From sequence record PV173775: a DNA stretch of 64,000 nucleotides; one strand, written 5' to 3'. The stretch comes from Escherichia phage GEP001. The position numbers and the translations under genes are program-made. The notes below the pieces were generated by a model that was not told the DNA's origin, made no database searches, and saw only the letters and a program-made list of their open reading frames with translations. Positions 1 through 64,000 of the stretch are shown here, one piece after another; the first letter of the stretch is position 1; the number at the start of each line of letters is the position of its first letter.

Positions 1-38
1 CGCGACGTTATCGCTCGTACCTTTACTGAGAGTCTGTA

Positions 39-260
39 ATGGCAAAGATAATTATTGAAGGTTCTGAAGATGTGCTAAATGCTTTCGCCGAATGGTTTAG
101 TAATTCAGGCGAACAACAATTTAACGAAGCATGGAACATGGGTGATATTAATGGAATTTATCCTACTACAGAAATTTCTGTTCAGGGATATGGCATTCAT
201 GAACCTATTCGTTTAGTTGAATACGATTTATGTACTGGTGAGGAAGTCAAATATGATTGA
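39..260 (+). CDS. hypothetical small protein (73 aa)
   Basis: ATG with GAGAG upstream; stop overlaps next start (ATGATTGA); operon context. Confidence 0.5.
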   Translation: MAKIIIEGSEDVLNAFAEWFSNSGEQQFNEAWNMGDINGIYPTTEISVQGYGIHEPIRLVEYDLCTGEEVKYD

Positions 261-519
261 AGATATTAAAGGTTATAAGCCGCACACTGAAGAGAAAATC
301 GGTAAAGTAAATGCTATTAAAGACGCTGAAGTTCGTTTAGGACTTATCTTTGATGCTTTATACGATGAATTTTGGGAAGCATTTGATAGCTGTGAAGATG
401 ATGAACTCGCAAAGAATTATGCTGAAAGTCTCGATCAGTTAACTATTGCTAAAACGAAACTCAAAGAAGCCAGTATGTGGGCTTGTCGTGCAGTGTTCCA
501 ACCAGAGGAAAAATATTAA
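253..519 (+). CDS. small protein (88 aa), candidate Vs.4/Acb2-like anti-CBASS sponge by position only
   Basis: ATG 253 after GAGGAAG; two genes upstream of regB where T4 has vs.4; synteny and size only. Confidence 0.45.
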
Positions 520-797
520 TGGCTCAATTAAGCGCAGGGTTTGGTTATGAGTATTATACTGCCCCTCGTCGTGTATCTGTTGCTCCTAAGAAAATTCAAA
601 GTCTTGATGACTTCCAAGAAGTAGTCCGTAAAGCTTTCCAGGACTACGCACGTTATCTTAAAGAAGATTCACAGGACTGTCTCGAAGAAGATGAAATTGC
701 TTACTATGAGCAGCGTCTTGAACAGCTTAAAAACCTACATGAGGTTCGTGCAGAAGTTTCAAAGTCTATGAATAAATTGATTAGATTTAAAGAATAA
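519..797 (+). CDS. hypothetical protein (92 aa)
   Basis: ATG overlapping previous stop (TAATG), GAGGAAAA SD; immediately upstream of regB promoter. Confidence 0.5.
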
Positions 798-799
798 TT

Positions 800-829
800 G
801 TTTACTTTTCCTCTTGACTGTGGTATAAT
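800..829 (+). promoter_or_regulatory. T4-type early promoter (regB)
   Basis: GTTTAC 800-805, 18-nt spacer, TGTGGTATAAT ending 829. Confidence 0.6.
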
Positions 830-856
830 TTTTCTATCAGTTAAGAGGAGAATAAC

Positions 857-1318
857 ATGACTATCAACACTGAAGTTTTTATCCGTCGAAATAAGCTTCG
901 TCGTCACTTTGAGTCGGAGTTTCGTCAAATTAACAATGAGATTCGTGAGGCATCAAAAGCAGCAGGGGTCTCATCGTTTCATCTAAAATATTCTCAGCAT
1001 CTTCTTGATCGTGCAATTCAACGGGAGATTGATGAGACATACGTTTTTGAATTATTCCACAAAATAAAAGACCATGTTTTAGAAGTTAATGAATTCCTGA
1101 GTATGCCTCCGCGTCCTGACATTGACGAGGATTTTATTGATGGGGTTGAATATCGTCCTGGGCGTTTAGAAATCACAGATGGAAATCTTTGGCTTGGATT
1201 TACAGTTTGTAAACCTAATGCGAAGTTCAAAGACCCGTCGCTTCAATGTAGGATGGCAATTATCAACAGTCGTCGTTTACCAGGAAAGGCTTCTAAAGCA
1301 GTAATTAAAACTCAATGA
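857..1318 (+). CDS. regB: RegB site-specific endoribonuclease
   Basis: 153 aa protein matching T4 RegB in length and sequence as recalled; AAGAGGAG SD; early promoter upstream. Confidence 0.85.
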   Translation: MTINTEVFIRRNKLRRHFESEFRQINNEIREASKAAGVSSFHLKYSQHLLDRAIQREIDETYVFELFHKIKDHVLEVNEFLSMPPRPDIDEDFIDGVEYRPGRLEITDGNLWLGFTVCKPNAKFKDPSLQCRMAIINSRRLPGKASKAVIKTQ

Positions 1319-1325
1319 GGTAAGC

Positions 1326-1871
1326 ATGAGAAAAGCACTACTCGCTGGTCTATTGGCCATTTCAATGATGGCACATAGCTCCGAGCATACTTTCAGTAAT
1401 GTCCAACTCGATAACATGCGTTACGCGTATCAATTCGGGGAACAATTTTCTAAGGATGGAAAATATAAAACACACAAAAATATCCACAAGAGCGGATTGG
1501 GTCATATAATGGCTGCTATTTTATGGCAAGAAAGCTCTGCCGGAGTTAATTTAAAATCTAAACCAAAGCATCATGCCTACGGAATGTTCCAAAATTATTT
1601 GCCGACTATGCGAGCAAGAATTAAGGAACTTGGTTATAATATGACCGATGCCGAAATAAAAAGAATGTTGAATAAACGGTCCAATTCAGCTTCCTGGGCG
1701 TACATTGAACTTTCTTATTGGTTAAATATACATAAGGGTGATATAAGAAAGGCAATATCCTCTTATAATTCGGGATGGAATGTTAAAGCAGGTTCTAAAT
1801 ATGCTTCTGAAGTCCTAGAAAAGGCTAACTACCTTAAAAATAATAAACTTTTGGAAATAGTAAATGACTAA
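1326..1871 (+). CDS. secreted lytic transglycosylase/SLT-like protein
   Basis: N-terminal signal peptide; ES...GMFQ catalytic-type motif of SLT/lysozyme-like domains; position of T4 vs.1. Confidence 0.6.
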   Translation: MRKALLAGLLAISMMAHSSEHTFSNVQLDNMRYAYQFGEQFSKDGKYKTHKNIHKSGLGHIMAAILWQESSAGVNLKSKPKHHAYGMFQNYLPTMRARIKELGYNMTDAEIKRMLNKRSNSASWAYIELSYWLNIHKGDIRKAISSYNSGWNVKAGSKYASEVLEKANYLKNNKLLEIVND

Positions 1872-2205
1872 AATTTTGGTTTTATGTATAGGATTAATTT
1901 CATTTTCTGCGTTAGCAAATACATCATATACTGAAATTAGAGAGTATGTAAACCGTACTGCCGCGGATTATTGCGGGAAAAATAAAGCATGCCAAGCTGA
2001 ATTTGCGCAGAAATTAATATATGCATATAAAGACGGAGAAAGAGATAAATCAAGCAGATACAAGAACGATACTTTATTAAAACGATATGCTAAAAAGTGG
2101 AATACCTTAGAATGTTCAGTTGCGGAGGAGAAAGATAAAGCCGCTTGTCATTCAATGGTTGACCGTTTGGTAGATTCTTATAATCGAGGATTGAGTACTA
2201 GATGA
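1864..2205 (+). CDS. hypothetical secreted protein (113 aa)
   Basis: ATG overlapping upstream stop; hydrophobic N-terminal signal-like segment. Confidence 0.55.
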   Translation: MTKILVLCIGLISFSALANTSYTEIREYVNRTAADYCGKNKACQAEFAQKLIYAYKDGERDKSSRYKNDTLLKRYAKKWNTLECSVAEEKDKAACHSMVDRLVDSYNRGLSTR

Positions 2206-2681
2206 TTGTAAAATATATCAAGGGCGATATTGTCGCCCTATTTCTTCAAGGTAATATTATTGCGCACGGATGCAACTGCTTCCACACAATGGGCTCTGGT
2301 GTAGCGGGTCAATTAGCAAGAGCCTATCCCAAAATTTTAGAAATAGATAAAACCACTACCGAGTACGGTTCTCGTGATAAATTAGGCGATATGTCTATTG
2401 TTTTTAAACATAATCCTACAGGATTTGGTATATGCTATAACCTGTATACGCAATACGAACCGGGTCCTAATCTTGATTATGATGCTTTAGTAAATTGCAT
2501 GATAGAATTAAATCTACAGGCAGAAACCCTTTTGTTTAAACCAGTAATTTATATTCCACGTATAGGTTGTGGTATTGCTGGCGGTGATTGGGATAAGGTT
2601 TCTAAATTAATCGACATGTTTACTCCTGATATTGATTTAATAGTGGTGGATTATGAAAGCACATTACCCGCATCCGTTTGA
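2202..2681 (+). CDS. macro domain protein (ADP-ribose binding/processing)
   Basis: GDI...NIIAHGCNC...GSGVAGQLARAYP pattern typical of macro domains; GAGGA SD; coupled start. Confidence 0.6.
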   Translation: MIVKYIKGDIVALFLQGNIIAHGCNCFHTMGSGVAGQLARAYPKILEIDKTTTEYGSRDKLGDMSIVFKHNPTGFGICYNLYTQYEPGPNLDYDALVNCMIELNLQAETLLFKPVIYIPRIGCGIAGGDWDKVSKLIDMFTPDIDLIVVDYESTLPASV

Positions 2682-2865
2682 TCCTAAAAACAAAGCGGAA
2701 ATTATTCGTCAATGGGAACGCATTTGCCGTACTAAATGCCCAATTAATAGTCCACATGATGTAGATAAAGACTATATTGGAACATTCGTTGAATATACCT
2801 TTATTGATAGGAAAGGTCGTAAACAACATGTAGAAGAATATTGCTTAAAGGTTACATGGTTATGA
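2653..2865 (+). CDS. hypothetical protein (70 aa)
   Basis: ATG with GTGGTGGA upstream; overlaps end of macro gene; same-strand operon. Confidence 0.5.
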   Translation: MKAHYPHPFDPKNKAEIIRQWERICRTKCPINSPHDVDKDYIGTFVEYTFIDRKGRKQHVEEYCLKVTWL

Positions 2866-3068
2866 GCCAAACTAGTATTCTTAAAAATGCCCATTGTGAA
2901 AAGTGTAAATGGCCAGTTGTTTTTGCTTTATGCAATGATGAAATGGCTTGTGATTTCGATTATTGGTGCTATTGCTCTAATAAAGGATGCATCAATCATA
3001 AAGGCGAAGGATTTTATTCGGGATTTTATCCTTATCCCGATTTCATTAAAGAAGGTAAACCAAAATGA
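2862..3068 (+). CDS. Cys-rich small protein (68 aa), possible zinc binding
   Basis: ATGA start/stop overlap with upstream gene; AAAGG SD 9 nt upstream; multiple Cys pairs. Confidence 0.5.
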   Translation: MSQTSILKNAHCEKCKWPVVFALCNDEMACDFDYWCYCSNKGCINHKGEGFYSGFYPYPDFIKEGKPK

Positions 3069-3238
3069 ATAATTTTGAGTTACAATATGAAGTGTTACGT
3101 GAACTTGATAATTTAATTGAACTCGCTGTTAATAAAGGTTTTGCCATTGGAATTGGTCAAAAAGATACTGATCATTTAACTATGGAAATATTTAAGCAAA
3201 AACGAATTATTTTAAAACTTCTGGAAATTAATATATGA
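3065..3238 (+). CDS. hypothetical small protein (57 aa)
   Basis: ATGA overlaps at both ends link it to flanking genes; below 60 aa so absent from ORF track. Confidence 0.4.
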   Translation: MNNFELQYEVLRELDNLIELAVNKGFAIGIGQKDTDHLTMEIFKQKRIILKLLEINI

Positions 3239-3420
3239 GTCTGAGCAAAGAACAAAAAGATAAATTGTTTGAGCTTATCCATGAACTTCTAGATGAGCAT
3301 ACAGAAGCAAACACCTTTTATGATGAATACGGCCCGCTATCTCCCGATCAGCAAGAAGAATTTGCTGATCGGTTTGATAAGAAAGAAAATGAATTAATAG
3401 CTTATGTGAATACGCTTTAA
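3235..3420 (+). CDS. hypothetical acidic protein (61 aa)
   Basis: ATGA overlap with upstream ORF; directly precedes tk. Confidence 0.5.
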   Translation: MSLSKEQKDKLFELIHELLDEHTEANTFYDEYGPLSPDQQEEFADRFDKKENELIAYVNTL

Positions 3421-3429
3421 GAAGGTGAT

Positions 3430-4011
3430 ATGGCGAGTTTAATTTTTACTTATGCAGCAATGAATGCTGGAAAATCTGCTTCTCTTTTGACTGCTGCGCA
3501 TAATTATAAAGAACGCGGAATGGGTGTATTAGTTCTTAAGCCTGCTATTGATACTCGCGATTCTGTTTGTGAAGTCGTTTCTCGCATTGGAATTAAGCAG
3601 GAAGCGAATATTATTACGGATGATATGGATATTTTTGAGTTCTATAAATGGGCTGAAGCACAAAAAGATATTCATTGTGTATTTGTAGATGAAGCACAGT
3701 TTTTAAAAACTGAACAGGTGCATCAATTAAGCCGAATTGTCGATACATATAATGTTCCTGTTATGGCTTATGGACTAAGGACTGATTTCGCTGGAAAATT
3801 ATTTGAAGGTTCTAAAGAACTTTTGGCTATTGCAGATAAACTTATTGAACTGAAGGCAGTTTGTCATTGCGGTAAAAAAGCGATTATGACAGCTCGATTA
3901 ATGGAAGATGGAACACCAGTTAAAGAAGGTAATCAAATCTGTATTGGTGATGAAATTTATGTTTCTTTGTGTAGAAAACATTGGAATGAATTAACTAAAA
4001 AGCTCGGTTAG
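3430..4011 (+). CDS. tk: thymidine kinase
   Basis: 193 aa; P-loop NAGKSAS; C-terminal CHCG...C zinc motif typical of type II thymidine kinases; matches T4 Tk. Confidence 0.95.
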   Translation: MASLIFTYAAMNAGKSASLLTAAHNYKERGMGVLVLKPAIDTRDSVCEVVSRIGIKQEANIITDDMDIFEFYKWAEAQKDIHCVFVDEAQFLKTEQVHQLSRIVDTYNVPVMAYGLRTDFAGKLFEGSKELLAIADKLIELKAVCHCGKKAIMTARLMEDGTPVKEGNQICIGDEIYVSLCRKHWNELTKKLG

Positions 4012-4053
4012 TGCAAAAGTTATAAATAGGTTTATCTAACTAAAGGGGTATAT

Positions 4054-4266
4054 ATGCTACAATTAACTGAAAAGCAACTTCGCAATCTTACTGTGCTTCA
4101 ATTAGATGAAATTCGTAGGGAAGTTGGAAATATCATTTCAGCTTTGCGTCGAGAAGTATCGCTCAACCAATCTCCGGCAGACTATACTAGATTGCGAAAT
4201 TTTGAAAAATACCTTGATAAAGTTAAGGCCGTGCACCGGCATAAAGTAAATACAGGACAAAAATGA
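4054..4266 (+). CDS. hypothetical protein (70 aa)
   Basis: ATG after AAAGGGG SD; between tk and rI. Confidence 0.55.
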
Positions 4267-4278
4267 TAGGAGGCCTTT

Positions 4279-4572
4279 ATGGCCTTAAAAGCAACGGCAC
4301 TATTCGCCATGCTAGGATTAGCGTTTGTTTTATCTCCGCCGATTGAAGCGAATGTCGATCCTCATTTTGATAAATTTATGGAATCTGGTATTAGGCACGT
4401 TTATACACTTTTTGAAAATAAAAGCGTAGAATCGTCTGAACAATTCTATAGTTTTATGAGAACGACCTATAAAAATGACCCGTGCTCTTCTGATTTTGAA
4501 TGTATAGAGCGAGGCGCGGAGATGGCACAATCATACGCTAGAATTATGAACATTAAATTGGAGACTGAATGA
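4279..4572 (+). CDS. rI: lysis inhibition regulator RI (signal-anchored periplasmic antiholin)
   Basis: 97 aa, N-terminal membrane anchor, sequence matches T4 RI as recalled; TAGGAGG SD. Confidence 0.85.
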   Translation: MALKATALFAMLGLAFVLSPPIEANVDPHFDKFMESGIRHVYTLFENKSVESSEQFYSFMRTTYKNDPCSSDFECIERGAEMAQSYARIMNIKLETE

Positions 4573-4955
4573 AATTCAGCGACTTTTCACAAAGTGGAAA
4601 ACCTTCAAAGGCAGATGAATACTTAGGTTTATTAATGGCTGCACAAGCTTATTTTCATTCTGCGCATTTTGAAACTAAAAGTTATGCTAGACACAAAGCA
4701 TACGATTTTATTTTCTCTGAGTTGCCAGATTTGATTGATAAATTTGGTGAGCAATATTTGGGGTATTCTGGTAGAAAATACACACCTTCAATTCCAGATG
4801 CCAGTAAACTTCCTACCGACACAATTAAAATGATTGATCGCATATTAGACCAATCTAACAGCATTTACAAAGAAATGCCTCCAGCCATTCAAAGCACGAT
4901 AGATGATATTACTGGAATGTTTTATCAAAGTAAGTATCTTCTTTCCCTCGAATAA
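4569..4955 (+). CDS. hypothetical protein (128 aa)
   Basis: ATGA overlap with rI; followed by intrinsic terminator. Confidence 0.6.
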
Positions 4956-4959
4956 CATT

Positions 4960-4982
4960 AGTCTCCTTCGGGAGACTTTTTT
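4960..4982 (+). terminator. intrinsic terminator
   Basis: stem AGTCTCC / GGAGACT with TTCG loop, then T6 run. Confidence 0.75.
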
Positions 4983-4992
4983 CATTTTACCG

Positions 4993-5022
4993 GTTTACTT
5001 TCCATTTGAGCTGTGATACTAT
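4993..5022 (+). promoter_or_regulatory. T4-type early promoter
   Basis: GTTTAC, 18-nt spacer, TACTAT; immediately after terminator 4960-4982. Confidence 0.55.
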
Positions 5023-5050
5023 ACAACCATCGGATAAAGAGGAGAACATC

Positions 5051-5239
5051 ATGAAAATTGAAGCACTTAATCAAGAAGGAAATATCTACGTCATCATTAA
5101 TGGTGATTTTTTCGTCGACATGGATGAAGTTACCAGTGAAGAACTTGAAGAACTTCTTAAGAAACGTTATGATATGTGTGATGAAGCTGCAACTCACATG
5201 GCGTGTGCAATATTCTCTCTTTCATATGTGGTAGAATAA
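5051..5239 (+). CDS. hypothetical acidic protein (62 aa)
   Basis: ATG after AAGAGGAGAA SD, downstream of early promoter; track ORF starts earlier at TTG. Confidence 0.5.
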
Positions 5240-5442
5240 TGATTAGTATCGAACAAGCAGATAAAATTAAAGAATTGGTAGCTTTAATTCGCAAAGCAGA
5301 CGAGGAACTTAGTGACTTTGCTTGGTTTTCGGCAGGCATTGCAAATAAAGGCGCTGAAGAACTTGAAGCTAAAGTTGATAATGCTGTAGAAGCTTTAGAT
5401 ATGTTTCTTGATGAAATTATCGATCATAATACGAGAGTTTAA
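5239..5442 (+). CDS. hypothetical protein (67 aa)
   Basis: TAATG-type overlap with upstream ORF. Confidence 0.5.
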   Translation: MISIEQADKIKELVALIRKADEELSDFAWFSAGIANKGAEELEAKVDNAVEALDMFLDEIIDHNTRV

Positions 5443-5444
5443 GT

Positions 5445-5639
5445 ATGCTGACACACGAACAGTTTGAAAAAATCATTAAATTAGTACGTGATGTTGAAAT
5501 AGATTCATATCAATTAGCAGTTGAGCATTGTGAAGGATACTCATACGATGGTATAGAAGCAGCTAAAAAGGATTTGGATAAATCCAAAGCTAAGTTAGTT
5601 CAATATCTTGAAATGATTAGGTGGAATAATGAAAACTGA
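5445..5639 (+). CDS. hypothetical protein (64 aa)
   Basis: ATG 2 nt after upstream stop. Confidence 0.5.
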   Translation: MLTHEQFEKIIKLVRDVEIDSYQLAVEHCEGYSYDGIEAAKKDLDKSKAKLVQYLEMIRWNNEN

Positions 5640-5802
5640 AAAGCAGATGTTTTTAATGAAGCTAATTGAAGAATACGCTAATGCAGTTTCTGACTATGAG
5701 TGTTCTTCTCGTGAAAGAGGTACAGCTTTCGCAAAGGAAGAAATGAAAATCATGGTTGATGCTCACACAAAGCTTCAGAATTTTATTGAAAACGTCATTT
5801 AA
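5629..5802 (+). CDS. hypothetical small protein (57 aa)
   Basis: ATG overlapping upstream gene end; open to TAA at 5800-5802. Confidence 0.4.
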   Translation: MKTEKQMFLMKLIEEYANAVSDYECSSRERGTAFAKEEMKIMVDAHTKLQNFIENVI

Positions 5803-5804
5803 TG

Positions 5805-5834
5805 GTTTACAAGTTGGCAAGGTTATGGTATAGT
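5805..5834 (+). promoter_or_regulatory. T4-type early promoter
   Basis: GTTTACAAG, 18-nt spacer, TATAGT; partial inverted repeat around -10. Confidence 0.55.
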
Positions 5835-5862
5835 AATCTTGTCAACTGCCAAGGAGAAGAGA

Positions 5863-5967
5863 ATGAAAGTTTTGTTTGTTGTGTATGTGATGATTCAATA
5901 TAATTACCCGATGTTTACTTATAATCTGGTGAACAACATTATTGATATTATTCAAAGGAGTATGTAA
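5863..5967 (+). CDS. possible 34-aa hydrophobic peptide
   Basis: strong AAGGAG SD 6 nt before ATG just downstream of early promoter; very short. Confidence 0.3.
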   Translation: MKVLFVVYVMIQYNYPMFTYNLVNNIIDIIQRSM

Positions 5968-5969
5968 TT

Positions 5970-6527
5970 GTGAGTGAGTCGAAGAGAATCAATATGAAAC
6001 GATTAGTATTAGAAGTTAGTCCGCTTTTTGGTGAATTGGCTATAGAAAAAGTAAATAGCATGTATCGTTTGACGCAAGAAGACGATATGCTGTATTTTAC
6101 GCCTAGTGAAATCATTCATTTAACCCAAATTGAATATCCTTATACTGATAAAATAGTAAGCATCAATGATGAGCACAAAATTCATTTTTATTCTTCATGT
6201 CCAGGATTTAATATTAAAAGTGAGTCAATGTGTTTATCAGTTATTCATTGGGATAGTTTTATAGCTAAGATTAAATATTTTTATTATTCTAATGAAAGAA
6301 AACATAGTTTAAAATGGCTCAAAAATTGCAATGCTATTATTACTAACGATTGCAATCAGAATGATGAAACTCTTTTAAATGTATCAAAATGTTATGAAGA
6401 GGGAGATGTCTTAACTATTCGTCAAATTGATGATTTTCGATCACATATTGTCACATTTACCAAAGACGAAGCTATTGCGCTAAAGACTTATCTTGATTCT
6501 GTCATTCCAACTATGATTTCAAAGTGA
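5970..6527 (+). CDS. hypothetical protein (185 aa), paralog of next gene
   Basis: GTG start with AAAGGAG SD (alternative ATG at 5994); C-terminal motif shared with 6534..7055. Confidence 0.5.
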   Translation: MSESKRINMKRLVLEVSPLFGELAIEKVNSMYRLTQEDDMLYFTPSEIIHLTQIEYPYTDKIVSINDEHKIHFYSSCPGFNIKSESMCLSVIHWDSFIAKIKYFYYSNERKHSLKWLKNCNAIITNDCNQNDETLLNVSKCYEEGDVLTIRQIDDFRSHIVTFTKDEAIALKTYLDSVIPTMISK

Positions 6528-6533
6528 GGAAAT

Positions 6534-7055
6534 ATGTTTATTTCAAGTGAAAGTGGTTTAATTCGTGTTGAATTTAAAAATGACATCTTTCTTATTCAAG
6601 GAGATGATATTATTAAAATGAGTTATGATGAAATCAAGAAAATTTGTCATGCTCTTGAAAGTCATGGAAAGGAAAATGCTACTATCGATATAGGTGATTT
6701 ATGGGTGACACTTTATGAAGTATCCGAAGGATTTAACATTGAAGATGAAAACAACATCTTAGCTATTGATAAAAGAAGTGATTTGTTTGATGTATTAAAA
6801 GTTTATGAACAGTCAAACGGTGGAAGAAAAGCTGCATTGATTTATCAAAAACCACATTCATGTGGAACTGCTTCAATCATTTCAAATATTGAAGATGAAA
6901 CTGATACTTATATGTGTGTTTTGAAAGCTGGTGGTGACCGTCATCCGGATTTTATTTCTATTCGTCAAAACAATGGAGAAATTTCATTATCAAAATCAGA
7001 AGCTGAAGCTATGATTAAGTATTTAACAACTGTTACACCTTCAATGAAAGGATAA
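6534..7055 (+). CDS. hypothetical protein (173 aa), paralog of previous gene
   Basis: GTGAGGAAA SD; C-terminal ...YL..V.P.M motif shared with upstream neighbour. Confidence 0.55.
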   Translation: MFISSESGLIRVEFKNDIFLIQGDDIIKMSYDEIKKICHALESHGKENATIDIGDLWVTLYEVSEGFNIEDENNILAIDKRSDLFDVLKVYEQSNGGRKAALIYQKPHSCGTASIISNIEDETDTYMCVLKAGGDRHPDFISIRQNNGEISLSKSEAEAMIKYLTTVTPSMKG

Positions 7056-7057
7056 TT

Positions 7058-7519
7058 ATGATTATTAATGAAAGCTCTTGGCACTATAAATTATTCAAAA
7101 TGTTTAATGATGAATGGAAACGACCTAAGACACTATGCGCGTATTTTTGGTCTATTGTTATTCCTACATTTTTCGTTTCTTTTTTCGGATGTACTATACT
7201 CGCAGGTCTAACTATCATCTGTGCAGAAATCATACAGAAATGGCTTATTTTTGGTAGTTTATGGACTCTTATTCCATCAGCATTTATACTTGCTATTTTG
7301 CTTGTTTTACTTATTATCGGTTCATTTGTTATTCCCGCACAACTGCATGAAAAATATAAAGATTATAAATGGAAAAAGGATTACTCTTTACATGTAGAAA
7401 ATATTGATAGGGCGTATAAAGGTTTACCTCCTATTCAACCAAAGAAATCTATTATCGTCGAATTTTTAAAAGCGCGTAAAGCTAAAGTATGTCCTGTTAT
7501 TGAATATAAGGCTGAATGA
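7058..7519 (+). CDS. integral membrane protein (153 aa)
   Basis: AAAGGA SD; two or three long hydrophobic helices. Confidence 0.55.
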   Translation: MIINESSWHYKLFKMFNDEWKRPKTLCAYFWSIVIPTFFVSFFGCTILAGLTIICAEIIQKWLIFGSLWTLIPSAFILAILLVLLIIGSFVIPAQLHEKYKDYKWKKDYSLHVENIDRAYKGLPPIQPKKSIIVEFLKARKAKVCPVIEYKAE

Positions 7520-8529
7520 TGAAAACAGTAATGAAAAGCTATTTTGGTAGTCATCTTTATGGAACTTCTACTCCAGAATCTGATGTAGATTTTAAAGAAA
7601 TTTTTGTTCCTCCTGCTCGCGATATTCTTATCGGAAATGTTAAAGAGCATATGAGTAAAAACACTAACAACACATCATCTAAAAACACTAAAGATGATAT
7701 TGACCATGAACTATACAGTCTTAAGTATTTCTTTAAATTAGCAGCAGATGGTGAAACTGTAGCATTGGATATGCTTCACACTCCACCTGAACTAGTAGTT
7801 AAATCTGATTTGCCTGATGTATGGAAGTTTATTCAAGACAATCGTTCTCGTTTTTATACGACTAACATGAAATCCTATTTAGGATATGTTCGCAAGCAAG
7901 CTTCTAAATATGGTGTCAAGGGTTCTCGTTTGGCCGCATTGCGTGATGTATTGAAAGTAGTTAATCAAATCCCTGAGCAATGGGTCGATTACCAAGAAGA
8001 CGGTTCCATTAAGCAGCGTCGAACTAAAGTTGAAGATATTAAGCATCGTCTTCCAGAGAACGAATTCTGTGAATGGGTATTCCATAATCATGAGAAAACA
8101 GGCCCACAAACGTTCTACACTGTGTTGGGCCGTAAATATCAGACAACGCTTTCTCTTATCGAGCTTAAGCAGTCACTGAACAAATTAGATGCTGAATACG
8201 GCGAACGCGCTCGTAAGGCTGAAGCGAATGAGGGCATTGACTGGAAAGCTCTAAGTCATGCTTGTCGTGGCGGACTCCAACTATTGGAAATTTACAAAAC
8301 TGGTGACTTAGTCTATCCACTTCAAGACGCTCCATTTATTCTCGACGTGAAGTTGGGTAAACATCCATTTAAAACTGTTCAAGAGCTTTTGGAAGATGTG
8401 GTCGATCAAGTAGAAGCAGCATCTATTGAAGCTTCTAAGAATGGTATGCAACAAAAAGTAGACATGGGTTTCTGGGATGACTTCCTTGAGAGGGTTTATC
8501 TTGAAAACCATCGAAGTTATTATAAATGA
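7516..8529 (+). CDS. Pol-beta-superfamily nucleotidyltransferase-like protein
   Basis: N-terminal GS-x9-DVD motif (FGSHLYGTSTPESDVDF); 337 aa; ATGA overlap with upstream gene. Confidence 0.55.
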   Translation: MMKTVMKSYFGSHLYGTSTPESDVDFKEIFVPPARDILIGNVKEHMSKNTNNTSSKNTKDDIDHELYSLKYFFKLAADGETVALDMLHTPPELVVKSDLPDVWKFIQDNRSRFYTTNMKSYLGYVRKQASKYGVKGSRLAALRDVLKVVNQIPEQWVDYQEDGSIKQRRTKVEDIKHRLPENEFCEWVFHNHEKTGPQTFYTVLGRKYQTTLSLIELKQSLNKLDAEYGERARKAEANEGIDWKALSHACRGGLQLLEIYKTGDLVYPLQDAPFILDVKLGKHPFKTVQELLEDVVDQVEAASIEASKNGMQQKVDMGFWDDFLERVYLENHRSYYK

Positions 8530-8531
8530 TA

Positions 8532-8556
8532 GGGAGCCTTCGGGCTCCCTTTTTTT
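8532..8556 (+). terminator. intrinsic terminator
   Basis: stem GGGAGCC / GGCTCCC with TTCG loop, then T7 run. Confidence 0.8.
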
Positions 8557-8606
8557 ATTTCTATGGTACTATACAACTATCAACTGATACGGATTTGGAG
8601 AATAAA

Positions 8607-9575
8607 ATGAAAACTGTAACTATCAATAAGGGTATCTACTTCGGTAAAGAAATCTCTGGAACTTTTGAGCTCTTAGGCGAATGGTTCCCAGATAATGCTC
8701 CGGTAGATGCACAAGGAGATGGTAAAGTTTTTGTTGAAATTGACGGTAAACGTCGCGGTGTTTGGGTTTACAAATCAGATATTTCATATGATGGTGTAAA
8801 AGTTGAAGAAGTTAAAGAATCATATGAAGATATGAAAACCCGCATTAATAAAAGATTTAATGTTATGGGAATGATGACGAACGGTATTATTAATGGAAAT
8901 ATTCGTTCATTAATTATCTCTGGCGCAGCAGGTATTGGTAAAACGTATTCTTTAGATAAAGCTTTAAATAAAGCAAATGATATTGGATACATTGAATATA
9001 AAAGCATTAATGGTAAAATCTCTGGTATTGGTCTTTATGAGCAGCTTTGGAATAATCGTGAAGAGAATTCTGTCCTTTTGATTGATGATGTGGATGTTTT
9101 CTCTGATATGGACATTCTTAATCTTCTAAAAGCTGCTCTGGACACTGGAGAGACCCGTAAAGTCTGCTGGAGCACTGCGTCTTCTTACTTAGAAGAAAAA
9201 GGCATTGACCGTGAGTTTGAATTTAAAGGAACGATTGTTTTTATCACAAACGTTGACATTGACCGCGAATTAGACCGTGGTACTAAACTTGCTCCACATT
9301 TACAAGCATTAGTGTCCCGCTCGGTTTATTTGGATTTGGGTGTTCACACTAATGAAGAAATTATGGTCAGGGTTGAAGATGTTATTCTTTCAACTGACAT
9401 GATGCAAAAGCGTGGTCTTTCTGATGAAGAAACTTATAAAGCATTATCATGGATGAAAGTTAATGTTAACCGTTTACGCAATGTTTCACTGCGTACTGCT
9501 CTTTATCTTGCTGACTTTATTATGACCGACAAAAACGGTTGGGAAGAAATCGCTGAGGTTACTCTTCTGAAATAA
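8607..9575 (+). CDS. AAA+/P-loop ATPase
   Basis: Walker A GAAGIGKT and Walker B LLIDDVD; ATG after GGAGAATAAA; longer track ORF reads through the terminator/promoter. Confidence 0.65.
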   Translation: MKTVTINKGIYFGKEISGTFELLGEWFPDNAPVDAQGDGKVFVEIDGKRRGVWVYKSDISYDGVKVEEVKESYEDMKTRINKRFNVMGMMTNGIINGNIRSLIISGAAGIGKTYSLDKALNKANDIGYIEYKSINGKISGIGLYEQLWNNREENSVLLIDDVDVFSDMDILNLLKAALDTGETRKVCWSTASSYLEEKGIDREFEFKGTIVFITNVDIDRELDRGTKLAPHLQALVSRSVYLDLGVHTNEEIMVRVEDVILSTDMMQKRGLSDEETYKALSWMKVNVNRLRNVSLRTALYLADFIMTDKNGWEEIAEVTLLK

Positions 9576-9676
9576 TTCATAAGAGGACTTCTATGACAAA
9601 AAGGCAGTTCAGAAATAGATTATATGGACTGCCATTAAAAAGATGACTAGAATTAAACTGGTGAATGGAGGTAATG

Positions 9677-9979
9677 ATGTTATACTCAAAGGCTCGTGAA
9701 ATTTACGAAACTAAAATTAAAGAAGCAGTATTTCAGTTCGCAACGACAATGCGATGGACAAATGACTGGGAGTATTCAAAAAATCATAAGAAGCCCATGG
9801 TGGCAAGAAAGGCTCATATGTTAGTGTTAATAGACCGTGAGCAGATTAAAGCCCGAGAAGCCCTCCAGAATCATAAAAAGGCTGCCTTTGAATGGTTTAT
9901 GGATAACACTGCTCCTGAGACTAAGAAAGCAGTGAGCGCATGGTTCAGTGGAAAAAATTGTGAAAGAAGTTTCTTTTAG
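9677..9979 (+). CDS. hypothetical protein (about 100 aa)
   Basis: GGAGG SD 5 nt before ATG 9677; earlier in-frame ATGs at 9665/9674 possible. Confidence 0.5.
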   Translation: MLYSKAREIYETKIKEAVFQFATTMRWTNDWEYSKNHKKPMVARKAHMLVLIDREQIKAREALQNHKKAAFEWFMDNTAPETKKAVSAWFSGKNCERSFF

Positions 9980-9981
9980 TG

Positions 9982-10011
9982 GTTTACAAGACTGTTTCTC
10001 TGTGGTACTAT
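9982..10011 (+). promoter_or_regulatory. T4-type early promoter (repeat family copy)
   Basis: GTTTACAAGACTGTT..CTCTGTGGTACTAT; near-identical to 35564-35593. Confidence 0.55.
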
Positions 10012-10039
10012 ACAACTATCAACTACGGAGGAACACAAA

Positions 10040-10567
10040 ATGAATGCTAAAGATATTTTCAACTTGGTAAATTACAACGATGGTAAATTTAAATCTGAAG
10101 CACAAAGCAAGTTCTTTAATGACATCTCAATCGGAGGTGAAATCACAGTTGATGGAGGACAAATTTATAAATCCCGTTGGAATTGGATCGTTATTATCGA
10201 TGAGATTGGTATTGTAGAAATTTACAAGAATACGAATAAAAATCGTACATTACATTGGTCTCGTGATACTAACGAACAGTACAAAAAGGATAAAGCATCT
10301 AAATTATCTCGTGTAACTCAAGAAGATATTGAGTTCATCAAGAAAGATATTTTAATGTATGATAACTTAATTGCTGAAGAGCAAGCTGTTATTGATAAAT
10401 TTGATGAGATTAAAGCTTCTCGTGAAATTCCTGATTTTATGAAAGAATCAGTAAATGAACGATACTCTCTCATTTCAGAGCGTATTGAAACTTACAAAAA
10501 GCAAAGAGCTGAACGCCAAAATACTCTTCGGAAGTTTGAAGAACGGTTAAAGACGGTACTCGCATAA
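10040..10567 (+). CDS. hypothetical protein with C-terminal coiled-coil tail
   Basis: GGAGG SD after early promoter; C-terminal 60 aa charged heptad-like. Confidence 0.55.
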   Translation: MNAKDIFNLVNYNDGKFKSEAQSKFFNDISIGGEITVDGGQIYKSRWNWIVIIDEIGIVEIYKNTNKNRTLHWSRDTNEQYKKDKASKLSRVTQEDIEFIKKDILMYDNLIAEEQAVIDKFDEIKASREIPDFMKESVNERYSLISERIETYKKQRAERQNTLRKFEERLKTVLA

Positions 10568-10593
10568 CCGCTTTATACCAAGGATGGTATAAT
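10567..10593 (+). promoter_or_regulatory. candidate middle promoter (MotA-box-like)
   Basis: GCTTTA 10570-10575 then 12 nt to TATAAT 10588-10593. Confidence 0.4.
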
Positions 10594-10622
10594 GGTTCTA
10601 AGCCCTTTTAATTGAGATTATT

Positions 10623-11030
10623 ATGAAACGGTTGATAATTAAAAGATTGAATTTATTGATATGTTGTTTATGTGTAGTAGTTGCATATGGTTATTACGCA
10701 ATTAATGATTATATGCATTATAAAGATTATGATGTTACTGTAGTTAATACCATTACAGGAACACAAGGAAAAGGGTCTAGTTTATCGTTTATTGCCGTAT
10801 ATGAACTCAAAGACGGTTATAGATTTAGTGAATATATTTCCCCAGAGATGTATTCTTCAATAGAAAAAGGTGATAATATTACTGTAAGTTTACGTCCTTT
10901 CGACGTAAAACAGACATTGTTTGATAATATTGTTTGGTTCTTTGGGATGGTATTAGTTCAATCTGTGTGCGGTGCTTATGTAGTCTGTTCAATCATATTC
11001 TGTGTATTTAGTAAAATTGAAATTGAGTGA
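10623..11030 (+). CDS. membrane protein (135 aa)
   Basis: hydrophobic N- and C-terminal segments; downstream of a TATAAT promoter. Confidence 0.5.
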   Translation: MKRLIIKRLNLLICCLCVVVAYGYYAINDYMHYKDYDVTVVNTITGTQGKGSSLSFIAVYELKDGYRFSEYISPEMYSSIEKGDNITVSLRPFDVKQTLFDNIVWFFGMVLVQSVCGAYVVCSIIFCVFSKIEIE

Positions 11031-11037
11031 GGAAAAT

Positions 11038-11928
11038 ATGTCAGTAGTAATTAATAATGTCAATGCAGTAATTAAATCTTTAGTTAATAAAAAAATGATG
11101 AATGAATGGACTGTACTTCGTCGTGGAGAGCCAGATAATTTTTTTCATAGATTTAACCCAACTTTGGATTTGAATGTTATTGATAAAGATGTTCATGCCG
11201 AAATTTTAGATAAGTTTAAAGTTGATATTGGATTTGGATTAGAAAAACATTTGCAACGAACAAGCGGATCTGGAATGAGTTTATCTAATCGCATTATGAA
11301 AGCCCTTAATAAAATTGGAGCATTGTCTCGTATTAATGCGAGTGAAATCCTTCGTAATTACAATAAAGGATATGACCTTTATGGTCGACTAATGCCAAAA
11401 TTATCATTCGACCAAATGATTGCAGATTTGTGGGAAAATCAAAGACGATTATTAGCATTAGGCGCTCGATTAGCTAAAGGTCTAGATAAACAAATGATTT
11501 TTAAGACCAATAATACAGAAGACCTTAAATGCTTTAAATTTAGTATTCGTGGAGATGATTATTACATCAGAGCTCACTCTACAGATTATGTTAATATGGG
11601 GCATCATCTCTGTTTAGCTTTTGAAGTTTTAAAAGAAGCTGGAACATTAGAATATTCATCTGGTGCAAAATGCCCTATTGGTTCAAGTTGTATTTTAATT
11701 TATCGCCCGAATGAATCCAGTTCAACTACATTGCCTACAAAACCTGTACCAGTTCGTAGTAATGAAAAACATTCTGAACAAATTGATTATTTTAATAAGC
11801 AAATTGAAGAGCTGAATATTTCTATTCAACAGTATGACGATGAAATTTTCAGACTATCTGGATTGAGTAATAAAGCTAAATCTGAGCGTGAAAAATTAAT
11901 TAAAATTGTTGATTTACTTAAATCTTAA
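11038..11928 (+). CDS. hypothetical protein (296 aa) with C-terminal coiled coil
   Basis: TGAGGAAAA SD before ATG 11038; first of four consecutive 300-350 aa ORFs with helical C-terminal tails. Confidence 0.6.
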   Translation: MSVVINNVNAVIKSLVNKKMMNEWTVLRRGEPDNFFHRFNPTLDLNVIDKDVHAEILDKFKVDIGFGLEKHLQRTSGSGMSLSNRIMKALNKIGALSRINASEILRNYNKGYDLYGRLMPKLSFDQMIADLWENQRRLLALGARLAKGLDKQMIFKTNNTEDLKCFKFSIRGDDYYIRAHSTDYVNMGHHLCLAFEVLKEAGTLEYSSGAKCPIGSSCILIYRPNESSSTTLPTKPVPVRSNEKHSEQIDYFNKQIEELNISIQQYDDEIFRLSGLSNKAKSEREKLIKIVDLLKS

Positions 11929-11936
11929 GGAACACT

Positions 11937-12965
11937 ATGAAAACTCGTTCTCAAATTGAAGATATGGTTCGTAATGCCAGTTATACTCGTGATGTTATGA
12001 CATTTTTGTGTGAAAATAATTTAGACCCTGATAAAGTTAATCGTGTTATTCATCACTTTAAGTATACGAATAGCAGTGAATGGGTGCGTAATTTTAGTAA
12101 AGCGGGTTATATTACACAAATGACTGCTCGTGAGCAACTCACCGATTTCTGTAAAACTATTGATTATAAAAATCCTCTATTTGTTCAAGGCGTTGGTCAA
12201 AGTAAGGTCGATTTATCATCTGGATTTTTCAATCCAAATCATTATCGTATTGAATGGAGATTTATTGCTCTGTTCCGTAGACAATTAAAGCAAATTTTAT
12301 CAACTGCGAGTCGATTAAAAGGTTCTGATATTAACTTAAAGAACTTGAAATTTGATGGTTATACTCTTCAGATGGAAGTAAGACCATTAAAAGAAAATAA
12401 CAGAACTGCACGAATTAGCTTTAAACCTAATACAAAAAATTCTCTTTCAATTTGCGAATGCCTTAAATCACAGTTGACAGAAGCATTTAAGTATATGGAT
12501 GTTGTTGCTGCTGTCCAGTCTAAGATTTTACCTCGTTTTGAGCGATTTAAATTAGACACAACAACATATGAACTTGATATGATCGTTTCATTTAAATATG
12601 ATTTTTTGAGAAAGGACGAAGTCACGCAAGAGAAAAAGCAAGAAGTGCAAGATAACTTAAATTTAAATTTATCTAATTACTCATCAAACGATCCTAAATT
12701 TTGGATGTATAGTTCAGGTAATAAGGATGCATGGAAATTCAATAAAGTGAATTTTCTTCCTGTTGAAAATCCGAGTCTTAAACCTGTTGAAAAATGGCAT
12801 GCCGATGCGATTGAGAAGTCTATCAAGGCAGTAGATGATGAACTCGTTAAAGCAACTAATGAAGTGCTAGAAGCTGAAAAGATGCTAGAAAAAGCTCAAG
12901 AAAAAGTCAAAAATCTTACGAAGCAACGTTCTAAACTGAACAATGCATTAAATGCACTAAACTAG
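11937..12965 (+). CDS. hypothetical protein (342 aa) with C-terminal coiled coil
   Basis: AAGGAA SD; long ORF; same architecture as neighbours. Confidence 0.6.
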   Translation: MKTRSQIEDMVRNASYTRDVMTFLCENNLDPDKVNRVIHHFKYTNSSEWVRNFSKAGYITQMTAREQLTDFCKTIDYKNPLFVQGVGQSKVDLSSGFFNPNHYRIEWRFIALFRRQLKQILSTASRLKGSDINLKNLKFDGYTLQMEVRPLKENNRTARISFKPNTKNSLSICECLKSQLTEAFKYMDVVAAVQSKILPRFERFKLDTTTYELDMIVSFKYDFLRKDEVTQEKKQEVQDNLNLNLSNYSSNDPKFWMYSSGNKDAWKFNKVNFLPVENPSLKPVEKWHADAIEKSIKAVDDELVKATNEVLEAEKMLEKAQEKVKNLTKQRSKLNNALNALN

Positions 12966-12994
12966 TTTACTTTGCCACAAGGATGTGGTATAAT
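12965..12994 (+). promoter_or_regulatory. T4-type early promoter
   Basis: GTTTACTTTGCCACAAGGATGTGGTATAAT; near-identical to 59740-59769. Confidence 0.6.
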
Positions 12995-13022
12995 GTTCTT
13001 ACTTTCTACTGAGGAGATTAAT

Positions 13023-14024
13023 ATGACTCGTAACGAATATATCAAATCATTCAATAGCGTTATTGATGATAAAGTTAAACCTATGTCTAGTCAGAATAGT
13101 GTTCTTTCTATTATCAATCAATGGCTCAATAATATTGATGTAAGCATTGTTTCTTCCAGCAGATTTATTCACGAAGTTCGTGAAATTTCTAGTCGTACAG
13201 ATAAAGATGACATTAAGAAAACCTTTAAAGGGTCTCGTCTTCTTTCATACTTAGTCAACAGAGATATTCTTGGTAAATTTGGGAAAGAAATTAAACGAAC
13301 TAAAGATGTAGTAGGATATAATTGGTTCGGTGATGTTAATTCTTATCATCTTAATAATAAAGAAGACCCTGAGAATATTTTTACTCGTCGTTGGATTAGT
13401 AATTTCAGGCTTTTCAAAGGACAGATTCTAAAATCAGCTTCTAAATTATGTTATGGCGATTATCGTCAAATTCATCCTTTGGCTTCTGATATGATTATCG
13501 TAAAAGAATATGAGCTTGATAAAAATAAAGTAGCTATTTTTGTGAATTATGGATTTTTTACACCAAACGCTAACCAAAAGAATATTAATAAATTTTTCTC
13601 AATTGCTAGCACTATAACTTATCAATTAGAGGCGGCTTTGGGCTGTATGGAAACCGTAAAAAGTATTCATACATATCCTTTCAAAAATATGTGTGGTTGG
13701 GAAGGATATAAAATTATAATTAGCCTTCGTGAAGTGAAACGTACGTACTCACCGACTGATAAAGAAATTTACCAACAAAAATGTGATGAAATTGTGAATA
13801 CTCCTAAAGAAGAAACTACCCTTGAAGAACTAATGGAATGTCTTGACGATTCGCCTGAACCGATAGAAATTCGTCCAGAAGTTATTGCACTAGAAAAAGC
13901 TTATAAAGAAGTTCTAGAAATTTCTAATAAAGCGCAGAAAGAATATGAGAAGGCTAAAAGGATTTGGGAAGAATCTGTTAATCGCCTTGATCGTTTGGAA
14001 CAAGCTTTACAGTTAATTAAGTAA
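13023..14024 (+). CDS. hypothetical protein (333 aa) with C-terminal coiled coil
   Basis: GAGGAG SD before ATG 13023 downstream of early promoter; track ORF start lies inside the promoter. Confidence 0.6.
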   Translation: MTRNEYIKSFNSVIDDKVKPMSSQNSVLSIINQWLNNIDVSIVSSSRFIHEVREISSRTDKDDIKKTFKGSRLLSYLVNRDILGKFGKEIKRTKDVVGYNWFGDVNSYHLNNKEDPENIFTRRWISNFRLFKGQILKSASKLCYGDYRQIHPLASDMIIVKEYELDKNKVAIFVNYGFFTPNANQKNINKFFSIASTITYQLEAALGCMETVKSIHTYPFKNMCGWEGYKIIISLREVKRTYSPTDKEIYQQKCDEIVNTPKEETTLEELMECLDDSPEPIEIRPEVIALEKAYKEVLEISNKAQKEYEKAKRIWEESVNRLDRLEQALQLIK

Positions 14025-14076
14025 TTTAAAGCCAAGGATGGCTCGGAGTATAAATCATTAACCAAGTGAGAAGAAC

Positions 14077-15006
14077 ATGAAAACTCGTAAACATTATATT
14101 GATTATTTTGACAGTCTTATTACTAAACATCGTAATTATCAGATCGGGCACAGAACAGTAATCAATAATATTCTTCGTGATTTCCTTCAATATGTTGGCC
14201 AGGAAAATCATATCTGTAAAGATACTCAAAACGCTTATTCTCATTCGTTAGGCAATTTGCTTGAATGGTTTAAACGTTCTCGTATGTTATCTTCTACTGT
14301 AGCTCGTGATAACATTGAAAACTTTATGAAGCCGAGCTTCATTAAATCTGCGACATCTATAACCGATTTAGTTGAATTTACTATTGTTAACGATGTTAAA
14401 AAGACCCATTTGGCTGATTGGTTATCTACCATTCCTGAAACTAAATTTGCTGATAAATTCGCTTGTCAATTCAATGACCAAGTGAATATGCTTTTTAAGC
14501 ATGCTCGTAAACTATTTACCGCAGGCGATGACCGTACAAATACAGTTCATGTTAAGGACTGGGTTATTGCTGATGAAGTAACACACAAGCCAGGTGGTTC
14601 ATCAGTATTAATTAATATCCAGGTTCCTTATTATTACTCACGTAATCTCGGCACCATGACAGCTAGAGAAATTAATAAGCACAACAAAACTATTCGTTCG
14701 TTGTCTTATAAACTCCGCATGATGTTAAAAATCATGGACGTAGTGGAAATGTATGATGAAACCGAAGATAATGGTTCAATGTTATACAGTTCACGTATTC
14801 TAATTAAACTGAAGAACCCTAATACATATAAGCCAGTTGTAAAAGAACCTAAAGTAGAAAAGGTTGATAACCTGAGCGAAGAACGCGAATATCTCAATGC
14901 TCGTTTGATTGAAGTTGAAGCCCAGATTGCCGAACACACCAAACTGTTAAAAGCTCTTAATGCAAAAGCAAATGGTTTACGCAATGCTATTGAGGTATTG
15001 AAATGA
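14077..15006 (+). CDS. hypothetical protein (309 aa) with C-terminal coiled coil
   Basis: long ORF; C-terminal ~50 aa heptad-like. Confidence 0.6.
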   Translation: MKTRKHYIDYFDSLITKHRNYQIGHRTVINNILRDFLQYVGQENHICKDTQNAYSHSLGNLLEWFKRSRMLSSTVARDNIENFMKPSFIKSATSITDLVEFTIVNDVKKTHLADWLSTIPETKFADKFACQFNDQVNMLFKHARKLFTAGDDRTNTVHVKDWVIADEVTHKPGGSSVLINIQVPYYYSRNLGTMTAREINKHNKTIRSLSYKLRMMLKIMDVVEMYDETEDNGSMLYSSRILIKLKNPNTYKPVVKEPKVEKVDNLSEEREYLNARLIEVEAQIAEHTKLLKALNAKANGLRNAIEVLK

Positions 15007-15320
15007 AAAAGCGTCTATTAGAAGATATTGTAGCTTCAAGTAATTCCAGTCTAATTAAAATTATTATGGCTGGTGAAGAAGACGATCTGGAAATGCGTGG
15101 AAAGATTCATGGTTGCGATGATTTAGACTTTAAACCTCCAGCCTGGGATGCCATTATGGTTATGGTTGAACGTCGCGAAAGGGCTTCTAAAAACGTTCCT
15201 AATTGTCCTGAATGCGGTACTGAACAGGTTCAATTAGTCCATTGGCAGACTAGTAATCTTCGTTATAAATGTCGTCATTGCAAACACCGATTTAACCGAG
15301 AAGAAAATGACCAAGCGTAA
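15003..15320 (+). CDS. zinc-ribbon protein (105 aa)
   Basis: ATGA overlap; CPEC...CRHC four-Cys ribbon near C-terminus. Confidence 0.55.
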
Positions 15321-15549
15321 AGAATATATGGAGATTGCTGAAAAGGCAGTCCGTGAATTAGCAATAGCGTATTATAATGAACATGGTAAATTTCCTGATA
15401 GATACAGCGTGCTTAAATCTGCTTTAACTCGTTCATATAAAAATATGCTATCAGAAGTAAGTGATATTATATACAAACATAAAGAACAAACAGGTCAAAG
15501 TCTTGATTACGACGAGACTTTTAAACAAGTACTAGGAATTAAGGAATAA
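15307..15549 (+). CDS. hypothetical protein (80 aa)
   Basis: ATGA-type overlap; precedes nrdC. Confidence 0.5.
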
Positions 15550-15550
15550 T

Positions 15551-15814
15551 ATGTTTAAAGTATATGGTTATGATAGCAACATCCACAAATGTGTGTATTG
15601 CGATAATGCAAAACGTCTTTTGGCTATGAAGAAACAGCCGTTTGAATTTATCAACATTATGCCGGAAAAAGGTGTTTTTGATGATGAGAAAATTGCTGAG
15701 CTTCTGACTAAACTAGGTCGTGATACTCAAATTGGCTTGACGATGCCTCAGGTATTTGCTCCTGATGGAAGCCATATTGGTGGATTCGATCAATTGCGGG
15801 AATACTTTAAATGA
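15551..15814 (+). CDS. nrdC: glutaredoxin/thioredoxin NrdC
   Basis: 87 aa; CVYC active site; matches T4 NrdC as recalled. Confidence 0.9.
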   Translation: MFKVYGYDSNIHKCVYCDNAKRLLAMKKQPFEFINIMPEKGVFDDEKIAELLTKLGRDTQIGLTMPQVFAPDGSHIGGFDQLREYFK

Positions 15815-16026
15815 TGCTTGAAGGAACTGATTATATCCATGACTACCGCGGAAGCGCGGTATATGTGGGTGATGAGGTTGCAGTTTATTATGGGTATGGA
15901 ACTTTGATGACAGCAAAGGTTATTCAAATTAAAAATGGCCGCGCTAAACTCGAAGTTTATTATTCTAATGGTGAAAAGTCTATTTCTAAATGGAAATATG
16001 GCGATTGTATGGTCAAACTGGGGTAA
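15811..16026 (+). CDS. hypothetical protein (71 aa)
   Basis: ATGATG start overlapping nrdC stop. Confidence 0.5.
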   Translation: MMLEGTDYIHDYRGSAVYVGDEVAVYYGYGTLMTAKVIQIKNGRAKLEVYYSNGEKSISKWKYGDCMVKLG

Positions 16027-16028
16027 AT

Positions 16029-16337
16029 ATGATTTACGATGTTGATGCAGTTCTGAGTGAAATCATCGAAGACCATGATGCATTTTCAGAAAATTATGAT
16101 TTCGATTTTTCGGATTATCTTAAACCTATCGAAATAGAAGACTGGGTGCAAGACGGTAAATGTCAATATCGTCAGTGTGTTTATTTTAGTCCAAAACATA
16201 ATGTACATGTTTCCGTAAATGAATGCCGTTCAGGTTCTTATCATTCTGACTGGTATTATGTAGTTCCGACTGTTGAACTAGTCGAGCCCCGTGAACGTGT
16301 AGTAACTCAGACAATACGAGAATGGATTACGCTATAA
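16029..16337 (+). CDS. hypothetical acidic protein (102 aa)
   Basis: ATG 16029 chosen inside track ORF 15990..16337. Confidence 0.5.
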   Translation: MIYDVDAVLSEIIEDHDAFSENYDFDFSDYLKPIEIEDWVQDGKCQYRQCVYFSPKHNVHVSVNECRSGSYHSDWYYVVPTVELVEPRERVVTQTIREWITL

Positions 16338-16460
16338 AACCCTGGTGGGCGGCTAGATGGGAAACAGTAGAGCCAGAGCCGGAAGAACCGGTTTACACTG
16401 ATGAAGAAACAGTATATAATGAACCAACAATAAATGACTTAATTGATATGGAGATGGGAC

Positions 16461-16907
16461 ATGATTACAGTAGATAAGTGGTTTAGAATTAATCGTGCTG
16501 ATAAGGGGCTGTGTAATTACTGGCCTGAACTTAGTGCAGGTACTGTCTTTAAAGTTCGTGAACTTGCAAAAGAATGCGAAGATGACATAGAACCTGATAC
16601 TGGAATTATTGAAATTGAACTTTCTGACGGAAAGGTTATTAATATCTACGATAAGCCAATTACGTATTGGTGCTTGTGGAATACTGAATCAGTAGAAAAT
16701 GGCGAAATTGAAGAAGTTGTAGAACGAGTTGATCAAGCTATTCATAAACCTAAAGCCGCTTTTCAAGGTGAACGCATTTCATATGCATTAGCTAAATTAG
16801 CTGCACAAGAAAATAACGATGGTTATGAAGGAAATTTGATGCAAGCTGCGGCAGAATATATTGAATGGCTTGAAACTCAAATTTCTTTTTCTGACCGAGC
16901 GTTTTAA
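16461..16907 (+). CDS. hypothetical protein (148 aa)
   Basis: GGAG SD 7 nt before ATG 16461; track ORF starts at TTG 16443. Confidence 0.5.
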   Translation: MITVDKWFRINRADKGLCNYWPELSAGTVFKVRELAKECEDDIEPDTGIIEIELSDGKVINIYDKPITYWCLWNTESVENGEIEEVVERVDQAIHKPKAAFQGERISYALAKLAAQENNDGYEGNLMQAAAEYIEWLETQISFSDRAF

Positions 16908-17083
16908 TGAAAACTGAATTGGTTTATACTGAAAAGTTAAATGGTGGTAAGGTTTGGAAACTTTTTATTAAAGGAAGTCCTACCGACTCTAATATGACCA
17001 CTTGTGTAGGAACTTATTCTCGTCCTACTAAAAAGATGATTCGGCAATATAAGCGATTGCATCGAATGTTTTACAATACTTGA
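16907..17083 (+). CDS. hypothetical small protein (58 aa)
   Basis: TAATG overlap with upstream ORF; basic protein; followed by hairpin before gene 49. Confidence 0.4.
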   Translation: MKTELVYTEKLNGGKVWKLFIKGSPTDSNMTTCVGTYSRPTKKMIRQYKRLHRMFYNT

Positions 17084-17094
17084 AAATAATAAAT

Positions 17095-17124
17095 ACCCTT
17101 ATCTATTTAAGGTAAGGGTTTATT
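17095..17124 (+). terminator. hairpin just upstream of gene 49 start (terminator and/or translational control element)
   Basis: 7-bp stem ACCCTTA / TAAGGGT, 11-nt loop, U-rich tail, ATG 17125 follows. Confidence 0.45.
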
Positions 17125-17598
17125 ATGTTATTGACTGGCAAATTATACAAAGAAGAAAAACAAAAATTTTATAATGCACAAAACGGTAAATGCTTAATTT
17201 GCCAACGAGAACTAAATCCTGATGTTCAAGCTAATCACCTCGACCATGACCATGAATTAAATGGACCAAAAGCAGGAAAGGTACGTGGATTGCTTTGTAA
17301 TCTCTGCAATGCTGCAGAAGGTCAAATGAAACATAAATTTAATCGTTCTGGTTTAAAGGGACAAGGTGTTGATTATCTTGAATGGTTAGAAAATTTACTT
17401 ACTTATTTAAAATCCGATTACACCCAAAATAATATTCACCCTAACTTTGTTGGAGATAAATCAAAGGAATTTTCTCGTTTGGGAAAAGAGGAAATGATGG
17501 CTGAGATGCTTCAAAGAGGATTTGAATATAATGAATCTGACACCAAAACACAATTAATAGCTTCATTTAAGAAGCAGCTTAGAAAGAGTTTAAAATGA
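17125..17598 (+). CDS. 49: endonuclease VII (Holliday junction resolvase)
   Basis: 157 aa; Cys-rich zinc site (CLIC...CNLCN) and H-N-H-like core; matches T4 gp49. Confidence 0.9.
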   Translation: MLLTGKLYKEEKQKFYNAQNGKCLICQRELNPDVQANHLDHDHELNGPKAGKVRGLLCNLCNAAEGQMKHKFNRSGLKGQGVDYLEWLENLLTYLKSDYTQNNIHPNFVGDKSKEFSRLGKEEMMAEMLQRGFEYNESDTKTQLIASFKKQLRKSLK

Positions 17599-19412
17599 CA
17601 ATTGAAAAAGAAATTGAAGGATTGATTCATAAAACTAATAAAGACCTTTTAAACGAGAATGCTAATAAAGATTCTCGTGTTTTTCCAACTCAACGGGACC
17701 TTATGGCTGGTATTGTGTCTAAACACATTGCCAAAAATATGGTCCCGTCTTTTATTATGAAAGCGCATGAAAGCGGAATTATCCATTTCCACGATATTGA
17801 TTATTCCCCTGCTCTTCCATTTACTAATTGTTGTTTAGTAGATTTAAAAGGAATGCTTGAGAACGGATTTAAGCTCGGTAATGCACAGATTGAAACTCCT
17901 AAATCAATCGGCGTTGCTACTGCAATTATGGCACAAATTACTGCGCAGGTTGCTTCTCATCAATATGGTGGAACGACCTTTGCGAATGTAGATAAAGTAC
18001 TTTCTCCTTATGTTAAACGCACCTATGCAAAACATATTGAGGATGCAGAAAAATGGCAAATCGCTGATGCGTTGAATTATGCCCAATCTAAAACAGAAAA
18101 AGACGTATACGATGCATTCCAAGCTTATGAATATGAAGTAAATACTCTCTTTAGTTCAAACGGACAAACGCCTTTTGTAACAATTACATTTGGTACGGGA
18201 ACTGACTGGACTGAACGGATGATTCAGAAAGCAATTCTGAAAAATCGTATTAAAGGTCTCGGTCGTGATGGGATAACTCCTATTTTCCCTAAACTTGTTA
18301 TGTTCGTTGAAGAAGGTGTTAATCTTTATAAAGACGATCCGAACTATGATATTAAGCAGCTTGCTCTAGAGTGTGCAAGCAAAAGAATGTATCCTGACAT
18401 CATTTCGGCTAAGAACAATAAAGCTATCACCGGTTCATCTATTCCTGTTTCTCCAATGGGTTGTCGTAGTTTCTTGGGCGTATGGAAAGATTCGACTGGT
18501 AATGAAATTCTTGATGGACGTAATAATCTTGGTGTTGTAACACTGAATCTTCCTCGTATTGCGTTAGATTCTTATATTGGAACACAGTTCAATGAACAGA
18601 AATTTACTGAATTGTTCAATGAGCGAATGGATTTATGTTTTGAAGCTTTGATGCGTAGAATTAGTTCCTTAAAAGGAGTTAAAGCTACTGTTGCTCCTAT
18701 TCTTTATCAAGAAGGTGCATTCGGGGTTCGTCTTAAACCTGATGACGATATAATTGAGTTATTTAAAAACGGTAGAAGTTCAGTGTCCCTAGGATACATT
18801 GGTATTCACGAATTGAATATTCTTGTCGGTCGTGATATTGGACAAGAAATTTTAACTAAAATGAATATTCATCTTAAACAATGGACTGAAAGAACTGGTT
18901 TTGCTTTTAGCTTATATTCTACTCCTGCTGAAAACCTGTGCTATCGCTTCTGTAAACTTGATACCGAAAAATATGGAAGTGTAAAAGATGTTACCGATAA
19001 AGGCTGGTATACTAACAGTTTCCACGTTTCAGTAGAAGAAAATATTACTCCGTTTGAAAAGATTTCTCGCGAAGCTCCGTATCATTTCATTGCGACAGGT
19101 GGTCACATTTCTTATGTTGAACTTCCTGATATGAAAAATAACCTAAAAGGTCTTGAGGCTGTATGGGATTATGCTGCACAACATTTAGATTATTTTGGTG
19201 TTAACATGCCAGTAGATAAATGTTTTACATGCGGAAGTACCCATGAAATGACTCCTACTGAAAACGGGTTTGTTTGTTCTATTTGTGGAGAAACTGATCC
19301 TAAAAAGATGAACACAATAAGAAGAACTTGTGGTTATTTGGGAAATCCGAATGAACGCGGATTTAATCTCGGCAAAAATAAAGAAATCATGCATAGGGTT
19401 AAACACCAATGA
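17595..19412 (+). CDS. nrdD: anaerobic ribonucleoside-triphosphate reductase
   Basis: 605 aa continuous ORF; C-terminal glycyl-radical motif RRTCGYLG and Cys zinc ribbon; no intron interruption. Confidence 0.95.
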   Translation: MTIEKEIEGLIHKTNKDLLNENANKDSRVFPTQRDLMAGIVSKHIAKNMVPSFIMKAHESGIIHFHDIDYSPALPFTNCCLVDLKGMLENGFKLGNAQIETPKSIGVATAIMAQITAQVASHQYGGTTFANVDKVLSPYVKRTYAKHIEDAEKWQIADALNYAQSKTEKDVYDAFQAYEYEVNTLFSSNGQTPFVTITFGTGTDWTERMIQKAILKNRIKGLGRDGITPIFPKLVMFVEEGVNLYKDDPNYDIKQLALECASKRMYPDIISAKNNKAITGSSIPVSPMGCRSFLGVWKDSTGNEILDGRNNLGVVTLNLPRIALDSYIGTQFNEQKFTELFNERMDLCFEALMRRISSLKGVKATVAPILYQEGAFGVRLKPDDDIIELFKNGRSSVSLGYIGIHELNILVGRDIGQEILTKMNIHLKQWTERTGFAFSLYSTPAENLCYRFCKLDTEKYGSVKDVTDKGWYTNSFHVSVEENITPFEKISREAPYHFIATGGHISYVELPDMKNNLKGLEAVWDYAAQHLDYFGVNMPVDKCFTCGSTHEMTPTENGFVCSICGETDPKKMNTIRRTCGYLGNPNERGFNLGKNKEIMHRVKHQ

Positions 19413-19879
19413 ATTACGATAGATTTTATCCCTGTGATTTTGTGAATGGCCCTGGATGCAGGGTCGTTCTTTTCGTTACAGGTTGTTTGCATAAATGCGA
19501 AGGGTGTTATAATAAATCAACGTGGAATGCTAGAAATGGCGTTCCATTCACTGGTGAAACACTAGAACAATTAATTGAATGTTTGAATAATGATTATATA
19601 GAAGGATTAACTATAACTGGAGGAGACCCTCTCTATCCAGATAACCGAGATGTTGTTCATTGCATTGTTCAAACAGTAAAAAATCTTTATCCGAATAAAA
19701 GCATTTGGTTGTGGACAGGATATAAGTTTGAAGATATTAAACAACTAGAAATGCTTAAATATGTTGATGTTATTATTGATGGGAAGTATGAGAAAAATCT
19801 TCCGACCAAAAAGCTGTGGCGAGGATCAGATAATCAGCGACTTTGGTCAAATACCGATGGGGTGTGGAAACATGATTAA
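19409..19879 (+). CDS. nrdG: anaerobic RNR activating protein (radical SAM)
   Basis: 156 aa; CxxxCxxC cluster (CLHKCEGC); ATGA overlap with nrdD. Confidence 0.9.
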   Translation: MNYDRFYPCDFVNGPGCRVVLFVTGCLHKCEGCYNKSTWNARNGVPFTGETLEQLIECLNNDYIEGLTITGGDPLYPDNRDVVHCIVQTVKNLYPNKSIWLWTGYKFEDIKQLEMLKYVDVIIDGKYEKNLPTKKLWRGSDNQRLWSNTDGVWKHD

Positions 19880-19994
19880 ATTGAATTATATCATGGATAC
19901 CATAAATGATATGATTTTTCATTTTGGTCCAGAATTTTATTCGCAATATAGTTTAGTGCTTATCAATGCTTGGTTAATCAATTAAGGGTAAAAT

Positions 19995-20210
19995 ATGTAT
20001 AAATTTCGTAAAGGTTTAGCTGATTTTCTTACAACTGTAACATTCTTTCTGTTTATGGCAGTTGGAGCTATTTTTCTTATTCCTTTTATTGTTATATTTT
20101 TCGTAATTAGTTTGATTTCTCCAGAAAAAGGACTGTCTTCTAGCGAGTTCAATGAGCGCCTGGATAAAATTACTAACAAACTGAATGCTGTTCTTGATAA
20201 AAAGGCTTAA
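19995..20210 (+). CDS. small membrane protein (71 aa)
   Basis: AAGGG SD; long hydrophobic central segment. Confidence 0.5.
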   Translation: MYKFRKGLADFLTTVTFFLFMAVGAIFLIPFIVIFFVISLISPEKGLSSSEFNERLDKITNKLNAVLDKKA

Positions 20211-20212
20211 TT

Positions 20213-20524
20213 ATGATTAGTTTTGAGCGGTATGTGGTAGAGAGTTGGAAGGGTTTTGATATGTTCGGTAATGACTATTATTTCTATGAATGTAGTCTAA
20301 ATCCTAGTTTTTGGGCTGGACGAGAACGAGAACTTGAAGAAATTAATAACCGTGCTGAATTGTTAGGTGAATTACCTACGGTTTATTTTACCTTTGATGC
20401 ATCTGGATTTGTTATCCAGGTTTATTTTCCTGAAGAAAATTCTGGCGATGATTCTGTTAACCCGCCATACTGGGCTTATCAAGGAATTATTTCTCGTGGA
20501 ACAAAACTCGAACTTAAAGAATAA
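20213..20524 (+). CDS. hypothetical protein (103 aa)
   Basis: AAAGG SD; ATG 3 nt after upstream stop. Confidence 0.5.
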   Translation: MISFERYVVESWKGFDMFGNDYYFYECSLNPSFWAGRERELEEINNRAELLGELPTVYFTFDASGFVIQVYFPEENSGDDSVNPPYWAYQGIISRGTKLELKE

Positions 20525-20819
20525 GATTGAAGTCTATGGAATTCCAGATGAAGTAGGTCGTTGTCCTGGATGTCAATCAGTTACAAAACTTCTAAAGGAG
20601 CTCAATGCTCCTTTTACTTTCTATAAAGTTCTTACAAATAATGGTAAGATTGAGTATGATCGCCCACTGATTGTATCTCTTGCTAAACGTGCTGGATTCA
20701 CATCTCTTAACATTCGTTATCCAGTCATTTTCATCAATGATTCTAGACAAAAGAACATTAAACACTTCAAAGAAACTCTCATTTCACTTGGATATGATAG
20801 TGATATCATAGAAGACTAA
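20496..20819 (+). CDS. nrdH: NrdH-like glutaredoxin
   Basis: CPGC redox motif in glutaredoxin-like beta-alpha-beta start; start assigned to GTG 20496 (AAGGAA SD), uncertain. Confidence 0.6.
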   Translation: MEQNSNLKNKIEVYGIPDEVGRCPGCQSVTKLLKELNAPFTFYKVLTNNGKIEYDRPLIVSLAKRAGFTSLNIRYPVIFINDSRQKNIKHFKETLISLGYDSDIIED

Positions 20820-20822
20820 GAC

Positions 20823-20843
20823 GGGCCCTCTGGGCCTTTCTTT
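20823..20843 (+). terminator. probable terminator hairpin
   Basis: GGCCC / GGGCC stem, 3-nt loop, T-rich tail. Confidence 0.45.
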
Positions 20844-20916
20844 CTCACATTCTGTATATTACCATTCTAACTATCATTCACTTCTTATCATTCCCTAAAA
20901 TAATTTTCACAAAGTT

Positions 20917-20946
20917 GTTTACAAGAAGTTCAAACTGTGGTATTAT
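20917..20946 (+). promoter_or_regulatory. T4-type early promoter
   Basis: GTTTACAAG, 18-nt spacer, TGTGGTATTAT. Confidence 0.55.
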
Positions 20947-20976
20947 TAACATATGAATTGCCTTTGAGGATTTGAT

Positions 20977-21153
20977 ATGGTTGATAAAGAGATTAAAAGG
21001 GATCAGTATTATCGTGTTAACGGACATATTGTTATTGTTACAGCAGTAGATGATCTAGATGTTCATTATACTGTACTTAAATGGAACAAACACATGATTT
21101 GTGACCGTGCTGTATTTAGTTCAGTTGCTAAGGAAATTAAACTCCATGGGTAA
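20977..21153 (+). CDS. hypothetical small protein (58 aa)
   Basis: GAGGA SD before ATG downstream of early promoter; not in ORF track (<60 aa). Confidence 0.35.
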   Translation: MVDKEIKRDQYYRVNGHIVIVTAVDDLDVHYTVLKWNKHMICDRAVFSSVAKEIKLHG

Positions 21154-21439
21154 AACGTATCGTCGTAAAGATTTAAAAGTGCGTGATTATGACTATTTCG
21201 GAAAGCGTAAAGCTCCTGATGGTGTAAGTCATAAAGATATGGTTGAAAACATTTTTCGCTCTGATAAATGGCGTAGAATGAAAGGCATTGATTCAGAAGT
21301 TAAAGATGAGCTAAATCGTCAATTGCGTAGTGAAGTAAGAAAGTTGAAAAAATCAGTTTACATTGACGATGATTTTGATTATAATACTTCTCAACGAGTT
21401 GCTAAGCGTAAATCAAACGAGTGTTATCGTTATAGCTGA
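21146..21439 (+). CDS. hypothetical basic protein (97 aa)
   Basis: AAGGAA SD 10 nt before ATG 21146. Confidence 0.5.
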   Translation: MGKTYRRKDLKVRDYDYFGKRKAPDGVSHKDMVENIFRSDKWRRMKGIDSEVKDELNRQLRSEVRKLKKSVYIDDDFDYNTSQRVAKRKSNECYRYS

Positions 21440-21446
21440 GGAAAAT

Positions 21447-21578
21447 ATGAATATCAAACGCATGCTTTTTAAACAAGGATTATACACTTTAAATGTTGCT
21501 CCAAAAGGCGATACGACCAAGTGGTCAGTAAATGACTGGATTAAATTCATTGATGAAAACGGTAACTGGAAAATTTAA
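21447..21578 (+). CDS. hypothetical small protein (43 aa)
   Basis: TGAGGAAAA SD before ATG 21447. Confidence 0.4.
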   Translation: MNIKRMLFKQGLYTLNVAPKGDTTKWSVNDWIKFIDENGNWKI

Positions 21579-21779
21579 ATGAATCCTGAATCTAAATTAT
21601 CACAACGAATTGCCGAAGCTCGTCGTCAGTTCTTTGAAAATATGATAGCCCAAGGTATTGATGACGAAGTTTTTCTGAACTGGTTTTGGAATCACAAATA
21701 TTCAAGTTGCTCAGGAGCAATATTAATATCAGCCGCAATGATGTACGAAGGCTGGAAGGGTGCCAAACAGTTTAGCTAA
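21579..21779 (+). CDS. hypothetical protein (66 aa)
   Basis: ATG directly after upstream stop; followed by hairpin terminator. Confidence 0.5.
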   Translation: MNPESKLSQRIAEARRQFFENMIAQGIDDEVFLNWFWNHKYSSCSGAILISAAMMYEGWKGAKQFS

Positions 21780-21796
21780 GGGCTTCGGCCCTTTTT
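21780..21796 (+). terminator. intrinsic terminator (UUCG hairpin)
   Basis: GGGC TTCG GCCC followed by TTTTT. Confidence 0.7.
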
Positions 21797-21831
21797 GGAT
21801 AATAAAATTTTAACGTAATTGAGGATAATGT

Positions 21832-22158
21832 ATGACTATTCAAATTAAAAACGCCATCAATTCTTATGCATATGATAAAGTAGTTTCTTTGCTAGAAAAA
21901 GGCGATATTGTAACTCCTCAAATTTTGGATAAATGGGAAAAAGAGCTTCATCAGACGATGAAACAGAATGATCAGAAGATTGGACGAAATACTGTCCGTG
22001 AATTGTTGGTTCAATATATCTTGTCAGAATTTGATGTTAAAGCTTTTGGCGTAGAATCTAAAGCTTATCAAAAGCATGAAATTTCTGATAAAACTATTCG
22101 TCGTATGAAAAATCAACGCAAGAAAAAATTTGCTGACCTGAAAATTACTAAGGCATAA
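21832..22158 (+). CDS. hypothetical protein (108 aa)
   Basis: GAGGA SD. Confidence 0.55.
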   Translation: MTIQIKNAINSYAYDKVVSLLEKGDIVTPQILDKWEKELHQTMKQNDQKIGRNTVRELLVQYILSEFDVKAFGVESKAYQKHEISDKTIRRMKNQRKKKFADLKITKA

Positions 22159-22160
22159 TT

Positions 22161-22376
22161 ATGAACGAAGCTCTTATTAACGATTTACGTCTTGCCGGAT
22201 ATGAAGTAAATATAAACGGCGTTGGTTTAACTCAAATTGAAGGAAATGGATTCATCCTTGAGTATGAATTTAGCCAATGGTGGTTATACGCTAATTACGG
22301 CGAATTGATTGAATACGTTGACCAATTTGATTCACTAGATGCAGCTCTTGAAGCGGCTAAGTTGATGAATGTATGA
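22161..22376 (+). CDS. hypothetical protein (71 aa)
   Basis: AAGG SD; 2 nt after previous stop. Confidence 0.5.
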   Translation: MNEALINDLRLAGYEVNINGVGLTQIEGNGFILEYEFSQWWLYANYGELIEYVDQFDSLDAALEAAKLMNV

Positions 22377-22642
22377 AATTTATTAATATTTCTATTACTA
22401 TTGAAAATTATGGCATTTTCTATGTTGACCAATACATGAAAATTTCATTTTTCCCAAATAAGACTGGTGTTGGATATTGGGAAAGCCATGTTTCTGAATT
22501 AAATGAAAGCGAATATGTTAGCACACATGAAAAGTTTTTAGACTTTTTATATCATGCTGATTTAACTAGTCATTACATAGATATTCATGAATTTAAAAAG
22601 ATGATGGAGAAAGTGTTCCAAGCATACTGTTTACTTAGATAA
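22373..22642 (+). CDS. hypothetical protein (89 aa)
   Basis: ATGA overlap. Confidence 0.5.
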   Translation: MKFINISITIENYGIFYVDQYMKISFFPNKTGVGYWESHVSELNESEYVSTHEKFLDFLYHADLTSHYIDIHEFKKMMEKVFQAYCLLR

Positions 22643-22652
22643 CTGATATCCT

Positions 22653-22691
22653 CTATGCTTTAAGATAGATCTTCAAATATTATGATATAAT
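22653..22691 (+). promoter_or_regulatory. promoter region upstream of gene 55 with MotA-box-like element
   Basis: TGCTTTA 22656-22662 followed by AT-rich -10 candidates and AGATCT-containing palindromes; exact -10 unclear. Confidence 0.35.
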
Positions 22692-22720
22692 AGATCTATG
22701 AATTGAGCTAAGAGGTGAAA

Positions 22721-23278
22721 ATGTCAGAAACTAAGCCTAAATATAATTACGTAAACAATAAAGAGCTTTTACAAGCTATTATTGATTGGAAAACAGAATT
22801 AGCAAATAATAAAGACCCAAATAAAGTAGTTCGTCAGAATGATACCATCGGATTAGCCATTATGCTTATTGCAGAAGGCTTATCTAAACGTTTCAACTTT
22901 TCAGGATACACCCAGTCTTGGAAACAAGAAATGATTGCAGATGGTATAGAAGCTTCTATTAAGGGGCTTCATAATTTTGACGAAACGAAATATAAAAACC
23001 CACATGCATATATAACTCAAGCTTGTTTTAATGCATTCGTCCAACGTATTAAAAAAGAACGTAAGGAAGTTGCAAAGAAATATAGTTACTTCGTTCACAA
23101 TGTCTATGACAGTCGTGACGACGATATGGTTGCGTTAGTAGATGAAACTTTTATTCAAGACATCTACGATAAAATGACGCATTACGAAGAATCAACCTAT
23201 AGAACACCGGGGGCTGAAAAGAAAAGTGTTGTAGACGATTCTCCTAGTTTGGATTTTTTATATGAGGCTAACGATTAA
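22721..23278 (+). CDS. 55: late-transcription sigma factor gp55
   Basis: 185 aa from ATG 22721 (AAGAGG SD); sequence matches T4 gp55 as recalled. Confidence 0.9.
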
Positions 23279-23480
23279 CCTCTCCGGATTCTTGGAAGAA
23301 ATACCTGAAGTTGAAGCTATTCCCTATTTACTTAAAATGTATCTCAGGGAAGTTTTAGCTCTTGACATTGATATTGATCCAGAAAATCCGTATGATACCG
23401 CTTTTAAATCTAACGGTGTAGAATTAAACTATCGGTATCATTTAACAGATGATGATTTTTATTTTATATTAGAGAAATAA
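23262..23480 (+). CDS. hypothetical acidic protein (72 aa)
   Basis: ORF overlapping the 3' end of gene 55; weak SD. Confidence 0.45.
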
Positions 23481-23481
23481 T

Positions 23482-23799
23482 ATGACTGATAAACCCGAAA
23501 TTAATGATGAAGTGGAAAAGCTTATTTCTTCTATTGAAGAAAAGAACCGTCTTGAAGCAGAAAGAAAAGCAAATAAGTTATTGTCTAAAAATAAACGCGA
23601 ACTGAACCGTCTTTATAAACACGCTCAGATTGCAGCTGAAAACAATAATTTTGCTCAATACGAATATGCTATCAAGAAAAGTCGGGATATTCTAAAACAG
23701 CCATATAACGATGAACTCATTAGTATTCTTTGGAAGACTACTAGATCGCAGATTGAGGATATGATTGATGCTTACACACGTAAAATTCAAGCGTCTTAA
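23482..23799 (+). CDS. hypothetical protein (105 aa)
   Basis: ATG after AGAGAAA; helical, charged. Confidence 0.5.
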   Translation: MTDKPEINDEVEKLISSIEEKNRLEAERKANKLLSKNKRELNRLYKHAQIAAENNNFAQYEYAIKKSRDILKQPYNDELISILWKTTRSQIEDMIDAYTRKIQAS

Positions 23800-23971
23800 A
23801 ATTAATGCAGGATTTACTGAATCTTTGAATGGTCATCTTTGTGTGAAAATTTCTGAAAAAGAATACCATGATAGTTCAATTAAAGAAGTTAATCCTCCTA
23901 TTGTAAGAGCAGACCCTAATATGAAAGTGTGGGTTGATTCTTATCAAGTCAAAAAATGGTGGCAATTGTGA
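23768..23971 (+). CDS. hypothetical protein (67 aa)
   Basis: GAGGA SD 9 nt before ATG 23768. Confidence 0.45.
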   Translation: MLTHVKFKRLKINAGFTESLNGHLCVKISEKEYHDSSIKEVNPPIVRADPNMKVWVDSYQVKKWWQL

Positions 23972-23974
23972 AAG

Positions 23975-24148
23975 ATGAACACCCAGACTTCTGAAATAGA
24001 TTATAATAAAATTCGTTCCTCTAAAGTAGAAATGATGAGACGCTTTAAAGAGGCTCACGATAAAGCTAAAGCAGAAGGAACTATAACATATAAGCGCATA
24101 AAATTTAGAAGCTCTAACGAGCCTCTGTATGGTGTATTATGCGGATAG
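23975..24148 (+). CDS. hypothetical small protein (57 aa)
   Basis: ATG 3 nt after upstream stop; ends in a hairpin; not in ORF track. Confidence 0.35.
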   Translation: MNTQTSEIDYNKIRSSKVEMMRRFKEAHDKAKAEGTITYKRIKFRSSNEPLYGVLCG

Positions 24149-24164
24149 GAGCTTCGGCTCCTAT
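24145..24164 (+). terminator. UUCG hairpin, possible terminator/RNA stability element
   Basis: ATAGGAGC TTCG GCTCCTAT; weak T tail. Confidence 0.4.
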
Positions 24165-24190
24165 ATTGCTTTATAAATTTTTGGTAAAAT
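24164..24190 (+). promoter_or_regulatory. candidate middle promoter upstream of a-gt
   Basis: TGCTTTA 24167-24173, 11 nt, TAAAAT 24185-24190. Confidence 0.5.
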
Positions 24191-24214
24191 AAACCAAAAC
24201 AATGAGGATATTAA

Positions 24215-25417
24215 ATGAAAGTATGCATTTTTATGGCTCGAGGTCTTGAAGGTTGTGGTGTAACTAAATTTTCTCTTGAGCAACGTGATTGGTTTATTAA
24301 AAATGGTCATGAAGTAACTTTGGTTTATGCTAAAGATAAATCATTTACTCGTAATTGCGCGCATGATTATAAATCATTTTCAATTCCGGTTTTATTGGCA
24401 AAAGAATACGATAAAACACTTAAGCTGGTAAATGATTGTGATATTCTAGTTATCAATTCAGTTCCTGCTACTTCAGTCGAAGAAGACACTATTAATAACT
24501 ATAAAAAAATTATTGATAACATTAAACCTTCGGTTCGTGTTGTAGTTTATCAGCATGACCATTCTTCTCTTTCTTTGCGCCGAAATTTGGGATTAGAAGA
24601 AACTGTTCGTCGAGCTGATGTTATTTTTAGTCATTCTGATAATGGCGATTTTAATAAAGTTTTGATGAAAGAATGGTATCCGGAAACTGTTTCTCTGTTT
24701 GATGATATTGAAGAAGCACCGACTGTATATAACTTTCAGCCTCCTATGGATATTGCGAAGGTTCGATCAACCTACTGGAAAGATGTTTCTGAAATTAACA
24801 TGAATATCAACCGTTGGATTGGTCGTACTACTACATGGAAAGGCTTTTATCAGATGTTTGATTTTCACGAAAAACATCTTAAACCTGCAGGACTAAGTAC
24901 TATTATGGAAGGTCTGGAACGTTCTCCAGCATTCATTCCTATTAAAGAAAAAGGAATTCCATACGAGTATTATCGTCTTCATCAAGTAGACCAAATTAAA
25001 ATTGCTCCTAATTTGCCAACGCAAATTCTCGACCGTTATGTAAATAGCGAAATGCTTGAACGCATGAGTAAATCCGGATTTGGTTATCAGTTGAGTAAAT
25101 TAGATAAAAAATATTTACAACGTTCTTTAGAATATACTCATCTCGAGCTTGGTGCATGTGGAACAATTCCAGTATTTTGGAAATCTACTGGTGAAAATTT
25201 AAAATTCCGTGTTGATAACACTCCGTTAATTTCTCATGATAGCGGTATCGTTTGGTTTGATGAAAATGACATGGAATCAACATTTGAACGTATTAAAGAA
25301 CTGTCATCTGACCGAGCTCTTTATGACCGCGAACGTGAAAAAGCTTATGAATTTTTGTATCAGCATCAAGATTCAAGCTTCTGCTTTAAAGAACAGTTTG
25401 ACATTATTACAAAATAA
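24215..25417 (+). CDS. agt: DNA alpha-glucosyltransferase
   Basis: 400 aa; near-identical to T4 alpha-gt as recalled; GAGGA SD; MotA-box promoter upstream. Confidence 0.9.
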   Translation: MKVCIFMARGLEGCGVTKFSLEQRDWFIKNGHEVTLVYAKDKSFTRNCAHDYKSFSIPVLLAKEYDKTLKLVNDCDILVINSVPATSVEEDTINNYKKIIDNIKPSVRVVVYQHDHSSLSLRRNLGLEETVRRADVIFSHSDNGDFNKVLMKEWYPETVSLFDDIEEAPTVYNFQPPMDIAKVRSTYWKDVSEINMNINRWIGRTTTWKGFYQMFDFHEKHLKPAGLSTIMEGLERSPAFIPIKEKGIPYEYYRLHQVDQIKIAPNLPTQILDRYVNSEMLERMSKSGFGYQLSKLDKKYLQRSLEYTHLELGACGTIPVFWKSTGENLKFRVDNTPLISHDSGIVWFDENDMESTFERIKELSSDRALYDREREKAYEFLYQHQDSSFCFKEQFDIITK

Positions 25418-25433
25418 AGGGCTTCGGCCCTTT
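25416..25433 (+). terminator. UUCG hairpin after a-gt
   Basis: AAAGGGC TTCG GCCCTTT; no long U tract. Confidence 0.5.
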
Positions 25434-25456
25434 AGCTTTATACGGAGTTTGATATA

Positions 25457-25597
25457 ATGATATTTCTTGGATATGTGATACTTTTTCTAGCGTTTTATCT
25501 ATTCACTAGAGCATGTTGGATTGGGTTCTTTAGCACTCCAGATGGATTTATTTCAATAATTTTATTTTGCATTTCAATGACGGTTCTTGATATATGA
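25457..25597 (+). CDS. small hydrophobic membrane peptide (46 aa)
   Basis: GGAG SD 9 nt upstream; two hydrophobic stretches; ATGA overlap with downstream gene. Confidence 0.4.
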   Translation: MIFLGYVILFLAFYLFTRACWIGFFSTPDGFISIILFCISMTVLDI

Positions 25598-26142
25598 AAA
25601 AATATATAACTTATTTAACAATATATAGTGGAGATAAACTTCCTCCTTTTTATATTGGATCTACATCTTTAGACAGGCATTTAGCCGGATATCATGGATC
25701 AGTTTTATCTAAAAAGTATAAGAAAATTTATAATGAAGAACTTTCAAATAACCCACATTTATTTGATTCATGCATTTTAGATGAATTTGATACGCGCGAA
25801 GAAGCTATTAAATGCGAACTATATTATCAACGTTTGCATGATGCGGTTAAAAATCCATTATTCTTTAATATGTCATATGCTGCTCCAAAAGGTTCATTTG
25901 GAAGAGATATTAAAGGACAAAATCATCCATTATATGGTTCTCATAATTGTAAAGGAAACATACATTCACATGACCCATTAACAGGAAAATCTGCCTTTTT
26001 ACCGTATATTCCAGAAGGTTATGTAAAAGGAAGGTCAAATAAATTTAAAGCTTCATCACATAATAAAGGTAAAAAATGGTATAATAACGGAGTTAAGCAA
26101 ATGTTATGTCATGAACCTCCTGGTCCTGAATGGACAAAATGA
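25594..26142 (+). CDS. GIY-YIG-like nuclease domain protein (possible Seg-type homing endonuclease)
   Basis: N-terminal ...IYSG-x8-YIGST...R... resembling GIY-YIG; segments similar to I-TevI-like (DSCILDEF); 182 aa. Confidence 0.5.
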   Translation: MKKYITYLTIYSGDKLPPFYIGSTSLDRHLAGYHGSVLSKKYKKIYNEELSNNPHLFDSCILDEFDTREEAIKCELYYQRLHDAVKNPLFFNMSYAAPKGSFGRDIKGQNHPLYGSHNCKGNIHSHDPLTGKSAFLPYIPEGYVKGRSNKFKASSHNKGKKWYNNGVKQMLCHEPPGPEWTK

Positions 26143-26194
26143 AAAATTAAAGAACTAGTTTCAAAAGCAGCTAAATTAGGATGGAAAAGACACC

Positions 26195-27214
26195 ATGAAA
26201 ATACTAAACTTGGGTGATTGGCATTTAGGCGTTAAAGCTGATGATGAATGGATTCGCGGTATTCAAATTGATGGAATTAAACAAGCGATAGAATGTTCTA
26301 AGAAAAATGGAATTACTGTATGGATTCAATACGGTGATATTTTTGATGTGCGAAAAGCGATTACGCATAAAACTATGGAGTTTGCACGTGAAATAGTTCA
26401 AATGCTTGATGACGCTGGAATCACATTACATACTATTGTAGGAAATCACGATCTCCATTATAAAAATGTAATGCATCCAAATGCTTCTACTGAGCTTTTG
26501 GCTAAATATCCTAATGTTAAAGTATATGATAAGCCTACTACAGTAGATTTTGACGGATGTTTGATTGATTTAATTCCTTGGATGTGCGAAGAAAATACTG
26601 GTGAAATTCTTGAACACATCAAAACTTCATCTGCTTCTTTTTGTGTCGGTCACTGGGAGCTGAATGGATTTTATTTTTATAAAGGAATGAAATCTCACGG
26701 TCTTGAACCTGATTTCCTTAAGACTTATAAAGAGGTGTGGTCTGGTCACTTCCATACTATCTCTGAGGCTGCTAACGTCAGATATATTGGGACACCATGG
26801 ACACTAACTGCAGGTGACGAGAATGACCCTCGCGGGTTCTGGATGTTTGATACAGAAACAGAACGAATGGAATTTATTCCAAACAACACTACCTGGCATC
26901 GTCGAATTCATTATCCATTTAAGGGAAAAATTGACTATAAAGATTTTACAAATCTGTCAGTACGTGTTATAGTAACTGAGGTAGACAAAAATCTGACAAA
27001 GTTCGAATCTGAACTAGAAAAAGTTGTGCATTCATTACGAGTTGTGTCAAAGATTGATAACTCTGTCGAGTCAGATGATAGTGAAGAAGTTGAAGTTCAA
27101 TCTCTTCAGACATTGATGGAAGAATACATTAATGCAATTCCAGACATCACTGATTCTGACCGTGAAGCACTTATTCAATATGCAAATCAGTTATATGTAG
27201 AGGCAACACAATGA
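26195..27214 (+). CDS. 47: recombination endonuclease subunit gp47 (Mre11-like)
   Basis: 339 aa; phosphoesterase motifs GDWHLG, GDIFD, GNHD; matches T4 gp47. Confidence 0.9.
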   Translation: MKILNLGDWHLGVKADDEWIRGIQIDGIKQAIECSKKNGITVWIQYGDIFDVRKAITHKTMEFAREIVQMLDDAGITLHTIVGNHDLHYKNVMHPNASTELLAKYPNVKVYDKPTTVDFDGCLIDLIPWMCEENTGEILEHIKTSSASFCVGHWELNGFYFYKGMKSHGLEPDFLKTYKEVWSGHFHTISEAANVRYIGTPWTLTAGDENDPRGFWMFDTETERMEFIPNNTTWHRRIHYPFKGKIDYKDFTNLSVRVIVTEVDKNLTKFESELEKVVHSLRVVSKIDNSVESDDSEEVEVQSLQTLMEEYINAIPDITDSDREALIQYANQLYVEATQ

Positions 27215-27474
27215 CTTTTGATGAATTTAAAAATGTTATGATGAGTCAGCATTTTGAATGCGAAGTAAAAGATGATATTGGGCATAAAGAAATTATTGAA
27301 TACTGGTTTGAACCACTAGAGGTTGAAGATAATTGTATTAAAAAGGTCACGGTCTGCACTGACTGGGCTGTATCTTTTAACTTCAACATTTTAGATAATG
27401 ACACACCTAAATCATTACAAGATATGGCTGTATCTTGTATTAAGGATGCATACTGTGAAGTTTTCGACATTTGA
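27211..27474 (+). CDS. hypothetical protein (87 aa)
   Basis: ATGA overlap with gene 47. Confidence 0.5.
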   Translation: MTFDEFKNVMMSQHFECEVKDDIGHKEIIEYWFEPLEVEDNCIKKVTVCTDWAVSFNFNILDNDTPKSLQDMAVSCIKDAYCEVFDI

Positions 27475-27661
27475 CATTAATGATGAATTCATAGCAAATA
27501 TTGATTACACCGAAGAAGATTCTAGATATGTTGGAATAATTTATATCACATCAAAAGCAGCACAAGGTGTTGTTTGCATGGCTGAATTTGATGAATACTT
27601 TTTAGATTATGATGATATGATAGAATGGTCTAAAAGATACATTAAAAGGAATCTTTTGTGA
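27455..27661 (+). CDS. hypothetical protein (about 68 aa)
   Basis: GTG 27455 with AAGGA SD (alternative ATG 27446); overlaps gene 46 start. Confidence 0.4.
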   Translation: MKFSTFDINDEFIANIDYTEEDSRYVGIIYITSKAAQGVVCMAEFDEYFLDYDDMIEWSKRYIKRNLL

Positions 27662-29340
27662 AGAATTTTAAACTAAACCGAGTTAGGTATCAAAATATAA
27701 TGTCAGTAGGTGGAAATCCTATTGACATTCAACTAGATAAGGTTCAAAAAACTCTTATTACTGGACGAAATGGCGGTGGTAAGTCTACTATGTTAGAAGC
27801 CATCACATTTGGGCTTTTTGGCAAGCCATTTCGTGATGTAAAGAAAGGTCAATTAATAAACAGCACAAATAAGAAAGAGCTTTTAGTTGAACTGTGGATG
27901 GAATATGATGAGAAAAAGTACTATATCAAAAGAGGACAAAAACCAAACGTTTTCGAAATCACCGTTAACGGTACACGTCTTAATGAATCTGCCAGCAGTA
28001 AAGATTTCCAAGCAGAATTTGAACAGCTTATCGGAATGTCATATGCCAGTTTCAAGCAGATTGTTGTCCTTGGTACAGCAGGGTATACCCCTTTCATGGG
28101 TTTGTCGACCCCTGCGCGAAGAAAGCTTGTGGAAGACCTGCTCGAGGTAGGAACATTAGCTGAAATGGATAAGCTTAATAAAGCACTAATACGTGAATTA
28201 AATTCACAAAACCAAGTGCTTGATGTTAAAAAAGATAGTATTATCCAACAAATTAAAATATATAATGATAACGTTGAACGCCAGAAAAAATTAACTGGTG
28301 ATAACCTTACTCGTCTGCAGAATATGTATGATGATTTGGCAAAAGAAGCTAGAACGCTAAAATCGGAAATAGAAGAAGCTAATGAAAGATTAGTTAATAT
28401 TGTTTTAGATGAAGACCCGACTGATGCATTTAATAAAATCGGTCAAGAAGCATTTTTAATTAAATCAAAAATTGACTCGTATAATAAAGTCATTAATATG
28501 TATCACGAAGGTGGATTATGTCCAACCTGTTTGTCACAATTAAGTTCCGGTGATAAAGTTGTTTCTAAAATTAAAGATAAAGTTTCTGAATGCACACATT
28601 CGTTTGAACAGCTTTCAACACATCGTGATAATTTAAAAGTTCTTGTTGATGAATACCGAGATAATATTAAAACCCAGCAGACGTTGGCAAATGATATTCG
28701 CAATAAAAAGCAATCCTTAATCACGACGGTAGATAAAGCTAAAAAGGTTAAAGCGGCTATAGAAAAAGCATCATCCGAGTTTATTGACCATGCTGATGAA
28801 ATAGCACTGCTTCAAGAAGAACTTGATAAAATTGTTAAGACAAAAACTAATTTAGTAATGGAAAAATACCATAGAGGAATTTTGACTGATATGCTCAAAG
28901 ATTCTGGTATTAAAGGTGCTATTATTAAAAAGTACATTCCATTATTTAATAAGCAGATTAACCATTATCTTAAAATAATGGAAGCGGATTATGTGTTTAC
29001 ATTAGATGAAGAATTTAATGAGACAATTAAATCCCGTGGTCGTGAAGATTTTAGTTATGCTTCATTTAGTGAAGGTGAAAAAGCACGAATCGATATTGCT
29101 CTTTTATTTACTTGGCGTGATATTGCTTCTATCGTATCTGGTGTTAGTATTAGTACATTAATTCTTGATGAAGTGTTTGATGGGTCATTTGATGCCGAAG
29201 GTATTAAAGGTGTAGCGAATATTATAAATTCAATGAAAAATACTAATGTTTTTATAATTTCGCATAAAGACCATGACCCGCAAGAATATGGTCAGCATCT
29301 TCAAATGAAGAAAGTTGGTCGATTTACTGTAATGGTTTAA
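27658..29340 (+). CDS. 46: recombination endonuclease subunit gp46 (Rad50/SbcC-like ATPase)
   Basis: 560 aa; Walker A GRNGGGKST, zinc-hook CPTC, ABC signature SFSEGEKAR, Walker B LILDEVFD; GTG start with AAAGGAA SD. Confidence 0.9.
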   Translation: MKNFKLNRVRYQNIMSVGGNPIDIQLDKVQKTLITGRNGGGKSTMLEAITFGLFGKPFRDVKKGQLINSTNKKELLVELWMEYDEKKYYIKRGQKPNVFEITVNGTRLNESASSKDFQAEFEQLIGMSYASFKQIVVLGTAGYTPFMGLSTPARRKLVEDLLEVGTLAEMDKLNKALIRELNSQNQVLDVKKDSIIQQIKIYNDNVERQKKLTGDNLTRLQNMYDDLAKEARTLKSEIEEANERLVNIVLDEDPTDAFNKIGQEAFLIKSKIDSYNKVINMYHEGGLCPTCLSQLSSGDKVVSKIKDKVSECTHSFEQLSTHRDNLKVLVDEYRDNIKTQQTLANDIRNKKQSLITTVDKAKKVKAAIEKASSEFIDHADEIALLQEELDKIVKTKTNLVMEKYHRGILTDMLKDSGIKGAIIKKYIPLFNKQINHYLKIMEADYVFTLDEEFNETIKSRGREDFSYASFSEGEKARIDIALLFTWRDIASIVSGVSISTLILDEVFDGSFDAEGIKGVANIINSMKNTNVFIISHKDHDPQEYGQHLQMKKVGRFTVMV

Positions 29341-29351
29341 TTTATAAGAGA

Positions 29352-29378
29352 TTATGCTTTAATTTATTAGAGTATAAT
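29352..29378 (+). promoter_or_regulatory. candidate middle promoter upstream of 45.2-like ORF and rpbA
   Basis: TGCTTTA 29355-29361, 11 nt, TATAAT 29373-29378; flanked by inverted repeat AGAGATTAT/ATAATCTCT. Confidence 0.5.
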
Positions 29379-29395
29379 CTCTATGGAGGAAAAAC

Positions 29396-29584
29396 ATGGA
29401 ATATTCAACTGGACAGCATCTATTAACTATTCCTGAAATAAAACGATATATTCTGAGAAATAATTTTTCTAATGAAGAGCATATAGTTACTGAATCTATG
29501 CTTAAGAATGCATTTAAAGCAGAATATACGAAAATAATGTCCAACAGAAATGAAGCTTGGACTGTTACTGATTATTATGACTAA
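29396..29584 (+). CDS. hypothetical protein (62 aa), position of T4 45.2
   Basis: GGAGG SD; MotA-box promoter upstream. Confidence 0.5.
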   Translation: MEYSTGQHLLTIPEIKRYILRNNFSNEEHIVTESMLKNAFKAEYTKIMSNRNEAWTVTDYYD

Positions 29585-29593
29585 AGGTGTATT

Positions 29594-29983
29594 ATGACTA
29601 AAATTACTGTGAATTATACTGTTGATGTAAAAGATATCCAGCCAAAACACGTGCGTTCTGAATCAAATCCGCAAAACCAAAATAAAATTCGTCGAGCATG
29701 GGTTTTGTCTCTTTCTGATAACGCAATGGAAGTTATTCAGAACAAAATTAAATCTGCACCTGCTCGTCATGCATATTATGAAGCTATCGATCGTGAAGTG
29801 AGTGATAAATGGATTGAACTGATGCGCAAACATACGACAGAATCTCTAAATGCTGGTGCTAAATTTATTATGACTTCATGTGGTGAACGCCTTGAAGATG
29901 ATTATTGCGGTAATGCAGATGAACGTCTAATTGTTGCTGCTCAAATTGTTGCTGAAACAATTGCTGCTGATTTTAATCGTTAA
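29594..29983 (+). CDS. rpbA: RNA polymerase binding protein RpbA
   Basis: 129 aa between 46 and 45 as in T4; sequence consistent with T4 RpbA as recalled. Confidence 0.75.
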
Positions 29984-30009
29984 TTGCTTTATTAAATTAG
30001 TTATAAAAT
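29982..30009 (+). promoter_or_regulatory. candidate middle/late promoter upstream of gene 45
   Basis: TGCTTTA 29985-29991, about 11 nt, TATAAAAT resembling late TATAAATA. Confidence 0.5.
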
Positions 30010-30038
30010 TAAATCTCATTTGAATTGAAGGAAATTAC

Positions 30039-30725
30039 ATGAAACTGTCTAAAGATACTACTGCTCTGCTTAAAAATTTCGCTACTATTAACTCTGGTAT
30101 TATGCTTAAATCCGGTCAATTTATTATGACTCGCGCGGTTAATGGTACAACTTATGCGGAAGCAAATATTTCTGACACTATTGATTTTGATGTAGCAATT
30201 TACGATTTGAACGGTTTTCTCGGTATTCTGTCTCTAGTTAATGATGATGCAGAAATTTCCCAGTCAGAAGATGGTAATATTAAAATTGCTGATGCTCGTT
30301 CAACAATTTTTTGGCCAGCAGCCGATCCGAGTACAGTAGTTGCTCCTAATAAACCAATTCCATTCCCGGTAGCATCTGTTGTTACTGAAATTAAAGCTGA
30401 AGACCTTCAACAACTGCTGCGTGTATCTCGTGGTCTGCAGATTGATACAATCGCTATCACAGTAAAAGAAGGTAAAATCGTAATTAACGGTTTTAATAAA
30501 GTAGAAGATTCTGCTTTGACCCGTGTTAAATATTCTTTGACTCTTGGTGATTATGATGGTGAAAATACATTTAATTTCATTATCAATATGGCAAATATGA
30601 AAATGCAACCAGGAAATTATAAACTTCTGCTCTGGGCAAAAGGTAAACAAGGCGCTGCTAAATTTGAAGGTGAACATGCGAATTATGTAGTAGCTCTTGA
30701 AGCTGATTCTACCCACGATTTTTAA
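30039..30725 (+). CDS. 45: sliding clamp gp45
   Basis: 228 aa; sequence matches T4 gp45; GAAGGAAA SD; middle/late-type promoter upstream. Confidence 0.95.
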   Translation: MKLSKDTTALLKNFATINSGIMLKSGQFIMTRAVNGTTYAEANISDTIDFDVAIYDLNGFLGILSLVNDDAEISQSEDGNIKIADARSTIFWPAADPSTVVAPNKPIPFPVASVVTEIKAEDLQQLLRVSRGLQIDTIAITVKEGKIVINGFNKVEDSALTRVKYSLTLGDYDGENTFNFIINMANMKMQPGNYKLLLWAKGKQGAAKFEGEHANYVVALEADSTHDF

Positions 30726-30728
30726 TAG

Positions 30729-30742
30729 AGGGCTTCGGCCCT
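30729..30742 (+). terminator. UUCG hairpin after gene 45
   Basis: AGGGC TTCG GCCCT. Confidence 0.5.
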
Positions 30743-30776
30743 TTATAATTTACACTAAAACTTGAATGAGGAAATT

Positions 30777-31736
30777 ATGATTACTGTAAATGAAAAAGAA
30801 CACATTCTTGAACAGAAATATCGTCCATCTACTATCGATGAATGTATTCTTCCCGCCTTTGATAAAGAAACCTTTAAATCTATTACAAGTAAAGGTAAGA
30901 TTCCACATATTATTCTTCATTCTCCTTCTCCAGGAACAGGTAAAACAACCGTAGCAAAAGCATTGTGTCATGACGTAAATGCTGATATGATGTTTGTGAA
31001 TGGGTCAGATTGTAAAATTGATTTCGTTCGTGGTCCTTTGACTAATTTCGCCAGCGCAGCTTCATTTGATGGTCGTCAAAAAGTAATCGTTATTGATGAA
31101 TTTGACCGCTCAGGGCTAGCAGAGTCTCAGCGACATCTTCGTTCCTTTATGGAAGCTTATAGTTCAAACTGTAGTATTATTATTACTGCTAACAATATTG
31201 ATGGTATTATTAAACCGCTTCAGTCACGCTGCCGAGTTATTACGTTCGGTCAACCGACCGATGAAGATAAAATTGAAATGATGAAGCAGATGATTCGTCG
31301 ATTGACTGAAATCTGTAAGCATGAAGGAATTGCTATAGCTGATATGAAAGTTGTAGCAGCTTTGGTTAAAAAGAATTTTCCTGATTTTCGTAAAACTATT
31401 GGTGAGCTCGATAGCTATTCATCTAAAGGTGTTTTGGATGCTGGTATTTTATCACTGGTTACTAACGATCGTGGTGCTATTGATGATGTTCTTGAATCTC
31501 TCAAAAATAAAGATGTTAAACAACTCAGAGCTTTAGCACCAAAATATGCGGCTGATTATTCGTGGTTCGTAGGTAAACTTGCCGAAGAAATCTATACACG
31601 CGTAACTCCGCAAAGTATTATTCGTATGTATGAAATTGTTGGTGAAAATAACCAGTATCATGGAATTGCGGCTAATACTGAGTTACATTTAGCATATCTT
31701 TTCATTCAATTGGCATGCGAAATGCAGTGGAAGTGA
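30777..31736 (+). CDS. 44: clamp loader large subunit gp44
   Basis: 319 aa from ATG 30777 (GAGGAAA SD); Walker [11 protein letters not shown]; SRC motif. Confidence 0.95.
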
Positions 31737-31737
31737 T

Positions 31738-32301
31738 ATGAGCTTATTTGAAGATGATATTCAATTAAACGAGCATCAAGTTGCTTGGTATTCAAAAGAT
31801 TGGACAGCTGTCCAATCTGCTGCTGATTCTTTTAAAGAAAAAGCTGAAAATGAGTTTTTTGAAATAATTGGAGCTATTAATAATAAAACTAAATGCTCTA
31901 TTGCTCAAAAAGATTATTCAAAATACATGGTTGAGAATGCATTATCACAATTTCCTGAATGCATGCCAGCTGTATATGCTATGAATTTAATTGGATCAGG
32001 TTTAAGCGATGAAGCCCATTTTAATTATCTGATGGCTGCTGTTCCTCAGGGTAAAAGATATGGTAAATGGGCAAAACTGGTTGAAGATTCTACCGAAGTA
32101 TTGATTATTAAGTTACTTGCTAAGCGGTATCAAGTTAATACAAATGATGCAATTAACTATAAATCAATTCTTACTAAAAATGGAAAACTTCCTTTAGTAT
32201 TAAAAGAACTAAAAGGTTTAGTCACGGATGATTTTTTGAAAGAAGTGACTAAGAACGTAAAAGAACAGAAACAACTCAAAAAACTAGCATTGGAATGGTA
32301 A
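31738..32301 (+). CDS. 62: clamp loader small subunit gp62
   Basis: 187 aa; coupled to gene 44; matches T4 gp62. Confidence 0.9.
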
Positions 32302-32302
32302 A

Positions 32303-32671
32303 ATGATTGAAATTACTCTTAAAAAACCTGAAGATTTTCTGAAAGTTAAAGAAACCTTGACTCGCATGGGAATTGCTAATAATAAAGATAAAGTTCTGTA
32401 TCAATCCTGTCATATTCTCCAGAAAAAAGGACTATACTATATCGTCCATTTTAAAGAAATGCTTCGTATGGATGGCCGTCAGGTTGAAATGACAGAAGAA
32501 GATGAAGTTCGTCGTGATTCGATTGCATGGCTGTTAGAAGATTGGGGACTGATTGAAATCGCTCCAGGTCAAAGAACTTTTATGAAAGATTTAACTAATA
32601 ACTTCCGAGTTATTTCTTTTAAGCAAAAACATGAATGGAAACTCGTTCCTAAATATACGATTGGAAATTAA
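32303..32671 (+). CDS. regA: translational repressor RegA
   Basis: 122 aa; matches T4 RegA; coupled to gene 62. Confidence 0.9.
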   Translation: MIEITLKKPEDFLKVKETLTRMGIANNKDKVLYQSCHILQKKGLYYIVHFKEMLRMDGRQVEMTEEDEVRRDSIAWLLEDWGLIEIAPGQRTFMKDLTNNFRVISFKQKHEWKLVPKYTIGN

Positions 32672-32673
32672 GC

Positions 32674-32691
32674 AAGGGGCTTCGGCCCCTT
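32674..32691 (+). terminator. UUCG hairpin after regA
   Basis: AAGGGGC TTCG GCCCCTT. Confidence 0.5.
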
Positions 32692-32712
32692 ATTTGGAGT
32701 ATAATATATCAA

Positions 32713-32749
32713 GAGCCTAATAACTCGGGCTATAAACTAAGGAATATCT
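32713..32749 (+). promoter_or_regulatory. candidate gene 43 translational operator
   Basis: short hairpin (AGCC...GGCT) then AU-rich tract overlapping the AAGGAA SD; T4 gp43 autorepresses translation at such a site. Confidence 0.5.
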
Positions 32750-35446
32750 ATGAAAGAATTTTATATCTCTATCGAAACAGTCGGAAATAATATTGTTGAA
32801 CGTTATATTGATGAAAATGGAAAGGAACGTACTCGTGAAGTAGAATATCTTCCGACTATGTTTAGGCATTGTAAGGAAGAGTCAAAATACAAAGACATTT
32901 ATGGTAAAAATTGCGCTCCTCAAAAATTTCCATCAATGAAAGATGCACGAGACTGGATGAAACGAATGGAAGATATCGGTCTCGAAGCTCTCGGTATGAA
33001 CGATTTTAAACTCGCTTATATCAGTGATACATATGGTTCAGAAATTGTTTATGACCGAAAATTTGTTCGTGTAGCTAACTGTGACATTGAGGTTACTGGT
33101 GATAAATTTCCTGACCCAATGAAAGCAGAATATGAAATTGATGCTATCACTCATTATGATTCAATTGACGACCGTTTTTACGTCTTTGATTTGTTGAATT
33201 CAATGTACGGTTCAGTATCAAAATGGGATGCAAAGTTAGCTGCTAAGCTTGACTGTGAAGGTGGTGATGAAGTTCCTCAGGAAATTCTTGACCGAGTAAT
33301 TTATATGCCATTCGATAATGAGCGTGATATGCTCATGGAATATATTAATCTCTGGGAACAGAAACGACCTGCTATTTTTACCGGTTGGAATATTGAGGGA
33401 TTTGACGTTCCGTATATCATGAATCGCGTTAAAATGGTTCTCGGTGAACGTAGTATGAAACGCTTCTCTCCAATCGGTCGAGTAAAATCTAAACTAATTC
33501 AAAATATGTACGGTAGCAAAGAAATTTATTCTATTGATGGCGTATCTATTCTTGATTATTTAGATTTGTACAAGAAATTCGCATTTACTAATTTGCCATC
33601 ATTCTCTTTGGAATCAGTTGCTCAACATGAAACCAAAAAAGGTAAATTGCCGTACGATGGTCCTATTAATAAACTTCGTGAGACTAATCATCAACGATAC
33701 ATTAGTTATAACATTATTGACGTAGAATCAGTTCAAGCAATTGATAAAATTCGTGGGTTTATCGATCTAGTTTTAAGTATGTCTTATTATGCTAAAATGC
33801 CTTTTTCTGGCGTAATGAGTCCTATTAAAACTTGGGATGCTATTATTTTTAACTCATTGAAAGGTGAACATAAGGTTATTCCTCAACAAGGTTCGCACGT
33901 TAAACAAAGTTTTCCAGGTGCATTTGTGTTTGAACCTAAAGCGATTGCCCGTCGATACATTATGAGTTTTGACTTGACGTCTTTGTATCCTAGCATTATT
34001 CGTCAGGTTAACATTAGTCCTGAGACTATTCGTGGACAGTTTAAAGTTCATCCAATTCATGAATATATCGCAGGAACAGCTCCTAAACCAAGTGATGAGT
34101 ATTCATGTTCTCCGAATGGATGGATGTATGATAAGCATCAAGAAGGTATCATTCCAAAGGAAATCGCTAAAGTATTTTTCCAACGTAAAGATTGGAAAAA
34201 GAAAATGTTCGCTGAAGAAATGAATGCCGAAGCTATTAAAAAGATTATTATGAAAGGTGCAGGGTCTTGTTCAACTAAACCGGAAGTTGAACGATATGTT
34301 AAGTTCAATGATGATTTCTTAAATGAATTATCGAATTACACCGAATCTGTTCTTAATAGTCTGATCGAAGAATGTGAAAAAGCAGCTACACTTGCTAACA
34401 CAAATCAGCTGAACCGTAAAATTCTTATTAACAGTCTTTATGGTGCTCTTGGCAATATTCATTTCCGTTACTATGATTTGCGAAATGCTACTGCTATCAC
34501 AATTTTTGGTCAAGTTGGTATTCAGTGGATTGCTCGTAAAATTAATGAATACCTGAATAAAGTATGTGGAACTGATGGTGAAGATTTCATTGCAGCAGGT
34601 GATACTGATTCGGTATATGTCTGTGTAGATAAAGTTATTGAAAAAGTAGGTCTTGACCGCTTTAAAGAACAAAATGATTTAGTTGAATTCATGAATCAGT
34701 TTGGTAAGAAAAAGATGGAACCTATGATTGATGTTGCATATCGTGAGTTATGTGATTATATGAATAACCGCGAGCATCTGATGCATATGGACCGTGAAGC
34801 TATTTCTTGCCCTCCACTTGGTTCAAAGGGTGTTGGTGGATTTTGGAAAGCGAAAAAACGTTATGCTCTAAACGTTTATGATATGGAAGATAAGCGATTT
34901 GCCGAACCGCATCTAAAAATCATGGGTATGGAAACTCAACAAAGTTCAACACCAAAAGCAGTACAAGAAGCTCTCGAAGAAAGTATTCGTCGTATTCTTC
35001 AGGAAGGCGAAGAGTCTGTCCAAGAATACTACAAGAACTTTGAGAAAGAATATCGTCAACTTGACTATAAAGTTATTGCTGAAGTAAAAACTGCGAATGA
35101 TATAGCGAAATATGATGATAAAGGTTGGCCAGGATTTAAATGCCCGTTCCACATTCGCGGTGTGCTAACTTATCGTCGAGCTGTTAGTGGTTTAGGTGTA
35201 GCTCCAATTTTGGATGGAAATAAGGTAATGGTTCTTCCATTACGTGAGGGAAATCCATTTGGTGATAAGTGCATTGCTTGGCCGTCGGGTACGGAACTTC
35301 CAAAAGAAATTCGTTCTGATGTACTGTCTTGGATTGACTACTCAACTTTGTTCCAAAAATCGTTTGTTAAACCGCTTGCGGGTATGTGTGAATCGGCAGG
35401 TATGGACTATGAGGAAAAAGCTTCGTTAGACTTCCTGTTTGGCTGA
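32750..35446 (+). CDS. 43: DNA polymerase gp43 (family B)
   Basis: 898 aa; exonuclease and polymerase motifs (DxE, YGDTDS); matches T4 gp43. Confidence 0.95.
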   Translation: MKEFYISIETVGNNIVERYIDENGKERTREVEYLPTMFRHCKEESKYKDIYGKNCAPQKFPSMKDARDWMKRMEDIGLEALGMNDFKLAYISDTYGSEIVYDRKFVRVANCDIEVTGDKFPDPMKAEYEIDAITHYDSIDDRFYVFDLLNSMYGSVSKWDAKLAAKLDCEGGDEVPQEILDRVIYMPFDNERDMLMEYINLWEQKRPAIFTGWNIEGFDVPYIMNRVKMVLGERSMKRFSPIGRVKSKLIQNMYGSKEIYSIDGVSILDYLDLYKKFAFTNLPSFSLESVAQHETKKGKLPYDGPINKLRETNHQRYISYNIIDVESVQAIDKIRGFIDLVLSMSYYAKMPFSGVMSPIKTWDAIIFNSLKGEHKVIPQQGSHVKQSFPGAFVFEPKAIARRYIMSFDLTSLYPSIIRQVNISPETIRGQFKVHPIHEYIAGTAPKPSDEYSCSPNGWMYDKHQEGIIPKEIAKVFFQRKDWKKKMFAEEMNAEAIKKIIMKGAGSCSTKPEVERYVKFNDDFLNELSNYTESVLNSLIEECEKAATLANTNQLNRKILINSLYGALGNIHFRYYDLRNATAITIFGQVGIQWIARKINEYLNKVCGTDGEDFIAAGDTDSVYVCVDKVIEKVGLDRFKEQNDLVEFMNQFGKKKMEPMIDVAYRELCDYMNNREHLMHMDREAISCPPLGSKGVGGFWKAKKRYALNVYDMEDKRFAEPHLKIMGMETQQSSTPKAVQEALEESIRRILQEGEESVQEYYKNFEKEYRQLDYKVIAEVKTANDIAKYDDKGWPGFKCPFHIRGVLTYRRAVSGLGVAPILDGNKVMVLPLREGNPFGDKCIAWPSGTELPKEIRSDVLSWIDYSTLFQKSFVKPLAGMCESAGMDYEEKASLDFLFG

Positions 35447-35459
35447 TAGAATAAATCTA

Positions 35460-35480
35460 GGGACCTCCGGGTCCCTTTTT
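35460..35480 (+). terminator. intrinsic terminator after gene 43
   Basis: GGGACC TCCG GGTCCC followed by TTTTT. Confidence 0.8.
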
Positions 35481-35563
35481 CATACAAGTAATATAAATCT
35501 ATACTTAGGAAAAATAGATGATTCTGGACCTCTGGAATTCATTAAAAAATTTTTCACAAAATG

Positions 35564-35593
35564 GTTTACAAGACTGTTCCTCTGTGGTACTAT
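35564..35593 (+). promoter_or_regulatory. T4-type early promoter (repeat family copy)
   Basis: GTTTACAAGACTGTTCCTCTGTGGTACTAT; follows gene 43 terminator. Confidence 0.55.
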
Positions 35594-35627
35594 ACAACTA
35601 TCAACTGATGCGGATTTGGAGAATGAA

Positions 35628-36008
35628 ATGAAAATCGCTATTTTGGTTATTGCATTGGGTCTTACTGGTTGTGTAGCTCAAGGACCAGTAGTAAATCAGT
35701 CTGATGTAGGAAAAATTGTAAACTGCTCAAGCAAATTTTATAATCCTAATGTTAAGTGTTATAAAGAAGCTCCAAAACAGACAGTAGAACAAATGCAGGC
35801 GAATTTTGACGAAGCTATTCGTCCAGATGAATCTGCCCAAGCATATCGTAATTCAGATGTAATTACACGCGAAGAAAAAATTGAAAGCTACTGCGCTGAA
35901 CTTTGGGCTAATTGGGCTAATAATTACCAATGGCGTACTGGTAAAAATGCTCCGATGGAGTATGTAGTGAATTCTTATAATTCATGTGTAAAAAATTTGA
36001 CTAAGTGA
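35628..36008 (+). CDS. lipoprotein (126 aa)
   Basis: signal peptide with lipobox LTGC; GGAGAATGAA SD; track ORF N-terminus reads through terminator/promoter. Confidence 0.6.
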   Translation: MKIAILVIALGLTGCVAQGPVVNQSDVGKIVNCSSKFYNPNVKCYKEAPKQTVEQMQANFDEAIRPDESAQAYRNSDVITREEKIESYCAELWANWANNYQWRTGKNAPMEYVVNSYNSCVKNLTK

Positions 36009-36015
36009 GGAAAAC

Positions 36016-36267
36016 ATGGAAACTTTAGTAGCAGGTTCAATTTTTATGGTTTTAGTTTCAGGCGTGTTGGCTATTATTATATACATGCTTCCATGGTTCA
36101 TCGCCTTGATGCGTGGGTCAAAATCGACAGTAGGAATCTTTTTCACATCTTTACTGTTTAACTGGTCAATTATTGGTTGGTTTATTACATTTATTTGGTC
36201 AATTGCGGGTGAAACTAAAAAATCTGCACAGCAAAACCAAGTAATTATCATCAGAGAGAAGGAATGA
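36016..36267 (+). CDS. imm: superinfection immunity membrane protein Imm
   Basis: 83 aa, two transmembrane helices; matches T4 Imm in size and position next to 43/42. Confidence 0.75.
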   Translation: METLVAGSIFMVLVSGVLAIIIYMLPWFIALMRGSKSTVGIFFTSLLFNWSIIGWFITFIWSIAGETKKSAQQNQVIIIREKE

Positions 36268-36413
36268 AAAGCAAAATTATAGCAGTGTTGCTTTTAATCT
36301 TGATGATTATAATAAGTATATACTATAGTGTAACGGTTCCTCTTATGATTCCAACGCTTATTATAGGGTGGAGTTTATTACTGTTACAAGTTAAATATGA
36401 ATGTATCAATTGA
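36264..36413 (+). CDS. small hydrophobic membrane peptide (49 aa)
   Basis: ATGA overlap with imm; two hydrophobic segments; ends 8 nt before gene 42. Confidence 0.4.
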   Translation: MKSKIIAVLLLILMIIISIYYSVTVPLMIPTLIIGWSLLLLQVKYECIN

Positions 36414-36420
36414 GGTTTAA

Positions 36421-37161
36421 ATGATTAATGACTCTATGACAGTTGAAGAAATCCGTCTTCATTTGGGAATTGCATTAAAGGAAAAAGATTTCGTAATTGA
36501 TAAAACCGGTGTTAAAACTATTGAAATTATTGGTGCATCATTTGTAGCAGATGAACCTTTTATTTTTGGCGCTCTTAATGATGAATACATTCAGCGTGAA
36601 CTTGAATGGTATAAGTCTCAAAGTTTGTTTGTTAAAGATATTCCAGGTGAAACGCCGAAGATTTGGCAGCAGGTAGCATCTTCTAAAGGCGAAATTAACT
36701 CGAATTATGGTTGGGCCATCTGGTCAGAAGATAACTATGCCCAGTATGATATGTGTTTAGCTGAACTTGGTCAAAATCCTGATTCTCGCCGCGGTATCAT
36801 GATTTATACTCGTCCATCCATGCAGTTTGACTACAATAAAGATGGCATGTCAGATTTCATGTGTACGAATACAGTGCAGTACCTGATTCGTGATAAGAAA
36901 GTCAATGCAGTGGTTAACATGCGTTCAAATGACGTGGTCTTCGGATTCCGTAATGATTATGCATGGCAAAAATACGTACTAGATAAATTAGTATCTGATT
37001 TGAATGCAGGTGATTCAACTCGTCAGTATAAAGCAGGTTCCATTATATGGAATGTCGGGAGCCTTCATGTGTATTCCCGTCATTTTTATTTGGTTGACCA
37101 TTGGTGGAAAACTGGCGAAACTCATATTGCGAAAAAAGATTATAACGGTGAGTGGAAATGA
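36421..37161 (+). CDS. 42: dCMP hydroxymethylase gp42
   Basis: 246 aa; thymidylate-synthase-like fold motifs; matches T4 gp42. Confidence 0.9.
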   Translation: MINDSMTVEEIRLHLGIALKEKDFVIDKTGVKTIEIIGASFVADEPFIFGALNDEYIQRELEWYKSQSLFVKDIPGETPKIWQQVASSKGEINSNYGWAIWSEDNYAQYDMCLAELGQNPDSRRGIMIYTRPSMQFDYNKDGMSDFMCTNTVQYLIRDKKVNAVVNMRSNDVVFGFRNDYAWQKYVLDKLVSDLNAGDSTRQYKAGSIIWNVGSLHVYSRHFYLVDHWWKTGETHIAKKDYNGEWK

Positions 37162-38000
37162 TTCAATTCGTAATTCCAAGCTATCAACGCGTAGGGGCAG
37201 TTTCTGCCCTTGATATGTTTCCGACTGATTATGAACCTCATATTGTAGTACGTGAACACGAAGAAAAAGCTTATTATGACGCTTACGGGTCTAGAGCTAA
37301 AATTATAACTATTCCTGATGATGTTAATGGAATTGCTGGTACTCGTAAAGCAATTACTGATATGTATGCAGGTCAACGAATCTGGATGATTGATGATGAT
37401 ACTACTATTCGTATGAGTTCAATGCGAAAGAAAGATGATCGTCGCTGCGTAGATAAAATTAATCAATTAACCCGTGAACAGTTCTATGAATTGATTCAAT
37501 ACGTGGAAGATGCCATGGATTGCGGGTATTATCATGGTCATGCTCGTTTACCAATTTTTAAAATTACTTCATCTTGGGGTAATTATCGTGAAAATTCATA
37601 TGGATTCACGAATACCTGGTATGATTTAGGAAAACTTACAACAGAACAAATTGGGTATGGAAAAATTGATTTATGCGAAGATATGTATGCATTTCTCAAT
37701 TTAATTAATCAAGGTTATCCGCATTTGGCCTTGTTCAAATATCTGGTTGTATCTGGAAAAGCACAAGCTCCTGGCGGGTGCAGTTCAATTCGTAGTAATT
37801 CTAAACATAATAGAGCGCTTGAGCAAATCAATAGAGAGTTTCCAGAGCAAGCTCGTTGGAAAACTTCTAATATTGAAAAACGAAAATCGTTGGGTGAAGA
37901 AGACGAGCCATTAAAGGTTCTTCGCATGTGTGTTTCGCGCAAAGAAAAGTCAGAAGCATTTCATAAGTTTAATGCTATTCATCCAATAGCAGTTGATTAA
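37158..38000 (+). CDS. GT-A-type glycosyltransferase (candidate beta-glucosyl-HMC-alpha-glucosyltransferase)
   Basis: N-terminal IPSYQR and downstream DDD (DxD) motif; occupies the beta-gt slot between 42 and uvsX; ATGA overlap with 42. Confidence 0.55.
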   Translation: MIQFVIPSYQRVGAVSALDMFPTDYEPHIVVREHEEKAYYDAYGSRAKIITIPDDVNGIAGTRKAITDMYAGQRIWMIDDDTTIRMSSMRKKDDRRCVDKINQLTREQFYELIQYVEDAMDCGYYHGHARLPIFKITSSWGNYRENSYGFTNTWYDLGKLTTEQIGYGKIDLCEDMYAFLNLINQGYPHLALFKYLVVSGKAQAPGGCSSIRSNSKHNRALEQINREFPEQARWKTSNIEKRKSLGEEDEPLKVLRMCVSRKEKSEAFHKFNAIHPIAVD

Positions 38001-38077
38001 TGCCTAAATTTATTGTGTTATAATTACTCTATCTTTAACCAGTGAGGAAAATATAATGATGCCTATGGAAAAAATGA

Positions 38078-39259
38078 ATGTCTATTGCAGATTTAAAATC
38101 CCGTTTGATTAAAGCTTCCACTTCTAAAATGACTGCTGAACTGACTACATCTAAATTCTTTAATGAAAAGGATGTAATCCGTACAAAAATCCCAATGCTT
38201 AATATCGCTATTTCTGGTGCGATTGATGGTGGTATGCAGTCTGGTTTAACCATTTTTGCAGGTCCTTCTAAACACTTTAAATCAAATATGTCTTTGACTA
38301 TGGTTGCGGCGTATTTGAACAAATATCCTGACGCAGTTTGTCTATTCTATGATAGCGAATTTGGTATTACTCCAGCTTATTTGCGATCCATGGGAGTTGA
38401 CCCGGAACGAGTAATTCATACACCAATCCAGTCAGTTGAACAACTGAAAATTGATATGGTGAATCAGCTTGAAGCTATTGAGCGTGGTGAAAAGGTTATT
38501 GTATTCATCGACTCAATCGGTAATATGGCTTCTAAGAAAGAAACGGAAGATGCCTTGAATGAAAAATCTGTGGCAGATATGACTCGTGCTAAATCACTGA
38601 AGTCATTATTCCGTATTGTTACTCCTTATTTTAGTATTAAAAACATTCCATGTGTTGCGGTTAACCATACAATTGAAACAATTGAAATGTTTAGTAAAAC
38701 CGTGATGACAGGTGGTACAGGCGTAATGTATTCGGCTGATACTGTATTCATTATCGGTAAACGTCAGATTAAAGATGGTTCTGATCTTCAGGGGTATCAA
38801 TTTGTTCTAAATGTAGAAAAATCTCGTACTGTCAAAGAAAAAAGTAAATTCTTTATTGATGTTAAATTTGACGGTGGTATCGATCCTTATTCTGGATTGT
38901 TAGATATGGCTCTTGAATTAGGATTTGTGGTAAAACCTAAAAATGGCTGGTATGCTCGTGAATTTCTTGACGAAGAAACCGGCGAGATGATTCGCGAAGA
39001 AAAATCTTGGCGTGCAAAAGATACCAATTGCACTACATTCTGGGGTCCTTTATTTAAACATCAGCCATTCCGAGATGCTATTAAACGTGCTTATCAGTTA
39101 GGTGCTATTGATAGCAATGAAATTGTTGAAGCTGAAGTTGATGAATTGATTAACTCAAAGGTTGAAAAATTTAAATCTCCAGAAAGTAAAAGTAAATCAG
39201 TAGCTGATTTAGAAACTGACCTAGATCAGTTAAGTGATATGGAAGAATTTAATGAATAA
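38078..39259 (+). CDS. uvsX: recombinase UvsX (RecA-like)
   Basis: 393 aa; Walker A GPSKHFKS; matches T4 UvsX. Confidence 0.95.
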   Translation: MSIADLKSRLIKASTSKMTAELTTSKFFNEKDVIRTKIPMLNIAISGAIDGGMQSGLTIFAGPSKHFKSNMSLTMVAAYLNKYPDAVCLFYDSEFGITPAYLRSMGVDPERVIHTPIQSVEQLKIDMVNQLEAIERGEKVIVFIDSIGNMASKKETEDALNEKSVADMTRAKSLKSLFRIVTPYFSIKNIPCVAVNHTIETIEMFSKTVMTGGTGVMYSADTVFIIGKRQIKDGSDLQGYQFVLNVEKSRTVKEKSKFFIDVKFDGGIDPYSGLLDMALELGFVVKPKNGWYAREFLDEETGEMIREEKSWRAKDTNCTTFWGPLFKHQPFRDAIKRAYQLGAIDSNEIVEAEVDELINSKVEKFKSPESKSKSVADLETDLDQLSDMEEFNE

Positions 39260-39596
39260 AGATGATTTAGATTTAGATCTAGAAATTATCGATGAATCCC
39301 CCTCTTCGGAGGGGGAAGAAGAAAGAAAAGAACGTCTTTTTAATGAATCTCTTAAGATAATTAAATCTGCCATGGAAAATGTTATCCAGGAGATTGTCAT
39401 TAAACTAGAAGATGGTTCTACACACATTGTGTATGTGACAAAATTAGATTGGGTTGATGGAAAAGTCGTAATGGACTTTGCTGTTCTTGATCAAGAAAGA
39501 AAAGCTGAGTTAGCTCCTCATGTAGAAAAATGTATTACAATGCAACTACAAGATGCATTTAATAAAAGGTCAAAGAAAAAATTTAAATTCTTTTAA
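39252..39596 (+). CDS. 40: gp40 head vertex assembly chaperone
   Basis: ATG 39252 overlapping uvsX stop, GGAAGA SD; about 114 aa acidic protein in the T4 gene 40 position. Confidence 0.65.
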   Translation: MNKDDLDLDLEIIDESPSSEGEEERKERLFNESLKIIKSAMENVIQEIVIKLEDGSTHIVYVTKLDWVDGKVVMDFAVLDQERKAELAPHVEKCITMQLQDAFNKRSKKKFKFF

Positions 39597-39605
39597 GGAG
39601 TAAGT

Positions 39606-41033
39606 GTGGTAGAAATTATTCTTTCTCATCTCATATTTGATCAAGCTTATTTTTCAAAAGTTTGGCCATATATGGATTCAGAATATTTTGAAAGTGGTCC
39701 AGCTAAAAATACATTCAAATTAATTAAATCTCATGTCAATGAGTACCATAGCGTTCCATCTATTAATGCGTTAAATGTTGCATTAGAAAATAGTTCATTT
39801 ACTGAAACAGAATATTCTGGTGTAAAAACACTTATTTCGAAACTAACCGATTCTCCAGAAGACCATAGCTGGTTAGTAAAAGAAACAGAAAAATACGTTC
39901 AGCAAAGGGCGATGTTTAATGCTACGTCTAAAATAATTGAAATTCAAACTAATGCTGAGCTTCCTCCGGAAAAACGCAATAAGAAAATGCCAGATGTAGG
40001 TGCTATTCCTGACATCATGCGCCAAGCATTATCAATTTCATTTGATAGTTACGTTGGTCATGATTGGATGGATGACTACGAAGCACGTTGGCTATCTTAT
40101 ATGAATAAAGCTCGTAAGGTTCCATTTAAACTCAAAATTCTAAATAAAATTACTAAAGGCGGAGCTGAAACTGGAACACTGAATGTTTTAATGGCTGGTG
40201 TTAACGTTGGTAAGTCATTAGGTCTGTGTTCATTGGCAGCAGATTATTTGCAGCTCGGACATAATGTTCTTTACATTTCCATGGAAATGGCTGAAGAAGT
40301 CTGTGCTAAACGTATTGATGCTAATATGCTTGATGTTTCTCTTGATGACATTGATGATGGGCATATTTCTTACGCTGAGTATAAAGGAAAAATGGAAAAA
40401 TGGCGTGAGAAATCTACTCTCGGTCGTTTAATCGTTAAACAGTATCCTACTGGTGGAGCAGACGCTAATACATTTCGATCGCTTTTAAACGAATTGAAGC
40501 TCAAGAAGAATTTTGTTCCAACAATCATTATTGTCGACTATCTAGGTATTTGTAAATCTTGCCGCATCAGAGTTTACTCAGAAAATAGTTACACAACTGT
40601 TAAAGCCATCGCAGAAGAATTGCGTGCTCTGGCTGTTGAAACCGAAACTGTTCTTTGGACTGCAGCACAGGTTGGTAAGCAAGCTTGGGATTCTTCTGAT
40701 GTTAACATGAGCGATATTGCAGAATCTGCCGGTCTTCCAGCAACAGCCGATTTTATGCTTGCGGTCATTGAAACTGAGGAGTTAGCAGCTGCTGAACAAC
40801 AACTCATTAAGCAAATCAAATCACGATATGGCGATAAGAATAAATGGAATAAGTTTTTGATGGGTGTTCAAAAAGGAAATCAGAAATGGGTAGAAATTGA
40901 ACAAGATTCTACTCCAACTGAAGTGAACGAAGTGGCAGGTTCACAGCAGATTCAAGCTGAGCAGAATCGCTATCAAAGAAACGAATCCGCTCGAGCTCAG
41001 TTAGATGCTTTGGCAAACGAATTAAAATTTTAG
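39606..41033 (+). CDS. 41: replicative DNA helicase gp41
   Basis: 475 aa; GTG start after AAGGAG; Walker A GVNVGKS; DnaB-like; matches T4 gp41. Confidence 0.95.
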   Translation: MVEIILSHLIFDQAYFSKVWPYMDSEYFESGPAKNTFKLIKSHVNEYHSVPSINALNVALENSSFTETEYSGVKTLISKLTDSPEDHSWLVKETEKYVQQRAMFNATSKIIEIQTNAELPPEKRNKKMPDVGAIPDIMRQALSISFDSYVGHDWMDDYEARWLSYMNKARKVPFKLKILNKITKGGAETGTLNVLMAGVNVGKSLGLCSLAADYLQLGHNVLYISMEMAEEVCAKRIDANMLDVSLDDIDDGHISYAEYKGKMEKWREKSTLGRLIVKQYPTGGADANTFRSLLNELKLKKNFVPTIIIVDYLGICKSCRIRVYSENSYTTVKAIAEELRALAVETETVLWTAAQVGKQAWDSSDVNMSDIAESAGLPATADFMLAVIETEELAAAEQQLIKQIKSRYGDKNKWNKFLMGVQKGNQKWVEIEQDSTPTEVNEVAGSQQIQAEQNRYQRNESARAQLDALANELKF

Positions 41034-41073
41034 TTTACAAGCCGACAAGACTATGGTATAGTAGTCTTGTCGG
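41033..41073 (+). promoter_or_regulatory. early promoter of dmd with perfect 12-bp inverted repeat around -10
   Basis: GTTTAC 41033-38, TATAGT 41057-62; arms CCGACAAGACTA (41042-53) and TAGTCTTGTCGG (41062-73). Confidence 0.6.
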
Positions 41074-41091
41074 TTAAATGAGGAGATTTTT

Positions 41092-41274
41092 ATGGAATTG
41101 GTAAAGGTAGTTTTTATGGGGTGGTTTAAGAATGAAAGCATGTTTACTAAAGAAATCACAATGATGAAAGATGACGTTCAATGGGCTACTACTCAATATG
41201 CTGAAGTTAATAAAGCGCTAGTTAAAGCTTTCATTGATGACAAGAAAGTATGCGAAGTGGATTGCCGAGGATAA
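41092..41274 (+). CDS. dmd: Dmd antitoxin (inhibitor of RnlA/LsoA toxins)
   Basis: 60 aa; sequence matches T4 Dmd as recalled; early promoter with perfect inverted repeat upstream. Confidence 0.8.
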   Translation: MELVKVVFMGWFKNESMFTKEITMMKDDVQWATTQYAEVNKALVKAFIDDKKVCEVDCRG

Positions 41275-41275
41275 T

Positions 41276-41533
41276 ATGCATATTGTTTTATTTAAACCTA
41301 CTCCGTATAACGTCAGGAAAAATACTCAATTCAAAGCACTTATCGCAGATACGTGGGAATTGGTATTAGATATTCCAGCAGAAGAAAGCCCTCCATTTGG
41401 TCGAGTGGAATTTATTAAGTTTGCTGTGCGCCCTACAAAGCGGCAGATTCGCCAATGCAAAAGATACTTTCGTAAAATCGTCAAGTTAGAGAAACAGTTT
41501 GTAACATGTGATTATACAGAAGTTTTAAAATAG
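41276..41533 (+). CDS. hypothetical protein (85 aa)
   Basis: GAGGA SD; ATG 2 nt after dmd stop. Confidence 0.55.
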   Translation: MHIVLFKPTPYNVRKNTQFKALIADTWELVLDIPAEESPPFGRVEFIKFAVRPTKRQIRQCKRYFRKIVKLEKQFVTCDYTEVLK

Positions 41534-41535
41534 TA

Positions 41536-41578
41536 GTTTACAAGCTGATAGAGTTGTGTTATAGTAATTCTATCAGCT
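41536..41578 (+). promoter_or_regulatory. early promoter with 9-bp inverted repeat flanking -10
   Basis: GTTTAC 41536-41, TATAGT 41560-65; arms AGCTGATAG (41543-51) and CTATCAGCT (41570-78). Confidence 0.55.
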
Positions 41579-41596
41579 AATCGCGGAGAAAAGAAA

Positions 41597-41851
41597 ATGA
41601 TGCTAGTTAATAGAGAATATCAGTTTAAATCAGAAGAAGATTTGGAAAAATTCGCGAGCGGTTGTGAACTGAATAGACGCACAGCTAAAGTCATAGGATT
41701 AAAACCCTTTACAGTTCTAGATTGTGAAGTTTCTAAATTCCGCAGAGGGTGTTCTATTAGCGGTCATGCTCTGGTTGATGGGAACACATTTTTCTTTGTT
41801 TTTAGCGTCAGAGAACTTTTATTGATTAACGAACTTGAGGAAATAAAATAG
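41597..41851 (+). CDS. hypothetical protein (84 aa)
   Basis: GGAG SD 9 nt upstream; own early promoter with inverted repeat. Confidence 0.55.
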   Translation: MMLVNREYQFKSEEDLEKFASGCELNRRTAKVIGLKPFTVLDCEVSKFRRGCSISGHALVDGNTFFFVFSVRELLLINELEEIK

Positions 41852-41915
41852 TTTACTTTTGTTTTAAACATGTTATTATAGACCTATCAAAACAAACGAG
41901 TAAATGGAGAATAAA

Positions 41916-42095
41916 ATGTCTAAAGTATCAGGTTATCAATTATTAACACAAGAACAACGTTCAGAGATGGATTCTTTACAAGAACGGTGTCAGCATAGAA
42001 ATAACGCACTTGATTCATTTTTATTAGTTGAATATGAAAACTTGTGCTCTAGACTTGAAAAAGAATATGTTCATCAACATGGAGGAGAAGAATGA
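41916..42095 (+). CDS. hypothetical protein (59 aa)
   Basis: GGAGAATAAAATG initiation motif; alternative ATG at 41904. Confidence 0.45.
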   Translation: MSKVSGYQLLTQEQRSEMDSLQERCQHRNNALDSFLLVEYENLCSRLEKEYVHQHGGEE

Positions 42096-42198
42096 AACTG
42101 AAATCACCAATTATTGTAATTTGTCTGTTTGCTTCTACTAGTGTTTACTTTTGTTGAAAATTGAGATACTATAAACATAAACTACTGAGGAGATTATC

Positions 42199-42492
42199 AT
42201 GAAAAAATTTATCTTTGCTGCAATTTTTGCTTTATCTTCTTGCGCTGCTCAGCCTGCTATGGCGGGTTATGACAAAGATTTGTGTGAGTGGTCTATGACT
42301 GCAGATCAGACTGAGGTTGAAACTCAGATTGAAGCCGATATTATGAATATCGTTGAGCGTGATCGTCCTGAAATGAAAGCTGAAGTGCAAAAACAACTTA
42401 AGTCTGGTGGTGTAATGCAGTATAATTATGTTCTGTATTGCGATAAAAACTTTAATAATAAAAATATCGTAACCGAAATCACAGGCGAATAA
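42199..42492 (+). CDS. sp: Spackle periplasmic protein (lysozyme inhibitor / superinfection exclusion)
   Basis: 97 aa with cleavable signal peptide; size, position between dmd and 61 and sequence consistent with T4 Sp. Confidence 0.7.
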   Translation: MKKFIFAAIFALSSCAAQPAMAGYDKDLCEWSMTADQTEVETQIEADIMNIVERDRPEMKAEVQKQLKSGGVMQYNYVLYCDKNFNNKNIVTEITGE

Positions 42493-42493
42493 T

Positions 42494-43126
42494 ATGATTT
42501 ATTATATGCACAAAAATCCACCGTTTAAATATGGTAAATTTCCTGATGCACAATGTTATAATATAACACCTAATGAAAATAACCGTGGATATCTTATTGG
42601 CACAATTTTTGTAATTGTTAAAGATAACGAAATCGTTGCCTGGGCAGATTTTAAAGGTACAACATATGATGTTAATCCGGTGCCTTTCACATATTACAAT
42701 TTAATGGATTTGGCATACGATTATAATTGGTTTAATCATGATACTTTGGCTCATATTGAAGGTGTAGGATTTGATATTTCATATTCGGAATACACTTTAA
42801 GCCCTATGAGTCGAGCCCATAAAGAACCTGAATATTTTTCATTTAGGAAACGTGTAAACTTTAAACGCAGCACAGAGTATATCGGTGGAATCTTTGTTAA
42901 AGATAATCGAATTATTCGTATTAATTATCCTTTGAGCGTTAGTCAAAAAGATATTGATGTTGATTTAGATTTCACTGAAAATAATATTAATAATATTGCT
43001 TCTGTGTATTTTGGTATCGATCACAAAATTGTAATATGTGGATATGAATTACCGTTTGAAGAACAGCCTAAAGTAAAAGTTTCTATTGACGATCAAATTT
43101 TTAATGCTTTTATGAATAAAGGTTAA
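42494..43126 (+). CDS. hypothetical protein (210 aa) with two internal VKDN-motif repeats
   Basis: ATG 1 nt after sp stop; C-terminal SIDDQIFNAFMNKG shared with next ORF. Confidence 0.55.
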   Translation: MIYYMHKNPPFKYGKFPDAQCYNITPNENNRGYLIGTIFVIVKDNEIVAWADFKGTTYDVNPVPFTYYNLMDLAYDYNWFNHDTLAHIEGVGFDISYSEYTLSPMSRAHKEPEYFSFRKRVNFKRSTEYIGGIFVKDNRIIRINYPLSVSQKDIDVDLDFTENNINNIASVYFGIDHKIVICGYELPFEEQPKVKVSIDDQIFNAFMNKG

Positions 43127-43127
43127 T

Positions 43128-43484
43128 ATGTATAGTTCTGAATTTTCATATTTAAAAATGGAAAAAATTTCATACGATTTTATAGATGAAAAGGTTTATT
43201 ACAGTTTCCATGAACCGCGTTTTAATAGTGAGGTTGGGTTTATTGTAGTAAAAGACAATTTCATTTTAAAGATATATTCGGCATTAAAGGATTTTCACTA
43301 CGAAAATATTAACCTAAAATTTGATAAAGAAAACGTTCGTAATTGTGCAGTAACAATTACAGGAAATAAAGGTACATGTGTTATGCTATCTGATGAAATT
43401 AATGATTTGCTAAATGATGTAGAAAAGGTTGCTGTTCCATCGATTGATGACCAAATTTTTAATGCTTTTATGAATAGAGGTTAA
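43128..43484 (+). CDS. hypothetical protein (118 aa), single copy of the VKDN-motif domain
   Basis: ATG 1 nt after upstream stop; C-terminus PSIDDQIFNAFMNRG nearly identical to upstream ORF. Confidence 0.55.
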   Translation: MYSSEFSYLKMEKISYDFIDEKVYYSFHEPRFNSEVGFIVVKDNFILKIYSALKDFHYENINLKFDKENVRNCAVTITGNKGTCVMLSDEINDLLNDVEKVAVPSIDDQIFNAFMNRG

Positions 43485-43485
43485 T

Positions 43486-43650
43486 ATGAAAACATATAAA
43501 GAATTTATCAAAGAAGATATGGTAGCTGGAGATTCGGGTGGTAATCCTGAAAATATCTCTACTGGAACAACGTCAGGCGCTGTAGTAAATAAAGGCCCTG
43601 AACAGATTCCTAAAAAGAAAAAAGAGGAATCTAAAGAAAAAGAAGAGTAA
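43486..43650 (+). CDS. hypothetical small protein (54 aa), Lys/Glu-rich tail
   Basis: GAGG SD; ends 2 nt before gene 61 start; not in ORF track. Confidence 0.4.
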   Translation: MKTYKEFIKEDMVAGDSGGNPENISTGTTSGAVVNKGPEQIPKKKKEESKEKEE

Positions 43651-43652
43651 AA

Positions 43653-44681
43653 ATGTCATCAATACCTTGGATTGATAATGAGTTTGCATATCGTGCATTA
43701 GCTCATTTACCTAAATTTACACAAGTAAATAATAGTTCAACTTTTAAATTGCGGTTTAGATGCCCTGTTTGTGGAGATTCAAAAACCGACCAAAATAAAG
43801 CTCGTGGATGGTATTATGGCGATAATAATGAAGGAAATATTCATTGTTATAACTGTAACTATCATGCACCAATCGGAATATATTTAAAGGAGTTTGAACC
43901 CGATTTATATCGTGAGTATATCTTTGAAATAAGAAAAGAAAAAGGTAAAAGTCGTCCAGTAGAAAAACCTAAAGAACTTCCTAAACAACCTGAGAAGAAA
44001 ATAATTAAATCTCTTCCGTCATGTGTTAGATTAGATAAACTGGCGGAAGACCATCCAATTATAAAATATGTAAAAGCTCGCTGTATTCCAAAGGATAAAT
44101 GGAAATATCTTTGGTTTACATCTGAATGGCCTAAATTAGTTAATAGTATAGCACCAGGAACATATAAAAAGGAAATACCTGAGCCTCGTCTTGTTATTCC
44201 AATTTATAATGCTAATGGAAAAGCTGAGTCTTTTCAAGGACGTGCATTAAAGAAAGATGCTCCTCAAAAATATATCACCATCAAAGCTTATCCTGAGGCA
44301 ACAAAAATCTATGGTGTTGAACGAGTTAAAGATGGTGATGTATATGTTCTAGAAGGACCTATAGATTCACTTTTTATTGAAAATGGTATAGCTATTACAG
44401 GTGGTCAATTAGACCTAGAAATTGTTCCATTTAAAGATAGACGAGTATGGGTTTTGGATAATGAACCTCGTCATCCTGATACTATTAAACGAATGACTAA
44501 ATTAGTTGACGCAGGAGAAAGGATTATGTTTTGGGACAAATCTCCATGGAAATCAAAAGATGTTAATGATATGATTAGAAAGGAAGGTGCAACCCCTGAA
44601 CAAATTATGGAATATATGAAAAATAATATTGCGCAGGGGTTGATGGCTAAAATGCGGCTATCTAAATATGCTAAGATTTAA
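43653..44681 (+). CDS. 61: DNA primase gp61
   Basis: 342 aa; N-terminal zinc ribbon CPVCGDS...CYNC; Toprim-type core; matches T4 gp61. Confidence 0.9.
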   Translation: MSSIPWIDNEFAYRALAHLPKFTQVNNSSTFKLRFRCPVCGDSKTDQNKARGWYYGDNNEGNIHCYNCNYHAPIGIYLKEFEPDLYREYIFEIRKEKGKSRPVEKPKELPKQPEKKIIKSLPSCVRLDKLAEDHPIIKYVKARCIPKDKWKYLWFTSEWPKLVNSIAPGTYKKEIPEPRLVIPIYNANGKAESFQGRALKKDAPQKYITIKAYPEATKIYGVERVKDGDVYVLEGPIDSLFIENGIAITGGQLDLEIVPFKDRRVWVLDNEPRHPDTIKRMTKLVDAGERIMFWDKSPWKSKDVNDMIRKEGATPEQIMEYMKNNIAQGLMAKMRLSKYAKI

Positions 44682-44878
44682 ATTAACCCAACTAAAGCAA
44701 ATGCTAAATCTACGAATGTATCAAGAGTAATTACTGGAATACTAACGCCATGAGCAATAGCAACTGGCGATAAAACAAAATTCCAAAGTAAAATTCCTAT
44801 CATAGCAGAAATAGTAAAAGCTATACGTTTTTTATTACCTTTGATGGCATTAACAAGTGCCATTAATTTTTGTACCAT
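44678..44878 (-). CDS. small hydrophobic membrane protein (66 aa), opposite strand
   Basis: minus-strand ATG preceded by AAAGGAGG SD at 8 nt; two hydrophobic segments; convergent with gene 61. Confidence 0.55.
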   Translation of the reverse strand: MVQKLMALVNAIKGNKKRIAFTISAMIGILLWNFVLSPVAIAHGVSIPVITLDTFVDLAFALVGLI

Positions 44879-44927
44879 GTGTCGTCCTCCTTTAAATTAA
44901 ATATTTATCGCAAATTTTACAAAATTT

Positions 44928-44973
44928 GTTTACTTTCTCAGCTTGTTGTGGTATTATAAAATAAACTGCTGAG
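44928..44973 (+). promoter_or_regulatory. early promoter upstream of PD-(D/E)xK-like ORF
   Basis: GTTTAC 44928-33, 18 nt, TATTAT 44952-57; CTCAGC/GCTGAG arms; about 60 bp similar to 54341-54400. Confidence 0.55.
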
Positions 44974-44982
44974 GATAATATA

Positions 44983-46322
<1,340 letters not shown>

Positions 46323-46382
46323 CTGCTTATATATTCAAATGATATAATTATTTAACTTATTAATGAATTGAAAGGAAAAATA

Positions 46383-46901
46383 ATGGCATACTTTAATGAA
46401 TGTTCACAACTGATCGAAGGCGCTGATAAAGCTCAAAATGAATACTGGGATATTCTCGGTGATGAAAAAGACCCGCTGCAGGTTATGCTTGATATGCAGA
46501 AATCTTTGCAGGTTCGTTTAGCTAAAGATAAACCTGAATATAACCGTCATCCTGATGATTTGGCTACTGCAGGTGAAGTTGTTGATTGGCTGCGTAATCA
46601 GAAAGATTATATTGACGATGAATTCCGTGAACTTCTAACTTCTCTTGGCGGTATGAGTAATGGCGAAAAAGATGCATCTGCTGTATGGAAGCCTTGGAAA
46701 GCTCAACATGGTGAACGCCGTGAAACTCTAATTACTGATTTGTCTCCACAAGACCAGTTGGAAATTAAATTCGAAATGATTGATATTCTTCATTTCGTTT
46801 TGAACATGTTCCAAGGTCTTGGTCTTACGGCTGAAGAAATCTTTAAACTTTATTATCTGAAAAATGCTGAAAACTTCGCTCGTCAAGACCGAGGTTATTA
46901 A
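46383..46901 (+). CDS. 56: dCTPase/dCTP pyrophosphatase gp56
   Basis: 172 aa from ATG 46383 (AAAGGA SD); MazG-like; matches T4 gp56. Confidence 0.9.
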   Translation: MAYFNECSQLIEGADKAQNEYWDILGDEKDPLQVMLDMQKSLQVRLAKDKPEYNRHPDDLATAGEVVDWLRNQKDYIDDEFRELLTSLGGMSNGEKDASAVWKPWKAQHGERRETLITDLSPQDQLEIKFEMIDILHFVLNMFQGLGLTAEEIFKLYYLKNAENFARQDRGY

Positions 46902-46983
46902 TAGCTCGTTTATTTAAACGACGACTTAAAAGCCGTGAGAATTATTATAAATAATCATGTAATTTAAATAAAAGGAGAATTAC

Positions 46984-47229
46984 ATGGCTAGTACTCGCGG
47001 TTATGTTAATATCAAAACATTTGAGCAGAAATTAGATGGAAATAAGAAAATTGAAGGAAAGGAAATTTCAGTAGCTTTCCCTCTTTATTCTGACGTTCAC
47101 AAAATTTCTGGCGCTCATTACCAGACATTCCCTTCAGAAAAAGCAGCATATACTACTGTATATGAAGAAAATCAGCGTACTGAATGGATTGCTGCAAACG
47201 AAGATTTGTGGAAAGTAACTGGTGGTTAA
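46984..47229 (+). CDS. soc: small outer capsid protein Soc
   Basis: 81 aa; sequence matches T4 Soc; followed by strong terminator. Confidence 0.9.
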   Translation: MASTRGYVNIKTFEQKLDGNKKIEGKEISVAFPLYSDVHKISGAHYQTFPSEKAAYTTVYEENQRTEWIAANEDLWKVTGG

Positions 47230-47236
47230 TAATTCA

Positions 47237-47262
47237 AGGACTCCTTCGGGAGTCCTTTTTTC
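47237..47262 (+). terminator. intrinsic terminator after soc
   Basis: AAGGACTCC TTCG GGAGTCCTT followed by T6. Confidence 0.85.
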
Positions 47263-47272
47263 ATTTTACTGG

Positions 47273-47302
47273 TTTACTTTCCAAAATGAGTATGGTATAA
47301 TA
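47273..47302 (+). promoter_or_regulatory. T4-type early promoter
   Basis: GTTTAC, 18 nt, TATGGTATAAT; terminator-promoter module similar to 4960-5022. Confidence 0.6.
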
Positions 47303-47327
47303 AAATTATCTTATAGAGGAGAGCACT

Positions 47328-47540
47328 ATGTTAAATCGCTGGATTAAACCAAATGAAGACCTTCAGAAGGTTCTTGATAAAGCTATCTCTGATAAATGGG
47401 GTATGAAAAGCTGGGATTGTGATATCGTCACGCATTCATTCATGATGCATGCAGATGGTTCAGTCGAGTTCAATGCTGAAATGCGATACACTGACTGGGG
47501 TGGATTTCAAAGAGTCGAATTTCAAAGAGGCTTTTTGTAA
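47328..47540 (+). CDS. hypothetical protein (70 aa)
   Basis: GAGGAGAG SD downstream of early promoter. Confidence 0.55.
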   Translation: MLNRWIKPNEDLQKVLDKAISDKWGMKSWDCDIVTHSFMMHADGSVEFNAEMRYTDWGGFQRVEFQRGFL

Positions 47541-47881
47541 TGTTTATCTTTAACTGGTTTAAAAATTTCTTTACGGATTTTTTCTTTACAGCTCCTGGAG
47601 AAGGTGTAGTTCCTATTTCAAACGACTACCTTCCTTTAACTGTAGTTGAATATGTTTATATGGGAGATGGAACAGTAGAAGCAGTTACTATGACTTATGA
47701 AGAAGCCCAAGAATATTATAAAAATCCTTGGCGCTGGTCAACACCTACTGCATCATCTAATACACAGAATACACAATCTAGTTCTGATTCATATGACACT
47801 AATGTTCCTGTTCATGTATGGGCGGGCGATTCATGTGGAAGTTCTTGTGATTCTAGTTGTTCATCTACATCTTGTGATTGA
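47540..47881 (+). CDS. hypothetical protein with Ser/Cys-rich C-terminal tail
   Basis: ATG overlapping upstream stop; tail [18 protein letters not shown]. Confidence 0.5.
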
Positions 47882-48375
47882 GGAAAATTATGGAAGCGAT
47901 TTTGTTTGAAATGTATATTAGTAGTAATAGTTTGTCGTTTGCTAAAGACGTTCCAATTACCGTAGCAGTAATGATTGATAAGGGTTATTGTGACCCAATG
48001 TATCTCGTAGAAAATTTCGTTTCAATGCCAGTTCCAGAAGATGCTGAAATAAAACTTAAAAAGATTGGTATTATTGAAACTGTACCAAATATTCCGTTTA
48101 GAGCAATTGAAGCATTTACTAAATCCGAATACATTAATGTTAGCGCAGAACAATATAATGATAAACCTTTATCTTTCTATTCGTATGATTCATTATATAG
48201 TTGGAAAATAGATAAAGGAAATAAATTTATAATTGCGAGTGAAGATGCGTTATCATACTTTATTTCTTCTATATGGAATAGTTTACATCCAAATTTGCTA
48301 AAAATTCATGAATTTGATGATGCTCCTACTGTTGTTTTAGGTAAAACAAATGAAAGTTCTGAAGAAAATGTTTGA
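47878..48375 (+). CDS. hypothetical protein (165 aa)
   Basis: ATGA-type overlap; GAGGAAA SD. Confidence 0.55.
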
Positions 48376-48553
48376 ATGGTTCAATAGACCAAACTCAATG
48401 TACATTGATGATGGTTGGGTTGAACAGGCAAATAAAGAAATGCAGAACGAATCAGAAGAATGGATGAAATCAATGATTAGTGCCGAGAAAGAAAAGAAAT
48501 TAGAACGCTCAGCGCTTAAATTGATGAGAGACATCTATGGGGATAAATCGTGA
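48350..48553 (+). CDS. hypothetical protein (67 aa)
   Basis: overlaps end of upstream ORF. Confidence 0.45.
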
Positions 48554-48706
48554 ACAGAGATATGACGCTAGAAGAGGCCAAGGCTAAAGCAAATGAAGCA
48601 CTGGATTTGCTTCTTAAAATTGGCAGTAAAATGATGGAAGAAAATGAGAAATATATCCAGGAAAACAAAATTCCTGACGGCCCATTAGTAGGCAAGAGGA
48701 AATCAC

Positions 48707-49177
48707 ATGATTGAAGTAGCAAAACTATATTCAATAGAATTTATGTCTAAAGAAGGTAAATCTGTAAATACACTTGACAAAAAGTGCTCATTAATTATTC
48801 CTTTAGCAGAAAATCCGGATATTTTAATTAAAGATATAAAAGAAAGAAAATATCCAGAAGATGTTATTCTAATTATAAAGCATACTGAAGATATTTTGCA
48901 GCATATTGATTCACCATTTTCTTCTTCTGAGGCTTTAACTATCAAAGGCTATAAAAGAGCTCATGAATATGGTCTTTTTGACCTATTTGAAGACGATAAA
49001 GTTAAATTAGCGAGTCAACCTTCTAAAAGTAAAACATTCATTATTGAAGATATTAAAGATATAAATGCATTTGTTAAGATGGTCTGGGCTCATTTTGATG
49101 TTGGACTACGCTGGAGAATGTCCGAAGAAGAAAGAAAGATTATTGAAACTAATCGTTATTTTGGTTTTTATCGCTAG
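48707..49177 (+). CDS. hypothetical protein (156 aa)
   Basis: GAGGAAA SD. Confidence 0.55.
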
Positions 49178-49185
49178 GAATTAAT

Positions 49186-49368
49186 ATGGATTTATTTGAG
49201 ATGTTAGAAGATAATCATTCTACGAATATCCAGAATGATTCTAGTGATTATAAGAAAGAATACCGTATAGTATTACAGAATTATGGAATTGAAGCCCCAG
49301 ATGCTCTTCTAGAAGAACTAGCTTCATACCATCTTGACCCTCCGCCCTGGGCTCCCTGGGCAAAATAA
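49186..49368 (+). CDS. hypothetical acidic protein (60 aa)
   Basis: AGGAA SD; ends in PPPWAPWAK. Confidence 0.45.
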   Translation: MDLFEMLEDNHSTNIQNDSSDYKKEYRIVLQNYGIEAPDALLEELASYHLDPPPWAPWAK

Positions 49369-49379
49369 TTCAAAAAGTT

Positions 49380-49409
49380 GTTTACTTTCCTTCCTAACGA
49401 TGATATGAT
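49380..49409 (+). promoter_or_regulatory. T4-type early promoter upstream of modB
   Basis: GTTTAC, 18 nt, TATGAT. Confidence 0.5.
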
Positions 49410-49435
49410 AGCTTCTGAAGTATATGGAGGCTATC

Positions 49436-50059
49436 ATGATTATTAATCTTGCAGATGTTGAACAGTTATCTATAAAAGCTGAAAGTGTTGATTTTCAATA
49501 TGATATGTATAAAAAGGTCTGTGAAAAATTTACTGATTTCGAGCAGTCAGTTCTTTGGCAATGTATGGAAGCCAAAAAGAATGAAGCTCTTCATCGGCAG
49601 TTGAATAAAATCATTAAAAAGCATTTAACTAAATCACCTTATCAGCTATATCGTGGTATATCAAAATCGACAAAAGAGCTCATTAAAGATTTACAAGTTG
49701 GAGAAGTGTTTTCAACGAATAGAGTAGATTCATTTACTACTAGTTTGCACACAGCATGTGGTTTTTCTTATGTTGAGTATTTCACTGAAATAATATTTCG
49801 CTTAAAAACTGATAAAGCTTTTAATTATTCTGACCATATCAGCGATATTATACTTTCTTCTCCTAATACTGAGTTTAAGTATACATATGAAGATACTGAT
49901 GGATTAGATTCAGAACGTACTGATAACTTAATGATGATTGTGCGTGAACAAGAATGGATGATTCCAATTGGAAAGTATAAAATAACTTCTATTTCAAAAG
50001 AAAAATTACACGATTCATTTGGAACATTTAAAGTGTATGATATTGAGGTAGTTGAATGA
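49436..50059 (+). CDS. modB: ADP-ribosyltransferase ModB
   Basis: 207 aa from ATG 49436 (GGAGG SD); R-S-E ART triad context (YRGIS...STN...E); paralog of adjacent gene. Confidence 0.7.
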   Translation: MIINLADVEQLSIKAESVDFQYDMYKKVCEKFTDFEQSVLWQCMEAKKNEALHRQLNKIIKKHLTKSPYQLYRGISKSTKELIKDLQVGEVFSTNRVDSFTTSLHTACGFSYVEYFTEIIFRLKTDKAFNYSDHISDIILSSPNTEFKYTYEDTDGLDSERTDNLMMIVREQEWMIPIGKYKITSISKEKLHDSFGTFKVYDIEVVE

Positions 50060-50658
50060 AATATTCAGCAATGCAATTAAAAGATTTTAAAATCAAATCA
50101 ATGAATGCATCGGTGCGTGCTTCTATTCGTGAAGAATTACTTTCTGAAGGATTTAATTTATCCGAAATTGAACTTTTAATTCATTGTATTACTAATAAGC
50201 CAGACGATCATTCTTGGTTAAATGAAATAATCAAATCTCGTTTGGAACCAAACGATAAACCTCTTTGGAGAGGTGTTCCAGTTGAGACTAAGCAGGTGTT
50301 AAATCAAGGAATTGATATTATTACATTTGATAAAGTAGTATCAGCTTCATATGATAAAAATATAGCTCTGCATTTTGCTTCTGGATTAGAATACAACACA
50401 CAAGTTATTTTTGAATTCAAAGCTCCTATGGTATTTAATTTTCAGGAGTATGCTATAAAAGCTCTACGTTGTAAAGAATATAGTCCAAGTTTTAAGTTTC
50501 CAGATAGCCATCGCTATCGTAATATGGAATTAGTTTCAGATGAACAAGAAGTAATGATACCAGCTGGAAGTGTATTTAGAATTGCAGATAGATATGAGTA
50601 TAAAAAGTATTCAACATACACTATCTATACTCTTGATTTTGAAGGATTTAATCTATAA
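50056..50658 (+). CDS. modA: ADP-ribosyltransferase ModA
   Basis: 200 aa; ART motifs (LWRGV...SAS...); ATGA overlap with modB. Confidence 0.7.
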   Translation: MKYSAMQLKDFKIKSMNASVRASIREELLSEGFNLSEIELLIHCITNKPDDHSWLNEIIKSRLEPNDKPLWRGVPVETKQVLNQGIDIITFDKVVSASYDKNIALHFASGLEYNTQVIFEFKAPMVFNFQEYAIKALRCKEYSPSFKFPDSHRYRNMELVSDEQEVMIPAGSVFRIADRYEYKKYSTYTIYTLDFEGFNL

Positions 50659-50714
50659 TGGAAGGACTTAGATTCATTATACCATGAAAGTTTTAAAGCA
50701 TTTTTCATAAAGTT

Positions 50715-50744
50715 GTTTACAAGCTGAAGTAAAAATGATATAGT
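50715..50744 (+). promoter_or_regulatory. T4-type early promoter
   Basis: GTTTACAAG, 18 nt, TATAGT. Confidence 0.5.
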
Positions 50745-50773
50745 ATAAGTAGTTAACCGTCCGTGAGAAAAAT

Positions 50774-51520
50774 ATGAAACTATCTAAAAATCAAATTCGT
50801 AAAATTACACGTCGTTTAGAGCATACTCAGGCATCAGCTAAAAGACGTTCTAAAGATTTTAACTTAGACTTCAATTACATTAAGAACATTTTAGATCAGA
50901 AAGTTTGCGCTTACTCGGGAGAACCTTTTGATAATCGTATTGAAGGAGAGAAATTATCATTAGAACGTTTTGATAATAACGTTGGATACATTAAAGGGAA
51001 TGTTATTGCAGTAAAGAAAAAGTATAATACATTTCGTTCTGATTATACTTTAGAAGAGTTGATTGAAAAGCGTGATTTATTTGCTTTGCGAATTGGTCGT
51101 TCATCTGCGAAAAAAGTTCATAAACTAAATTTAGATGAAAAGAAATGGGCTAAAATCAAAAAGACTTATAATCAAATTAAAGCTATACAGAAAAAACGTG
51201 AAAACCGAATTGAGCACATTTCTCAGCTTTCTAAGTCAAAACAAACATCTGACATTAAGCTAACGATTATAGCGCTTAAAGCTCGTATTGATGGTTCTCG
51301 TATAGCAGAAGGCGCTGAAGTTGTTAAATTGAACGTTCTTCTTAAAGGCTCGGATTGGAAAACTGTGAAAAAGTTGTCAGAAGCAGAAATGCAATATGAT
51401 ATGTGTGATAAAATTATTCAAGGTGTAGAGCGGTATCAAAACTTGTCTTTTATTGATAAACTTAAACTGAAAAGAGGATACCCGCTAAATTGTTCAATTT
51501 TTAAACTTATCCGAGGATAA
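50774..51520 (+). CDS. hypothetical protein (248 aa), position of T4 srd
   Basis: basic N-terminus; positional assignment only. Confidence 0.5.
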   Translation: MKLSKNQIRKITRRLEHTQASAKRRSKDFNLDFNYIKNILDQKVCAYSGEPFDNRIEGEKLSLERFDNNVGYIKGNVIAVKKKYNTFRSDYTLEELIEKRDLFALRIGRSSAKKVHKLNLDEKKWAKIKKTYNQIKAIQKKRENRIEHISQLSKSKQTSDIKLTIIALKARIDGSRIAEGAEVVKLNVLLKGSDWKTVKKLSEAEMQYDMCDKIIQGVERYQNLSFIDKLKLKRGYPLNCSIFKLIRG

Positions 51521-51521
51521 T

Positions 51522-51833
51522 ATGTTTTATGTATATGCGATAGTGTATAGAGATAAAGATGGATTTGCGGTGCCTGTTCCTCTTGATGAACATCGTCCTG
51601 CTATATTTTTTGAAAGGGAGATTGCTGATAAAGTATTTACAACTCTTAAAGAGCAGTATCAACTAGCTTTAGGTATGGGAATTCCGAGATTAGTTGAGAC
51701 TCCACGCAAGTTTTGGTTTAATAAAATAGAAGTTAAACATGTTAAGCCTGATGTAGACACACAAAGATTATATCGGCGAATTTTAGATACTGGGCGTATT
51801 GTTAGTATACCAATTGCAGGGAATTTACGATGA
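51522..51833 (+). CDS. hypothetical protein (103 aa)
   Basis: GAGGA SD; coupled to dda. Confidence 0.55.
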   Translation: MFYVYAIVYRDKDGFAVPVPLDEHRPAIFFEREIADKVFTTLKEQYQLALGMGIPRLVETPRKFWFNKIEVKHVKPDVDTQRLYRRILDTGRIVSIPIAGNLR

Positions 51834-53149
51834 CATTTGATGATTTGACAGAAGGCCAGAAAAATGCCTTTAACATCGTTATGAGGGCTATCAAAGAAAA
51901 GAAACATCATGTAACTATTAATGGACCTGCCGGTACTGGTAAAACTACTCTTACTAAGTTCATCATTGAAGCTTTAATATCTACAGGCGAAACTGGAATT
52001 ATTTTAGCAGCTCCTACACATGCAGCTAAAAAGATTCTTTCAAAACTATCAGGGAAAGAAGCAAGTACTATTCACAGTATTCTCAAAATTAACCCAGTAA
52101 CATACGAAGAAAACGTTCTTTTTGAACAAAAAGAAGTACCGGATTTGGCTAAATGCAGAGTATTAATCTGCGACGAAGTGTCAATGTATGATAGAAAGCT
52201 ATTTAAAATTCTGCTTTCAACTATCCCGCCGTGGTGTACTATAATTGGAATAGGCGATAATAAGCAAATTAGACCTGTTGACCCAGGAGAAAACACTGCT
52301 TATATCAGTCCATTCTTTACGCACAAAGATTTTTATCAGTGTGAACTCACTGAAGTTAAACGCAGTAATGCTCCTATTATTGATGTAGCTACTGATGTTC
52401 GTAATGGTAAGTGGATTTATGATAAAATTGTTGACGGGCATGGAGTACGTGGATTTACTGGTGATACCGCTTTACGCGATTTTATGGTAAATTATTTTTC
52501 AATCGTAAAATCACTAGATGATTTGTTTGAAAATCGTGTAATGGCATTTACGAATAAATCTGTTGATAAGTTAAATAGCATTATTCGTAAAAAGATTTTT
52601 GAAACTGATAAAGACTTTATTGTCGGTGAAATTATTGTAATGCAGGAACCATTAATTAAAACATATAAAATTGATGGAAAGCCTGTGTCAGAAATTATTT
52701 TTAATAACGGACAATTAGTTCGTATTATAGAAGCAGAGTATACATCAACATTTGTTAAAGCTCGTGGTGTTTCTGGAGAATATCTAATTCGTCATTGGGA
52801 TTTAACAGTAGAAACTTACGGCGATGATGAATATTATCGTGAAAAGATTAAAATAATTTCATCTGATGAAGAGCTGTATAAGTTTAACTTATTTTTAGGT
52901 AAAACGGCAGAAACTTACAAAAATTGGAATAAAGGTGGAAAAGCTCCGTGGAGTGATTTTTGGGATGCTAAATCACAGTTTAGTAAAGTGAAAGCACTTC
53001 CTGCATCAACATTCCATAAAGCTCAGGGCATGTCTGTAGATCGTGCTTTTATCTATACGCCTTGTATTCATTATGCAGATGCTGAACTAGCGCAGCAGCT
53101 TCTTTATGTTGGTGTCACTCGTGGTCGTTATGATGTGTTTTATGTATGA
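51830..53149 (+). CDS. dda: Dda DNA helicase (SF1B)
   Basis: 439 aa; Walker A GPAGTGKTT; Walker B ICDEVSM; matches T4 Dda. Confidence 0.9.
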   Translation: MTFDDLTEGQKNAFNIVMRAIKEKKHHVTINGPAGTGKTTLTKFIIEALISTGETGIILAAPTHAAKKILSKLSGKEASTIHSILKINPVTYEENVLFEQKEVPDLAKCRVLICDEVSMYDRKLFKILLSTIPPWCTIIGIGDNKQIRPVDPGENTAYISPFFTHKDFYQCELTEVKRSNAPIIDVATDVRNGKWIYDKIVDGHGVRGFTGDTALRDFMVNYFSIVKSLDDLFENRVMAFTNKSVDKLNSIIRKKIFETDKDFIVGEIIVMQEPLIKTYKIDGKPVSEIIFNNGQLVRIIEAEYTSTFVKARGVSGEYLIRHWDLTVETYGDDEYYREKIKIISSDEELYKFNLFLGKTAETYKNWNKGGKAPWSDFWDAKSQFSKVKALPASTFHKAQGMSVDRAFIYTPCIHYADAELAQQLLYVGVTRGRYDVFYV

Positions 53150-53170
53150 TTAAATTTGAGGAAGCTATTC

Positions 53171-53416
53171 GTGGAAATAACTAAAGACCAGTTTTATCTA
53201 CTTCAAGATAAAGTGAGTGAAATTTATGAAATAGCTTATAGTAAAAATCGCAAAAACGTGAAAATTGAATCAGGCAAGTTAATGCTTCAATTGGAAGAAA
53301 TTGAACGAGATTTGATTGCGTTAGAATTCTTTTGTGGTGAAGTTAAAACTGTTACAATCAGTGATTACATTTTAGGTGAAATTAGCCATCTTTATAAGGC
53401 GGTTATTAATGATTGA
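53171..53416 (+). CDS. hypothetical protein (about 81 aa), tandem paralog A
   Basis: GTG 53171 with GAGGAAG SD (track starts at TTG 53156); similar to next ORF. Confidence 0.45.
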   Translation: MEITKDQFYLLQDKVSEIYEIAYSKNRKNVKIESGKLMLQLEEIERDLIALEFFCGEVKTVTISDYILGEISHLYKAVIND

Positions 53417-53651
53417 ATTAAGTTTGCATCAGTTTAAATCTCTTATGACAAATGTTAAAGCTGTCATTCAAGAAAATTCAGGACCTGATAATGTTACTAT
53501 TCGCGAAAAAGCTTTAAAGATAGTATACAGTCTTGAAGAGATACAAAAAGATATTGAATCTATGGCAAAATTTATTGATGAGCCCATTAATAAAGTTTAT
53601 ATCCAAGATTATACTGTAGGTCAAATTCGCGATTTAGCGAGGAAAATTTAA
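53409..53651 (+). CDS. hypothetical protein (80 aa), tandem paralog B
   Basis: ATG overlapping upstream stop; shares LEEI...D...YxxGxI pattern with paralog A. Confidence 0.45.
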   Translation: MIELSLHQFKSLMTNVKAVIQENSGPDNVTIREKALKIVYSLEEIQKDIESMAKFIDEPINKVYIQDYTVGQIRDLARKI

Positions 53652-54334
53652 TGTTTGATTTTATTATAGATTTTGAAACAATGGGAAGCGGTGAAAAGGC
53701 AGCTGTTATTGATTTGGCTGTTATTGCCTTTGACCCTAATCCAGAAGTAGTTGAAACGTTTGATGAATTAGTTTCACGCGGCATTAAAATCAAATTTGAT
53801 TTAAAAAGCCAAAAAGGACATCGTCTTTTTACTAAAAGCACTATCGAATGGTGGAAAAATCAGTCTCCTGAAGCTCGAAAAAATATTGCACCGTCAGATG
53901 AAGATGTAAGCACTATCGATGGTATTGTAAAATTTAATGATTACATCAATGTACATAACATCGATCCTTGGAAATCTCAAGGCTGGTGCCGTGGAATGTC
54001 GTTTGATTTTCCAATTTTAGTCGATCTCATTCGTGATATTCAACGTCTTAATGGCGTTTCTGAGAATGAACTTGACACATTTAAGTTAGAACCATGTAAA
54101 TTCTGGAATCAGCGTGATATTCGTACCAGAATTGAAGCACTTCTCCTTGTTCGTGATATGACCACGTGTCCTCTTCCAAAGGGAACTTTAGATGGATTCG
54201 TTGCACATGATTCTATTCATGACTGTGCGAAAGACATCCTGATGATGAAGTATGCTTTGCGATATGCTATGGGTCTTGAAGATGCTCCGTCAGAGGAAGA
54301 ATGCGATCCTCTATCTCTTCCAACAAAACGATAA
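53651..54334 (+). CDS. dexA: exonuclease A DexA (DEDD family)
   Basis: 227 aa; N-terminal DFETMG exo motif; matches T4 DexA. Confidence 0.9.
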   Translation: MFDFIIDFETMGSGEKAAVIDLAVIAFDPNPEVVETFDELVSRGIKIKFDLKSQKGHRLFTKSTIEWWKNQSPEARKNIAPSDEDVSTIDGIVKFNDYINVHNIDPWKSQGWCRGMSFDFPILVDLIRDIQRLNGVSENELDTFKLEPCKFWNQRDIRTRIEALLLVRDMTTCPLPKGTLDGFVAHDSIHDCAKDILMMKYALRYAMGLEDAPSEEECDPLSLPTKR

Positions 54335-54340
54335 AAAGTT

Positions 54341-54370
54341 GTTTACTTCCTCGGTTAGTTGTGGTATTAT
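54341..54370 (+). promoter_or_regulatory. T4-type early promoter
   Basis: GTTTAC, 18 nt, TGTGGTATTAT; paralogous to 44928 cassette. Confidence 0.55.
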
Positions 54371-54397
54371 AACACCATAGCTACTGAGGATAATAAA

Positions 54398-54901
54398 ATG
54401 AAAATTTATCGTGTTGAATCATCTTTTAGTATTCTTAATTATGAAGATGCTATAACAATACGTCGAAATCTTTGTGTTCAAATAACACCGTACAGGAGTA
54501 TAATAGATTCATGGAGCGAAGAGTGGTTATTACACGTAGGTTATGACAGACCTAATTTTATGCATCATAGCGATAATAATAATAAAAGAATTCCTTTACC
54601 ACACGAAGATAAACTATTAGTTAAAAACGCTAATATAGTAATTAATACTAAGTTCAAGAAAGATTATGTTGGAGTAGAATATCATATTCCAGGATGGTTT
54701 ATAGCTCTTTATCATTTTGCTTTCGCTAGTGAATATGATATGATGAGATGGTTCACACGAGAAGAGCGGGAAGAATTATCTTCTAAAGGATTTTATCTCG
54801 CTGTGTATGAAGTTCCAGATGATCAAGTTATCATTGGCGGGCACCAAGTAATGTTCCGCAAATCGCATGCTGAACTCATAGATTTTATTGAAATGAGATA
54901 A
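54398..54901 (+). CDS. hypothetical protein (167 aa)
   Basis: GAGGATAATAAAATG start after early promoter. Confidence 0.5.
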   Translation: MKIYRVESSFSILNYEDAITIRRNLCVQITPYRSIIDSWSEEWLLHVGYDRPNFMHHSDNNNKRIPLPHEDKLLVKNANIVINTKFKKDYVGVEYHIPGWFIALYHFAFASEYDMMRWFTREEREELSSKGFYLAVYEVPDDQVIIGGHQVMFRKSHAELIDFIEMR

Positions 54902-54903
54902 TT

Positions 54904-55446
54904 ATGAAATTTAATTATAATCCTGAATACATACCAAATCCGGTAGCTAAACTGATTGATTTTGATGTTGTAAGCACTTATGTATGCCCTGTTAAACCAC
55001 TGGAAATTAAGGAATCTACTATGACTACCGCTATTGAAATCGGCAAAACCTACAAACTAGTTGAACCTGAAATTAAAACCAATGCCTTGATTTCCGGCTA
55101 TAAAACTTTGACTGGTGTTTTTGGCGAAGGCGAATTTACTGTTGAAGACTTTGAAAAAAGTAAATGGTTTACTAAATCTTATATTGTCCACGGTCGTCGT
55201 TTAGACAATAACAAAATAGAGAAAATCCTGGTTTATGAAGCAGAGTTCATCCTGTTCCAAGAAGTTGAAGAACAAGACCCTACAGACCTTCTAACTCGTG
55301 CGGTAGCTATCAAGACCCCATTTGTTTCGGTCTGTGGTTGGGTAACAGACCAGTGGATTGAAGATGGTGTTGAACTTCTGAACGTTGTTCATGCAGGTGA
55401 TTTTAGCGTAGTACCTCGTAGTACGGTGGTAGCTATTTTGAATTAA
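54904..55446 (+). CDS. hypothetical protein (180 aa), paralog of 55523..56020
   Basis: C-terminal ...TDQWIEDGVEL.N.V..G....VP motif shared with downstream ORF. Confidence 0.55.
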   Translation: MKFNYNPEYIPNPVAKLIDFDVVSTYVCPVKPLEIKESTMTTAIEIGKTYKLVEPEIKTNALISGYKTLTGVFGEGEFTVEDFEKSKWFTKSYIVHGRRLDNNKIEKILVYEAEFILFQEVEEQDPTDLLTRAVAIKTPFVSVCGWVTDQWIEDGVELLNVVHAGDFSVVPRSTVVAILN

Positions 55447-55448
55447 TA

Positions 55449-55484
55449 GTTTACAAACTCTTGGGACCAGAGTATAATGGTCCC
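55449..55484 (+). promoter_or_regulatory. early promoter with inverted repeat flanking -10
   Basis: GTTTAC 55449-54, TATAAT 55473-78; arms GGGACC (55463-68) and GGTCCC (55479-84). Confidence 0.55.
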
Positions 55485-55522
55485 GCGGAGTATAAAATCT
55501 TTTTAACAAGTGAGAGATAACT

Positions 55523-56020
55523 ATGATTATTAATATTGGTGAAATTGCTCGTGTATCTGATAAATCTCGTTCTAAAGCAGCAGGAAAATTGGTCGAAATT
55601 GTAAGCATTCAGCTTAAACACGGCGTTAAAGATGAAGATTCTGAAGTAAAAGTGCGTATCATTCCTAAAGATGGAAAGTCTAAACCTCAGTTTGGCTATG
55701 TTCGTGCGAAATTTCTTGAATCTGCGTTTTTGAAAGCTGTTCCCGCTAAAGGAATTGAGACGATTGATACTTCACATGTAGGTGTAGACTTTAAGTGGAA
55801 ACTCGGTCAGGCTATTAAGTTCATTGCTCCTTATGAATTCGAATTTACCGAAGATGAGGAAGGGGTTGTTCAAAAACATCGTACTCGTGCTATGTGTGCA
55901 TACATTACCGATCAATGGGTAGAAGATGGCGTTAAGTTGTACAACGCGGTATTTTTAGGAACATACAAAGTCATTCCTGAAAGTTGGATTAAACACTATA
56001 GCAAAGCTCGCTGTGCATAA
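55523..56020 (+). CDS. hypothetical protein (165 aa), paralog of 54904..55446
   Basis: GAGAGATAA SD; C-terminal ITDQWVEDGVKLYNAV motif. Confidence 0.55.
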   Translation: MIINIGEIARVSDKSRSKAAGKLVEIVSIQLKHGVKDEDSEVKVRIIPKDGKSKPQFGYVRAKFLESAFLKAVPAKGIETIDTSHVGVDFKWKLGQAIKFIAPYEFEFTEDEEGVVQKHRTRAMCAYITDQWVEDGVKLYNAVFLGTYKVIPESWIKHYSKARCA

Positions 56021-56053
56021 AGTTTAAAATTTTTTCATAAAACTATATACATC

Positions 56054-56090
56054 AGTAGTTGATTATGGTACTATATCAATATCAACTACT
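56054..56090 (+). promoter_or_regulatory. promoter-like element with perfect 10-bp inverted repeat around -10
   Basis: arms AGTAGTTGAT (56054-63) and ATCAACTACT (56081-90) flank TATGGTACTATATCAAT; no clear GTTTAC. Confidence 0.4.
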
Positions 56091-56117
56091 GATACAGAAA
56101 ACAACTTGGAGAATAAA

Positions 56118-56387
56118 ATGGAAAACTTAATTATCATCGAACAATCTTTCAACGATTATGGTATGGCTTATGGTTATCGTGCGATAATGGAAGATTCTCG
56201 TGGATGTGTTATCGATATTGCTGAATGTAAAGATTTACTGCAGCTTTTGAAGATTGTTCGCAAAAATTGGGATTGTGAAAACATTAAAGTTCGTGTTGTA
56301 ACGGAAGAAGAAACTGTTTTTCATGATGTAAAATTTGCCAAAGGTGCTGCTACTCTTCTGAAACGCATCGCTCCACTGTTCAATTAA
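56118..56387 (+). CDS. hypothetical protein (89 aa)
   Basis: GGAGAATAAAATG initiation motif downstream of inverted-repeat promoter. Confidence 0.5.
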   Translation: MENLIIIEQSFNDYGMAYGYRAIMEDSRGCVIDIAECKDLLQLLKIVRKNWDCENIKVRVVTEEETVFHDVKFAKGAATLLKRIAPLFN

Positions 56388-56400
56388 TGAGGAAATTGTA

Positions 56401-56616
56401 ATGAAACGTAAAATTGTTCAGAACTGCACTAATGACGAATTTGAAGATGTATTATTTGATCCAGATTTGGTAGTGGTTCAAAAGGAACATACCGTTAAGT
56501 TTACTCACTTGACTTCGGTTTATGTGTATGAAAAGGTTGGTGATAAACAGCCGATTTACGGTGTATTCCGTGAAATTACTGAAGATGGCACAACTTACTG
56601 GAAGGAAATTTATTAA
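56401..56616 (+). CDS. hypothetical protein (71 aa)
   Basis: GAGGAAA SD. Confidence 0.5.
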
Positions 56617-57035
56617 TGGCTATTAAATTTGAAGTTAATAAATGGTATCAATTTAAAAATAAACAAGCTCAAGAAAATTTTATTAAAGACCATACTGATA
56701 ACGGAATCTATGCACGACGTTTAGGTATGGAACCTTTTAAAATTTTAGATGTTGACTATTACGGGCGTCCTACTAAAATTGTGACATCTACTGGCACAAT
56801 TGGATATTCAACATGTGGTACAGTCATTGACGAAAACTTTATCTGGCTCTCTACTAACGAAGCTGAGTTCTTTGATGAAGTTGAAAATCCATACCAGGCT
56901 GCTGAAGAACAAGAGCAGGAAGAGCAAGAACAAATAGAAGATTTCACAGAATTCCCGGTAATGAAAGTTACTATTGAAAATAATGAACAGGCATGGTCTT
57001 TGTATCAGATGTTGAAAGCACATTTTAAGGAATAA
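56616..57035 (+). CDS. hypothetical protein with acidic EQEQEEQEQ tract (139 aa)
   Basis: ATG overlapping upstream stop. Confidence 0.5.
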
Positions 57036-57037
57036 TT

Positions 57038-57214
57038 ATGCCAATGTATGATTATAAATGCCAATCCGAAGATTGCGGGCATGAATATGAAAAAATTAAA
57101 AAGATTTCTGAACGAGAAAATGATGTTTGCCCTAAATGTCATCGTTTGTCTACTCGTCGGCCTTCTGCTCCTAAGCATGTGAATGGTGGATTTTACGACT
57201 TACTTAAAGGGTAA
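57038..57214 (+). CDS. FmdB-type zinc-ribbon protein (58 aa)
   Basis: MPMYDYKCQSEDCGHEYE...CPKC matches the MPxYxYxCxxCG zinc-ribbon pattern; not in ORF track. Confidence 0.5.
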   Translation: MPMYDYKCQSEDCGHEYEKIKKISERENDVCPKCHRLSTRRPSAPKHVNGGFYDLLKG

Positions 57215-57216
57215 TT

Positions 57217-57588
57217 ATGTTTAAAATTGGTAAGAAATATCGTGTTCGCGAAGGTGAAGAAAAGAAATATCTACTTTCTTCTATTTATAGGAATGGTTCT
57301 ATTAATGCCGTAATATCTACAAGCGAATTTATCGTTGAAGATATGAAAGGCCATAATGTTACAATGATTAGTACAGCATCTGGAAATGATGGAAAAATTC
57401 TTCACAGTTTTCAGAGTAATGTTCTAATTTATGATGAAGAATTTGACTTCTTCGAAGAAGTTCCTGAAGATTTTGATTTTGAATGCACCATCACTATGAA
57501 ATCTGGTGACCCTCTTTCATTTACGGTTAAAGATGAAAGAAGTCGCTTGAGAATTATTAGTCTCCTTCAAGCCATTAAATTTGAGTGA
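57217..57588 (+). CDS. hypothetical protein (123 aa)
   Basis: AAAGGG SD; 2 nt after upstream stop. Confidence 0.55.
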   Translation: MFKIGKKYRVREGEEKKYLLSSIYRNGSINAVISTSEFIVEDMKGHNVTMISTASGNDGKILHSFQSNVLIYDEEFDFFEEVPEDFDFECTITMKSGDPLSFTVKDERSRLRIISLLQAIKFE

Positions 57589-57592
57589 AATT

Positions 57593-57853
57593 ATGAAATA
57601 TGTTAATCGTTCTATCGCGGCATTAGTATTAGCAGTATCTTTAGTAGGATGTACTGATGCTGATAATGCAACCAAAGTTTTGTCTTCAAGTGGGTTTACT
57701 AATATTGAAATCACTGGATACAATTGGTTTGGTTGCTCTGAAAATGATTTCCAACACACTGGATTTCGTGCTATTGGACCTACCGGGCAAAAAGTAGAAG
57801 GAACCGTGTGTTCTGGTCTATTCTTCAAGGATTCGACTATCCGTTTTAAATAA
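57593..57853 (+). CDS. lipoprotein (86 aa)
   Basis: signal peptide ending LVGC lipobox; ATG 57593 within track ORF. Confidence 0.5.
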   Translation: MKYVNRSIAALVLAVSLVGCTDADNATKVLSSSGFTNIEITGYNWFGCSENDFQHTGFRAIGPTGQKVEGTVCSGLFFKDSTIRFK

Positions 57854-57870
57854 AAGGCCTTCGGGCCTTT
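57853..57870 (+). terminator. UUCG hairpin
   Basis: AAAGGCC TTCG GGCCTTT; downstream context resembles 25416-25460. Confidence 0.5.
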
Positions 57871-57922
57871 AGCTTTATGATTACCGGAGTATAATATTCC
57901 CGAAACCAAACGAGGATAAGTG

Positions 57923-59740
57923 ATGATTAAGAATGAAATTAAAATTCTGAGCGATATTGAACATATCAAAAAGCGTAGCGGCATGTACATTGGTTCTTCT
58001 GCTAATGAAATGCATGAGCGCTTTCTGTTTGGTAAATGGGAAAGTGTTCAGTATGTACCTGGTCTTGTTAAGCTTATTGATGAAATTATCGATAACTCAG
58101 TAGATGAAGGTATTCGTACTAAGTTTAAATTCGCAAATAAAATTAATGTTACCATTAAAAATAATCAGGTAACAGTTGAAGATAACGGTCGTGGTATTCC
58201 ACAAGCGATGGTTAAAACACCTACCGGTGAAGAAATTCCTGGTCCTGTTGCTGCCTGGACTATTCCAAAAGCAGGTGGTAACTTTGGTGATGATAAAGAA
58301 CGCGTCACCGGTGGTATGAATGGTGTTGGTTCTAGTTTAACTAACATTTTTTCTGTGATGTTTGTCGGTGAAACTGGCGATGGTCAAAATAATATTGTTG
58401 TTCGTTGTTCAAATGGCATGGAAAATAAATCATGGGAAACTATTCCTGGAAAATGGAAAGGAACTCGCGTTACTTTCATTCCTGATTTTATGTCATTTGA
58501 AACTAATGAGCTATCTCAAGTTTATCTTGACATTACGTTAGATCGTCTCCAGACACTTGCAGTAGTTTATCCTGATATTCAATTTACCTTTAATGGTAAA
58601 AAGGTTCAGGGTAATTTTAAGAAATATGCACGCCAATATGATGAACACGCCATCGTTCAAGAACAAGAAAACTGTTCTATTGCGGTTGGTCGTTCACCGG
58701 ACGGTTTTCGTCAATTAACGTACGTCAATAACATTCATACTAAGAATGGTGGCCATCACATTGACTGCGTTATGGATGATATTTGTGAAGACCTTATTCC
58801 ACAAATCAAACGTAAGTTCAAAATTGATGTAACTAAAGCACGTGTTAAAGAATGTTTGACTATCGTTATGTTTGTTCGTGATATGAAAAACACGCGATTT
58901 GACTCTCAAACTAAAGAGCGTCTGACTTCTCCATTTGGTGAAATCCGTAGTCATATTCAGCTTGATGCTAAAAAGATTTCACGTGCTATTTTAAATAATG
59001 AAGCAATTTTAATGCCAATTATTGAAGCTGCCTTGGCTCGTAAATTGGCGGCAGAAAAAGCAGCAGAAACTAAAGCAGCTAAAAAGGCTTCTAAAGCTAA
59101 GGTTCATAAACATATTAAAGCGAATCTTTGTGGTAAAGATGCTGACACTACTCTTTTCTTGACTGAGGGTGATTCTGCTATCGGATATCTTATTGATGTT
59201 CGTGATAAAGAACTTCATGGCGGTTATCCATTGCGTGGTAAAGTTCTCAACAGTTGGGGTATGTCATATGCTGATATGCTTAAAAACAAAGAACTGTTTG
59301 ATATTTGCGCAATCACTGGATTAGTTCTTGGTGAAAAAGCCGAAAACTTGAATTATCATAATATTGCTATTATGACCGATGCTGACCATGATGGTCTAGG
59401 AAGCATTTATCCTTCTTTGCTCGGATTTTTTAGTAATTGGCCAGAACTGTTTGAACAAGGAAGAATTCGCTTTGTCAAAACTCCTGTAATCATCGCTCAG
59501 GTCGGTAAAAAACAAGAATGGTTTTATACAGTCGCTGAATATGAGAGTGCTAAAGATGCTCTACCTAAACATAGCATCCGTTATATTAAGGGACTTGGCT
59601 CTTTGGAAAAATCTGAATATCGTGAGATGATTCAAAATCCAGTATATGATGTTGTTAAACTTCCTGAGAATTGGAAAGAGCTTTTTGAAATGCTCATGGG
59701 AGATAATGCTGACCTTCGTAAAGAATGGATGAGCCAGTAG
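57923..59740 (+). CDS. 39: DNA topoisomerase II large subunit (gene 39, continuous with gene 60-equivalent region)
   Basis: 605 aa from ATG 57923 (GAGGA SD); GHKL ATPase motifs; single ORF, no separate gene 60 or bypass gap. Confidence 0.9.
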   Translation: MIKNEIKILSDIEHIKKRSGMYIGSSANEMHERFLFGKWESVQYVPGLVKLIDEIIDNSVDEGIRTKFKFANKINVTIKNNQVTVEDNGRGIPQAMVKTPTGEEIPGPVAAWTIPKAGGNFGDDKERVTGGMNGVGSSLTNIFSVMFVGETGDGQNNIVVRCSNGMENKSWETIPGKWKGTRVTFIPDFMSFETNELSQVYLDITLDRLQTLAVVYPDIQFTFNGKKVQGNFKKYARQYDEHAIVQEQENCSIAVGRSPDGFRQLTYVNNIHTKNGGHHIDCVMDDICEDLIPQIKRKFKIDVTKARVKECLTIVMFVRDMKNTRFDSQTKERLTSPFGEIRSHIQLDAKKISRAILNNEAILMPIIEAALARKLAAEKAAETKAAKKASKAKVHKHIKANLCGKDADTTLFLTEGDSAIGYLIDVRDKELHGGYPLRGKVLNSWGMSYADMLKNKELFDICAITGLVLGEKAENLNYHNIAIMTDADHDGLGSIYPSLLGFFSNWPELFEQGRIRFVKTPVIIAQVGKKQEWFYTVAEYESAKDALPKHSIRYIKGLGSLEKSEYREMIQNPVYDVVKLPENWKELFEMLMGDNADLRKEWMSQ

Positions 59741-59769
59741 TTTACTTTACCACAAGGATGTGGTATAAT
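59740..59769 (+). promoter_or_regulatory. T4-type early promoter
   Basis: GTTTACTTTACCACAAGGATGTGGTATAAT; near-identical to 12965-12994. Confidence 0.6.
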
Positions 59770-59794
59770 TAATTAGGCAAATGAGGATATTGAA

Positions 59795-59998
59795 ATGAAA
59801 TCATATAAAGTAAATTTAGAACTTTTTGATAAAGCAGTTCATCGAGAATATAGAATCATTCAACGCTTTTTCGATATGGGAGAAGCCGAAGAGTTTAAAA
59901 ACCGCTTTAAGAATATTAGAGATAAAATTCAATCCGACACCGCAACTAAAGATGAACTACTAGAAGTTGCCGAAGTTATTAAACGCAATATGAATTAA
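59795..59998 (+). CDS. hypothetical protein (67 aa)
   Basis: GAGGA SD after early promoter; between 39 and rIIA. Confidence 0.5.
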
Positions 59999-60008
59999 TG
60001 AGGAAATT

Positions 60009-62186
60009 ATGATTATCACCACTGAAAAAGAAACAATTCTTGGTAATGGTTCTAAATCAAAAGCATTTAGCATCACAGCGTCTCCTAAAGTATTTAAAAT
60101 TCTGTCATCTGATTTGTATACAAACAAGATTCGCGCAGTGGTTCGTGAATTGATTACCAATATGATTGATGCCCATGCTCTTAATGGAAATCCTGAAAAA
60201 TTTATCATTCAAGTTCCAGGACGATTAGATCCGCGATTTGTTTGCCGAGATTTTGGTCCAGGTATGAGCGATTTTGATATTCAGGGTGATGATAATTCTC
60301 CTGGGTTGTATAATTCATACTTTAGTTCATCTAAGGCTGAATCTAATGATTTCATTGGTGGATTTGGTTTAGGTTCTAAATCTCCGTTTAGTTATACTGA
60401 TACATTTAGTATTACTTCATATCATAAAGGTGAAATTCGTGGTTATGTAGCTTACATGGATGGTGACGGTCCGCAGATTAAACCTACATTCGTAAAAGAA
60501 ATGGGTCCAGACGATAAAACTGGCATTGAAATCGTAGTTCCGGTTGAAGAAAAAGACTTTAGAAACTTTGCTTATGAAGTTTCTTATATCATGCGACCAT
60601 TCAAAGATTTGGCTATTATTAATGGTCTTGACCGCGAAATTGATTATTTTCCGGATTTTGATGACTATTACGGTGTAAATCCAGAAAGATACTGGCCAGA
60701 TCGTGGTGGATTGTATGCTATCTATGGCGGTATTGTTTATCCTATTGATGGCGTTATTAGAGACCGTAACTGGTTAAGCATTCGCAATGAAGTGAATTAT
60801 ATTAAGTTTCCAATGGGTTCACTTGATATTGCTCCATCGCGTGAGGCTCTTTCGCTGGATGATCGTACTCGTAAAAATATTATTGAGCGTGTTAAAGAGC
60901 TCAGTGAAAAGGCATTTAATGAAGATGTAAAACGATTTAAAGAATCTACATCTCCTCGTCATACATACCGTGAATTGATGAAGATGGGATATTCTGCTCG
61001 AGATTATATGATTAGTAATTCGGTCAAATTCACGACTAAAAATCTGTCATATAAAAAGATGCAGAGCATGTTTGAACCTGACAGTAAGTTATGCAATGCA
61101 GGGGTTGTGTATGAAGTAAATCTTGACCCTCGACTGAAACGCATTAAGCAAAGTCATGAAACTTCAGCCGTTGCATCAAGTTATCGTCTGTTTGGTATTA
61201 ATACGACAAAAATTAATATTGTTATTGATAATATTAAAAATCGTGTTAATATTGTCCGTGGATTAGCGCATGCGTTAGATGATAGCGAATTTAATAACAC
61301 CTTAAATATTCATCATAACGAGCGTCTTCTGTTTATTAATCCGGAAGTAGAATCGCAAATTGATTTACTTCCTGATATTATGGCAATGTTTGAAAGTGAT
61401 GAAGTTAACATTCATTATTTGTCAGAAATTGAAGCTTTAGTTAAAAGTTATATTCCAAAGGCAGTTAAAAGTAAAGCTCCTCGTCCTAAAGCTGCTACTG
61501 CATTTAAGTTCGAAATTAAAAACGGGCGCTGGGAAAAAGAGGAACTGTTTACGCTCACATCAGAAGCAGATGAAATTACTGGTTATGTAGCATACATGCA
61601 TCGTTCTGATATTTTCTCTATGGATGGTACTACATCGCTTTGTCATCCATCTACGAATATTTTGATTCGTATGGCTAATCTTATTGGCATTAATGAATTT
61701 TATGTTATTCGTCCGCTTTTGCAGAAAAAGGTAAAAGAACTTGGTCAGTGCCAATGTATTTTTGAAACTTTGCGTGATTTATATGTAGATGCTTTTGATG
61801 ATGTAGATTATGATAAGTATGTAGGTTATTCAAGTTCAGCTAAACGATATATTGATAAAATTATCAAGTATCCTGAGTTAGATTTTATGATGAAGTACTT
61901 CAGTGTAGATGAAGTTTCTGAAGAATATACACGACTCGCTAATATGGTTAGTTCATTACAGGGTGTATATTTCAACGGTGGAAAAGATACCATCGGTCAT
62001 GACATCTGGACAGTAACTAATCTTTTTGATGTATTATCAAATAATGCTTCAAAAAACAGTGATAAAATGGTTGCTGAGTTTACCAAGAAATTCCGTATTG
62101 TTTCCGACTTCATCGGTTATCGCAATTCTTTAAGTGATGATGAAGTTTCCCAAATCGCTAAAACTATGAAGGCCCTTGCGGCCTAA
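60009..62186 (+). CDS. rIIA: rIIA protein
   Basis: 725 aa; N-terminal GHKL-like ATPase region; matches T4 rIIA. Confidence 0.95.
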
Positions 62187-62197
62187 TAAGGAAAATT

Positions 62198-63136
62198 ATG
62201 TACAATATTAAATGCCTGACCAAAAACGAACAAGCTGAAATTGTCAAACTGTATTCAAGTGGTAATTATACTCAGCAGGAATTGGCTGATTGGCAAGGTG
62301 TATCGGTTGATACCATCCGTCGTGTTTTGAAAAATGCTGAAGAAGCTGAGCGCTCCAAAGTTACCATTAGCGGTGACATTACAGTTGAAGTTAAGAGTGA
62401 TGCAGTTATTGCTCCAGTTGCTAAATCTGACATTATTTGGAATGCATCTAAAAAATTCATTTCAATTACTGTTGATGGCGTAACTTATAACGCAACTCCT
62501 AATACTCATTCAAACTTCCAGGAAATTCTTAATCTGCTTGTTGCAGATAAATTGGAAGAAGCGGCACAAAAAATTAATGTTCGTCGCGCTGTTGAAAAAT
62601 ATATTTCCGGCGATGTTCGAATTGAAGGTGGAAGCCTGTTCTATCAAAATATTGAATTGCGGTCTGGTTTAGTTGATCGTATTCTCGATTCGATGGAAAA
62701 AGGTGAAAACTTTGAATTTTATTTTCCATTCCTGGAAAATCTGCTGGAAAACCCAAGCCAAAAAGCAGTATCTCGACTCTTTGATTTCTTGGTAGCAAAC
62801 GATATTGAAATTACAGAAGACGGCTACTTCTATGCTTGGAAAGTAGTTCGCAGCAATTACTTTGACTGTCATTCAAATACTTTTGATAACAGCCCTGGTA
62901 AAGTAGTTAAAATGCCACGTACTCGTGTGAATGACGATGATACACAAACTTGTTCTCGTGGTCTGCATGTGTGTTCTAAATCTTATATTCGTCACTTTGG
63001 TAGTTCAACCAGTCGAGTTGTAAAAGTTAAAGTGCATCCGCGTGATGTAGTATCAATTCCGATTGATTACAACGATGCTAAAATGCGTACCTGCCAATAC
63101 GAAGTAGTTGAAGACGTTACTGAACAATTTAAATAA
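62198..63136 (+). CDS. rIIB: rIIB protein
   Basis: 312 aa; matches T4 rIIB; follows rIIA. Confidence 0.95.
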   Translation: MYNIKCLTKNEQAEIVKLYSSGNYTQQELADWQGVSVDTIRRVLKNAEEAERSKVTISGDITVEVKSDAVIAPVAKSDIIWNASKKFISITVDGVTYNATPNTHSNFQEILNLLVADKLEEAAQKINVRRAVEKYISGDVRIEGGSLFYQNIELRSGLVDRILDSMEKGENFEFYFPFLENLLENPSQKAVSRLFDFLVANDIEITEDGYFYAWKVVRSNYFDCHSNTFDNSPGKVVKMPRTRVNDDDTQTCSRGLHVCSKSYIRHFGSSTSRVVKVKVHPRDVVSIPIDYNDAKMRTCQYEVVEDVTEQFK

Positions 63137-63150
63137 GGGCTTCGGCCCTT
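63135..63150 (+). terminator. UUCG hairpin after rIIB
   Basis: AAGGGC TTCG GCCCTT. Confidence 0.5.
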
Positions 63151-63164
63151 AACTAAGGAAAATT

Positions 63165-63359
63165 ATGTTAGGTTATCAAGCACGAGTAAAAGAAGAATAC
63201 GATCAATTAATGCTCAAAATTAATGCACTGAGCAAATTTTTAGAAAGCACAAAGTTTCTAACGATTAATGAAGTTGAGCAAGAACTGCTGCTTTCACAAT
63301 TTACCTCAATGAAATCTTATGCAGATTGTTTAGAAAAAAGAATTGCACAATTCAAATAA
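63165..63359 (+). CDS. hypothetical protein (64 aa)
   Basis: AAGGAAAA SD; bracketed by two UUCG hairpins. Confidence 0.5.
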   Translation: MLGYQARVKEEYDQLMLKINALSKFLESTKFLTINEVEQELLLSQFTSMKSYADCLEKRIAQFK

Positions 63360-63362
63360 AAT

Positions 63363-63385
63363 AAGGGCTTCGGCCCTTTTGTTTT
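63363..63385 (+). terminator. intrinsic terminator
   Basis: AAGGGC TTCG GCCCTT followed by TTGTTTT. Confidence 0.65.
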
Positions 63386-63395
63386 AAGGGAAATT

Positions 63396-63725
63396 ATGAT
63401 TTATTGTATGAATATCGGTGATTCCGACATAAAAGAGATTAATCTACACGGAAATCATCACGCTAATATTGTGTACTGCAATAAATTTGAGTTTGGTCAC
63501 GAAAAACTTGGGTTTCTTTACTGTAATGATGTTATAGTCATGGATAAAAAGGAACTCGATGAACTCGACCGTGAGTCTTTAGATGAAAATGACAGAATTT
63601 ATTATGGTACTCTTAAAGTATATAACGCTTATCTCAGCGGTAAAAAGGAAAGTCTAAATGCAGAAAACGAATCCGGGTTTACAGAGACTATTTCAGATTC
63701 CGACATTTACCCTATCGAACAATGA
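63396..63725 (+). CDS. hypothetical acidic protein (109 aa)
   Basis: AAGGGAAA SD. Confidence 0.5.
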   Translation: MIYCMNIGDSDIKEINLHGNHHANIVYCNKFEFGHEKLGFLYCNDVIVMDKKELDELDRESLDENDRIYYGTLKVYNAYLSGKKESLNAENESGFTETISDSDIYPIEQ

Positions 63726-63738
63726 TTTGACTAGTGAA

Positions 63739-64000
63739 ATGAAGGTCAAAATTGCTGATACAGCAAGATACTCTTTAAAACAAAACCCGAACCAGGATAA
63801 AGCAGAAGTTATTGAAAGATGCCGTATCGCTGTGTATGCAGAGTTTTTTGTAGCAGATTGGCTGAGCGGGTATGTTAATAAAGGTCAAGAGGATGTTAAT
63901 GACCCGTATACATATGCGTGGGATGTACTGGCGCATCCAAAATACTGCGGGCTTCGTGTAGAAGTCAAAACACATCAAACTGACTCACGTTGGATTTCGA
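63739..64000 (+). CDS. hypothetical protein, 3'-truncated at window end
   Basis: ATG 63739 with GTGAAATG context; open to the end of the window. Confidence 0.4.
   Translation, partial: MKVKIADTARYSLKQNPNQDKAEVIERCRIAVYAEFFVADWLSGYVNKGQEDVNDPYTYAWDVLAHPKYCGLRVEVKTHQTDSRWIS

Follow-up and report, generated by a model that had tools for sequence, protein, structure and literature searches.

A probable seg-like GIY-YIG homing endonuclease gene, cut short by a premature stop, at the gene 47.1/47 junction of Escherichia phage GEP001

Free-standing homing endonucleases shape the survival of markers in T-even co-infection and create recombination boundaries in phage genomes. Among them, SegA, SegE, SegF and SegG of T4 belong to the GIY-YIG type and bring about intronless homing and marker exclusion; SegA and SegF are proven nucleases. 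In phage GEP001 two open reading frames (ORFs) of 46 and 182 codons are found between a-gt and gene 47, and the initial annotation read them as a GIY-YIG-like nuclease with an upstream coupled membrane peptide. Is the longer ORF a homing endonuclease gene (HEG), does the membrane peptide belong to it, and is the GEP001 copy likely to be active? We propose, with a probability of about 0.78, that the longer ORF is a free-standing seg-like GIY-YIG HEG carried on a promoter-less 601-bp cassette at the 47.1/47 ATGA junction, and that the GEP001 copy is disabled or attenuated.

The insertion and its resident neighbours

Both ORFs (25457..25597, 46 aa, and 25594..26142, 182 aa) are present between a-gt and gene 47 as annotated, and neither is a chance ORF. 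The features that frame the locus are listed below in coordinates of the window, i.e. the whole 64,000-nt stretch of GEP001 DNA that was analysed.

24215..25417, left neighbour: a-gt (alignment to annotated T4 and relatives)
25415..25434, + strand: a-gt terminator hairpin, AAAGGGCUUCGGCCCUUUA, with a UUCG loop (seen in the sequence and in the RNA fold)
25435..25458, + strand: MotA-type middle-promoter-like motif GCTT-N14-TATAAT (consensus match, read from the sequence)
25457..25597, + strand: gene 47.1, predicted hydrophobic membrane protein of 46 aa (aligns to T4 47.1, NP_813808.1)
25594..26194, + strand: 601-bp insertion relative to T4 (alignment of GEP001, T4 and SA20RB)
25594..26142, + strand: truncated seg-like GIY-YIG HEG ORF, 182 codons plus TGA
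26195..27214, + strand: gene 47, SbcD/Mre11-like recombination nuclease subunit (alignment to T4 gene 47)

The insert is precise and sits exactly at the T4 47.1/47 junction, flanked by 7-nt direct repeats of ATGAAAA (25594..25600 and 26195..26201), and anchors that lie 28 nt apart in HEG-less phages are separated by 629 nt where the HEG is present. It is carried by 65-68 of about 503 matching Tequatrovirus records (about one in eight) and is missing from T4, T2, RB14 and RB32; the expectation that the gene would differ between isolates thus holds when the locus is compared among T-even genomes (insert in 65 of 503 records). The 182-aa ORF has 170 homologues at E<=1e-3, no second copy was found by the family HMM in the 64,000-nt window, and a scan of IMG/VR for relatives confirmed none. 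Database labels for the HEG are inconsistent (hypothetical, HNH or homing endonuclease), and our literature search found no paper that names it or gives cleavage, target or homing data for the protein or its homologues. The gene is an uncharacterised, ordinary example of a well-known kind of element.

As for the membrane peptide, its hydrophobicity and its ATGA overlap with ORF 25594..26142 are both seen, while the role of nuclease partner falls away. The 46-aa ORF matches phrog_6693 (E=1.5e-31), and GEP001 25380..25600 and T4 are 99.1% identical over query positions 1-221; 12 of the 15 sites that vary in 47.1 among 21 phages are at third codon positions. It is conserved in about 500 phages, HEG-bearing or HEG-less, and in the HEG-less phages the identical ATGA couples it to gene 47. 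Judged by alignment, ORF 25457..25597 is the orthologue of T4 gene 47.1 and lies outside the mobile element; since it is resident and coupled to gene 47 where there is no HEG, it is no partner of the nuclease. That an intact, active homing endonuclease here forms a unit of two genes together with a membrane peptide dedicated to it and encoded upstream is therefore very improbable and largely refuted by distribution: the overlap is real and the GIY-YIG domain is intact, but 47.1 is equally conserved in the approximately 435 HEG-less records, the homologues of IME08, KP185, L9-6 and AV109 have unrelated sequence directly 5' of their start codons, and the ORF is cut short at an invariant glycine. 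The HEG has landed on the 47.1/47 junction, inheriting the coupling.

A terminator is annotated at the position homologous to the a-gt hairpin in SA20RB, fPS-90 and G8, and our terminator scan flagged the hairpin on the - strand only. The -10 hexamer of the MotA-type motif overlaps the 47.1 ATG, and SA20RB has a T4 middle promoter annotated at the same place; by its consensus match only, 25435..25458 is a putative middle promoter. No T4 late promoter (TATAAATA) was found near the HEG, and the sigma-70 promoter scan gave no signal above shuffles. Neither the HEG start nor that of gene 47 gave an RNA fold that beat shuffles (z -0.89 and +0.74, respectively), so the folding gives no evidence for sequestration of the ribosome-binding site. 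A promoter-less cassette at a coupled ATGA junction would therefore use the upstream transcripts together with the 47.1 coupling.

A predicted GIY-YIG fold and a private stop codon

Within and downstream of the HEG ORF the following parts are distinguished.

25594..25878, + strand: GIY-YIG catalytic domain, residues 1-95 (Y11, Y20, R28, Y33, G35, S39, E75, N92)
25903..26139, + strand: linker and remaining C-terminal putative DNA-binding region, residues 104-182 (motifs conserved in the gene-47-associated clade)
26140..26142, + strand: premature stop TGA, where relatives have GGA for Gly183 (pairwise alignment with SA20RB)
26143..26217, + strand: untranslated 3' remnant of the HEG frame, codons 184-207 plus stop, KIKELVSKAAKLGWKRHHENTKLG; its last 23 nt overlap gene 47

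The match to Pfam PF01541 (E=7.2e-4, 20.3 bits) falls under the 22.6-bit gathering cut-off, so the GIY-YIG assignment rests on fold and motif residues. Single-sequence and profile searches of PDB sequences gave no GIY-YIG match, and 13 of 37 homologues match Pfam GIY-YIG (E<=0.01). AF2 models the N-terminal domain confidently, with a beta-beta-alpha-alpha-beta-alpha topology in which a three-stranded sheet is flanked by helices as in the GIY-YIG fold. When the model was searched with Foldseek against the PDB, the I-TevI catalytic domain ranked first (probability 0.99), and the next few matches included Slx1 (0.41) and UvrC (0.12). A search of BFVD returned 55 matches at E<=1e-3, of which the named ones are all GIY-YIG, NUMOD, Seg-like or intron endonucleases. 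The identity as a GIY-YIG domain is thus weak at the sequence level and clear at the level of the predicted fold.

The motif tyrosines read TIY11 and FY20IG, and both are conserved in all covering sequences (36/36 in A3 and 27/27 in A4). Absence of the catalytic Arg or Glu from an alignment was to count against the initial annotation, and of these two the glutamate is present: all 37 homologues have E75 and N92, which align to I-TevI E75 and N90. Arg28 lies in a short helix after the YIG strand, at a position that is K or R in 30 of 37 sequences (A3) and in 28 of 28 (A4); in a low-probability hhalign alignment I-TevI R27 falls in a 9-residue deletion and Arg28 is aligned elsewhere. The search for I-TevI homologues gave nine matches, mostly fragmentary, and whole-family hhalign against I-TevI aligned the NUMOD3-like stretch alone. 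The motif GYxGS is common to the HEG protein, SegA and SegF. The annotation of a homing endonuclease gene of the GIY-YIG, Seg/I-TevI type is supported, and the gene is free-standing. The HNH endonuclease label of RefSeq and PHROG 10820 was rejected and carries practically no weight: the database labels speak for it, whereas the protein has no Pfam HNH match at E<=10 and its fold and motifs are GIY-YIG.

Residues 104-182 contain the motifs GxNHPLYG, KWYNNG and PxxW and two beta-hairpins, predicted at residues 123-136 and 161-172. Pfam NUMOD3 is matched by 19 of 37 homologues and the GEP001 protein is below threshold; the HEG family aligns weakly, over a NUMOD3-like stretch, to I-TevI residues 168-207. 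The full-length HEG ORF is 624 nt or 207 codons long and ends inside gene 47 in all nine full-length alleles read (SA20RB, REP1, PhiZZ23, TadeuszReichstein, fPS-90, Killian and three metagenomic contigs). Codon 183 is GGA in 9 of 9 other intact alleles, all 28 sequences of the clade alignment keep Gly183, and the 65-nt stretch around the GEP001 stop has an exact match in 0 of 65 database records. The stop, which lies 52 nt upstream of gene 47 and was overlooked in the initial annotation, removes the last 25 residues, which include a helix predicted with lower confidence at residues 191-202, and abolishes the 23-nt overlap that the ORF normally has with gene 47.

Across ten alleles the variable sites of the HEG comprise 21 synonymous versus 8 non-synonymous ones, and intact alleles are thus under purifying selection, which speaks for a gene that is functional in general. 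The conditional claim that the gene, if active, would shape marker exclusion is doubtful for the GEP001 copy, in which a private nonsense mutation has replaced an invariant glycine and the C-terminal 25 residues are lost. Because the stop takes away a C-terminal segment that is conserved and breaks the coupling of the ORF to gene 47, the element has most likely been recently disabled or strongly attenuated in GEP001; the truncated protein could retain activity, since the catalytic domain and most of the putative DNA-binding region are intact. It is unlikely, in our view, that the stop arose by an error of sequencing or assembly in a phage whose 207-codon gene is intact. The difference is a single base (G to T) just after an A-rich run (ACAAAA-TGA-AAAA), and the allele is in no other record; against this, it is a substitution and not a change of homopolymer length, and independent decay alleles of the HEG exist, namely ZCEC15 (163 aa) and ERS-1 (frameshifted), so that inactivation is expected biology. 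KNP1 and KNP5, which had been considered as internal-deletion decay alleles, were discarded as their sequences contain runs of N.

The 5' end of gene 47 as candidate target

During homing, double-strand breaks are resected by the Mre11-like nuclease that gene 47 encodes; the Pfam Metallophos domain is recorded on a gene 47 orthologue. The one further feature concerned lies at its start.

26203, 26204, 26209 and 26212 (within 26203..26212), + strand: four silent substitutions in gene 47 codons 3-6, candidate target-site immunity changes; all four are within 18 bp of the insert

Codons 3-6 are ATA CTA AAC TTG in GEP001 versus ATT TTA AAT TTA in HEG-less phages, and among the 21 phylogenetically non-independent genomes that were read base by base, these four sites are the only ones that track the HEG in 1.3 kb of left and 1.5 kb of right flank. 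The four codons are associated with the HEG in the wider set as well: 67 of 68 HEG-bearing records differ from a T4-type query by at least four mismatches at the site. One HEG-bearing record, ERS-1 (UNVERIFIED and indel-rich), has T4-type codons, and its HEG is frameshifted; approximately 9 of 435 or so HEG-less records have the four changed codons at an empty site. In the 300 bp at the start of gene 47, pi is 0.028 and 0.048 in HEG-bearing and 0.066 and 0.096 in HEG-less genomes, with dxy of about 0.09. Differentiation between the two groups is confined to these first 300 bp or so, with none in the left flank, a pattern that fits a right-side co-conversion tract (20 non-independent genomes).

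In Dhakavirus, Jiaodavirus, Biquartavirus and Mosigvirus, too, full-length homologues (54-71% identity) overlap the start of gene 47. We infer that the 5' end of gene 47 is the probable target of the HEG because of the four HEG-tracking silent changes, the differentiation over about 300 bp and the start-codon position of the homologues in four other genera. T4 free-standing HEGs characteristically target an adjacent conserved gene (PMC2988022, Table 1). By analogy with SegA, SegE, SegF and SegG, the enzyme would, in a mixed infection, cut genomes that lack the HEG, either within the 5' end of gene 47 or beside it; the break would be resected and then repaired from the HEG-bearing genome, and repair would copy the HEG and a few hundred bp from the start of gene 47, amounting to localized marker exclusion. 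HEG-bearing genomes would be spared, as the insertion and the four silent changes in codons 3-6 alter the site. The GEP001 copy would represent the decay stage of this homing cycle.

The four changes may instead be unrelated to immunity, with the cleavage site elsewhere or split by the insertion, a reading to which we give noticeably less than even odds. They could have hitch-hiked from the donor, in which case the true right end of the insert would be near nt 18 of gene 47, or they could serve to encode the HEG tail (NTKLG vs NFKFR in the overlapping frame). At a distance of 9-18 bp the sites would seldom be parted from the insert by recombination, and empty sites with changed codons, as in SHFML-26, could be precise deletions between the ATGAAAA repeats; all four changes are non-synonymous in the HEG frame. 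However, the C-terminal tails of homologues differ freely (NENS, NENNS, NSALR and others), and the tail is therefore weakly constrained. The one-sided differentiation, extending about 300 bp into gene 47 and absent on the left, fits a break on the gene 47 side, and ERS-1, the one HEG-bearing genome in which the codons are of T4 type, carries a broken copy (with the record quality noted above).

It was also considered that the HEG is no longer purely selfish and is retained for gene 47 expression or as a weapon against co-infecting relatives, which we regard as quite unlikely. Embedded host expression signals favour HEG retention according to a review of T4 (PMC2988022). In Tequatrovirus, Dhakavirus, Jiaodavirus, Biquartavirus and Mosigvirus the element holds the same place on the start codon of gene 47. 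Its 3' end contains the translation initiation region of that essential gene in at least five genera, and purifying selection acts on the intact alleles. On the other hand, about 87% of Tequatrovirus records lack the HEG and couple gene 47 to 47.1, GEP001 tolerates a stop 52 nt upstream of gene 47, and decayed copies are found in ZCEC15 and ERS-1.

In the broadest reading, which is doubtful, a single seg-like lineage would have remained fixed on the gene 47 start codon in at least five T4-like genera under purifying selection, the four codons would be an immunity allele that also circulates alone, and the HEG would possibly take part in the translational control of gene 47. If that were true, four silent codons would constitute a resistance allele in about 2% of HEG-less phages, the HEG might belong to gene 47 translational control, and the locus would be a complete record of the homing cycle, from the sensitive empty site through the invaded site and the decayed HEG (GEP001) to the resistant empty site. 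Natural intact, truncated and empty alleles exist for comparison, and the predicted target is the first codons of gene 47. For the annotation of GEP001, 47.1 is a resident gene and the nuclease gene is best described as a seg-like GIY-YIG HEG with a premature stop.

Comparison with known systems

In T4, 47.1 (NP_813808.1) agrees with GEP001 ORF 25457..25597 in length, position and the ATGA stop/start overlap; it abuts gene 47 directly there, whereas in GEP001 the overlap leads into the HEG. The T4 Seg genes and the GEP001 HEG are alike in being free-standing ORFs between conserved genes, in the orientation of their neighbours, in lacking a promoter of their own and overlapping neighbouring ORFs, and in their variable presence among close relatives. 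In their proteins an N-terminal GIY-YIG domain, in which GYxGS and a short first helix are found, precedes a C-terminal region that putatively binds DNA. The probable target of the HEG is the adjacent conserved gene, as in the pairs segA/uvsX, segE/uvsW, segF/56 and segG/32 (PMC2988022). The HEG is orthologous to neither Seg protein scored with the family HMM (SegA, E=0.01; SegF, E=0.49; SegB, SegC, SegD, SegE and SegG were left out of the scoring), and the scores against T4 SegA, SegF, I-TevI and I-TevII were insignificant. It also occupies a locus (47.1/47) that differs from those of the T4 Seg genes, and unlike the T4 Segs its C-terminal region is without a Pfam match and its copy is truncated; its nuclease activity is predicted.

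I-TevI, the GIY-YIG endonuclease of the td intron (PDB 1LN0/1MK0), is intron-encoded whereas the HEG is free-standing. The two domains share approximately 19% identity, the first helix (bearing R27 in I-TevI) is shortened in the HEG protein, and neither a zinc finger nor a helix-turn-helix was detected in the latter, in contrast to I-TevI.

N-domain-only homologues occur at other loci with different C-terminal domains, e.g., upstream of gene 39 in Bp7. The gene-47-associated homologues belong to the same family as the GEP001 HEG (54-99% identity) and share its position on the gene 47 start codon; they include bas43_0175 of Bas43 TadeuszReichstein (a BASEL-collection phage, in which the HEG is intact), SA20RB_057, UNY41130 of Klebsiella phage KP185, APU01849 of Aeromonas phage L9-6 and an unannotated ORF of IME08. 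These homologues are full length (202-267 aa), whereas the GEP001 copy ends at 182 aa, and some of them have a longer C-terminal module, HTH-like as judged from its sequence pattern.

Locus layout and the resident gene 47.1

Two open reading frames (ORFs) lie between a-gt and gene 47, at the coordinates and with the ATGA overlap described in the initial annotation, which had read them as a GIY-YIG-like nuclease and its coupled membrane peptide:

24215..25417, + strand, a-gt
25457..25597, + strand, hydrophobic ORF of 46 codons, T4 gene 47.1
25594..26142, + strand, nuclease ORF of 182 codons, a homing endonuclease gene (HEG) joined to 47.1 by an ATGA stop/start overlap
26195..27214, + strand, gene 47

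The smaller ORF matches phrog_6693 (E=1.5e-31) and is annotated in T4 as "predicted membrane protein". Twelve of its 15 variable sites among 21 phages are third-codon positions, and 47.1 is therefore a real coding gene. The same sequence is found in T4, RB14, RB32 and roughly 435 other records without the nuclease gene, and in HEG-less records the same ATGA joins 47.1 straight to gene 47; nuclease homologues in other genera are preceded, just before their start codons, by unrelated sequence. The proposed partnership of peptide and nuclease was thus not upheld: 47.1 is a resident gene coupled to gene 47 when the HEG is absent, and therefore the HEG landed on the junction and inherited the coupling.

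The window belongs to a Tequatrovirus absent from the phage collection, where its closest match is 97.4% identical over 24 kb; the phage is not T4 itself, since mobB is missing upstream of a-gt. This HNH homing endonuclease gene stands between a-gt.2 and a-gt in T4 (L002, 483..1277) and in G8; in the window (23975..25417) an a-gt.2-like ORF (23975..24148) is followed directly by a-gt, and the second of the variable HEG sites is thus unoccupied. A homing endonuclease gene is annotated between 46.1 and 46 in PhiZZ23, SHFML-11 and SHFML-26, and in the window gene 46 directly follows a 46.1-like ORF (window 27398..27661 / 27658; comparison loci L008 3879..4021, L020 3278..3421 and L028 3009..3098). 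The 46.1/46 junction is the third site in about 4 kb at which some phages have an HEG and others none.

Identity of the nuclease

Clearly by its fold and marginally by its sequence, the larger ORF is predicted to encode a Seg/I-TevI-like GIY-YIG nuclease. The Pfam GIY-YIG profile scored 20.3 bits (E=7.2e-4), below the cut-off of 22.6 bits; sequence searches of the PDB with the nuclease gave no matches, and among 37 homologues GIY-YIG was matched in 13 and NUMOD3 in 19. In an AlphaFold2 model built from a 37-sequence alignment, the N-terminal domain has pLDDT >90 and the order beta-beta-alpha-alpha-beta-alpha. The top Foldseek match in the PDB is the I-TevI catalytic domain (probability 0.99); Slx1 and UvrC follow within the next few ranks, at much lower probability. 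A viral-structure library gave 55 matches at E<=1e-3, of which the named ones are all GIY-YIG, NUMOD, Seg-like or intron endonucleases. Each of the 36 sequences covering Tyr11 and Tyr20 has both, and E75 and N92, which the alignment pairs with E75 and N90 of I-TevI, are invariant (37/37). The fold, the I-TevI match and these motif residues bear out the GIY-YIG-like N-terminus and the I-TevI/Seg resemblance first noticed from the sequence; of the catalytic Arg and Glu named in that reading, the Glu is present.

The candidate for the canonical catalytic Arg is Arg28, a position where 30 of 37 homologues (28/28 of the close clade) have K or R. It sits in a shortened first helix; in a low-probability hhalign alignment I-TevI Arg27 falls in a 9-residue deletion. 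The proven nucleases SegA and SegF have the same short region and GYxGS motif, and for this reason the short helix is not taken to count against activity.

The RefSeq/PHROG label "HNH endonuclease" (NC_054901, NC_054911, NC_054916, NC_054919, NC_054920, NC_054924, NC_054925, NC_054933, NC_055723; phrog_10820) was rejected. Since Pfam HNH families gave no match at E<=10 and the predicted fold is GIY-YIG, the label is probably a propagated mis-annotation.

The insert and its truncated copy

The whole insert occurs in 65 of the 503 records that match the flanks and is lacking in T4, RB14 and RB32, for example, in keeping with the earlier expectation that the gene would differ between isolates. 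Relative to T4 it is exactly 601 bp, bounded by a 7-nt repeat ATGAAAA; the HEG start takes the former gene 47 start position, and an identical gene 47 start is kept 601 bp downstream. Homologues sharing the catalytic domain alone occupy different loci and carry different C-terminal domains (e.g. Bp7, upstream of gene 39); such pairing of the catalytic domain with varied C-terminal domains is the usual modular pattern. Variable sites among 10 HEG alleles comprise 21 synonymous and 8 non-synonymous, and intact alleles are under purifying selection.

The HEG is a mobile free-standing cassette without its own promoter. No late promoter was found near it, and no Shine-Dalgarno sequence before its start or that of gene 47. 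A MotA-type middle-promoter motif, annotated as a middle promoter in SA20RB, lies upstream at 25435..25459, its -10 hexamer overlapping the 47.1 ATG; transcripts from it would begin inside 47.1 and be unable to translate 47.1 from that ATG. T4 segC, segF, mobA and mobC are likewise promoter-less cassettes with overlapping ORFs (T4 review, PMC2988022). Near the 5' end of the HEG coding sequence (window 25630..25656), a weak hairpin (GGAG...CUCC) precedes UUUUUAUAUU; it recalls the weak terminators reported inside segF and mobE (PMC2988022) and is here indistinguishable from chance.

The full-length ORF, carried by SA20RB, REP1, PhiZZ23, TadeuszReichstein (Bas43), fPS-90, Killian and three metagenomic contigs, is 207 codons long, and its last 23 nt overlap gene 47. 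Codon 183 (26140) is GGA in these carriers and TGA in the window, where translation of the HEG ends 52 nt short of gene 47. None of 65 database records is identical over the surrounding 65 nt, the mismatch being pinned to base 26140 in the sequences that were read; the TGA may be a sequencing error. Decayed copies also occur elsewhere: the product is about 163 aa in ZCEC15 and ESh16, and in ERS-1 there is a frameshift at codon 4. A supposed 124-nt deletion inside the HEG of KNP1/KNP5 was rejected as a run of N in the deposit (KNP5 locus L029, 1250..1722).

Gly183 is invariant in the close clade (28-sequence alignment), within the motif P-x-G-W-x-x-G, and is followed there by a conserved basic segment KLxxxxSKAAxKMWxR (predicted helix) or, in some members, by a longer module that looks HTH-like to us. 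What the window protein loses is the terminal 25 residues; the catalytic domain and the greater part of the C-terminal region are retained. In I-TevI binding is provided by C-terminal subdomains (PMC2330249), and by analogy site-specific activity of the window copy has probably been lost or strongly reduced.

Candidate target site and known systems

The known free-standing HEGs of T4 have as their target the conserved gene next to them (PMC2988022, Table 1). When flanks of 1.3 kb (left) and 1.5 kb (right) were aligned across 11 genomes with the HEG and 10 without it, no site in the left flank separated the two groups, and exactly four did so in the right, at gene 47 nt 9, 10, 15 and 18 (window 26203, 26204, 26209, 26212). 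All are silent: ATA CTA AAC TTG in HEG-bearing versus ATT TTA AAT TTA in HEG-less phages. Over the whole collection, 67 of 68 HEG-bearing records have at least 4 mismatches to the T4-type query; the sole exception, ERS-1 (L012, PP337211), has T4-type, putatively sensitive codons and a broken HEG. That record is flagged UNVERIFIED_ORG and has several further indels, reflecting either biology or poor sequence.

Within gene 47, the first 300 bp have pi values of 0.028 and 0.048 among HEG-bearing and 0.066 and 0.096 among HEG-less phages, with dxy about 0.09, whereas the 300 bp left of the insertion are undifferentiated (all three measures about 0.022-0.025). At gene 47 nt 45-282 (window 26239..26476) HEG-less phages carry two sharply distinct haplotypes, a T4/RB14/G8 type and an RB32/slur02/Sf21 type, with a GCGGT/AATCC block at nt 62-66; the T4 haplotype is the one carried by each of the 11 HEG-bearing genomes. 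Dhakavirus IME08, Jiaodavirus KP185, Biquartavirus L9-6 and Mosigvirus AV109 each have a full-length homologue (54-71% identical) directly before gene 47, with an overlap of 1-23 nt at the gene 47 start. In IME08 the homologue (205 aa; L006, NC_014260, 2498..3115) is without any annotation, and the annotated gene 47 (3021..4124) begins within the HEG, 81 nt ahead of the conserved MKILN start at locus position 3102.

Because of the four linked sites, the asymmetric diversity, the gene-47-sited homologues and the T4 precedent together, we propose, at a probability of about one half, that the enzyme would recognise the 47.1/47 junction or the first gene 47 codons of HEG-less phages, carriers being shielded by the insertion together with the four silent changes. 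In the main rival reading these changes only hitch-hike alongside the insert, or persist because in the overlapping frame they encode the tail of the HEG; the latter version is weakened because C-terminal tails differ freely among homologues. HEG-type codons also occur at an otherwise T4-like empty junction in about 9 of some 435 HEG-less records, namely SHFML-26 (two records; L028, 1501..1598), BCPEco_001, BCPSen_003, Ec_YwIITB1, PBM-1, UGKSEcP1, UGKSEcP2 and EPIMAM01, which could reflect precise HEG loss between the ATGAAAA repeats, a pre-existing allele or a selected resistance allele.

The interest of the locus is modest; what it usefully yields is a better annotation and a target-site prediction that can be tested sharply. 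Our literature search found no paper naming or testing this HEG. The family HMM scored SegA at E=0.01 and SegF at E=0.49, and the window HEG is no orthologue of these two T4 Seg proteins, the ones that were scored. Already present and loosely annotated in dozens of genomes, it adds an uncharacterised member to a well-known class: I-TevI is the closest by predicted structure, and in mode of action the enzyme is likened, by analogy, to a T4 Seg endonuclease.

Follow-up and report, generated by a model that had tools for sequence, protein, structure and literature searches.

The locus between gene 42 and uvsX in T-even phages raises the question of which enzyme occupies the place that T4 gives to its DNA beta-glucosyltransferase gene (b-gt), and what that enzyme does to the phage DNA. 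In this study, we examined the locus in Escherichia phage GEP001, using a 64,000-nucleotide stretch of record PV173775 that we refer to as the window. A sequence-only reading had proposed that the open reading frame (ORF) at this position encodes a GT-A-type glycosyltransferase and that, together with alpha-gt, gene 42, and gene 56, it implies a pattern of DNA hypermodification different from that of T4, possibly with a second sugar added to glucosyl-HMC. We found that the ORF is the classical ba-gt gene of T2 and T6 (ggt, or TAGT gene), which is already known and ordinary for T-even phages. We put at roughly 95% the probability that its product is a T2/T6-type beta-glucosyl-HMC-alpha-glucosyltransferase that adds a second glucose to make alpha-gentiobiosyl-hmC.

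The gene lies exactly where the sequence-only reading had placed it, as a plus-strand ORF between gene 42 and uvsX (Table 1). Its ATG at 37158 overlaps the TGA of gene 42 in an ATGA (37158..37161) and is preceded 7 to 12 nt upstream by the Shine-Dalgarno-like sequence GGTGAG, and a start/stop overlap of this kind with an upstream Shine-Dalgarno-like sequence is a typical arrangement for translational coupling. An in-frame GTG at 37152, two codons upstream, offers an alternative start. The protein begins with MIQFVIPSYQR and carries IWMIDDDTTI further inside. Between 36200 and 38300, a promoter scan returned 13 promoter-like sites, no excess over the 9.2 ± 3.3 obtained in shuffles, and a terminator scan returned 1 terminator-like site against 0.9 expected by chance. 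The terminator scan, at this chance rate, picked up a hairpin at 37192..37212 in the 5' coding region of ba-gt, right after codon 11, with a 9-bp stem (TAGGGGCAG TTT CTGCCCTTG) that is kept in T2 and T6. Upstream of gene 42, a 49-aa hydrophobic ORF (36264..36413) fills the gap before the gene and has an ATGA-type overlap with the end of imm; the matching 150-nt gap carries no annotation in the T6 and T2 records viewed.

Table 1. Positions in the window of ba-gt, its motifs, and the neighboring and modification-pathway genes
Feature	Coordinates	Strand	Basis or remark
alpha-gt, DNA alpha-glucosyltransferase (GT-B)	24215..25417	+	PF11440 AGT, 5.2e-236
DNA polymerase (43)	32750..35446		Upstream of gene 42
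Gene 42, dCMP hydroxymethylase	36421..37161	+	Pfam Thymidylat_synt, 6e-16; near-identical to T6 gp42
ba-gt (ggt / TAGT gene), beta-glucosyl-HMC-alpha-glucosyltransferase	37158..38000, stop codon included	+	280 aa
IPSYQR, residues 6-11	37173..37190	+	End of strand beta1 (E3-7 in model) and following loop
DDD, residues 79-81 (GATGATGAT)	37392..37400	+	DXD motif after strand 74-78 in model
E174-D175, candidate 'xED'-type catalytic base of an inverting GT-A enzyme	37677..37682	+	Inferred from GT2
PGGCSSIR, residues 205-212, family-specific motif	37770..37793	+	49-member alignment
uvsX	38078..39259	+	Pfam T4_UVSX_C, 5e-39, and RecA
Gene 56, dCTPase/dUTPase	46383..46898	+	tblastn with T6 gp56, 71.5% over 172 aa, E = 1.3e-82

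The identity of the gene follows from its relatives. Megablast of positions 37000..38100 matched 544 phage records, 451 of these at 95-99% identity, and the matches are mostly Escherichia, Shigella, or Yersinia Tequatrovirus, in many of which the gene is annotated as beta-glucosyl-HMC-alpha-glucosyltransferase. With the protein as the query, tblastn found 689 records (177 at ≥99% identity), with proteins 100% identical to that of the window in pSs-1, KFS-EC3, and ZCEC15, a 64-66% tier of Klebsiella, Enterobacter, and Citrobacter T4-like phages, and a 47% tier of Serratia phages. The comparison with the T2 and T6 enzymes that the earlier reading had called for gave the same answer: direct alignment over 280 aa showed 98% identity to T6 (AP018814) and 99% to T2 (AP018813, whose protein is the same as that encoded by T2 record MH751506), with few and conservative substitutions such as K92R and I101V. 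The T2 and T6 proteins (ggt, g-gt; PF20691, PHROG 842) have the same length of 280 aa, the predicted GT-A fold, and the IPSYQR and DDD motifs in common with that of the window; the maps of both phages read 42 - ggt - uvsX, as in the window, and the partners alpha-gt, gp42, and gp56 are also alike. PHROG 842, 'beta-glucosyl-HMC-alpha-glucosyltransferase,' matches residues 1-275 at 5.6e-89. In the Pfam scan the sole match was PF20691 TAGT (TET-associated glycosyltransferase), at 38.8 bits against a gathering cutoff of 27.5 (E = 1.2e-9) and with residues 3-207 aligned to profile positions 2-205 of 205, and neither a GT2 model nor PF09198 was hit; NCBIfam holds no model for the TAGT family. The best match in a 25-kb comparison was Escherichia phage ECO07P2, at 97.8% identity and 97% query coverage, and these sequence comparisons assign the window phage to Tequatrovirus, close to many sequenced isolates.

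T4 b-gt (PF09198, GT-B) resembles ba-gt in its slot downstream of gene 42, its UDP-glucose donor (from the literature), the beta linkage, and its service in DNA hypermodification. However, the two enzymes differ in their acceptor, which is the hydroxymethyl group of hmC for T4 b-gt and the glucose of alpha-glucosyl-hmC for ba-gt, and in their ancestry. BLASTP of the ba-gt protein against T4 beta-gt (NP_049658) gave no similarity (best E = 3.4), and we rejected the idea of a diverged beta-gt; tblastn of T4 beta-gt against the whole 64-kb window gave nothing better than E = 1.4. The position that T4 uses for beta-gt is thus held by a different gene, as had been proposed, and by sequence comparison ba-gt is a nonhomologous replacement rather than a variant. 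T4 additionally has the homing endonuclease gene segA between b-gt and uvsX; the window does not have it there, and tblastn of T4 segA against the whole 64-kb window gave no match. T4-type beta-gt occurs in 126 phage records versus about 685 for ba-gt, and T4 is the odd one out at this locus. Beta-gt is absent from the 64-kb window, and one elsewhere in the genome would be nonsyntenic.

A PDB sequence search found no solved relative of ba-gt (best E = 0.76, from spurious RRM matches), and the fold was therefore taken from prediction. The AlphaFold2 model has a mean pLDDT of 93.3 and a pTM of 0.91, without any low-confidence segment, and superposes on solved GT-A enzymes as a single Rossmann-like alpha/beta/alpha domain. 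Foldseek with this model retrieved WrtF, AvpGT, K4CP, TarP, and TarS, with E values down to 7.6e-7. These structural matches are largely inverting GT2-like enzymes, which fits a beta-1,6 linkage made from UDP-alpha-glucose. The model thus supports the proposed GT-A fold, unlike the GT-B fold of T4 beta-gt, and describes ba-gt as a predicted small soluble GT-A (GT2-like) glycosyltransferase that, by analogy, is probably metal ion dependent. The cellular GT2-type GT-A enzymes (TarP and TarS of Staphylococcus aureus, the chondroitin polymerase of E. coli K4, WrtF, AvpGT, and SpsA) share only 8-16% identity with ba-gt and transfer to polysaccharide, teichoic acid, or lipid-linked glycan, whereas the acceptor of ba-gt is a sugar on duplex DNA. 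The ba-gt family is set apart from these cellular enzymes by a PGGC(S)xxR motif and by a C-terminal stretch of 70 residues, both of them family specific.

We collected 52 TAGT family members, and 49 of them are covered by the alignment and the conservation counts. The IPSYQR and DDD motifs are present as the sequence-only reading had described them, and they are conserved beyond chance in the aligned sequences: R11, R63, and D79-D80-D81 are invariant (49/49), and I6 (47/49), P7 (46/49), and Y9 (42/49) vary little. Y39 and R212 are nearly invariant (46/49 for R212). IPSYQR occupies the position of the N-terminal nucleotide-sugar-binding motif of GT-A/GT2-like enzymes. From this analogy we infer that the beta1 loop, with R11, and the DDD motif bind UDP-glucose and the metal ion. 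The E174-D175 pair would similarly be the supplier of the catalytic base; D175 is found in 43 of the 49 sequences, and position 174 is E, T, or S. Within PGGCSSIR, P205 is kept in 37, G206 and G207 in 43, and C208 in 40 of the 49 sequences, and we would guess at a role in acceptor or phosphate binding. Since no experimental structure was found for any TAGT member, the catalytic-residue assignments are analogies.

The companions on which the earlier proposal depended, alpha-gt, gene 42, and gene 56, are all present in the window. The genes are ordered 43 - imm.1 - imm - 42 - ba-gt - uvsX - 40 - 41, which is the T-even order in reverse reading, and the alpha-gt of the window is 91% identical to that of T6. 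Two features of these genes stand on their own. Gene 56 is only 71.5% identical to T6 gp56, whereas neighboring replication and modification genes are at 91-98%, and by sequence its segment appears locally divergent and mosaic. Directly downstream of alpha-gt, a 182-aa ORF (25594..26142) has an N terminus (YIGST...) that resembles the GIY-YIG homing-endonuclease motif and may be a putative mobile seg-like insertion.

With these genes, a T2/T6-type pathway can be laid out. The gp56 enzyme would exclude unmodified C and, along with gp42, provide hydroxymethyl-dCTP instead of dCTP, so that 5-hmC would enter the phage DNA by replication. The GT-B enzyme alpha-gt would then transfer glucose from UDP-glucose onto hmC in alpha linkage, creating the acceptor for ba-gt, which would add the glucose of a second UDP-glucose to the 6-OH of the first with inversion, giving the beta-1,6-linked disaccharide of alpha-gentiobiosyl-hmC. 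The expected DNA would be a T2/T6-type mix of hmC, alpha-glucosyl-hmC, and gentiobiosyl-hmC, without beta-glucosyl-hmC. The window directly gives the identity of the gene, its synteny, fold, and motif conservation, the presence of the companions, and the absence of beta-gt; the product chemistry comes from published work on orthologues that are nearly identical. Gentiobiosyl-hmC is the described product of the T2 and T6 enzymes (PMC13216743, citing Lehman & Pratt 1960, Kornberg et al. 1961, and Kuno & Lehman 1962), and T2/T6-type phages are without beta-glucosyl-hmC (PMC13390438, PMC13216743). In new Tequatrovirus isolates that have alpha-gt and TAGT but lack beta-gt, HPLC/MS showed hmdC, alpha-glucosyl-mdC, and alpha-gentiobiosyl-mdC in a ratio of about 1:2:2, and the authors of that work noted that TAGT is syntenic with T4 beta-GT (PMC13390438). 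The second sugar on glucosyl-HMC that had been suggested as a possibility is thus supported by 98-99% identity to enzymes of described chemistry and is established knowledge.

The shared locus with T4 beta-gt, and the beta linkage expected of an apparently inverting-type GT-A enzyme, could also be taken to mean that ba-gt acts straight on hmC, placing the first sugar in beta linkage and substituting for T4 beta-gt; solitary TAGT homologues in some phages without alpha-gt or beta-gt (PMC13216743) point the same way. We consider this highly improbable, given that the orthologues of T2 and T6 yield gentiobiosyl-hmC in phages without beta-glucosyl-hmC and that DNA of T6(delta g-gt), reported to carry ~75% alpha-glucosyl-hmC where wild-type T6 has ~72% gentiobiosyl-hmC (bioRxiv 10.64898/2026.02.25.707755), has the same ~25% unglucosylated fraction as the wild type. 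From this unchanged fraction, naked hmC does not seem to be a substrate of g-gt. An enzyme with another donor or acceptor, be it another sugar or a non-DNA substrate, and with chemistry unlike that of T2 and T6 might be imagined from the diversity of the TAGT family, whose more remote members (20-30% identity) are found in different settings, among them the TET/JBP-associated ones to which the Pfam name of the family refers. The near identity to the characterized T2/T6 enzymes and the identical synteny make a change of specificity very unlikely, and we rate this explanation lower still. The preferred reading remains that ba-gt adds a second glucose to alpha-glucosyl-hmC.

How much of the DNA would carry the second glucose is a separate matter. 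Di-glucosylated hmC amounts to ~5% in T2, ~72% in T6, and ~40% in Durham isolates (PMC13390438; bioRxiv 10.64898/2026.02.25.707755). The T2 gene is 99% identical to that of the window and yet yields only ~5% gentiobiosyl-hmC, so the presence of the gene is no guarantee of extensive di-glucosylation, and the di-glucosylated fraction in the window phage, which we can only infer, is beyond what sequence alone gives. The gene could accordingly be a weak hypomorph, as in T2, leaving the DNA essentially mono-alpha-glucosylated. We regard this as unlikely: the window keeps the family-invariant Arg11, whereas all T2 records have His11; hundreds of independent isolates encode an identical or nearly identical protein, a pattern suggestive of purifying selection; and natural isolates with alpha-gt and TAGT have about 2 parts in 5 of gentiobiosyl-mdC (PMC13390438).

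Residue 11 offers a possible account of the difference between T2 and T6, for which the cited literature gives no cause. Codon 11 of the window (37188..37190) is CGC, encoding the Arg that is shared with T6 and with every one of the 49 aligned sequences, and its T2 equivalent is CAT (His, in SYQH). A 30-mer with the CAT codon occurs in 8 of 50,697 GenBank phage records, namely, seven named T2 and SV76; SV76 is near-identical to T2, with a record as long as that of T2 AP018813, and besides it R11H is confined to T2 records in this collection. The corresponding 30-mer with the CGC codon of the window occurs in 110 GenBank phage records. Exact-pattern scans of IMG/VR found the Arg11 codon context in 3 contigs and that of His11 in 0, too few to be useful. 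R11H, which probably affects the site that binds the nucleotide sugar, may plausibly account for the low di-glucosylation of T2, and by the same reasoning the Arg11 of the window phage would lead one to expect substantial di-glucosylation. The joint reading, in which the window phage is heavily gentiobiosylated like T6 and R11H lies behind the ~5% of T2 versus the ~72% of T6, is tentative, and we hold it to be possible but rather doubtful.

Several public records of this locus call for care. In T6 record MH550421, a TAG amber occupies codon 10 of ba-gt (7924..7980, minus strand), and the CDS is annotated from Met20 with 261 aa; in T6 record AP018814, the GATGATGAT run is shortened in frame by 3 nt (around 2735..2745, minus strand), which turns DDD into DD. 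The window gene has neither lesion. The differing lesions of the two T6 records may be laboratory-stock mutations or sequencing errors, and published analyses that took the T6 TAGT from RefSeq may have used the truncated protein. Names are also crossed: the T4-type GT-B b-gt of RB55 and RB59 (KM607002/KM607003) is labeled 'beta-glucosyl-HMC-alpha-glucosyl-transferase,' the GT-A TAGT gene is named 'b-gt' in T2 records LC348380 and NC_054931, and ba-gt is called 'hypothetical protein' in many other phage records.

Descriptions of the enzyme activity date from the early 1960s, and the GT-A fold and the nonhomologous replacement of beta-gt were published in 2026. Our results leave the current understanding unchanged. 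For the window phage, annotation of ba-gt means that T2/T6-type gentiobiosyl-hmC is to be expected rather than the alpha/beta mono-glucosyl mix of T4. The expected modification would alter the range of host nucleases and glycosylases able to act on the DNA, and it bears on the restriction, glycosylase, and CRISPR defenses that the phage escapes and on the behavior of its DNA with restriction enzymes and in sequencing. If the reading of R11H is true, residue 11 would allow the DNA modification state of hundreds of Tequatrovirus isolates to be predicted simply from sequence, and with it their sensitivity to Brig1, BapA, or GmrSD-type defenses.

Follow-up and report, generated by a model that had tools for sequence, protein, structure and literature searches.

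The locus studied here lies in a window of 64,000 nucleotides from Escherichia phage GEP001 (PV173775), which was assigned to Tequatrovirus and shares 99.8% identity with phage ECO07P2. Its genes run in the order 41, dmd, tifA, ORF 41597, ORF 41916, sp, adfA, a 118-aa ORF, 61.1 and 61 (Table 1). At least six small ORFs besides dmd and sp had been predicted between genes 41 and 61, and exactly six were found with the expected boundaries: tifA, ORF 41597, ORF 41916, adfA, the 118-aa ORF and 61.1. The locus, its gene order and its early-promoter organisation are like those of the anti-TA island of T4-like phages, and the view of this island as a home of anti-toxin candidates among its remaining genes was already published by Srikant, Guegler and Laub in 2022 (PMC9391042). 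When the gene content was compared with T4 61.1-61.4, 61.1, sp, adfA and tifA were shared, whereas the three extra ORFs of the window (41597, 41916 and 43128, the 118-aa ORF) are missing from T4. What the window carries is an expanded version of the T-even 'anti-toxin island'. The original prediction of a home for counter-defence functions holds in that a variable cluster houses such genes, but two of its 'candidates', TifA and AdfA, have already been characterised. With a known locus and two known genes, the prediction as written added little.

Table 1. Features of the gene 41 to gene 61 region of the window
Feature	Position	Strand	Basis or content
Gene 41, replicative helicase, left border	39606..41033	+	ORF; 'ATP-dependent helicase 41' in ECO07P2
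PeSL-type early promoter with hairpin, upstream of dmd	41022..41086	+	Scan score 10/12
dmd (61.5), inhibitor of RnlA/LsoA toxins	41092..41274	+	Pfam Dmd E 1.6e-46; role PMC9391042
tifA (61.4), ToxN inhibitor, 85 aa	41276..41533	+	DUF7279 E 2.2e-20; phrog_2375 E 2.4e-38
Second PeSL, upstream of ORF 41597	41525..41589	+	Repeat search, promoter scan, RNA fold
ORF 41597, accessory, 84 aa	41597..41851	+	phrog_2980 E 3.2e-20
Hairpin-less early promoter of ORF 41916	41851..41879	+	RNA fold z -0.2
ORF 41916, accessory, 59 aa (alternative start 41904)	41916..42095	+	phrog_37915 E 3.5e-43
sp early promoter	42143..42175	+	Same as T4 by alignment of the 61.4-sp intergenic region
sp (spackle, 61.3), periplasmic superinfection-exclusion protein	42199..42492	+	Pfam T4_Spackle E 7.6e-46
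adfA (61.2), anti-DarT factor A	42494..43126	+	Pfam PF23813 E 1.7e-138
49-nt direct repeat D2, left copy	43082..43130	+	Codes SIDDQIFNAFMNKG, stop, next start
118-aa stand-alone paralogue of AdfA C domain plus tail	43128..43484	+	BLASTP, Pfam AdfA, AlphaFold
49-nt direct repeat D2, right copy	43440..43488	+	Codes SIDDQIFNAFMNRG, stop, next start
61.1, 54 aa	43486..43650	+	phrog_1823; T4 gp61.1 same length, sequence nearly identical
Gene 61, primase, right border	43653..44681	+	ORF; DNA primase in ECO07P2, T4 and T2

Judged by sequence, four of the genes (dmd, tifA, sp and adfA) have characterised orthologues in T4. The tifA gene directly follows dmd and is translationally coupled to it by a TAATATG junction; its sequence, its synteny with T4 61.4 and its place in one operon with dmd all agree with TifA, the inhibitor of ToxN (PMC9391042). 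ORFs 41597 and 41916 are sporadic cassettes. The former occurred in 83 phage records, the matches listed being T4-like genomes, and was also missing from T2 in the locus comparison. A stretch of 41 N-terminal residues is similar to the N-terminus of T4 GoF (residues 4-44, 37% identity, BLASTP E 2e-8); the similarity is confined to these residues and does not run the full length of GoF (comC-alpha, 141 aa), and the label 'goF' in RefSeq records reflects a common N-terminal module. ORF 41916, which has GGAG 6 nt 5' of the ATG at 41916, was found in only 20 phage records.

Early promoters of the cluster

Four early-promoter matches were obtained in a scan of the cluster. Upstream of dmd, the -35 box (TTTACA, 41034-41039) and the -10 box (TATAGT, 41057-41062) accompany an inverted repeat whose 12-nt arms (41042-41053 and 41062-41073) are 100% complementary, with an RNA fold of -23.9 kcal/mol (z -7.6). 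The same element is present in T4. The element upstream of ORF 41597 is a direct repeat of the first (71%), with its -35 box at 41537-41542, its -10 box (TATAGT) at 41560-41565, arms at 41543-41555 and 41566-41578 and an RNA fold of -18.0 kcal/mol (z -5.6). Strong inverted repeats overlap only these two promoters. Inverted-repeat promoters of their own had been proposed for ORFs 41597 and 41916; the first has one, but the promoter of the second forms no hairpin, and one of the two elements had been credited to the wrong gene.

These hairpin-bearing promoters are of a kind already published as PeSL (promoter-early stem-loop) cassettes by Arbiol et al. in 2010 (PMC2839356) and Comeau et al. in 2014 (PMC4122927). 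PeSLs likewise combine a strong sigma-70-like early promoter with a stable stem-loop overlapping the -10 box (PMC2839356, PMC4122927), precede small accessory ORFs, occur as direct-orientation repeats and lie at indel boundaries between close relatives. At 41022-41086 and 41525-41589, an intergenic promoter with a stable stem-loop is followed 3' by a small ORF, and a comparison of junctions among the window, Ozark, T4 and T2 places these elements at indel boundaries. According to the RNA fold, the promoters at 41851 and 42143 are not PeSLs. No U-tract was seen 3' of the PeSL stems and the terminator scan gave no match. In contrast to the published PeSLs, a stem-loop is found in only two of the four promoters, and neither stem has the GGGG...CCCC pattern.

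The promoter of ORF 41916 contains GTTTACTTTTGTT, a direct repeat (D4) of the sp promoter (18 nt, 89% identical, spacing 292). In phage Ozark, ORF 41597 is fused directly to the sp promoter at this repeat. Downstream of the sp promoter, no more promoter-like elements were found between the genes, which are joined by TAATATG junctions instead. Therefore sp, adfA, the 118-aa ORF and 61.1 probably form one transcription unit.

AdfA and its half-size paralogue

On profile and position, ORF 42494-43126 is a full-length orthologue of AdfA (T4 gp61.2, RB69 gp61.2): residues 1-210 match positions 1-211 of the AdfA profile (459.3 bits, cut-off 27), and the gene lies between sp and 61.1/61 like T4 61.2. 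The protein consists of an N domain (about residues 1-97), a C domain (about 98-196) and a tail (197-210), and its AlphaFold model has a mean pLDDT of 71.9. It is 72% identical to T4 AdfA and 81% identical to the Mosigvirus type, and it is a mosaic, as residues 1-58 are 91% identical to RB69 and 39% to T4. AdfA (LeRoux et al. 2022, as summarised in PMC11825919) is described in PMC11257639/PMC11825919 as binding the DNA ADP-ribosyltransferase toxin DarT1 directly and inhibiting it, with its specificity set at RB69 residue 164. In a bacterial two-hybrid assay AdfA(R164H) bound DarT1, and with it RB69 regained growth on DarTG1 cells (PMC11257639). T4 delta-adfA has no phenotype on DarTG1 (PMC11257639), so the natural target of AdfA is uncertain. 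In the model, the specificity residue falls in the helix of the C domain. Asn167 of the window protein aligns with RB69 R164 and T4 H165; the window allele has neither the DarT1-neutralising His nor the inactive Arg at this position, and its first 58 residues are of RB69 type instead of T4 type. The His at this position defines the active allele, not membership of the AdfA family.

Two other phage anti-DarTG factors are known, AdfB of vibriophage ICP1 and AdfN (gp30.3, NADAR) of T-even phages. AdfB, too, is small and binds DarT directly, and single substitutions suffice to switch its specificity (PMC11481870). AdfN, unlike the toxin binders, is an enzyme that removes the modification. No sequence relation to these two factors was detected.

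The ORF at 43128 had been predicted to be a third copy of a domain present twice in AdfA, and this was well supported. It is 35% identical to AdfA residues 98-210 (BLASTP E 1e-11) and scored 34.4 bits with Pfam AdfA (cut-off 27), covering only profile positions 113-211. With the tail removed, the similarity was still significant (Smith-Waterman z 6.4, 0/2000 shuffles; profile z 5.1). As it has one domain plus tail and not the two-domain architecture of about 210 aa, it is a paralogue of half of AdfA and not an AdfA orthologue. It keeps the helix of the specificity residue, in a separate gene. The gene is intact in about 300 phage records, its dN/dS is 0.07-0.57 (mostly 0.1-0.3), its AlphaFold model has a mean pLDDT of 84, and in T2, which was published as lacking adfA, it is the only AdfA-like gene. 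Together these data indicate that the gene is functional and not decaying. In the searchable literature, we found no mention of a half-size AdfA paralogue in T2.

The sequence support for two copies of about 100 aa within AdfA itself was weak (P ~5e-4 to 6e-3). BLASTP gave no match between the N and C halves, and Smith-Waterman alignment gave z 2.4 for the window AdfA and z 4.2 for T4 AdfA. Profile alignment of the halves against a column-shuffle null gave z 3.5 (P ~0.006). In hhalign, the N half matched a profile of diverse single-domain proteins plus AdfA C halves, from which the tail had been removed, with P 4.8e-4 over 76 columns and a probability of 32%. The model topology on the other hand supported the prediction: in the AlphaFold models the order of five strands, helix and strand is identical in both halves of AdfA and in the 118-aa protein, and the VKDN motif lies in the strand 3-4 hairpin of all three. 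The halves might still be alike by chance, or by convergence on a common sheet-plus-helix motif, in which case AdfA would be one protein with two lobes, and the only true (partial) duplicate would be the 118-aa ORF. We consider this unlikely without dismissing it, as three independent statistics agree (P 0.006, 0.0016 and 4.8e-4), the alignments extend over 76 columns with the predicted strands and helix in register, and a fusion is plausible given that the same domain is known as a separate gene. We infer that in AdfA one small domain (five strands, then a helix) occurs twice, as diverged copies fused in tandem, and that this internal duplication is real but old. The presence of the domain three times is thus strongly supported for the third copy and moderately supported for the internal pair. 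Neither the two-domain repeat of AdfA nor its tail was found described in the searchable literature.

A common tail and a proposed exchange of bodies in the slot after sp

The near-identical C-terminal tails of AdfA and the 118-aa protein, which had also been predicted, are encoded by a 49-nt repeat at both gene ends (spacing 358, 92% identical). Among all copies of the nine DDQIFNAFM codons there was no amino-acid change, while six codons varied synonymously. Because of this pattern, the tail appears to be under protein-level selection. The last three tail codons also contain the next gene's ribosome-binding site, and conservation is therefore partly at the nucleotide level. The tail was modelled with low confidence (mean pLDDT 51-62 per 10-residue block) and was not found in 185,000 bacterial genomes. 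Where adfA is followed by the 118-aa gene, its tail codons are GAC GAT...AAA (NKG); where it is followed by 61.1, as in T4, they are those of the 118-aa gene, GAT GAC...AGA (NRG), which points to the tail as an exchange point. Paralogous tails in one genome were more alike than orthologous tails across genera (for example 38/39 nt identical in L007), which suggests gene conversion.

In every locus examined the position after sp was constant. AdfA, single-domain proteins and 145-aa types follow sp directly in related loci, and so do P0026 and P0029. The 145-aa type matched the 118-aa model in BFVD (E 2.4e-4) and the merged profile (P 6e-4); in plain profile alignment its body was not significantly similar to the others (z 0.6-1.3). 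From sequences and models we infer that AdfA, the 118-aa and 145-aa types and other single-domain variants are one family confined to T-even phages, whose members would always lie directly downstream of sp and always end in DDQIFNAFM. A post-sp family with varied bodies and this common end was not found described in the searchable literature. The constant slot and the presumed invariable co-transcription with sp would also suit proteins that work with spackle in superinfection exclusion or envelope functions and not against cytoplasmic toxins, and the RB69 superinfection genes imm and imm.1 adjoin sp as well. We regard such a role as very improbable, given the binding of AdfA(R164H) to DarT1 and the RB69 rescue on DarTG1 (PMC11257639). 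Moreover, by eye, neither AdfA nor the 118-aa and 145-aa proteins have a hydrophobic leader at the N-terminus or a long hydrophobic stretch resembling the signal peptide of spackle.

Three arrangements of the slot were found: adfA plus the 118-aa gene as in the window, adfA only (T4-type) and the 118-aa gene only (T2-type). They are about equal in number (157, 141 and 228 records, the T2-type accounting for 141). We favour, as reasonably probable, an expanded anti-toxin island in which AdfA is a tandem fusion, the 118-aa protein is its free-standing C-terminal, specificity-bearing domain, and toxin-binding bodies are swapped via the tail. Each body would bind toxin stoichiometrically, as a module with a target range of its own, directed at DarT variants or another toxin, and the tail would be a common functional element maintained by protein-level selection. 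As DNA, the tail would provide about 40-50 nt of homology which, together with the conserved sp end, may allow phage recombination to add, drop or swap bodies. One exchange between tail copies could convert the window arrangement into that of T4; neither such an origin of the T4-type locus nor the existence of a T2-type locus, with all three types in similar numbers, was found in the searchable literature. ORFs 41597 and 41916 may be gained and lost alike, through exchange between early-promoter or PeSL repeats, a mechanism that has been published (PMC2839356). The adfA/118-aa exchange site differs from these in being a coding repeat without a PeSL.

The 118-aa ORF and the tail could instead be functionless by-products of recombination, the gene being a passenger remnant of a duplicated adfA 3' half and the tail being conserved for its DNA, either as a signal for translational coupling or as a recombination patch. 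The 92% DNA identity of a repeat that extends over the next gene's ribosome-binding site and start codon, the likeness of tails within genomes and the fact that T4 lives without the 118-aa gene would all fit. We nevertheless judge this improbable, as the amino acids of DDQIFNAFM are fixed over the six variable codons in three body types and several genera. In addition, the 118-aa gene is too far from the adfA C half (about 35% identity) for a recent remnant, it shows purifying selection and a confident fold, and it is the sole family member in the 141 T2-type genomes.

What is new here is architectural: what looks like a tandem repeat in AdfA is followed by a half-size copy with the same invariant C-terminal tail. 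The DarT-specificity domain of AdfA also occurs as a gene of its own in over half of the Tequatrovirus genomes probed, and T2, used experimentally as an 'adfA-less' phage, is among its carriers. A coding repeat would here take the role that PeSLs have elsewhere in T4-type genomes. More speculatively, and with considerable doubt, DDQIFNAFM may be a common functional 'handle' on interchangeable toxin-recognition bodies (AdfA, 118-aa, 145-aa and others), which might fill a site conserved among DarT-like toxins or attract a shared partner. If true, the slot after sp would be a polymorphic inhibitor cassette system, in which the same 40-50 nt encode the handle and are the recombination site that shuffles specificities, and the anti-DarT (or other anti-toxin) factor that T2-type phages seem to lack would be the half-size protein. 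The locus therefore bears on how phage toxin inhibitors diversify.

Gene content and promoters of the dmd-sp cluster

The 2.6-kb cluster is 99.8% identical to that of Escherichia phage ECO07P2, a Tequatrovirus. It was matched by 672 phage records, of which only five reached a coverage of at least 80%, while coverage was 77% in most. Since the T4 cluster consists only of dmd, 61.4, sp, 61.2 and 61.1, the window carries three extra genes (see table). The original prediction of at least six further small ORFs besides dmd and sp was exact in its count, as six are present. A PADLOC run gave zero matches.

Features of the cluster (window positions) and secondary structure of the AlphaFold models (residue numbers; E, strand; H, helix)
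Feature	Position or elements	Remarks
Gene 41 helicase	39606-41033	flanking ORF
Inverted repeat over dmd promoter	41042-41053/41062-41073	-23.9 kcal/mol, z -7.6
dmd	41092-41274	Pfam Dmd, E 1.6e-46
61.4 (tifA)	41276-41533	Pfam DUF7279
Inverted repeat over ORF 41597 promoter	41543-41555/41566-41578	-18.0 kcal/mol, z -5.6
84-aa ORF (ORF 41597)	41597-41851	in window, not T4
59-aa ORF (ORF 41916)	41916-42095	alternative start 41904; in window, not T4
sp	42199-42492	Pfam T4_Spackle, E 7.6e-46
61.2 (adfA)	42494-43126	Pfam 'Anti-DarT factor A', E 1.7e-138
118-aa ORF	43128-43484	in window, not T4
61.1	43486-43650	
Gene 61 primase	43653-44681	flanking ORF
AdfA N half	E2-8, E20-25, E38-43, E46-51, E57-64, H67-76, E87-90	mean pLDDT 71.9 (whole protein)
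AdfA C half	E100-104, E114-120, E127-136, E139-146, E151-159, H162-173, tail helix H198-207	mean pLDDT 71.9 (whole protein)
118-aa protein	E8-17, E22-29, E34-42, E45-51, E56-64, H67-78, E84-87, H89-100, tail helix H106-115	mean pLDDT 84

Phage records with ORF 41597 number 83, those with ORF 41916 only 20. Over its first 41 residues, ORF 41597 is similar to the N-terminus of T4 GoF (37% identity, E 2e-8), and the RefSeq name 'goF mRNA metabolism modulator' for this gene rests on that resemblance. As the remainder is unrelated to GoF, we rejected the ORF as a GoF orthologue.

Early-promoter matches of the type GTTTAC...TATA(G/A)T precede dmd, ORF 41597, ORF 41916 and sp. Inverted-repeat promoters had been proposed for ORFs 41597 and 41916. 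This holds for ORF 41597, but the second hairpin is that of dmd: among the four promoters only these two harbour a strong inverted repeat, and no structure was detected at those of ORF 41916 and sp (fold z -0.2 and +0.9). The two hairpin promoters fit the PeSL class, in which an early promoter with a stem-loop overlapping the -10 box lies beside accessory ORFs and mediates cassette shuffling (PMC2839356). Shuffling at such elements could be seen directly in the junctions. All cassettes begin at ...TAAAATAG(TA)GTTTAC; in phage Ozark, ORF 41597 is joined directly to the sp promoter at a common GTTTACTTTTGTT, and in T4 and T2 61.4 is joined to this same promoter.

The stop-start sequence TAATATG occurs at the junctions dmd/tifA (41272-41278), sp/adfA (42490-42496), adfA/118-aa gene (43124-43130) and 118-aa gene/61.1 (43482-43488), an arrangement in keeping with translational coupling along operons. 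The end of gene 61 is overlapped by 4 nt by a 66-aa hydrophobic ORF on the minus strand (44678-44878), for which the annotations of ECO07P2, Ozark and T2 give a hypothetical protein. In a T-even-like metagenomic phage (L021), an HNH endonuclease gene (1371-1991) lies between gene 41 and the dmd region. In RB69 (L019), the superinfection-immunity genes imm and imm.1 (4012-4690) are inserted between 61.4 and sp, so that exclusion genes cluster at the sp locus in Mosigvirus. A Mosigvirus contig (L016, 3579-4046) encodes a 155-aa protein whose C-terminus corresponds to the conserved core of 61.1 (DMVAGDSGG...TGTTSGAVVNKGPEQIP; window 43486-43650). For the corresponding RB69 region (L019, 2318-2784) the annotation gives two ORFs, 032c and 61.1, which points to a frameshift or an annotation error.

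A half-size AdfA paralogue and the architecture of AdfA

ORF 43128-43484 had been proposed as a third copy of a domain repeated in AdfA, and this was confirmed. The 118-aa protein is 35% identical to AdfA residues 98-210 (BLASTP E 1e-11) and lies above the Pfam AdfA cut-off at profile positions 113-211. The similarity to the AdfA C half remained significant after removal of the common 14-residue tail (Smith-Waterman z 6.4, profile z 5.1). The gene is unlikely to be a dead remnant, since it is intact in about 300 records at 94-100% identity, is the family's sole representative in T2-type phages, has a dN/dS of 0.07-0.57 (mostly 0.1-0.3, from small counts) and encodes a protein with a confident AlphaFold model.

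The two copies of roughly 100 aa proposed within AdfA itself were less evident at the sequence level than had been claimed. BLASTP did not align the N half with the C half, and Smith-Waterman scores reached z 2.4 for the window AdfA and 4.2 for that of T4. Profile alignment against a column-shuffle null gave z 3.5 between the N and C halves and 4.6 between the N half and the 118-aa family. Using hhalign with shallow family alignments, just the 11-14 residue hairpin was aligned, even for the BLASTP-detectable pair, because these alignments lack diversity (about 1.5 effective sequences). When diverse single-domain proteins and AdfA C halves were merged into one profile and the tail was removed, the N half aligned over 76 columns (P 4.8e-4). 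Taken together, the sequence evidence for an internal duplication is weak but consistent.

The AlphaFold models support the duplication. The order of elements is shared, VKDN is predicted to form the turn between strands 3 and 4 in both halves and in the 118-aa protein, and the sequence alignments are in register with the modelled strands and helices. AdfA therefore likely consists of two copies of one domain, although this is not proven. A search of PDB sequences with the family profile gave nothing better than E 0.36. The motif DYNWFNH (AdfA residues 76-82) was considered as a relic of the tail and rejected, as it precedes strand 6 and its position is not equivalent to that of the tail.

An invariant tail and a probable exchange between arrangements

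In all copies of the tail, DDQIFNAFM shows no amino-acid change over nine codons, whereas six of these vary synonymously, which argues for selection on the peptide. The tail is modelled with low confidence (mean pLDDT 51-62 per 10-residue block). Its last codons (AGA/AAA GGT TAA TATG) also supply the downstream gene with its ribosome-binding site and start codon. Host mimicry was rejected as an explanation of the tail: a search of 185,579 genomes of bacteria and archaea with the exact back-translated DDQIFNAFM gave no match. Among viral and metagenome contigs, only those of T-even type contain the pattern, which adjoins sp wherever the upstream flank is available.

Within a single genome, paralogous tails hardly differ (38/39 nt identical in one comparison locus, L007), which suggests gene conversion. 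In the window, the tail copies form a 49-nt direct repeat, 92% identical, with a spacing of 358 nt, exactly one gene length plus one base. In all loci examined, adfA ends with GAC GAT...AAA GGT (NKG) when it precedes the 118-aa gene, but when it precedes 61.1, as in T4, it carries the tail codons of the 118-aa gene, GAT GAC...AGA GGT (NRG). A single exchange within the repeat thus relates the two arrangements. In T2-type loci, sp is followed by the 118-aa gene, preceded by AGAGGTTAGTATG, which resembles the tail end and could be left over from a deleted adfA, or else represent no more than the conserved ribosome-binding site. With 201-nt probes, the junction adfA to 118-aa gene was counted in 157 records, sp to 118-aa gene in 141 and adfA to 61.1 in 228.

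An exchange inside adfA is also implied. Residues 1-58 (42494-42667) are 91% identical to RB69 and 39% to T4, whereas residues 59-196 are 84-87% identical to T4, making it a mosaic gene.

The slot after sp and counter-defence

Directly 3' of sp, phages whose genomes measure about 170 kb encode a protein of roughly 145 aa with the same C-terminal peptide; in some loci it stands alone, in others a homologue of the 118-aa protein with 117-119 residues comes next. A BFVD search linked it to the 118-aa model (E 2.4e-4), and hhalign to the merged profile over 99 columns (P 6e-4), while its body was not significant in plain profile alignment. Two more single-domain variants, P0026 (125 aa) and P0029 (120 aa), also directly follow sp and end in this peptide. 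Of 1.84 billion representatives searched with HMMER, only ten belonged to the family, all of them T-even, and no remote relatives appeared. The family is confined to the slot after sp of T-even phages, and this slot would be a polymorphic cassette site. Downstream of the tail-bearing genes, phages with the 145-aa type encode a 73-aa protein with a TifA-like motif, RPTKRQIRKLKK (L006 3359-3580, L007 3311-3532, L011 3083-3304), apparently a further tifA-like copy within the island.

The small ORFs had been put forward as counter-defence candidates. This interpretation of the locus is correct in kind and mostly already published; for two of the ORFs, tifA and adfA, it is not new. TifA (gp61.4) inhibits the ToxN toxin, and the region was named a probable 'anti-TA island' with neighbouring genes as anti-toxin candidates (PMC9391042). 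AdfA (gp61.2) was discovered via RB69 escape mutants, in which R164H leads to DarT1 binding in a two-hybrid assay and restores growth. T4 AdfA has His at this site, yet a T4 adfA deletion has no phenotype on DarTG1, and T2 is stated to be naturally without an adfA homologue (PMC11257639, PMC11825919).

RB69 R164 corresponds to T4 H165 and window N167 (42992-42994). Among 20 distinct sequences, 16 have His, two Arg and two Asn, the latter being the window protein and the representative of the P0001 cluster. The site is part of the helix that follows strand 5 in the C domain, the domain that also occurs as a separate gene. The 118-aa protein may be a toxin-binding inhibitor with its own target, and the tail may have a function common to all family members.

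The present analysis contributed the domain architecture, the paralogy and distribution, the conservation of the tail and the exchange signature. What this adds to the known island is a half-size paralogue of AdfA, the probable repeat structure of AdfA itself and an invariant tail that would also serve as a recombination site.

Follow-up and report, generated by a model that had tools for sequence, protein, structure and literature searches.

The −10 element of several early promoters of Escherichia phage GEP001 (record PV173775) is bracketed by inverted repeats. The repeats are real, and the best of them lie far beyond chance in the 64,000-nucleotide stretch that was analyzed (the window). 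With moderate confidence, we interpret the corresponding hairpins as T4-type promoter-early stem-loop (PeSL) cassettes in which pairing is selected in RNA of the mRNA sense; their functions, which we infer, would lie at cistron boundaries or in masking of Shine-Dalgarno (SD) sequences. Elements of this kind have already been described as PeSLs (Arbiol et al. 2010, PMC2839356; Comeau et al. 2014, PMC4122927), and the advance made here is incremental.

Results

Hairpins at the dmd and ORF-A early promoters

Two cassettes with the same layout (upstream stop, promoter, stem-loop, SD and start codon) precede dmd and a small ORF, hereafter ORF-A. Their features are as follows.

41033..41062, + strand: dmd early promoter, −35 GTTTAC at 41033-38, −10 TATAGT at 41057-62
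41040..41054, + strand: 5′ arm of the dmd hairpin, in the promoter spacer, perfect core 41042-41053
41061..41075, + strand: 3′ arm of the dmd hairpin, from the end of the −10 element to about +7, perfect core 41062-41073
41082..41094, + strand: dmd SD GAGGAG (41082-87) and ATG (41092), outside the hairpin
41536..41565, + strand: early promoter of the extra ORF-A, −35 GTTTAC at 41536-41, −10 TATAGT at 41560-65
41543..41556, + strand: 5′ arm of the ORF-A hairpin (ΔG −18.0, z −4.7; matched by 0 of 500 shuffles)
41565..41578, + strand: 3′ arm of the ORF-A hairpin, followed by AAUCGCGGAG without a U-tract
41597..41851, + strand: ORF-A, 84 aa, phrog_2980

The dmd promoter has the form GTTTAC-N18-TATAGT with a TGn extension (TGG at 41054-56), and AAAATTTTA upstream of it constitutes an AT-rich region. 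The G of its −35 element also completes the stop codon of gene 41 (TAG, 41031-33). The promoter is an orthologue of the dmd-tifA early promoter of T4 (PMC9391042), and in Yersinia phage fPS-65 the same promoter is annotated as a predicted early promoter. The transcription start, predicted from the position of the −10 element rather than mapped, is at about 41069. This position falls within the 3′ arm (41061-75), and RNA started there lacks the 5′ arm.

A perfect 12 bp repeat at 41042-53/41062-73, as originally predicted, was borne out, and RNAfold extends it to a 15 bp stem (41040-54/41061-75) with ΔG of −23.9 and z of −6.7. None of 500 shuffles matched this stem. Directly 3′ of the hairpin stands AAAUGAGGAG, with no U-tract. 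The window is a Tequatrovirus sequence; in T4, the same hairpin is found at the dmd early promoter.

The ORF-A repeat was located correctly by the original prediction (41543-51/41570-78), but its perfect part is 10 rather than 9 bp long (41543-52/41569-78), and 14 bp are paired when G:U is counted. The ORF at 41276-41533 is tifA (61.4); the extra ORFs are those at 41597-41851 and 41916-42095. The module of promoter plus ORF-A is present in EcNP1 and is not present in T4.

Neither hairpin masks the SD. Accessibility of the dmd SD-AUG region was 0.23 in the short RNA vs 0.32 in the long one, and SD accessibility at the 41536 hairpin did not change between the RNAs. An RBS-sequestering hairpin was, therefore, rejected for both 41033 and 41536.

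Tests against chance

For each promoter the spacer and the downstream flank were shuffled 500 or 200 times. Stems at 41033, 41536, 5805, 800 and 9982 were reached by 0 of 500 or 0 of 200 shuffles. The excess of palindromes over shuffled controls is thus seen at 5 of 22 promoter-like sites, compared to about 0.1 site expected to beat all shuffles. In T4, 8 of 28 promoters beat all shuffles in a test of the same type. Just two repeats in the window are perfect over 12 bp or more, compared to 0.2 in dinucleotide shuffles. Each of them (41042-53/41062-73 and 56051-63/56081-93) encloses a −10 element; three of the ten repeats of at least 10 bp fall within the approximately 2% of sequence that is promoter. 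About 10 of the 22 early promoters in the window have no hairpin, and the hairpin is therefore not needed for promoter function or at every junction.

Every repeat of the original prediction was found where it had been placed. The repeats flanking the −10 element are strong at 41042, 41543, 56051 and 5811 and weaker at 55463, 44937, 29352 and at the CCACA-AGGA-TGTGG copies. Hairpins of this set with the SD outside, together with one upstream of gene 45.2, are listed below.

5812..5847, + strand: paralogous cassette of a mobD.2-like ORF, arms 5812-26/5833-47, loop UGGUAU (5827-5832), −10 TATAGT at 5829-34
56051..56093, + strand: orf89 hairpin, 13 bp perfect (56051-63/56081-93), upstream of an 89-aa ORF
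55463..55484, + strand: motB promoter hairpin, GGGACCA/TGGTCCC around TATAAT (55473-78)
29341..29387, + strand: hairpin upstream of 45.2, enclosing a MotA-box middle promoter, not an early one

The imperfect repeat noted at 5811-5846 is, in the same place, a 15 bp stem including G:U pairs. The homologous T4 stem is 14 bp long and all Watson-Crick; G:U pairs of the window copy stem from A-to-G changes. The repeat given as 56054-63/56081-90 is likewise correctly positioned, its perfect length being 13 rather than 10 bp. The orf89 hairpin (z −5.2) has a −10-like TACTAT (56069-74) in its loop, with a degenerate −35, ATATAC, at 56045-50.

Among the weaker items, the motB repeat (55463-68/55479-84) is 7 bp long with p of about 0.03; its arm variants GGGATCA and TGGTCCT yield U:G or G:U pairs only. 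The repeat at 44937-42/44968-73 is 6 bp long, with p of about 0.19 taken alone. At 29352-29380 there is indeed a repeat, but it is 9 bp long, a common length (33 such repeats observed in the window vs 17 expected), and the promoter that it surrounds is not early: TTATGCTTTA, 11 nt and TATAAT correspond to a MotA-box middle promoter (consensus from PMC2988021). Both copies of CCACA-AGGA-TGTGG are present, lying wholly upstream of and into the −10 element; half of the repeat is, however, the conserved extended −10 TGTGGTA, and the copies are paralogues (97% identical 32-mers).

Pairing is conserved in the sense strand

Covariation was analyzed in 10 distinct dmd, ORF-A and mobD.2 cassettes; the L013 cassette was left out because of a gap in the alignment. 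All 140 cells of this set pair, and 0 of 500 shuffles were as good. Six of the 14 pairs changed on both sides with pairing still at 100%; the haplotypes are closely related, so that few independent substitution events (about 9) are represented. In slid registers the paired fraction falls to 21–64%.

The variation is asymmetric between the strands. There are 23 G:U cells vs 0 A:C cells in the covariation set, and 20 G:U vs 2 A:C pairs in the strong stems of 65 promoters. One pair runs the full path from G:C through G:U to A:U among dmd haplotypes. Sense RNA is more stable than antisense RNA for 5 of 5 window hairpins and for 11 of 14 further matches. Calculated as DNA hairpins, the same repeats are of low stability (−4 to −8 kcal/mol), and in some haplotypes the complementary-strand DNA fold is no better than that of shuffles. 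The arm sequences are unrelated between promoters.

Occurrence of G:U without A:C, together with the more stable sense folds, points to an RNA hairpin and not to a cruciform or a dimeric-protein site. The original prediction of a DNA-level role is not supported, in view of the unrelated arms, the G:U-biased variation and the weak DNA folds, and its premise is wrong, as described below. G:T wobble pairs are also tolerated in single-stranded DNA hairpins, which makes a + strand DNA hairpin conceivable, if improbable.

Read-through RNA is expected to contain both arms

The premise was that the pairing cannot form in mRNA, the upstream arm preceding the transcription start. RNA from the promoter itself does lack the 5′ arm, but read-through RNA started upstream holds both arms. 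In T4, extension of transcripts begun farther upstream also contributes to the transcription of early and middle genes (PMC2988021). A terminator scan of the + strand called no terminator-like site from 35476 to 44841; read-through is therefore expected, and RNA of this kind carries both arms.

The real terminators of the window belong to another family, GC-rich tetraloop sites of the form GGGCTTCGGCCC plus a T-run. Promoters already located behind such terminators (35564 and 47272) have no embedded hairpin. A classical intrinsic terminator was rejected for the promoter hairpins: their 3′ flanks (AAAUGAGG, AAUCGCGG and GCCAAGG) contain no U-tract and the terminator scan is silent. No covariance model of Rfam matched any part of the window at gathering thresholds, and the segment 40900-42300 had no match at E ≤ 1 either.

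GGAG stands 6–7 nt 3′ of each hairpin. The orf89 site fits a GGAGRAYARAA consensus perfectly, ORF-A and mobD.2 sites miss one position (Y) and the dmd site fits poorly. A coupling of the hairpins to RegB sites is speculation.

Hairpins predicted to mask the SD

At regB, modB, motB.2, nrdC.8 and orf186 the 3′ arm includes the SD or the AUG.

806..852, + strand: regB promoter hairpin, 5′ arm 806-823 in the spacer, 3′ arm 834-852 containing the SD GAGGAG
49404..49438, + strand: modB hairpin, 5′ arm 49404-16 comprising the −10 element and discriminator and ending at the predicted start
54348..54390, + strand: motB.2 hairpin, −10 element in the loop, 3′ arm ending in the SD CUGAGGA, ΔG −23.7
9993..10035, + strand: nrdC.8 promoter hairpin, GGAGG within the 3′ arm

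The unpaired fraction of the regB SD-AUG region was 0.69 in RNA from its own promoter and 0.19 in read-through RNA, with a null value of 0.44. The 3′ arm at modB (49426-38) covers both SD and AUG; accessibility dropped from 0.58 to 0.05, a value as low as this being reached by 0 of 100 null shuffles. The motB.2 orthologue in Mosigvirus has a 13 bp SD-masking stem. Thus, at regB, modB, motB.2 and nrdC.8 the SD and/or the AUG is paired in the long RNA.

Occurrence in relatives and exchange of modules

T4 itself has such hairpins at dmd, mobD.2, regB, nrdC.8, ipI and ipIII. A search of IMG/VR with the Dmd protein yielded only 5 loci, and relatives were then sought by DNA-pattern scans. Mosigvirus and unrelated metagenomic T4-like contigs have the same geometry with wholly different stems.

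Near-identical cassette copies, which the original prediction had reported, were confirmed in the window as repeat families D1–D6. Whole promoter-plus-ORF modules distinguish T4, EcNP1 and the window from one another, and the junctions of these modules are at AAAATA-N0-3-GTTTAC. The likeness to mobile PeSL cassettes pointed out earlier also holds, since modules of promoter, stem-loop, SD and start codon are repeated and located at indel junctions between close relatives. Repeated promoter cores may double as homology for exchange of promoter-plus-ORF modules, and such promoter-bounded modules are exchanged inside the dmd-tifA-sp anti-defence neighbourhood.

Discussion

A simple geometric constraint may account for the position of the hairpins. 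With the −35 element abutting the upstream stop and the SD following about 12 nt after the transcription start, free sequence would be limited to the 18-nt spacer and about 17 nt past the −10 element, and a hairpin made from only these two stretches necessarily has the −10 element in its loop. The hairpin would form only in RNA that enters the junction from early or middle promoters farther upstream. RNA from the embedded promoter is predicted to start inside the 3′ arm and to have no hairpin, so that one locus would give rise to two RNA structures.

Hairpins of dmd, ORF-A, mobD.2, orf89 and motB lie between the upstream stop and the downstream SD and have no U-tract. They may act as cistron-boundary elements on the upstream message, serving as a pause site or partial attenuator and as a barrier to 3′-exonucleases that would, for example, guard gene 41 mRNA after downstream cleavage or termination. 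No T4 transcript-end maps were found in the searchable literature, and for this reason the boundary and 3′-protection roles are ones that we infer. For regB, modB, motB.2, nrdC.8 and orf186, read-through RNA would be masked and only the immediate-early transcript translated; this subclass would be an early-promoter mirror of the late-promoter design of T4 e, soc, 49 and I-TevI.

The published reading of PeSLs is that of an efficient intrinsic terminator, which stops upstream transcription while the embedded promoter restarts it. In the single functional test of a PeSL stem-loop, from RB49, downstream lacZ was strongly reduced, as much as by rrnB T1, and the authors interpreted this as termination (PMC2839356). 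The location of the hairpins exactly at gene boundaries and their terminator-like ΔG (−18 to −24 kcal/mol) agree with this reading. We nevertheless regard it as unlikely here: none of the hairpins is followed by a U-tract (UUAAAUGAGG, AAUCGCGGAG, GCCAAGGAG), and the scan that misses them does call sites with a GC-rich tetraloop and a T-run. In addition, T4 tifA, which lies downstream of dmd and is followed by genes 61.x, lacks its own promoter, so that long transcripts must cross similar junctions. That the palindromes have no selected function and are by-products of cassette duplication or recombination, only the promoter being of importance, appears very unlikely. The cassettes are repeated and found at indel junctions, and a hairpin is missing from about half of the promoters; against this stand the two-sided changes of 5 or 6 pairs between paralogues with no loss of pairing, polymorphisms that all keep pairing, and the same geometry with unrelated stems in distant T4-like phages.

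We consider it highly improbable that the repeats are DNA elements, i.e., cruciforms or sites for a dimeric regulator controlling the early promoter, for instance in early-promoter shut-off. The −10 element is at the centre of the dyad, the perfect palindrome at 41042-73 folds on both strands, and shut-off of T4 early promoters, which is not completely understood (PMC3014915), leaves room for such a role. However, the arms have no common sequence, which excludes a single sequence-specific dimeric regulator; many early promoters have no repeat at all; and a dyad conserved across sites and symmetric on both strands, as expected of an operator or cruciform, was not found. The variation consists of G:T on the + strand (A:C on the other), and this strand asymmetry and the low DNA energies, with the minus strand of some haplotypes no better than shuffles, disfavour a cruciform. 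A hairpin in single-stranded + strand DNA, exposed by replication, recombination or transcription-driven unwinding and serving as a recombination or priming signal, would suit the G:T asymmetry, and PeSLs have been linked to recombination and mini-circle formation. Yet the swap junctions lie at the −35/UP region and not at the stems, the DNA hairpin energies are low, and the + strand is the transcribed sense, for which RNA is the simpler explanation; this makes the single-stranded DNA reading extremely improbable. Barely credible to us is a hairpin of the non-template strand only, formed on unwinding or negative supercoiling of the promoter region and used by a structure-specific phage factor, for instance a single-strand binding protein bound to the opposite strand, to turn some of the early promoters off. 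Such a hairpin would agree with variation restricted to G:T. If true, this would provide a mechanism for the unexplained shut-off of early promoters.

If the RNA hairpin reading is correct, one 60-bp junction combines a promoter with an overlapping RNA structure that is met only by transcripts started upstream, and RNA of one gene would behave differently depending on where transcription began. Translation of regB, modB, motB.2 and nrdC.8 may be limited to immediate-early transcripts. The dmd, ORF-A, mobD.2, orf89 and motB loci are suitable for experiments on stability or attenuation of read-through RNA. In genome annotation, such palindromes should be called neither operators nor terminators.

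Comparison with known systems

PeSL stem-loops of phi1 and RB49 are mostly located between the −35 and −10 elements or overlap the −10 element, and are drawn with G-T pairs (PMC2839356); the PeSL papers also cite promoter/stem-loop elements of the IP locus of T-even phages (Repoila et al. 1994). The hairpins described here share this position and the G-T pairs, the succession of upstream stop, AT-rich region, early promoter, stem-loop, SD and start codon, and the repeated occurrence in hyperplastic early regions, beside small ORFs and at indel boundaries of close relatives. Specifically, the dmd and ORF-A cassettes have a σ70-type early promoter with an AT-rich upstream region and a stable stem-loop bracketing the −10 element (ΔG −18 to −24 kcal/mol, z −4.7 to −6.7); they extend from the upstream stop to the SD and start of the downstream ORF, and recur as repeats (D1–D6) at junctions where close relatives differ by insertion, deletion or replacement. 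They differ in that the T-even versions have GTTTAC-N18-TATAGT/TATAAT promoters and varied AT-rich stems rather than GGGG/CCCC ones, and that the window hairpins have no U-tract. For PST/T4, the stem-loops are located immediately upstream of the promoter according to a figure legend; in the window, the two arms enclose the −10 element. In the PeSL papers (PMC2839356, PMC4122927) we found neither strand-specific G:U evidence nor an SD-masking subclass.

In T4 genes e, soc, 49 and I-TevI a late promoter lies inside an RBS-sequestering hairpin (Uzan and Miller 2010, PMC3014915). The soc hairpin of the window (46956-65/46977-86, with TATAAATA at 46947-54) has this design. There, as here, transcription starts between or inside the arms, and the long upstream RNA is structured while the proximal RNA is not. 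The e/soc type, however, involves late promoters and always masks the SD or AUG; hairpins of dmd and ORF-A leave the SD free, and those of regB, modB, motB.2 and nrdC.8 mask SD or AUG but are combined with early promoters.

Promoter-coupled terminators of bacteria (Fletcher et al. 2026, preprint, 10.64898/2026.08.19.745784) similarly unite a termination-type RNA hairpin and a promoter in one short intergenic DNA of dual use between tandem genes. In these the hairpin overlaps the −35 element, a T-tract precedes the −10 element and the 3′ end is about 10 bp upstream of the start. The cassettes of the window do not belong to this class, as their 3′ arm is downstream of the −10 element and their spacer has no T-tract. 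Intercistronic hairpins of T7 early mRNA are RNase III sites that leave protective 3′ stem-loops. Like the hairpins described here, they are located at cistron boundaries of a polycistronic early transcript, where they shape how the preceding message is processed and how stable it is. As RNase III substrates, the T7 hairpins are longer and irregular, and no promoter is associated with them.

Inverted repeats embedded in early promoters

The window is of Tequatrovirus origin; Escherichia phage ECO07P2 matches it best (99.3%), and hundreds of T4-like records reach 90-97%. It is the counterpart of the T4 early region, reverse-complemented, and every gene lies on the + strand. The genes around the dmd promoter are:

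39606-41033, +, gene 41 helicase
41092-41274, +, dmd
41276-41533, +, 61.4 / tifA
41597-41851, +, ORF-A (without T4 counterpart; own early promoter)
41916-42095, +, ORF-B (without T4 counterpart; own early promoter)
42199-42492, +, sp

All the inverted repeats listed in the original prediction lie where it had placed them. At the dmd promoter, GTTTAC (41033-38)-N18-TATAGT (41057-62), CCGACAAGACTA (41042-53) and TAGTCTTGTCGG (41062-73) are perfectly complementary. Folded as RNA, this stem has 15 bp (dG -23.9, z -6.7) and that of the ORF-A cassette 14 bp (dG -18.0, z -4.7). When the spacer and downstream flank were shuffled with the -35 and -10 kept fixed, the stems at 41033, 41536, 5805, 800 and 9982 were matched by no shuffle. 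In the whole window, perfect repeats of 12 bp or more with a loop of at most 40 nt number just two, at 41042 and 56051, both promoter-embedded; 0.2 are expected in dinucleotide shuffles of the window. The comparison with shuffled controls that the original prediction had called for thus places the strong stems beyond chance, and the promoter-embedded inverted repeats are real and non-random. The repeat at 55463 is among the weaker claims (p about 0.03), and that at 44937, taken alone, is not significant. The 29352 repeat is present with 9 bp, a size common in the window, but encloses a MotA-box middle promoter and not an early one. The proposed CCACA..TGTGG motif is in fact a 7-bp hairpin, TACCACA/TGTGGTA, with the conserved extended -10 as one of its halves, and the two copies of the motif are paralogues.

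Within coding sequence, at 3344-3372, there is an inverted repeat with perfectly matching 11 bp arms, CCGATCAGCAA-gaagaat-TTGCTGATCGG, both strands of which are equally stable (about -17 kcal/mol).

Pairing is selected on the mRNA-sense strand

Covariation was analyzed in ten distinct cassettes aligned in one register (seven dmd haplotypes, ORF-A, and mobD.2 from T4 and the window). Standard pairs were found in 140/140 cells, a cell being one base pair of one cassette; 12 of the 14 pairs are variable, with both sides changed in six. None of 500 shuffles was as good as the observed covariation, and shifting the partner by 1-3 columns left only 21-64% paired. Non-Watson-Crick cells comprise 23 G:U and no A:C. 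One dmd pair is G:C, then G:U, then A:U across haplotypes, and motB stem variants are G:U or U:G only. In a set of 65 distinct promoters, a score of at least 12 is reached by 12 stems if G:U is allowed and by six if A:C is allowed instead; the strong stems contain 20 G:U versus 2 A:C pairs. Sense RNA is stabler than antisense in all five window hairpins (-23.9/-19.1, -18.0/-12.6, -19.0/-8.9, -20.2/-18.0 and -21.6/-12.5 kcal/mol), the same hairpins computed as DNA reach only -4 to -8 kcal/mol, and the minus-strand DNA fold in some haplotypes is no better than shuffles. Covariation, G:U-only wobble and sense-strand stability therefore indicate selection on the structure of the mRNA-sense strand. 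This strand-specific covariation evidence for RNA-level structure is an addition of the present analysis. The CCACAAGGATGTGG promoters (12973-12990, 59748-59765) differ at one stem position, TGCCACA vs TACCACA; opposite TGTGGTA in the 7-bp hairpin this is a G:U to A:U change, again pairing-preserving.

A DNA-level role, as a dimeric regulator site or cruciform, had been proposed and is not supported. The arms are unrelated between promoters, which argues against a sequence-specific dimeric protein site, and selection on mRNA-sense-strand structure argues against a two-strand cruciform. The premise that the pairing cannot form in mRNA is true of RNA started at the embedded promoter (own-promoter RNA), whose predicted start at dmd, 41069, lies within the 3' arm, but not of read-through RNA, which starts upstream and crosses the junction. 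T4 prereplicative genes are also transcribed when early and middle transcripts from upstream are extended into them (PMC2988021), and a terminator scan found no terminator-like sites on the + strand from 35476 to 44841; read-through RNA from imm.1-42-uvsX-40-41 therefore has both arms.

Junction compaction

No U-tract follows any of the promoter-embedded hairpins, so they are not classical terminators. The real terminators of the window form a separate repeated family of about seven copies, GGGCTTCGGCCC plus a T-run (about 21780, 25420, 30730, 32680, 57860, 63137 and 63365); these (A)GGGCTTCGGCCC(T)n elements are canonical, with a UUCG tetraloop, and clearly unlike the promoter-embedded hairpins. 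At the promoters at 35564 and 47272 a family terminator is already present upstream and the embedded hairpin is absent. Bracketing hairpins, with arms in the spacer and after the -10, are found at junctions in which the -35 directly adjoins the stop codon of the upstream gene. Such compaction leaves only the spacer and the segment after the -10 free, so that a junction hairpin has to enclose the -10. Compaction, proposed here as the explanation for the -10 in the loop, accounts for the geometry with no need for a DNA-level function.

Two subclasses of hairpins

We divide the hairpins into boundary and Shine-Dalgarno (SD)-masking subclasses, a split added by the present analysis. At dmd, ORF-A, mobD.2, orf89 (89 aa) and motB there are 6-12 nt between the end of the hairpin and the SD, and the hairpin leaves SD-AUG accessibility unchanged. 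We infer a cistron-boundary role for this subclass: the hairpin would act on the upstream message by pausing or attenuation and as a 3'-exonuclease barrier. A search of the searchable literature found no T4 transcript-end maps.

In the other subclass the spacer or -10 region pairs with the downstream SD or AUG, the 3' arm being the SD or AUG at regB, modB, motB.2 and nrdC.8 and weakly at orf186 (186 aa). The early promoters concerned are:

806-852, regB
9993-10035, nrdC.8
44935-44975, orf186
49404-49438, modB
54348-54390, motB.2

Predicted accessibility in read-through RNA falls from 0.69 to 0.19 at regB and from 0.58 to 0.05 at modB, well under shuffled controls; the prediction for this subclass is a masked read-through RNA and an open own-promoter RNA. 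The textbook T4 case, soc, served as positive control: its late promoter TATAAATA (46947-54) is followed just downstream by a hairpin (46956-65/46977-86) pairing the AUG.

A middle-promoter analogue of the embedded-promoter arrangement is seen at 29341-29387, where an AU-rich 21-pair hairpin just before the SD of 45.2 holds a MotA-box middle promoter (TTATGCTTTA 29352-61, 11 nt, TATAAT 29373-78).

Module swaps and other loci

Whole promoter+ORF modules distinguish T4, EcNP1 and the window from one another, with every junction at AAAATA-N0-3-GTTTAC(TTTTGTT), that is, stop codon/UP element plus -35. The tifA (61.4)-sp interval (window 41536-42198) has no extra module in T4, one in EcNP1 (early promoter plus ORF-A) and two in the window (ORF-A and ORF-B). 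This site adjoins the anti-defence genes dmd and tifA.

The 186-aa ORF (phrog_8706, 44983-45543) lies directly 5' of dam (GATC methyltransferase, 45543-46322); the T4 gene 61-dam interval of about 300 nt has no annotated ORF. Pfam gave sub-threshold matches to two restriction endonuclease families, DpnII (E 0.002) and BanI, and the protein has a D..EIK motif. A possible reading is a PD-(D/E)XK nuclease that pairs with the methylase; PDB and NCBIfam gave no support for it. A 5'-UTR cassette, TGGTACTATACAACTATCAACT..GGATTTGGAGAATAAAATG, is repeated at 8560-8613, 9999-10052, 35581-35634 and 56066-56118 (copies up to 94% identical), and the SD region of the 8560 and 56066 copies, GGAGAATAAAA, fits the RegB consensus GGAGRAYARAA exactly.

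Comparison with other phages and known systems

The hairpins at dmd, mobD.2 and regB are shared with T4, which also has closely similar ones at nrdC.8 and bracketing hairpins at ipI and ipIII; of 28 T4 promoters, eight exceed every shuffle. Two Mosigvirus genomes carry promoter-embedded stems of 13-14 bp. Pattern scans of IMG/VR and metagenomes, together with a covariance model made from the cassettes, recovered further T4-like promoters sharing the geometry with unrelated stems (for example GTGTAGGAGTA/TACTTCTACAC, TGGTAGAAGGC../..GTCTTCTACCA, GGTGTAGGATGG/TCATCTTACACC). No Rfam family matched.

SD masking at early promoters repeats the known late-promoter design of T4 e, soc, 49 and I-TevI (PMC3014915); in the T4 reviews consulted, the internal-promoter masking design is given for late promoters only. 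Bacterial promoter-coupled terminators (2026 preprint, 10.64898/2026.08.19.745784) differ in layout from the window hairpins.

Promoter-early stem-loop (PeSL) cassettes were defined in RB49/phi1 as an AT-rich region, early promoter, stem-loop, SD and start codon, and mediate ORF shuffling and mini-circle formation (Arbiol et al. 2010, PMC2839356). Their stem-loops lie mostly between -35 and -10 or over the -10, and the published drawings include G-T pairs; with one of them, downstream lacZ expression fell as much as with rrnB T1 (PMC2839356). Analogous AT-rich promoter/stem-loop elements were described at T-even IP loci (Arbiol et al. 2010, PMC2839356), which the T4 ipI and ipIII hairpins found here match, and PeSLs were later extended to the PST/T4 pair (Comeau et al. 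2014, PMC4122927). All PeSL features testable in silico, indel association included, were found in the window. The resemblance to mobile PeSL cassettes noted in the original prediction is therefore correct, and the window elements are members of this known kind.
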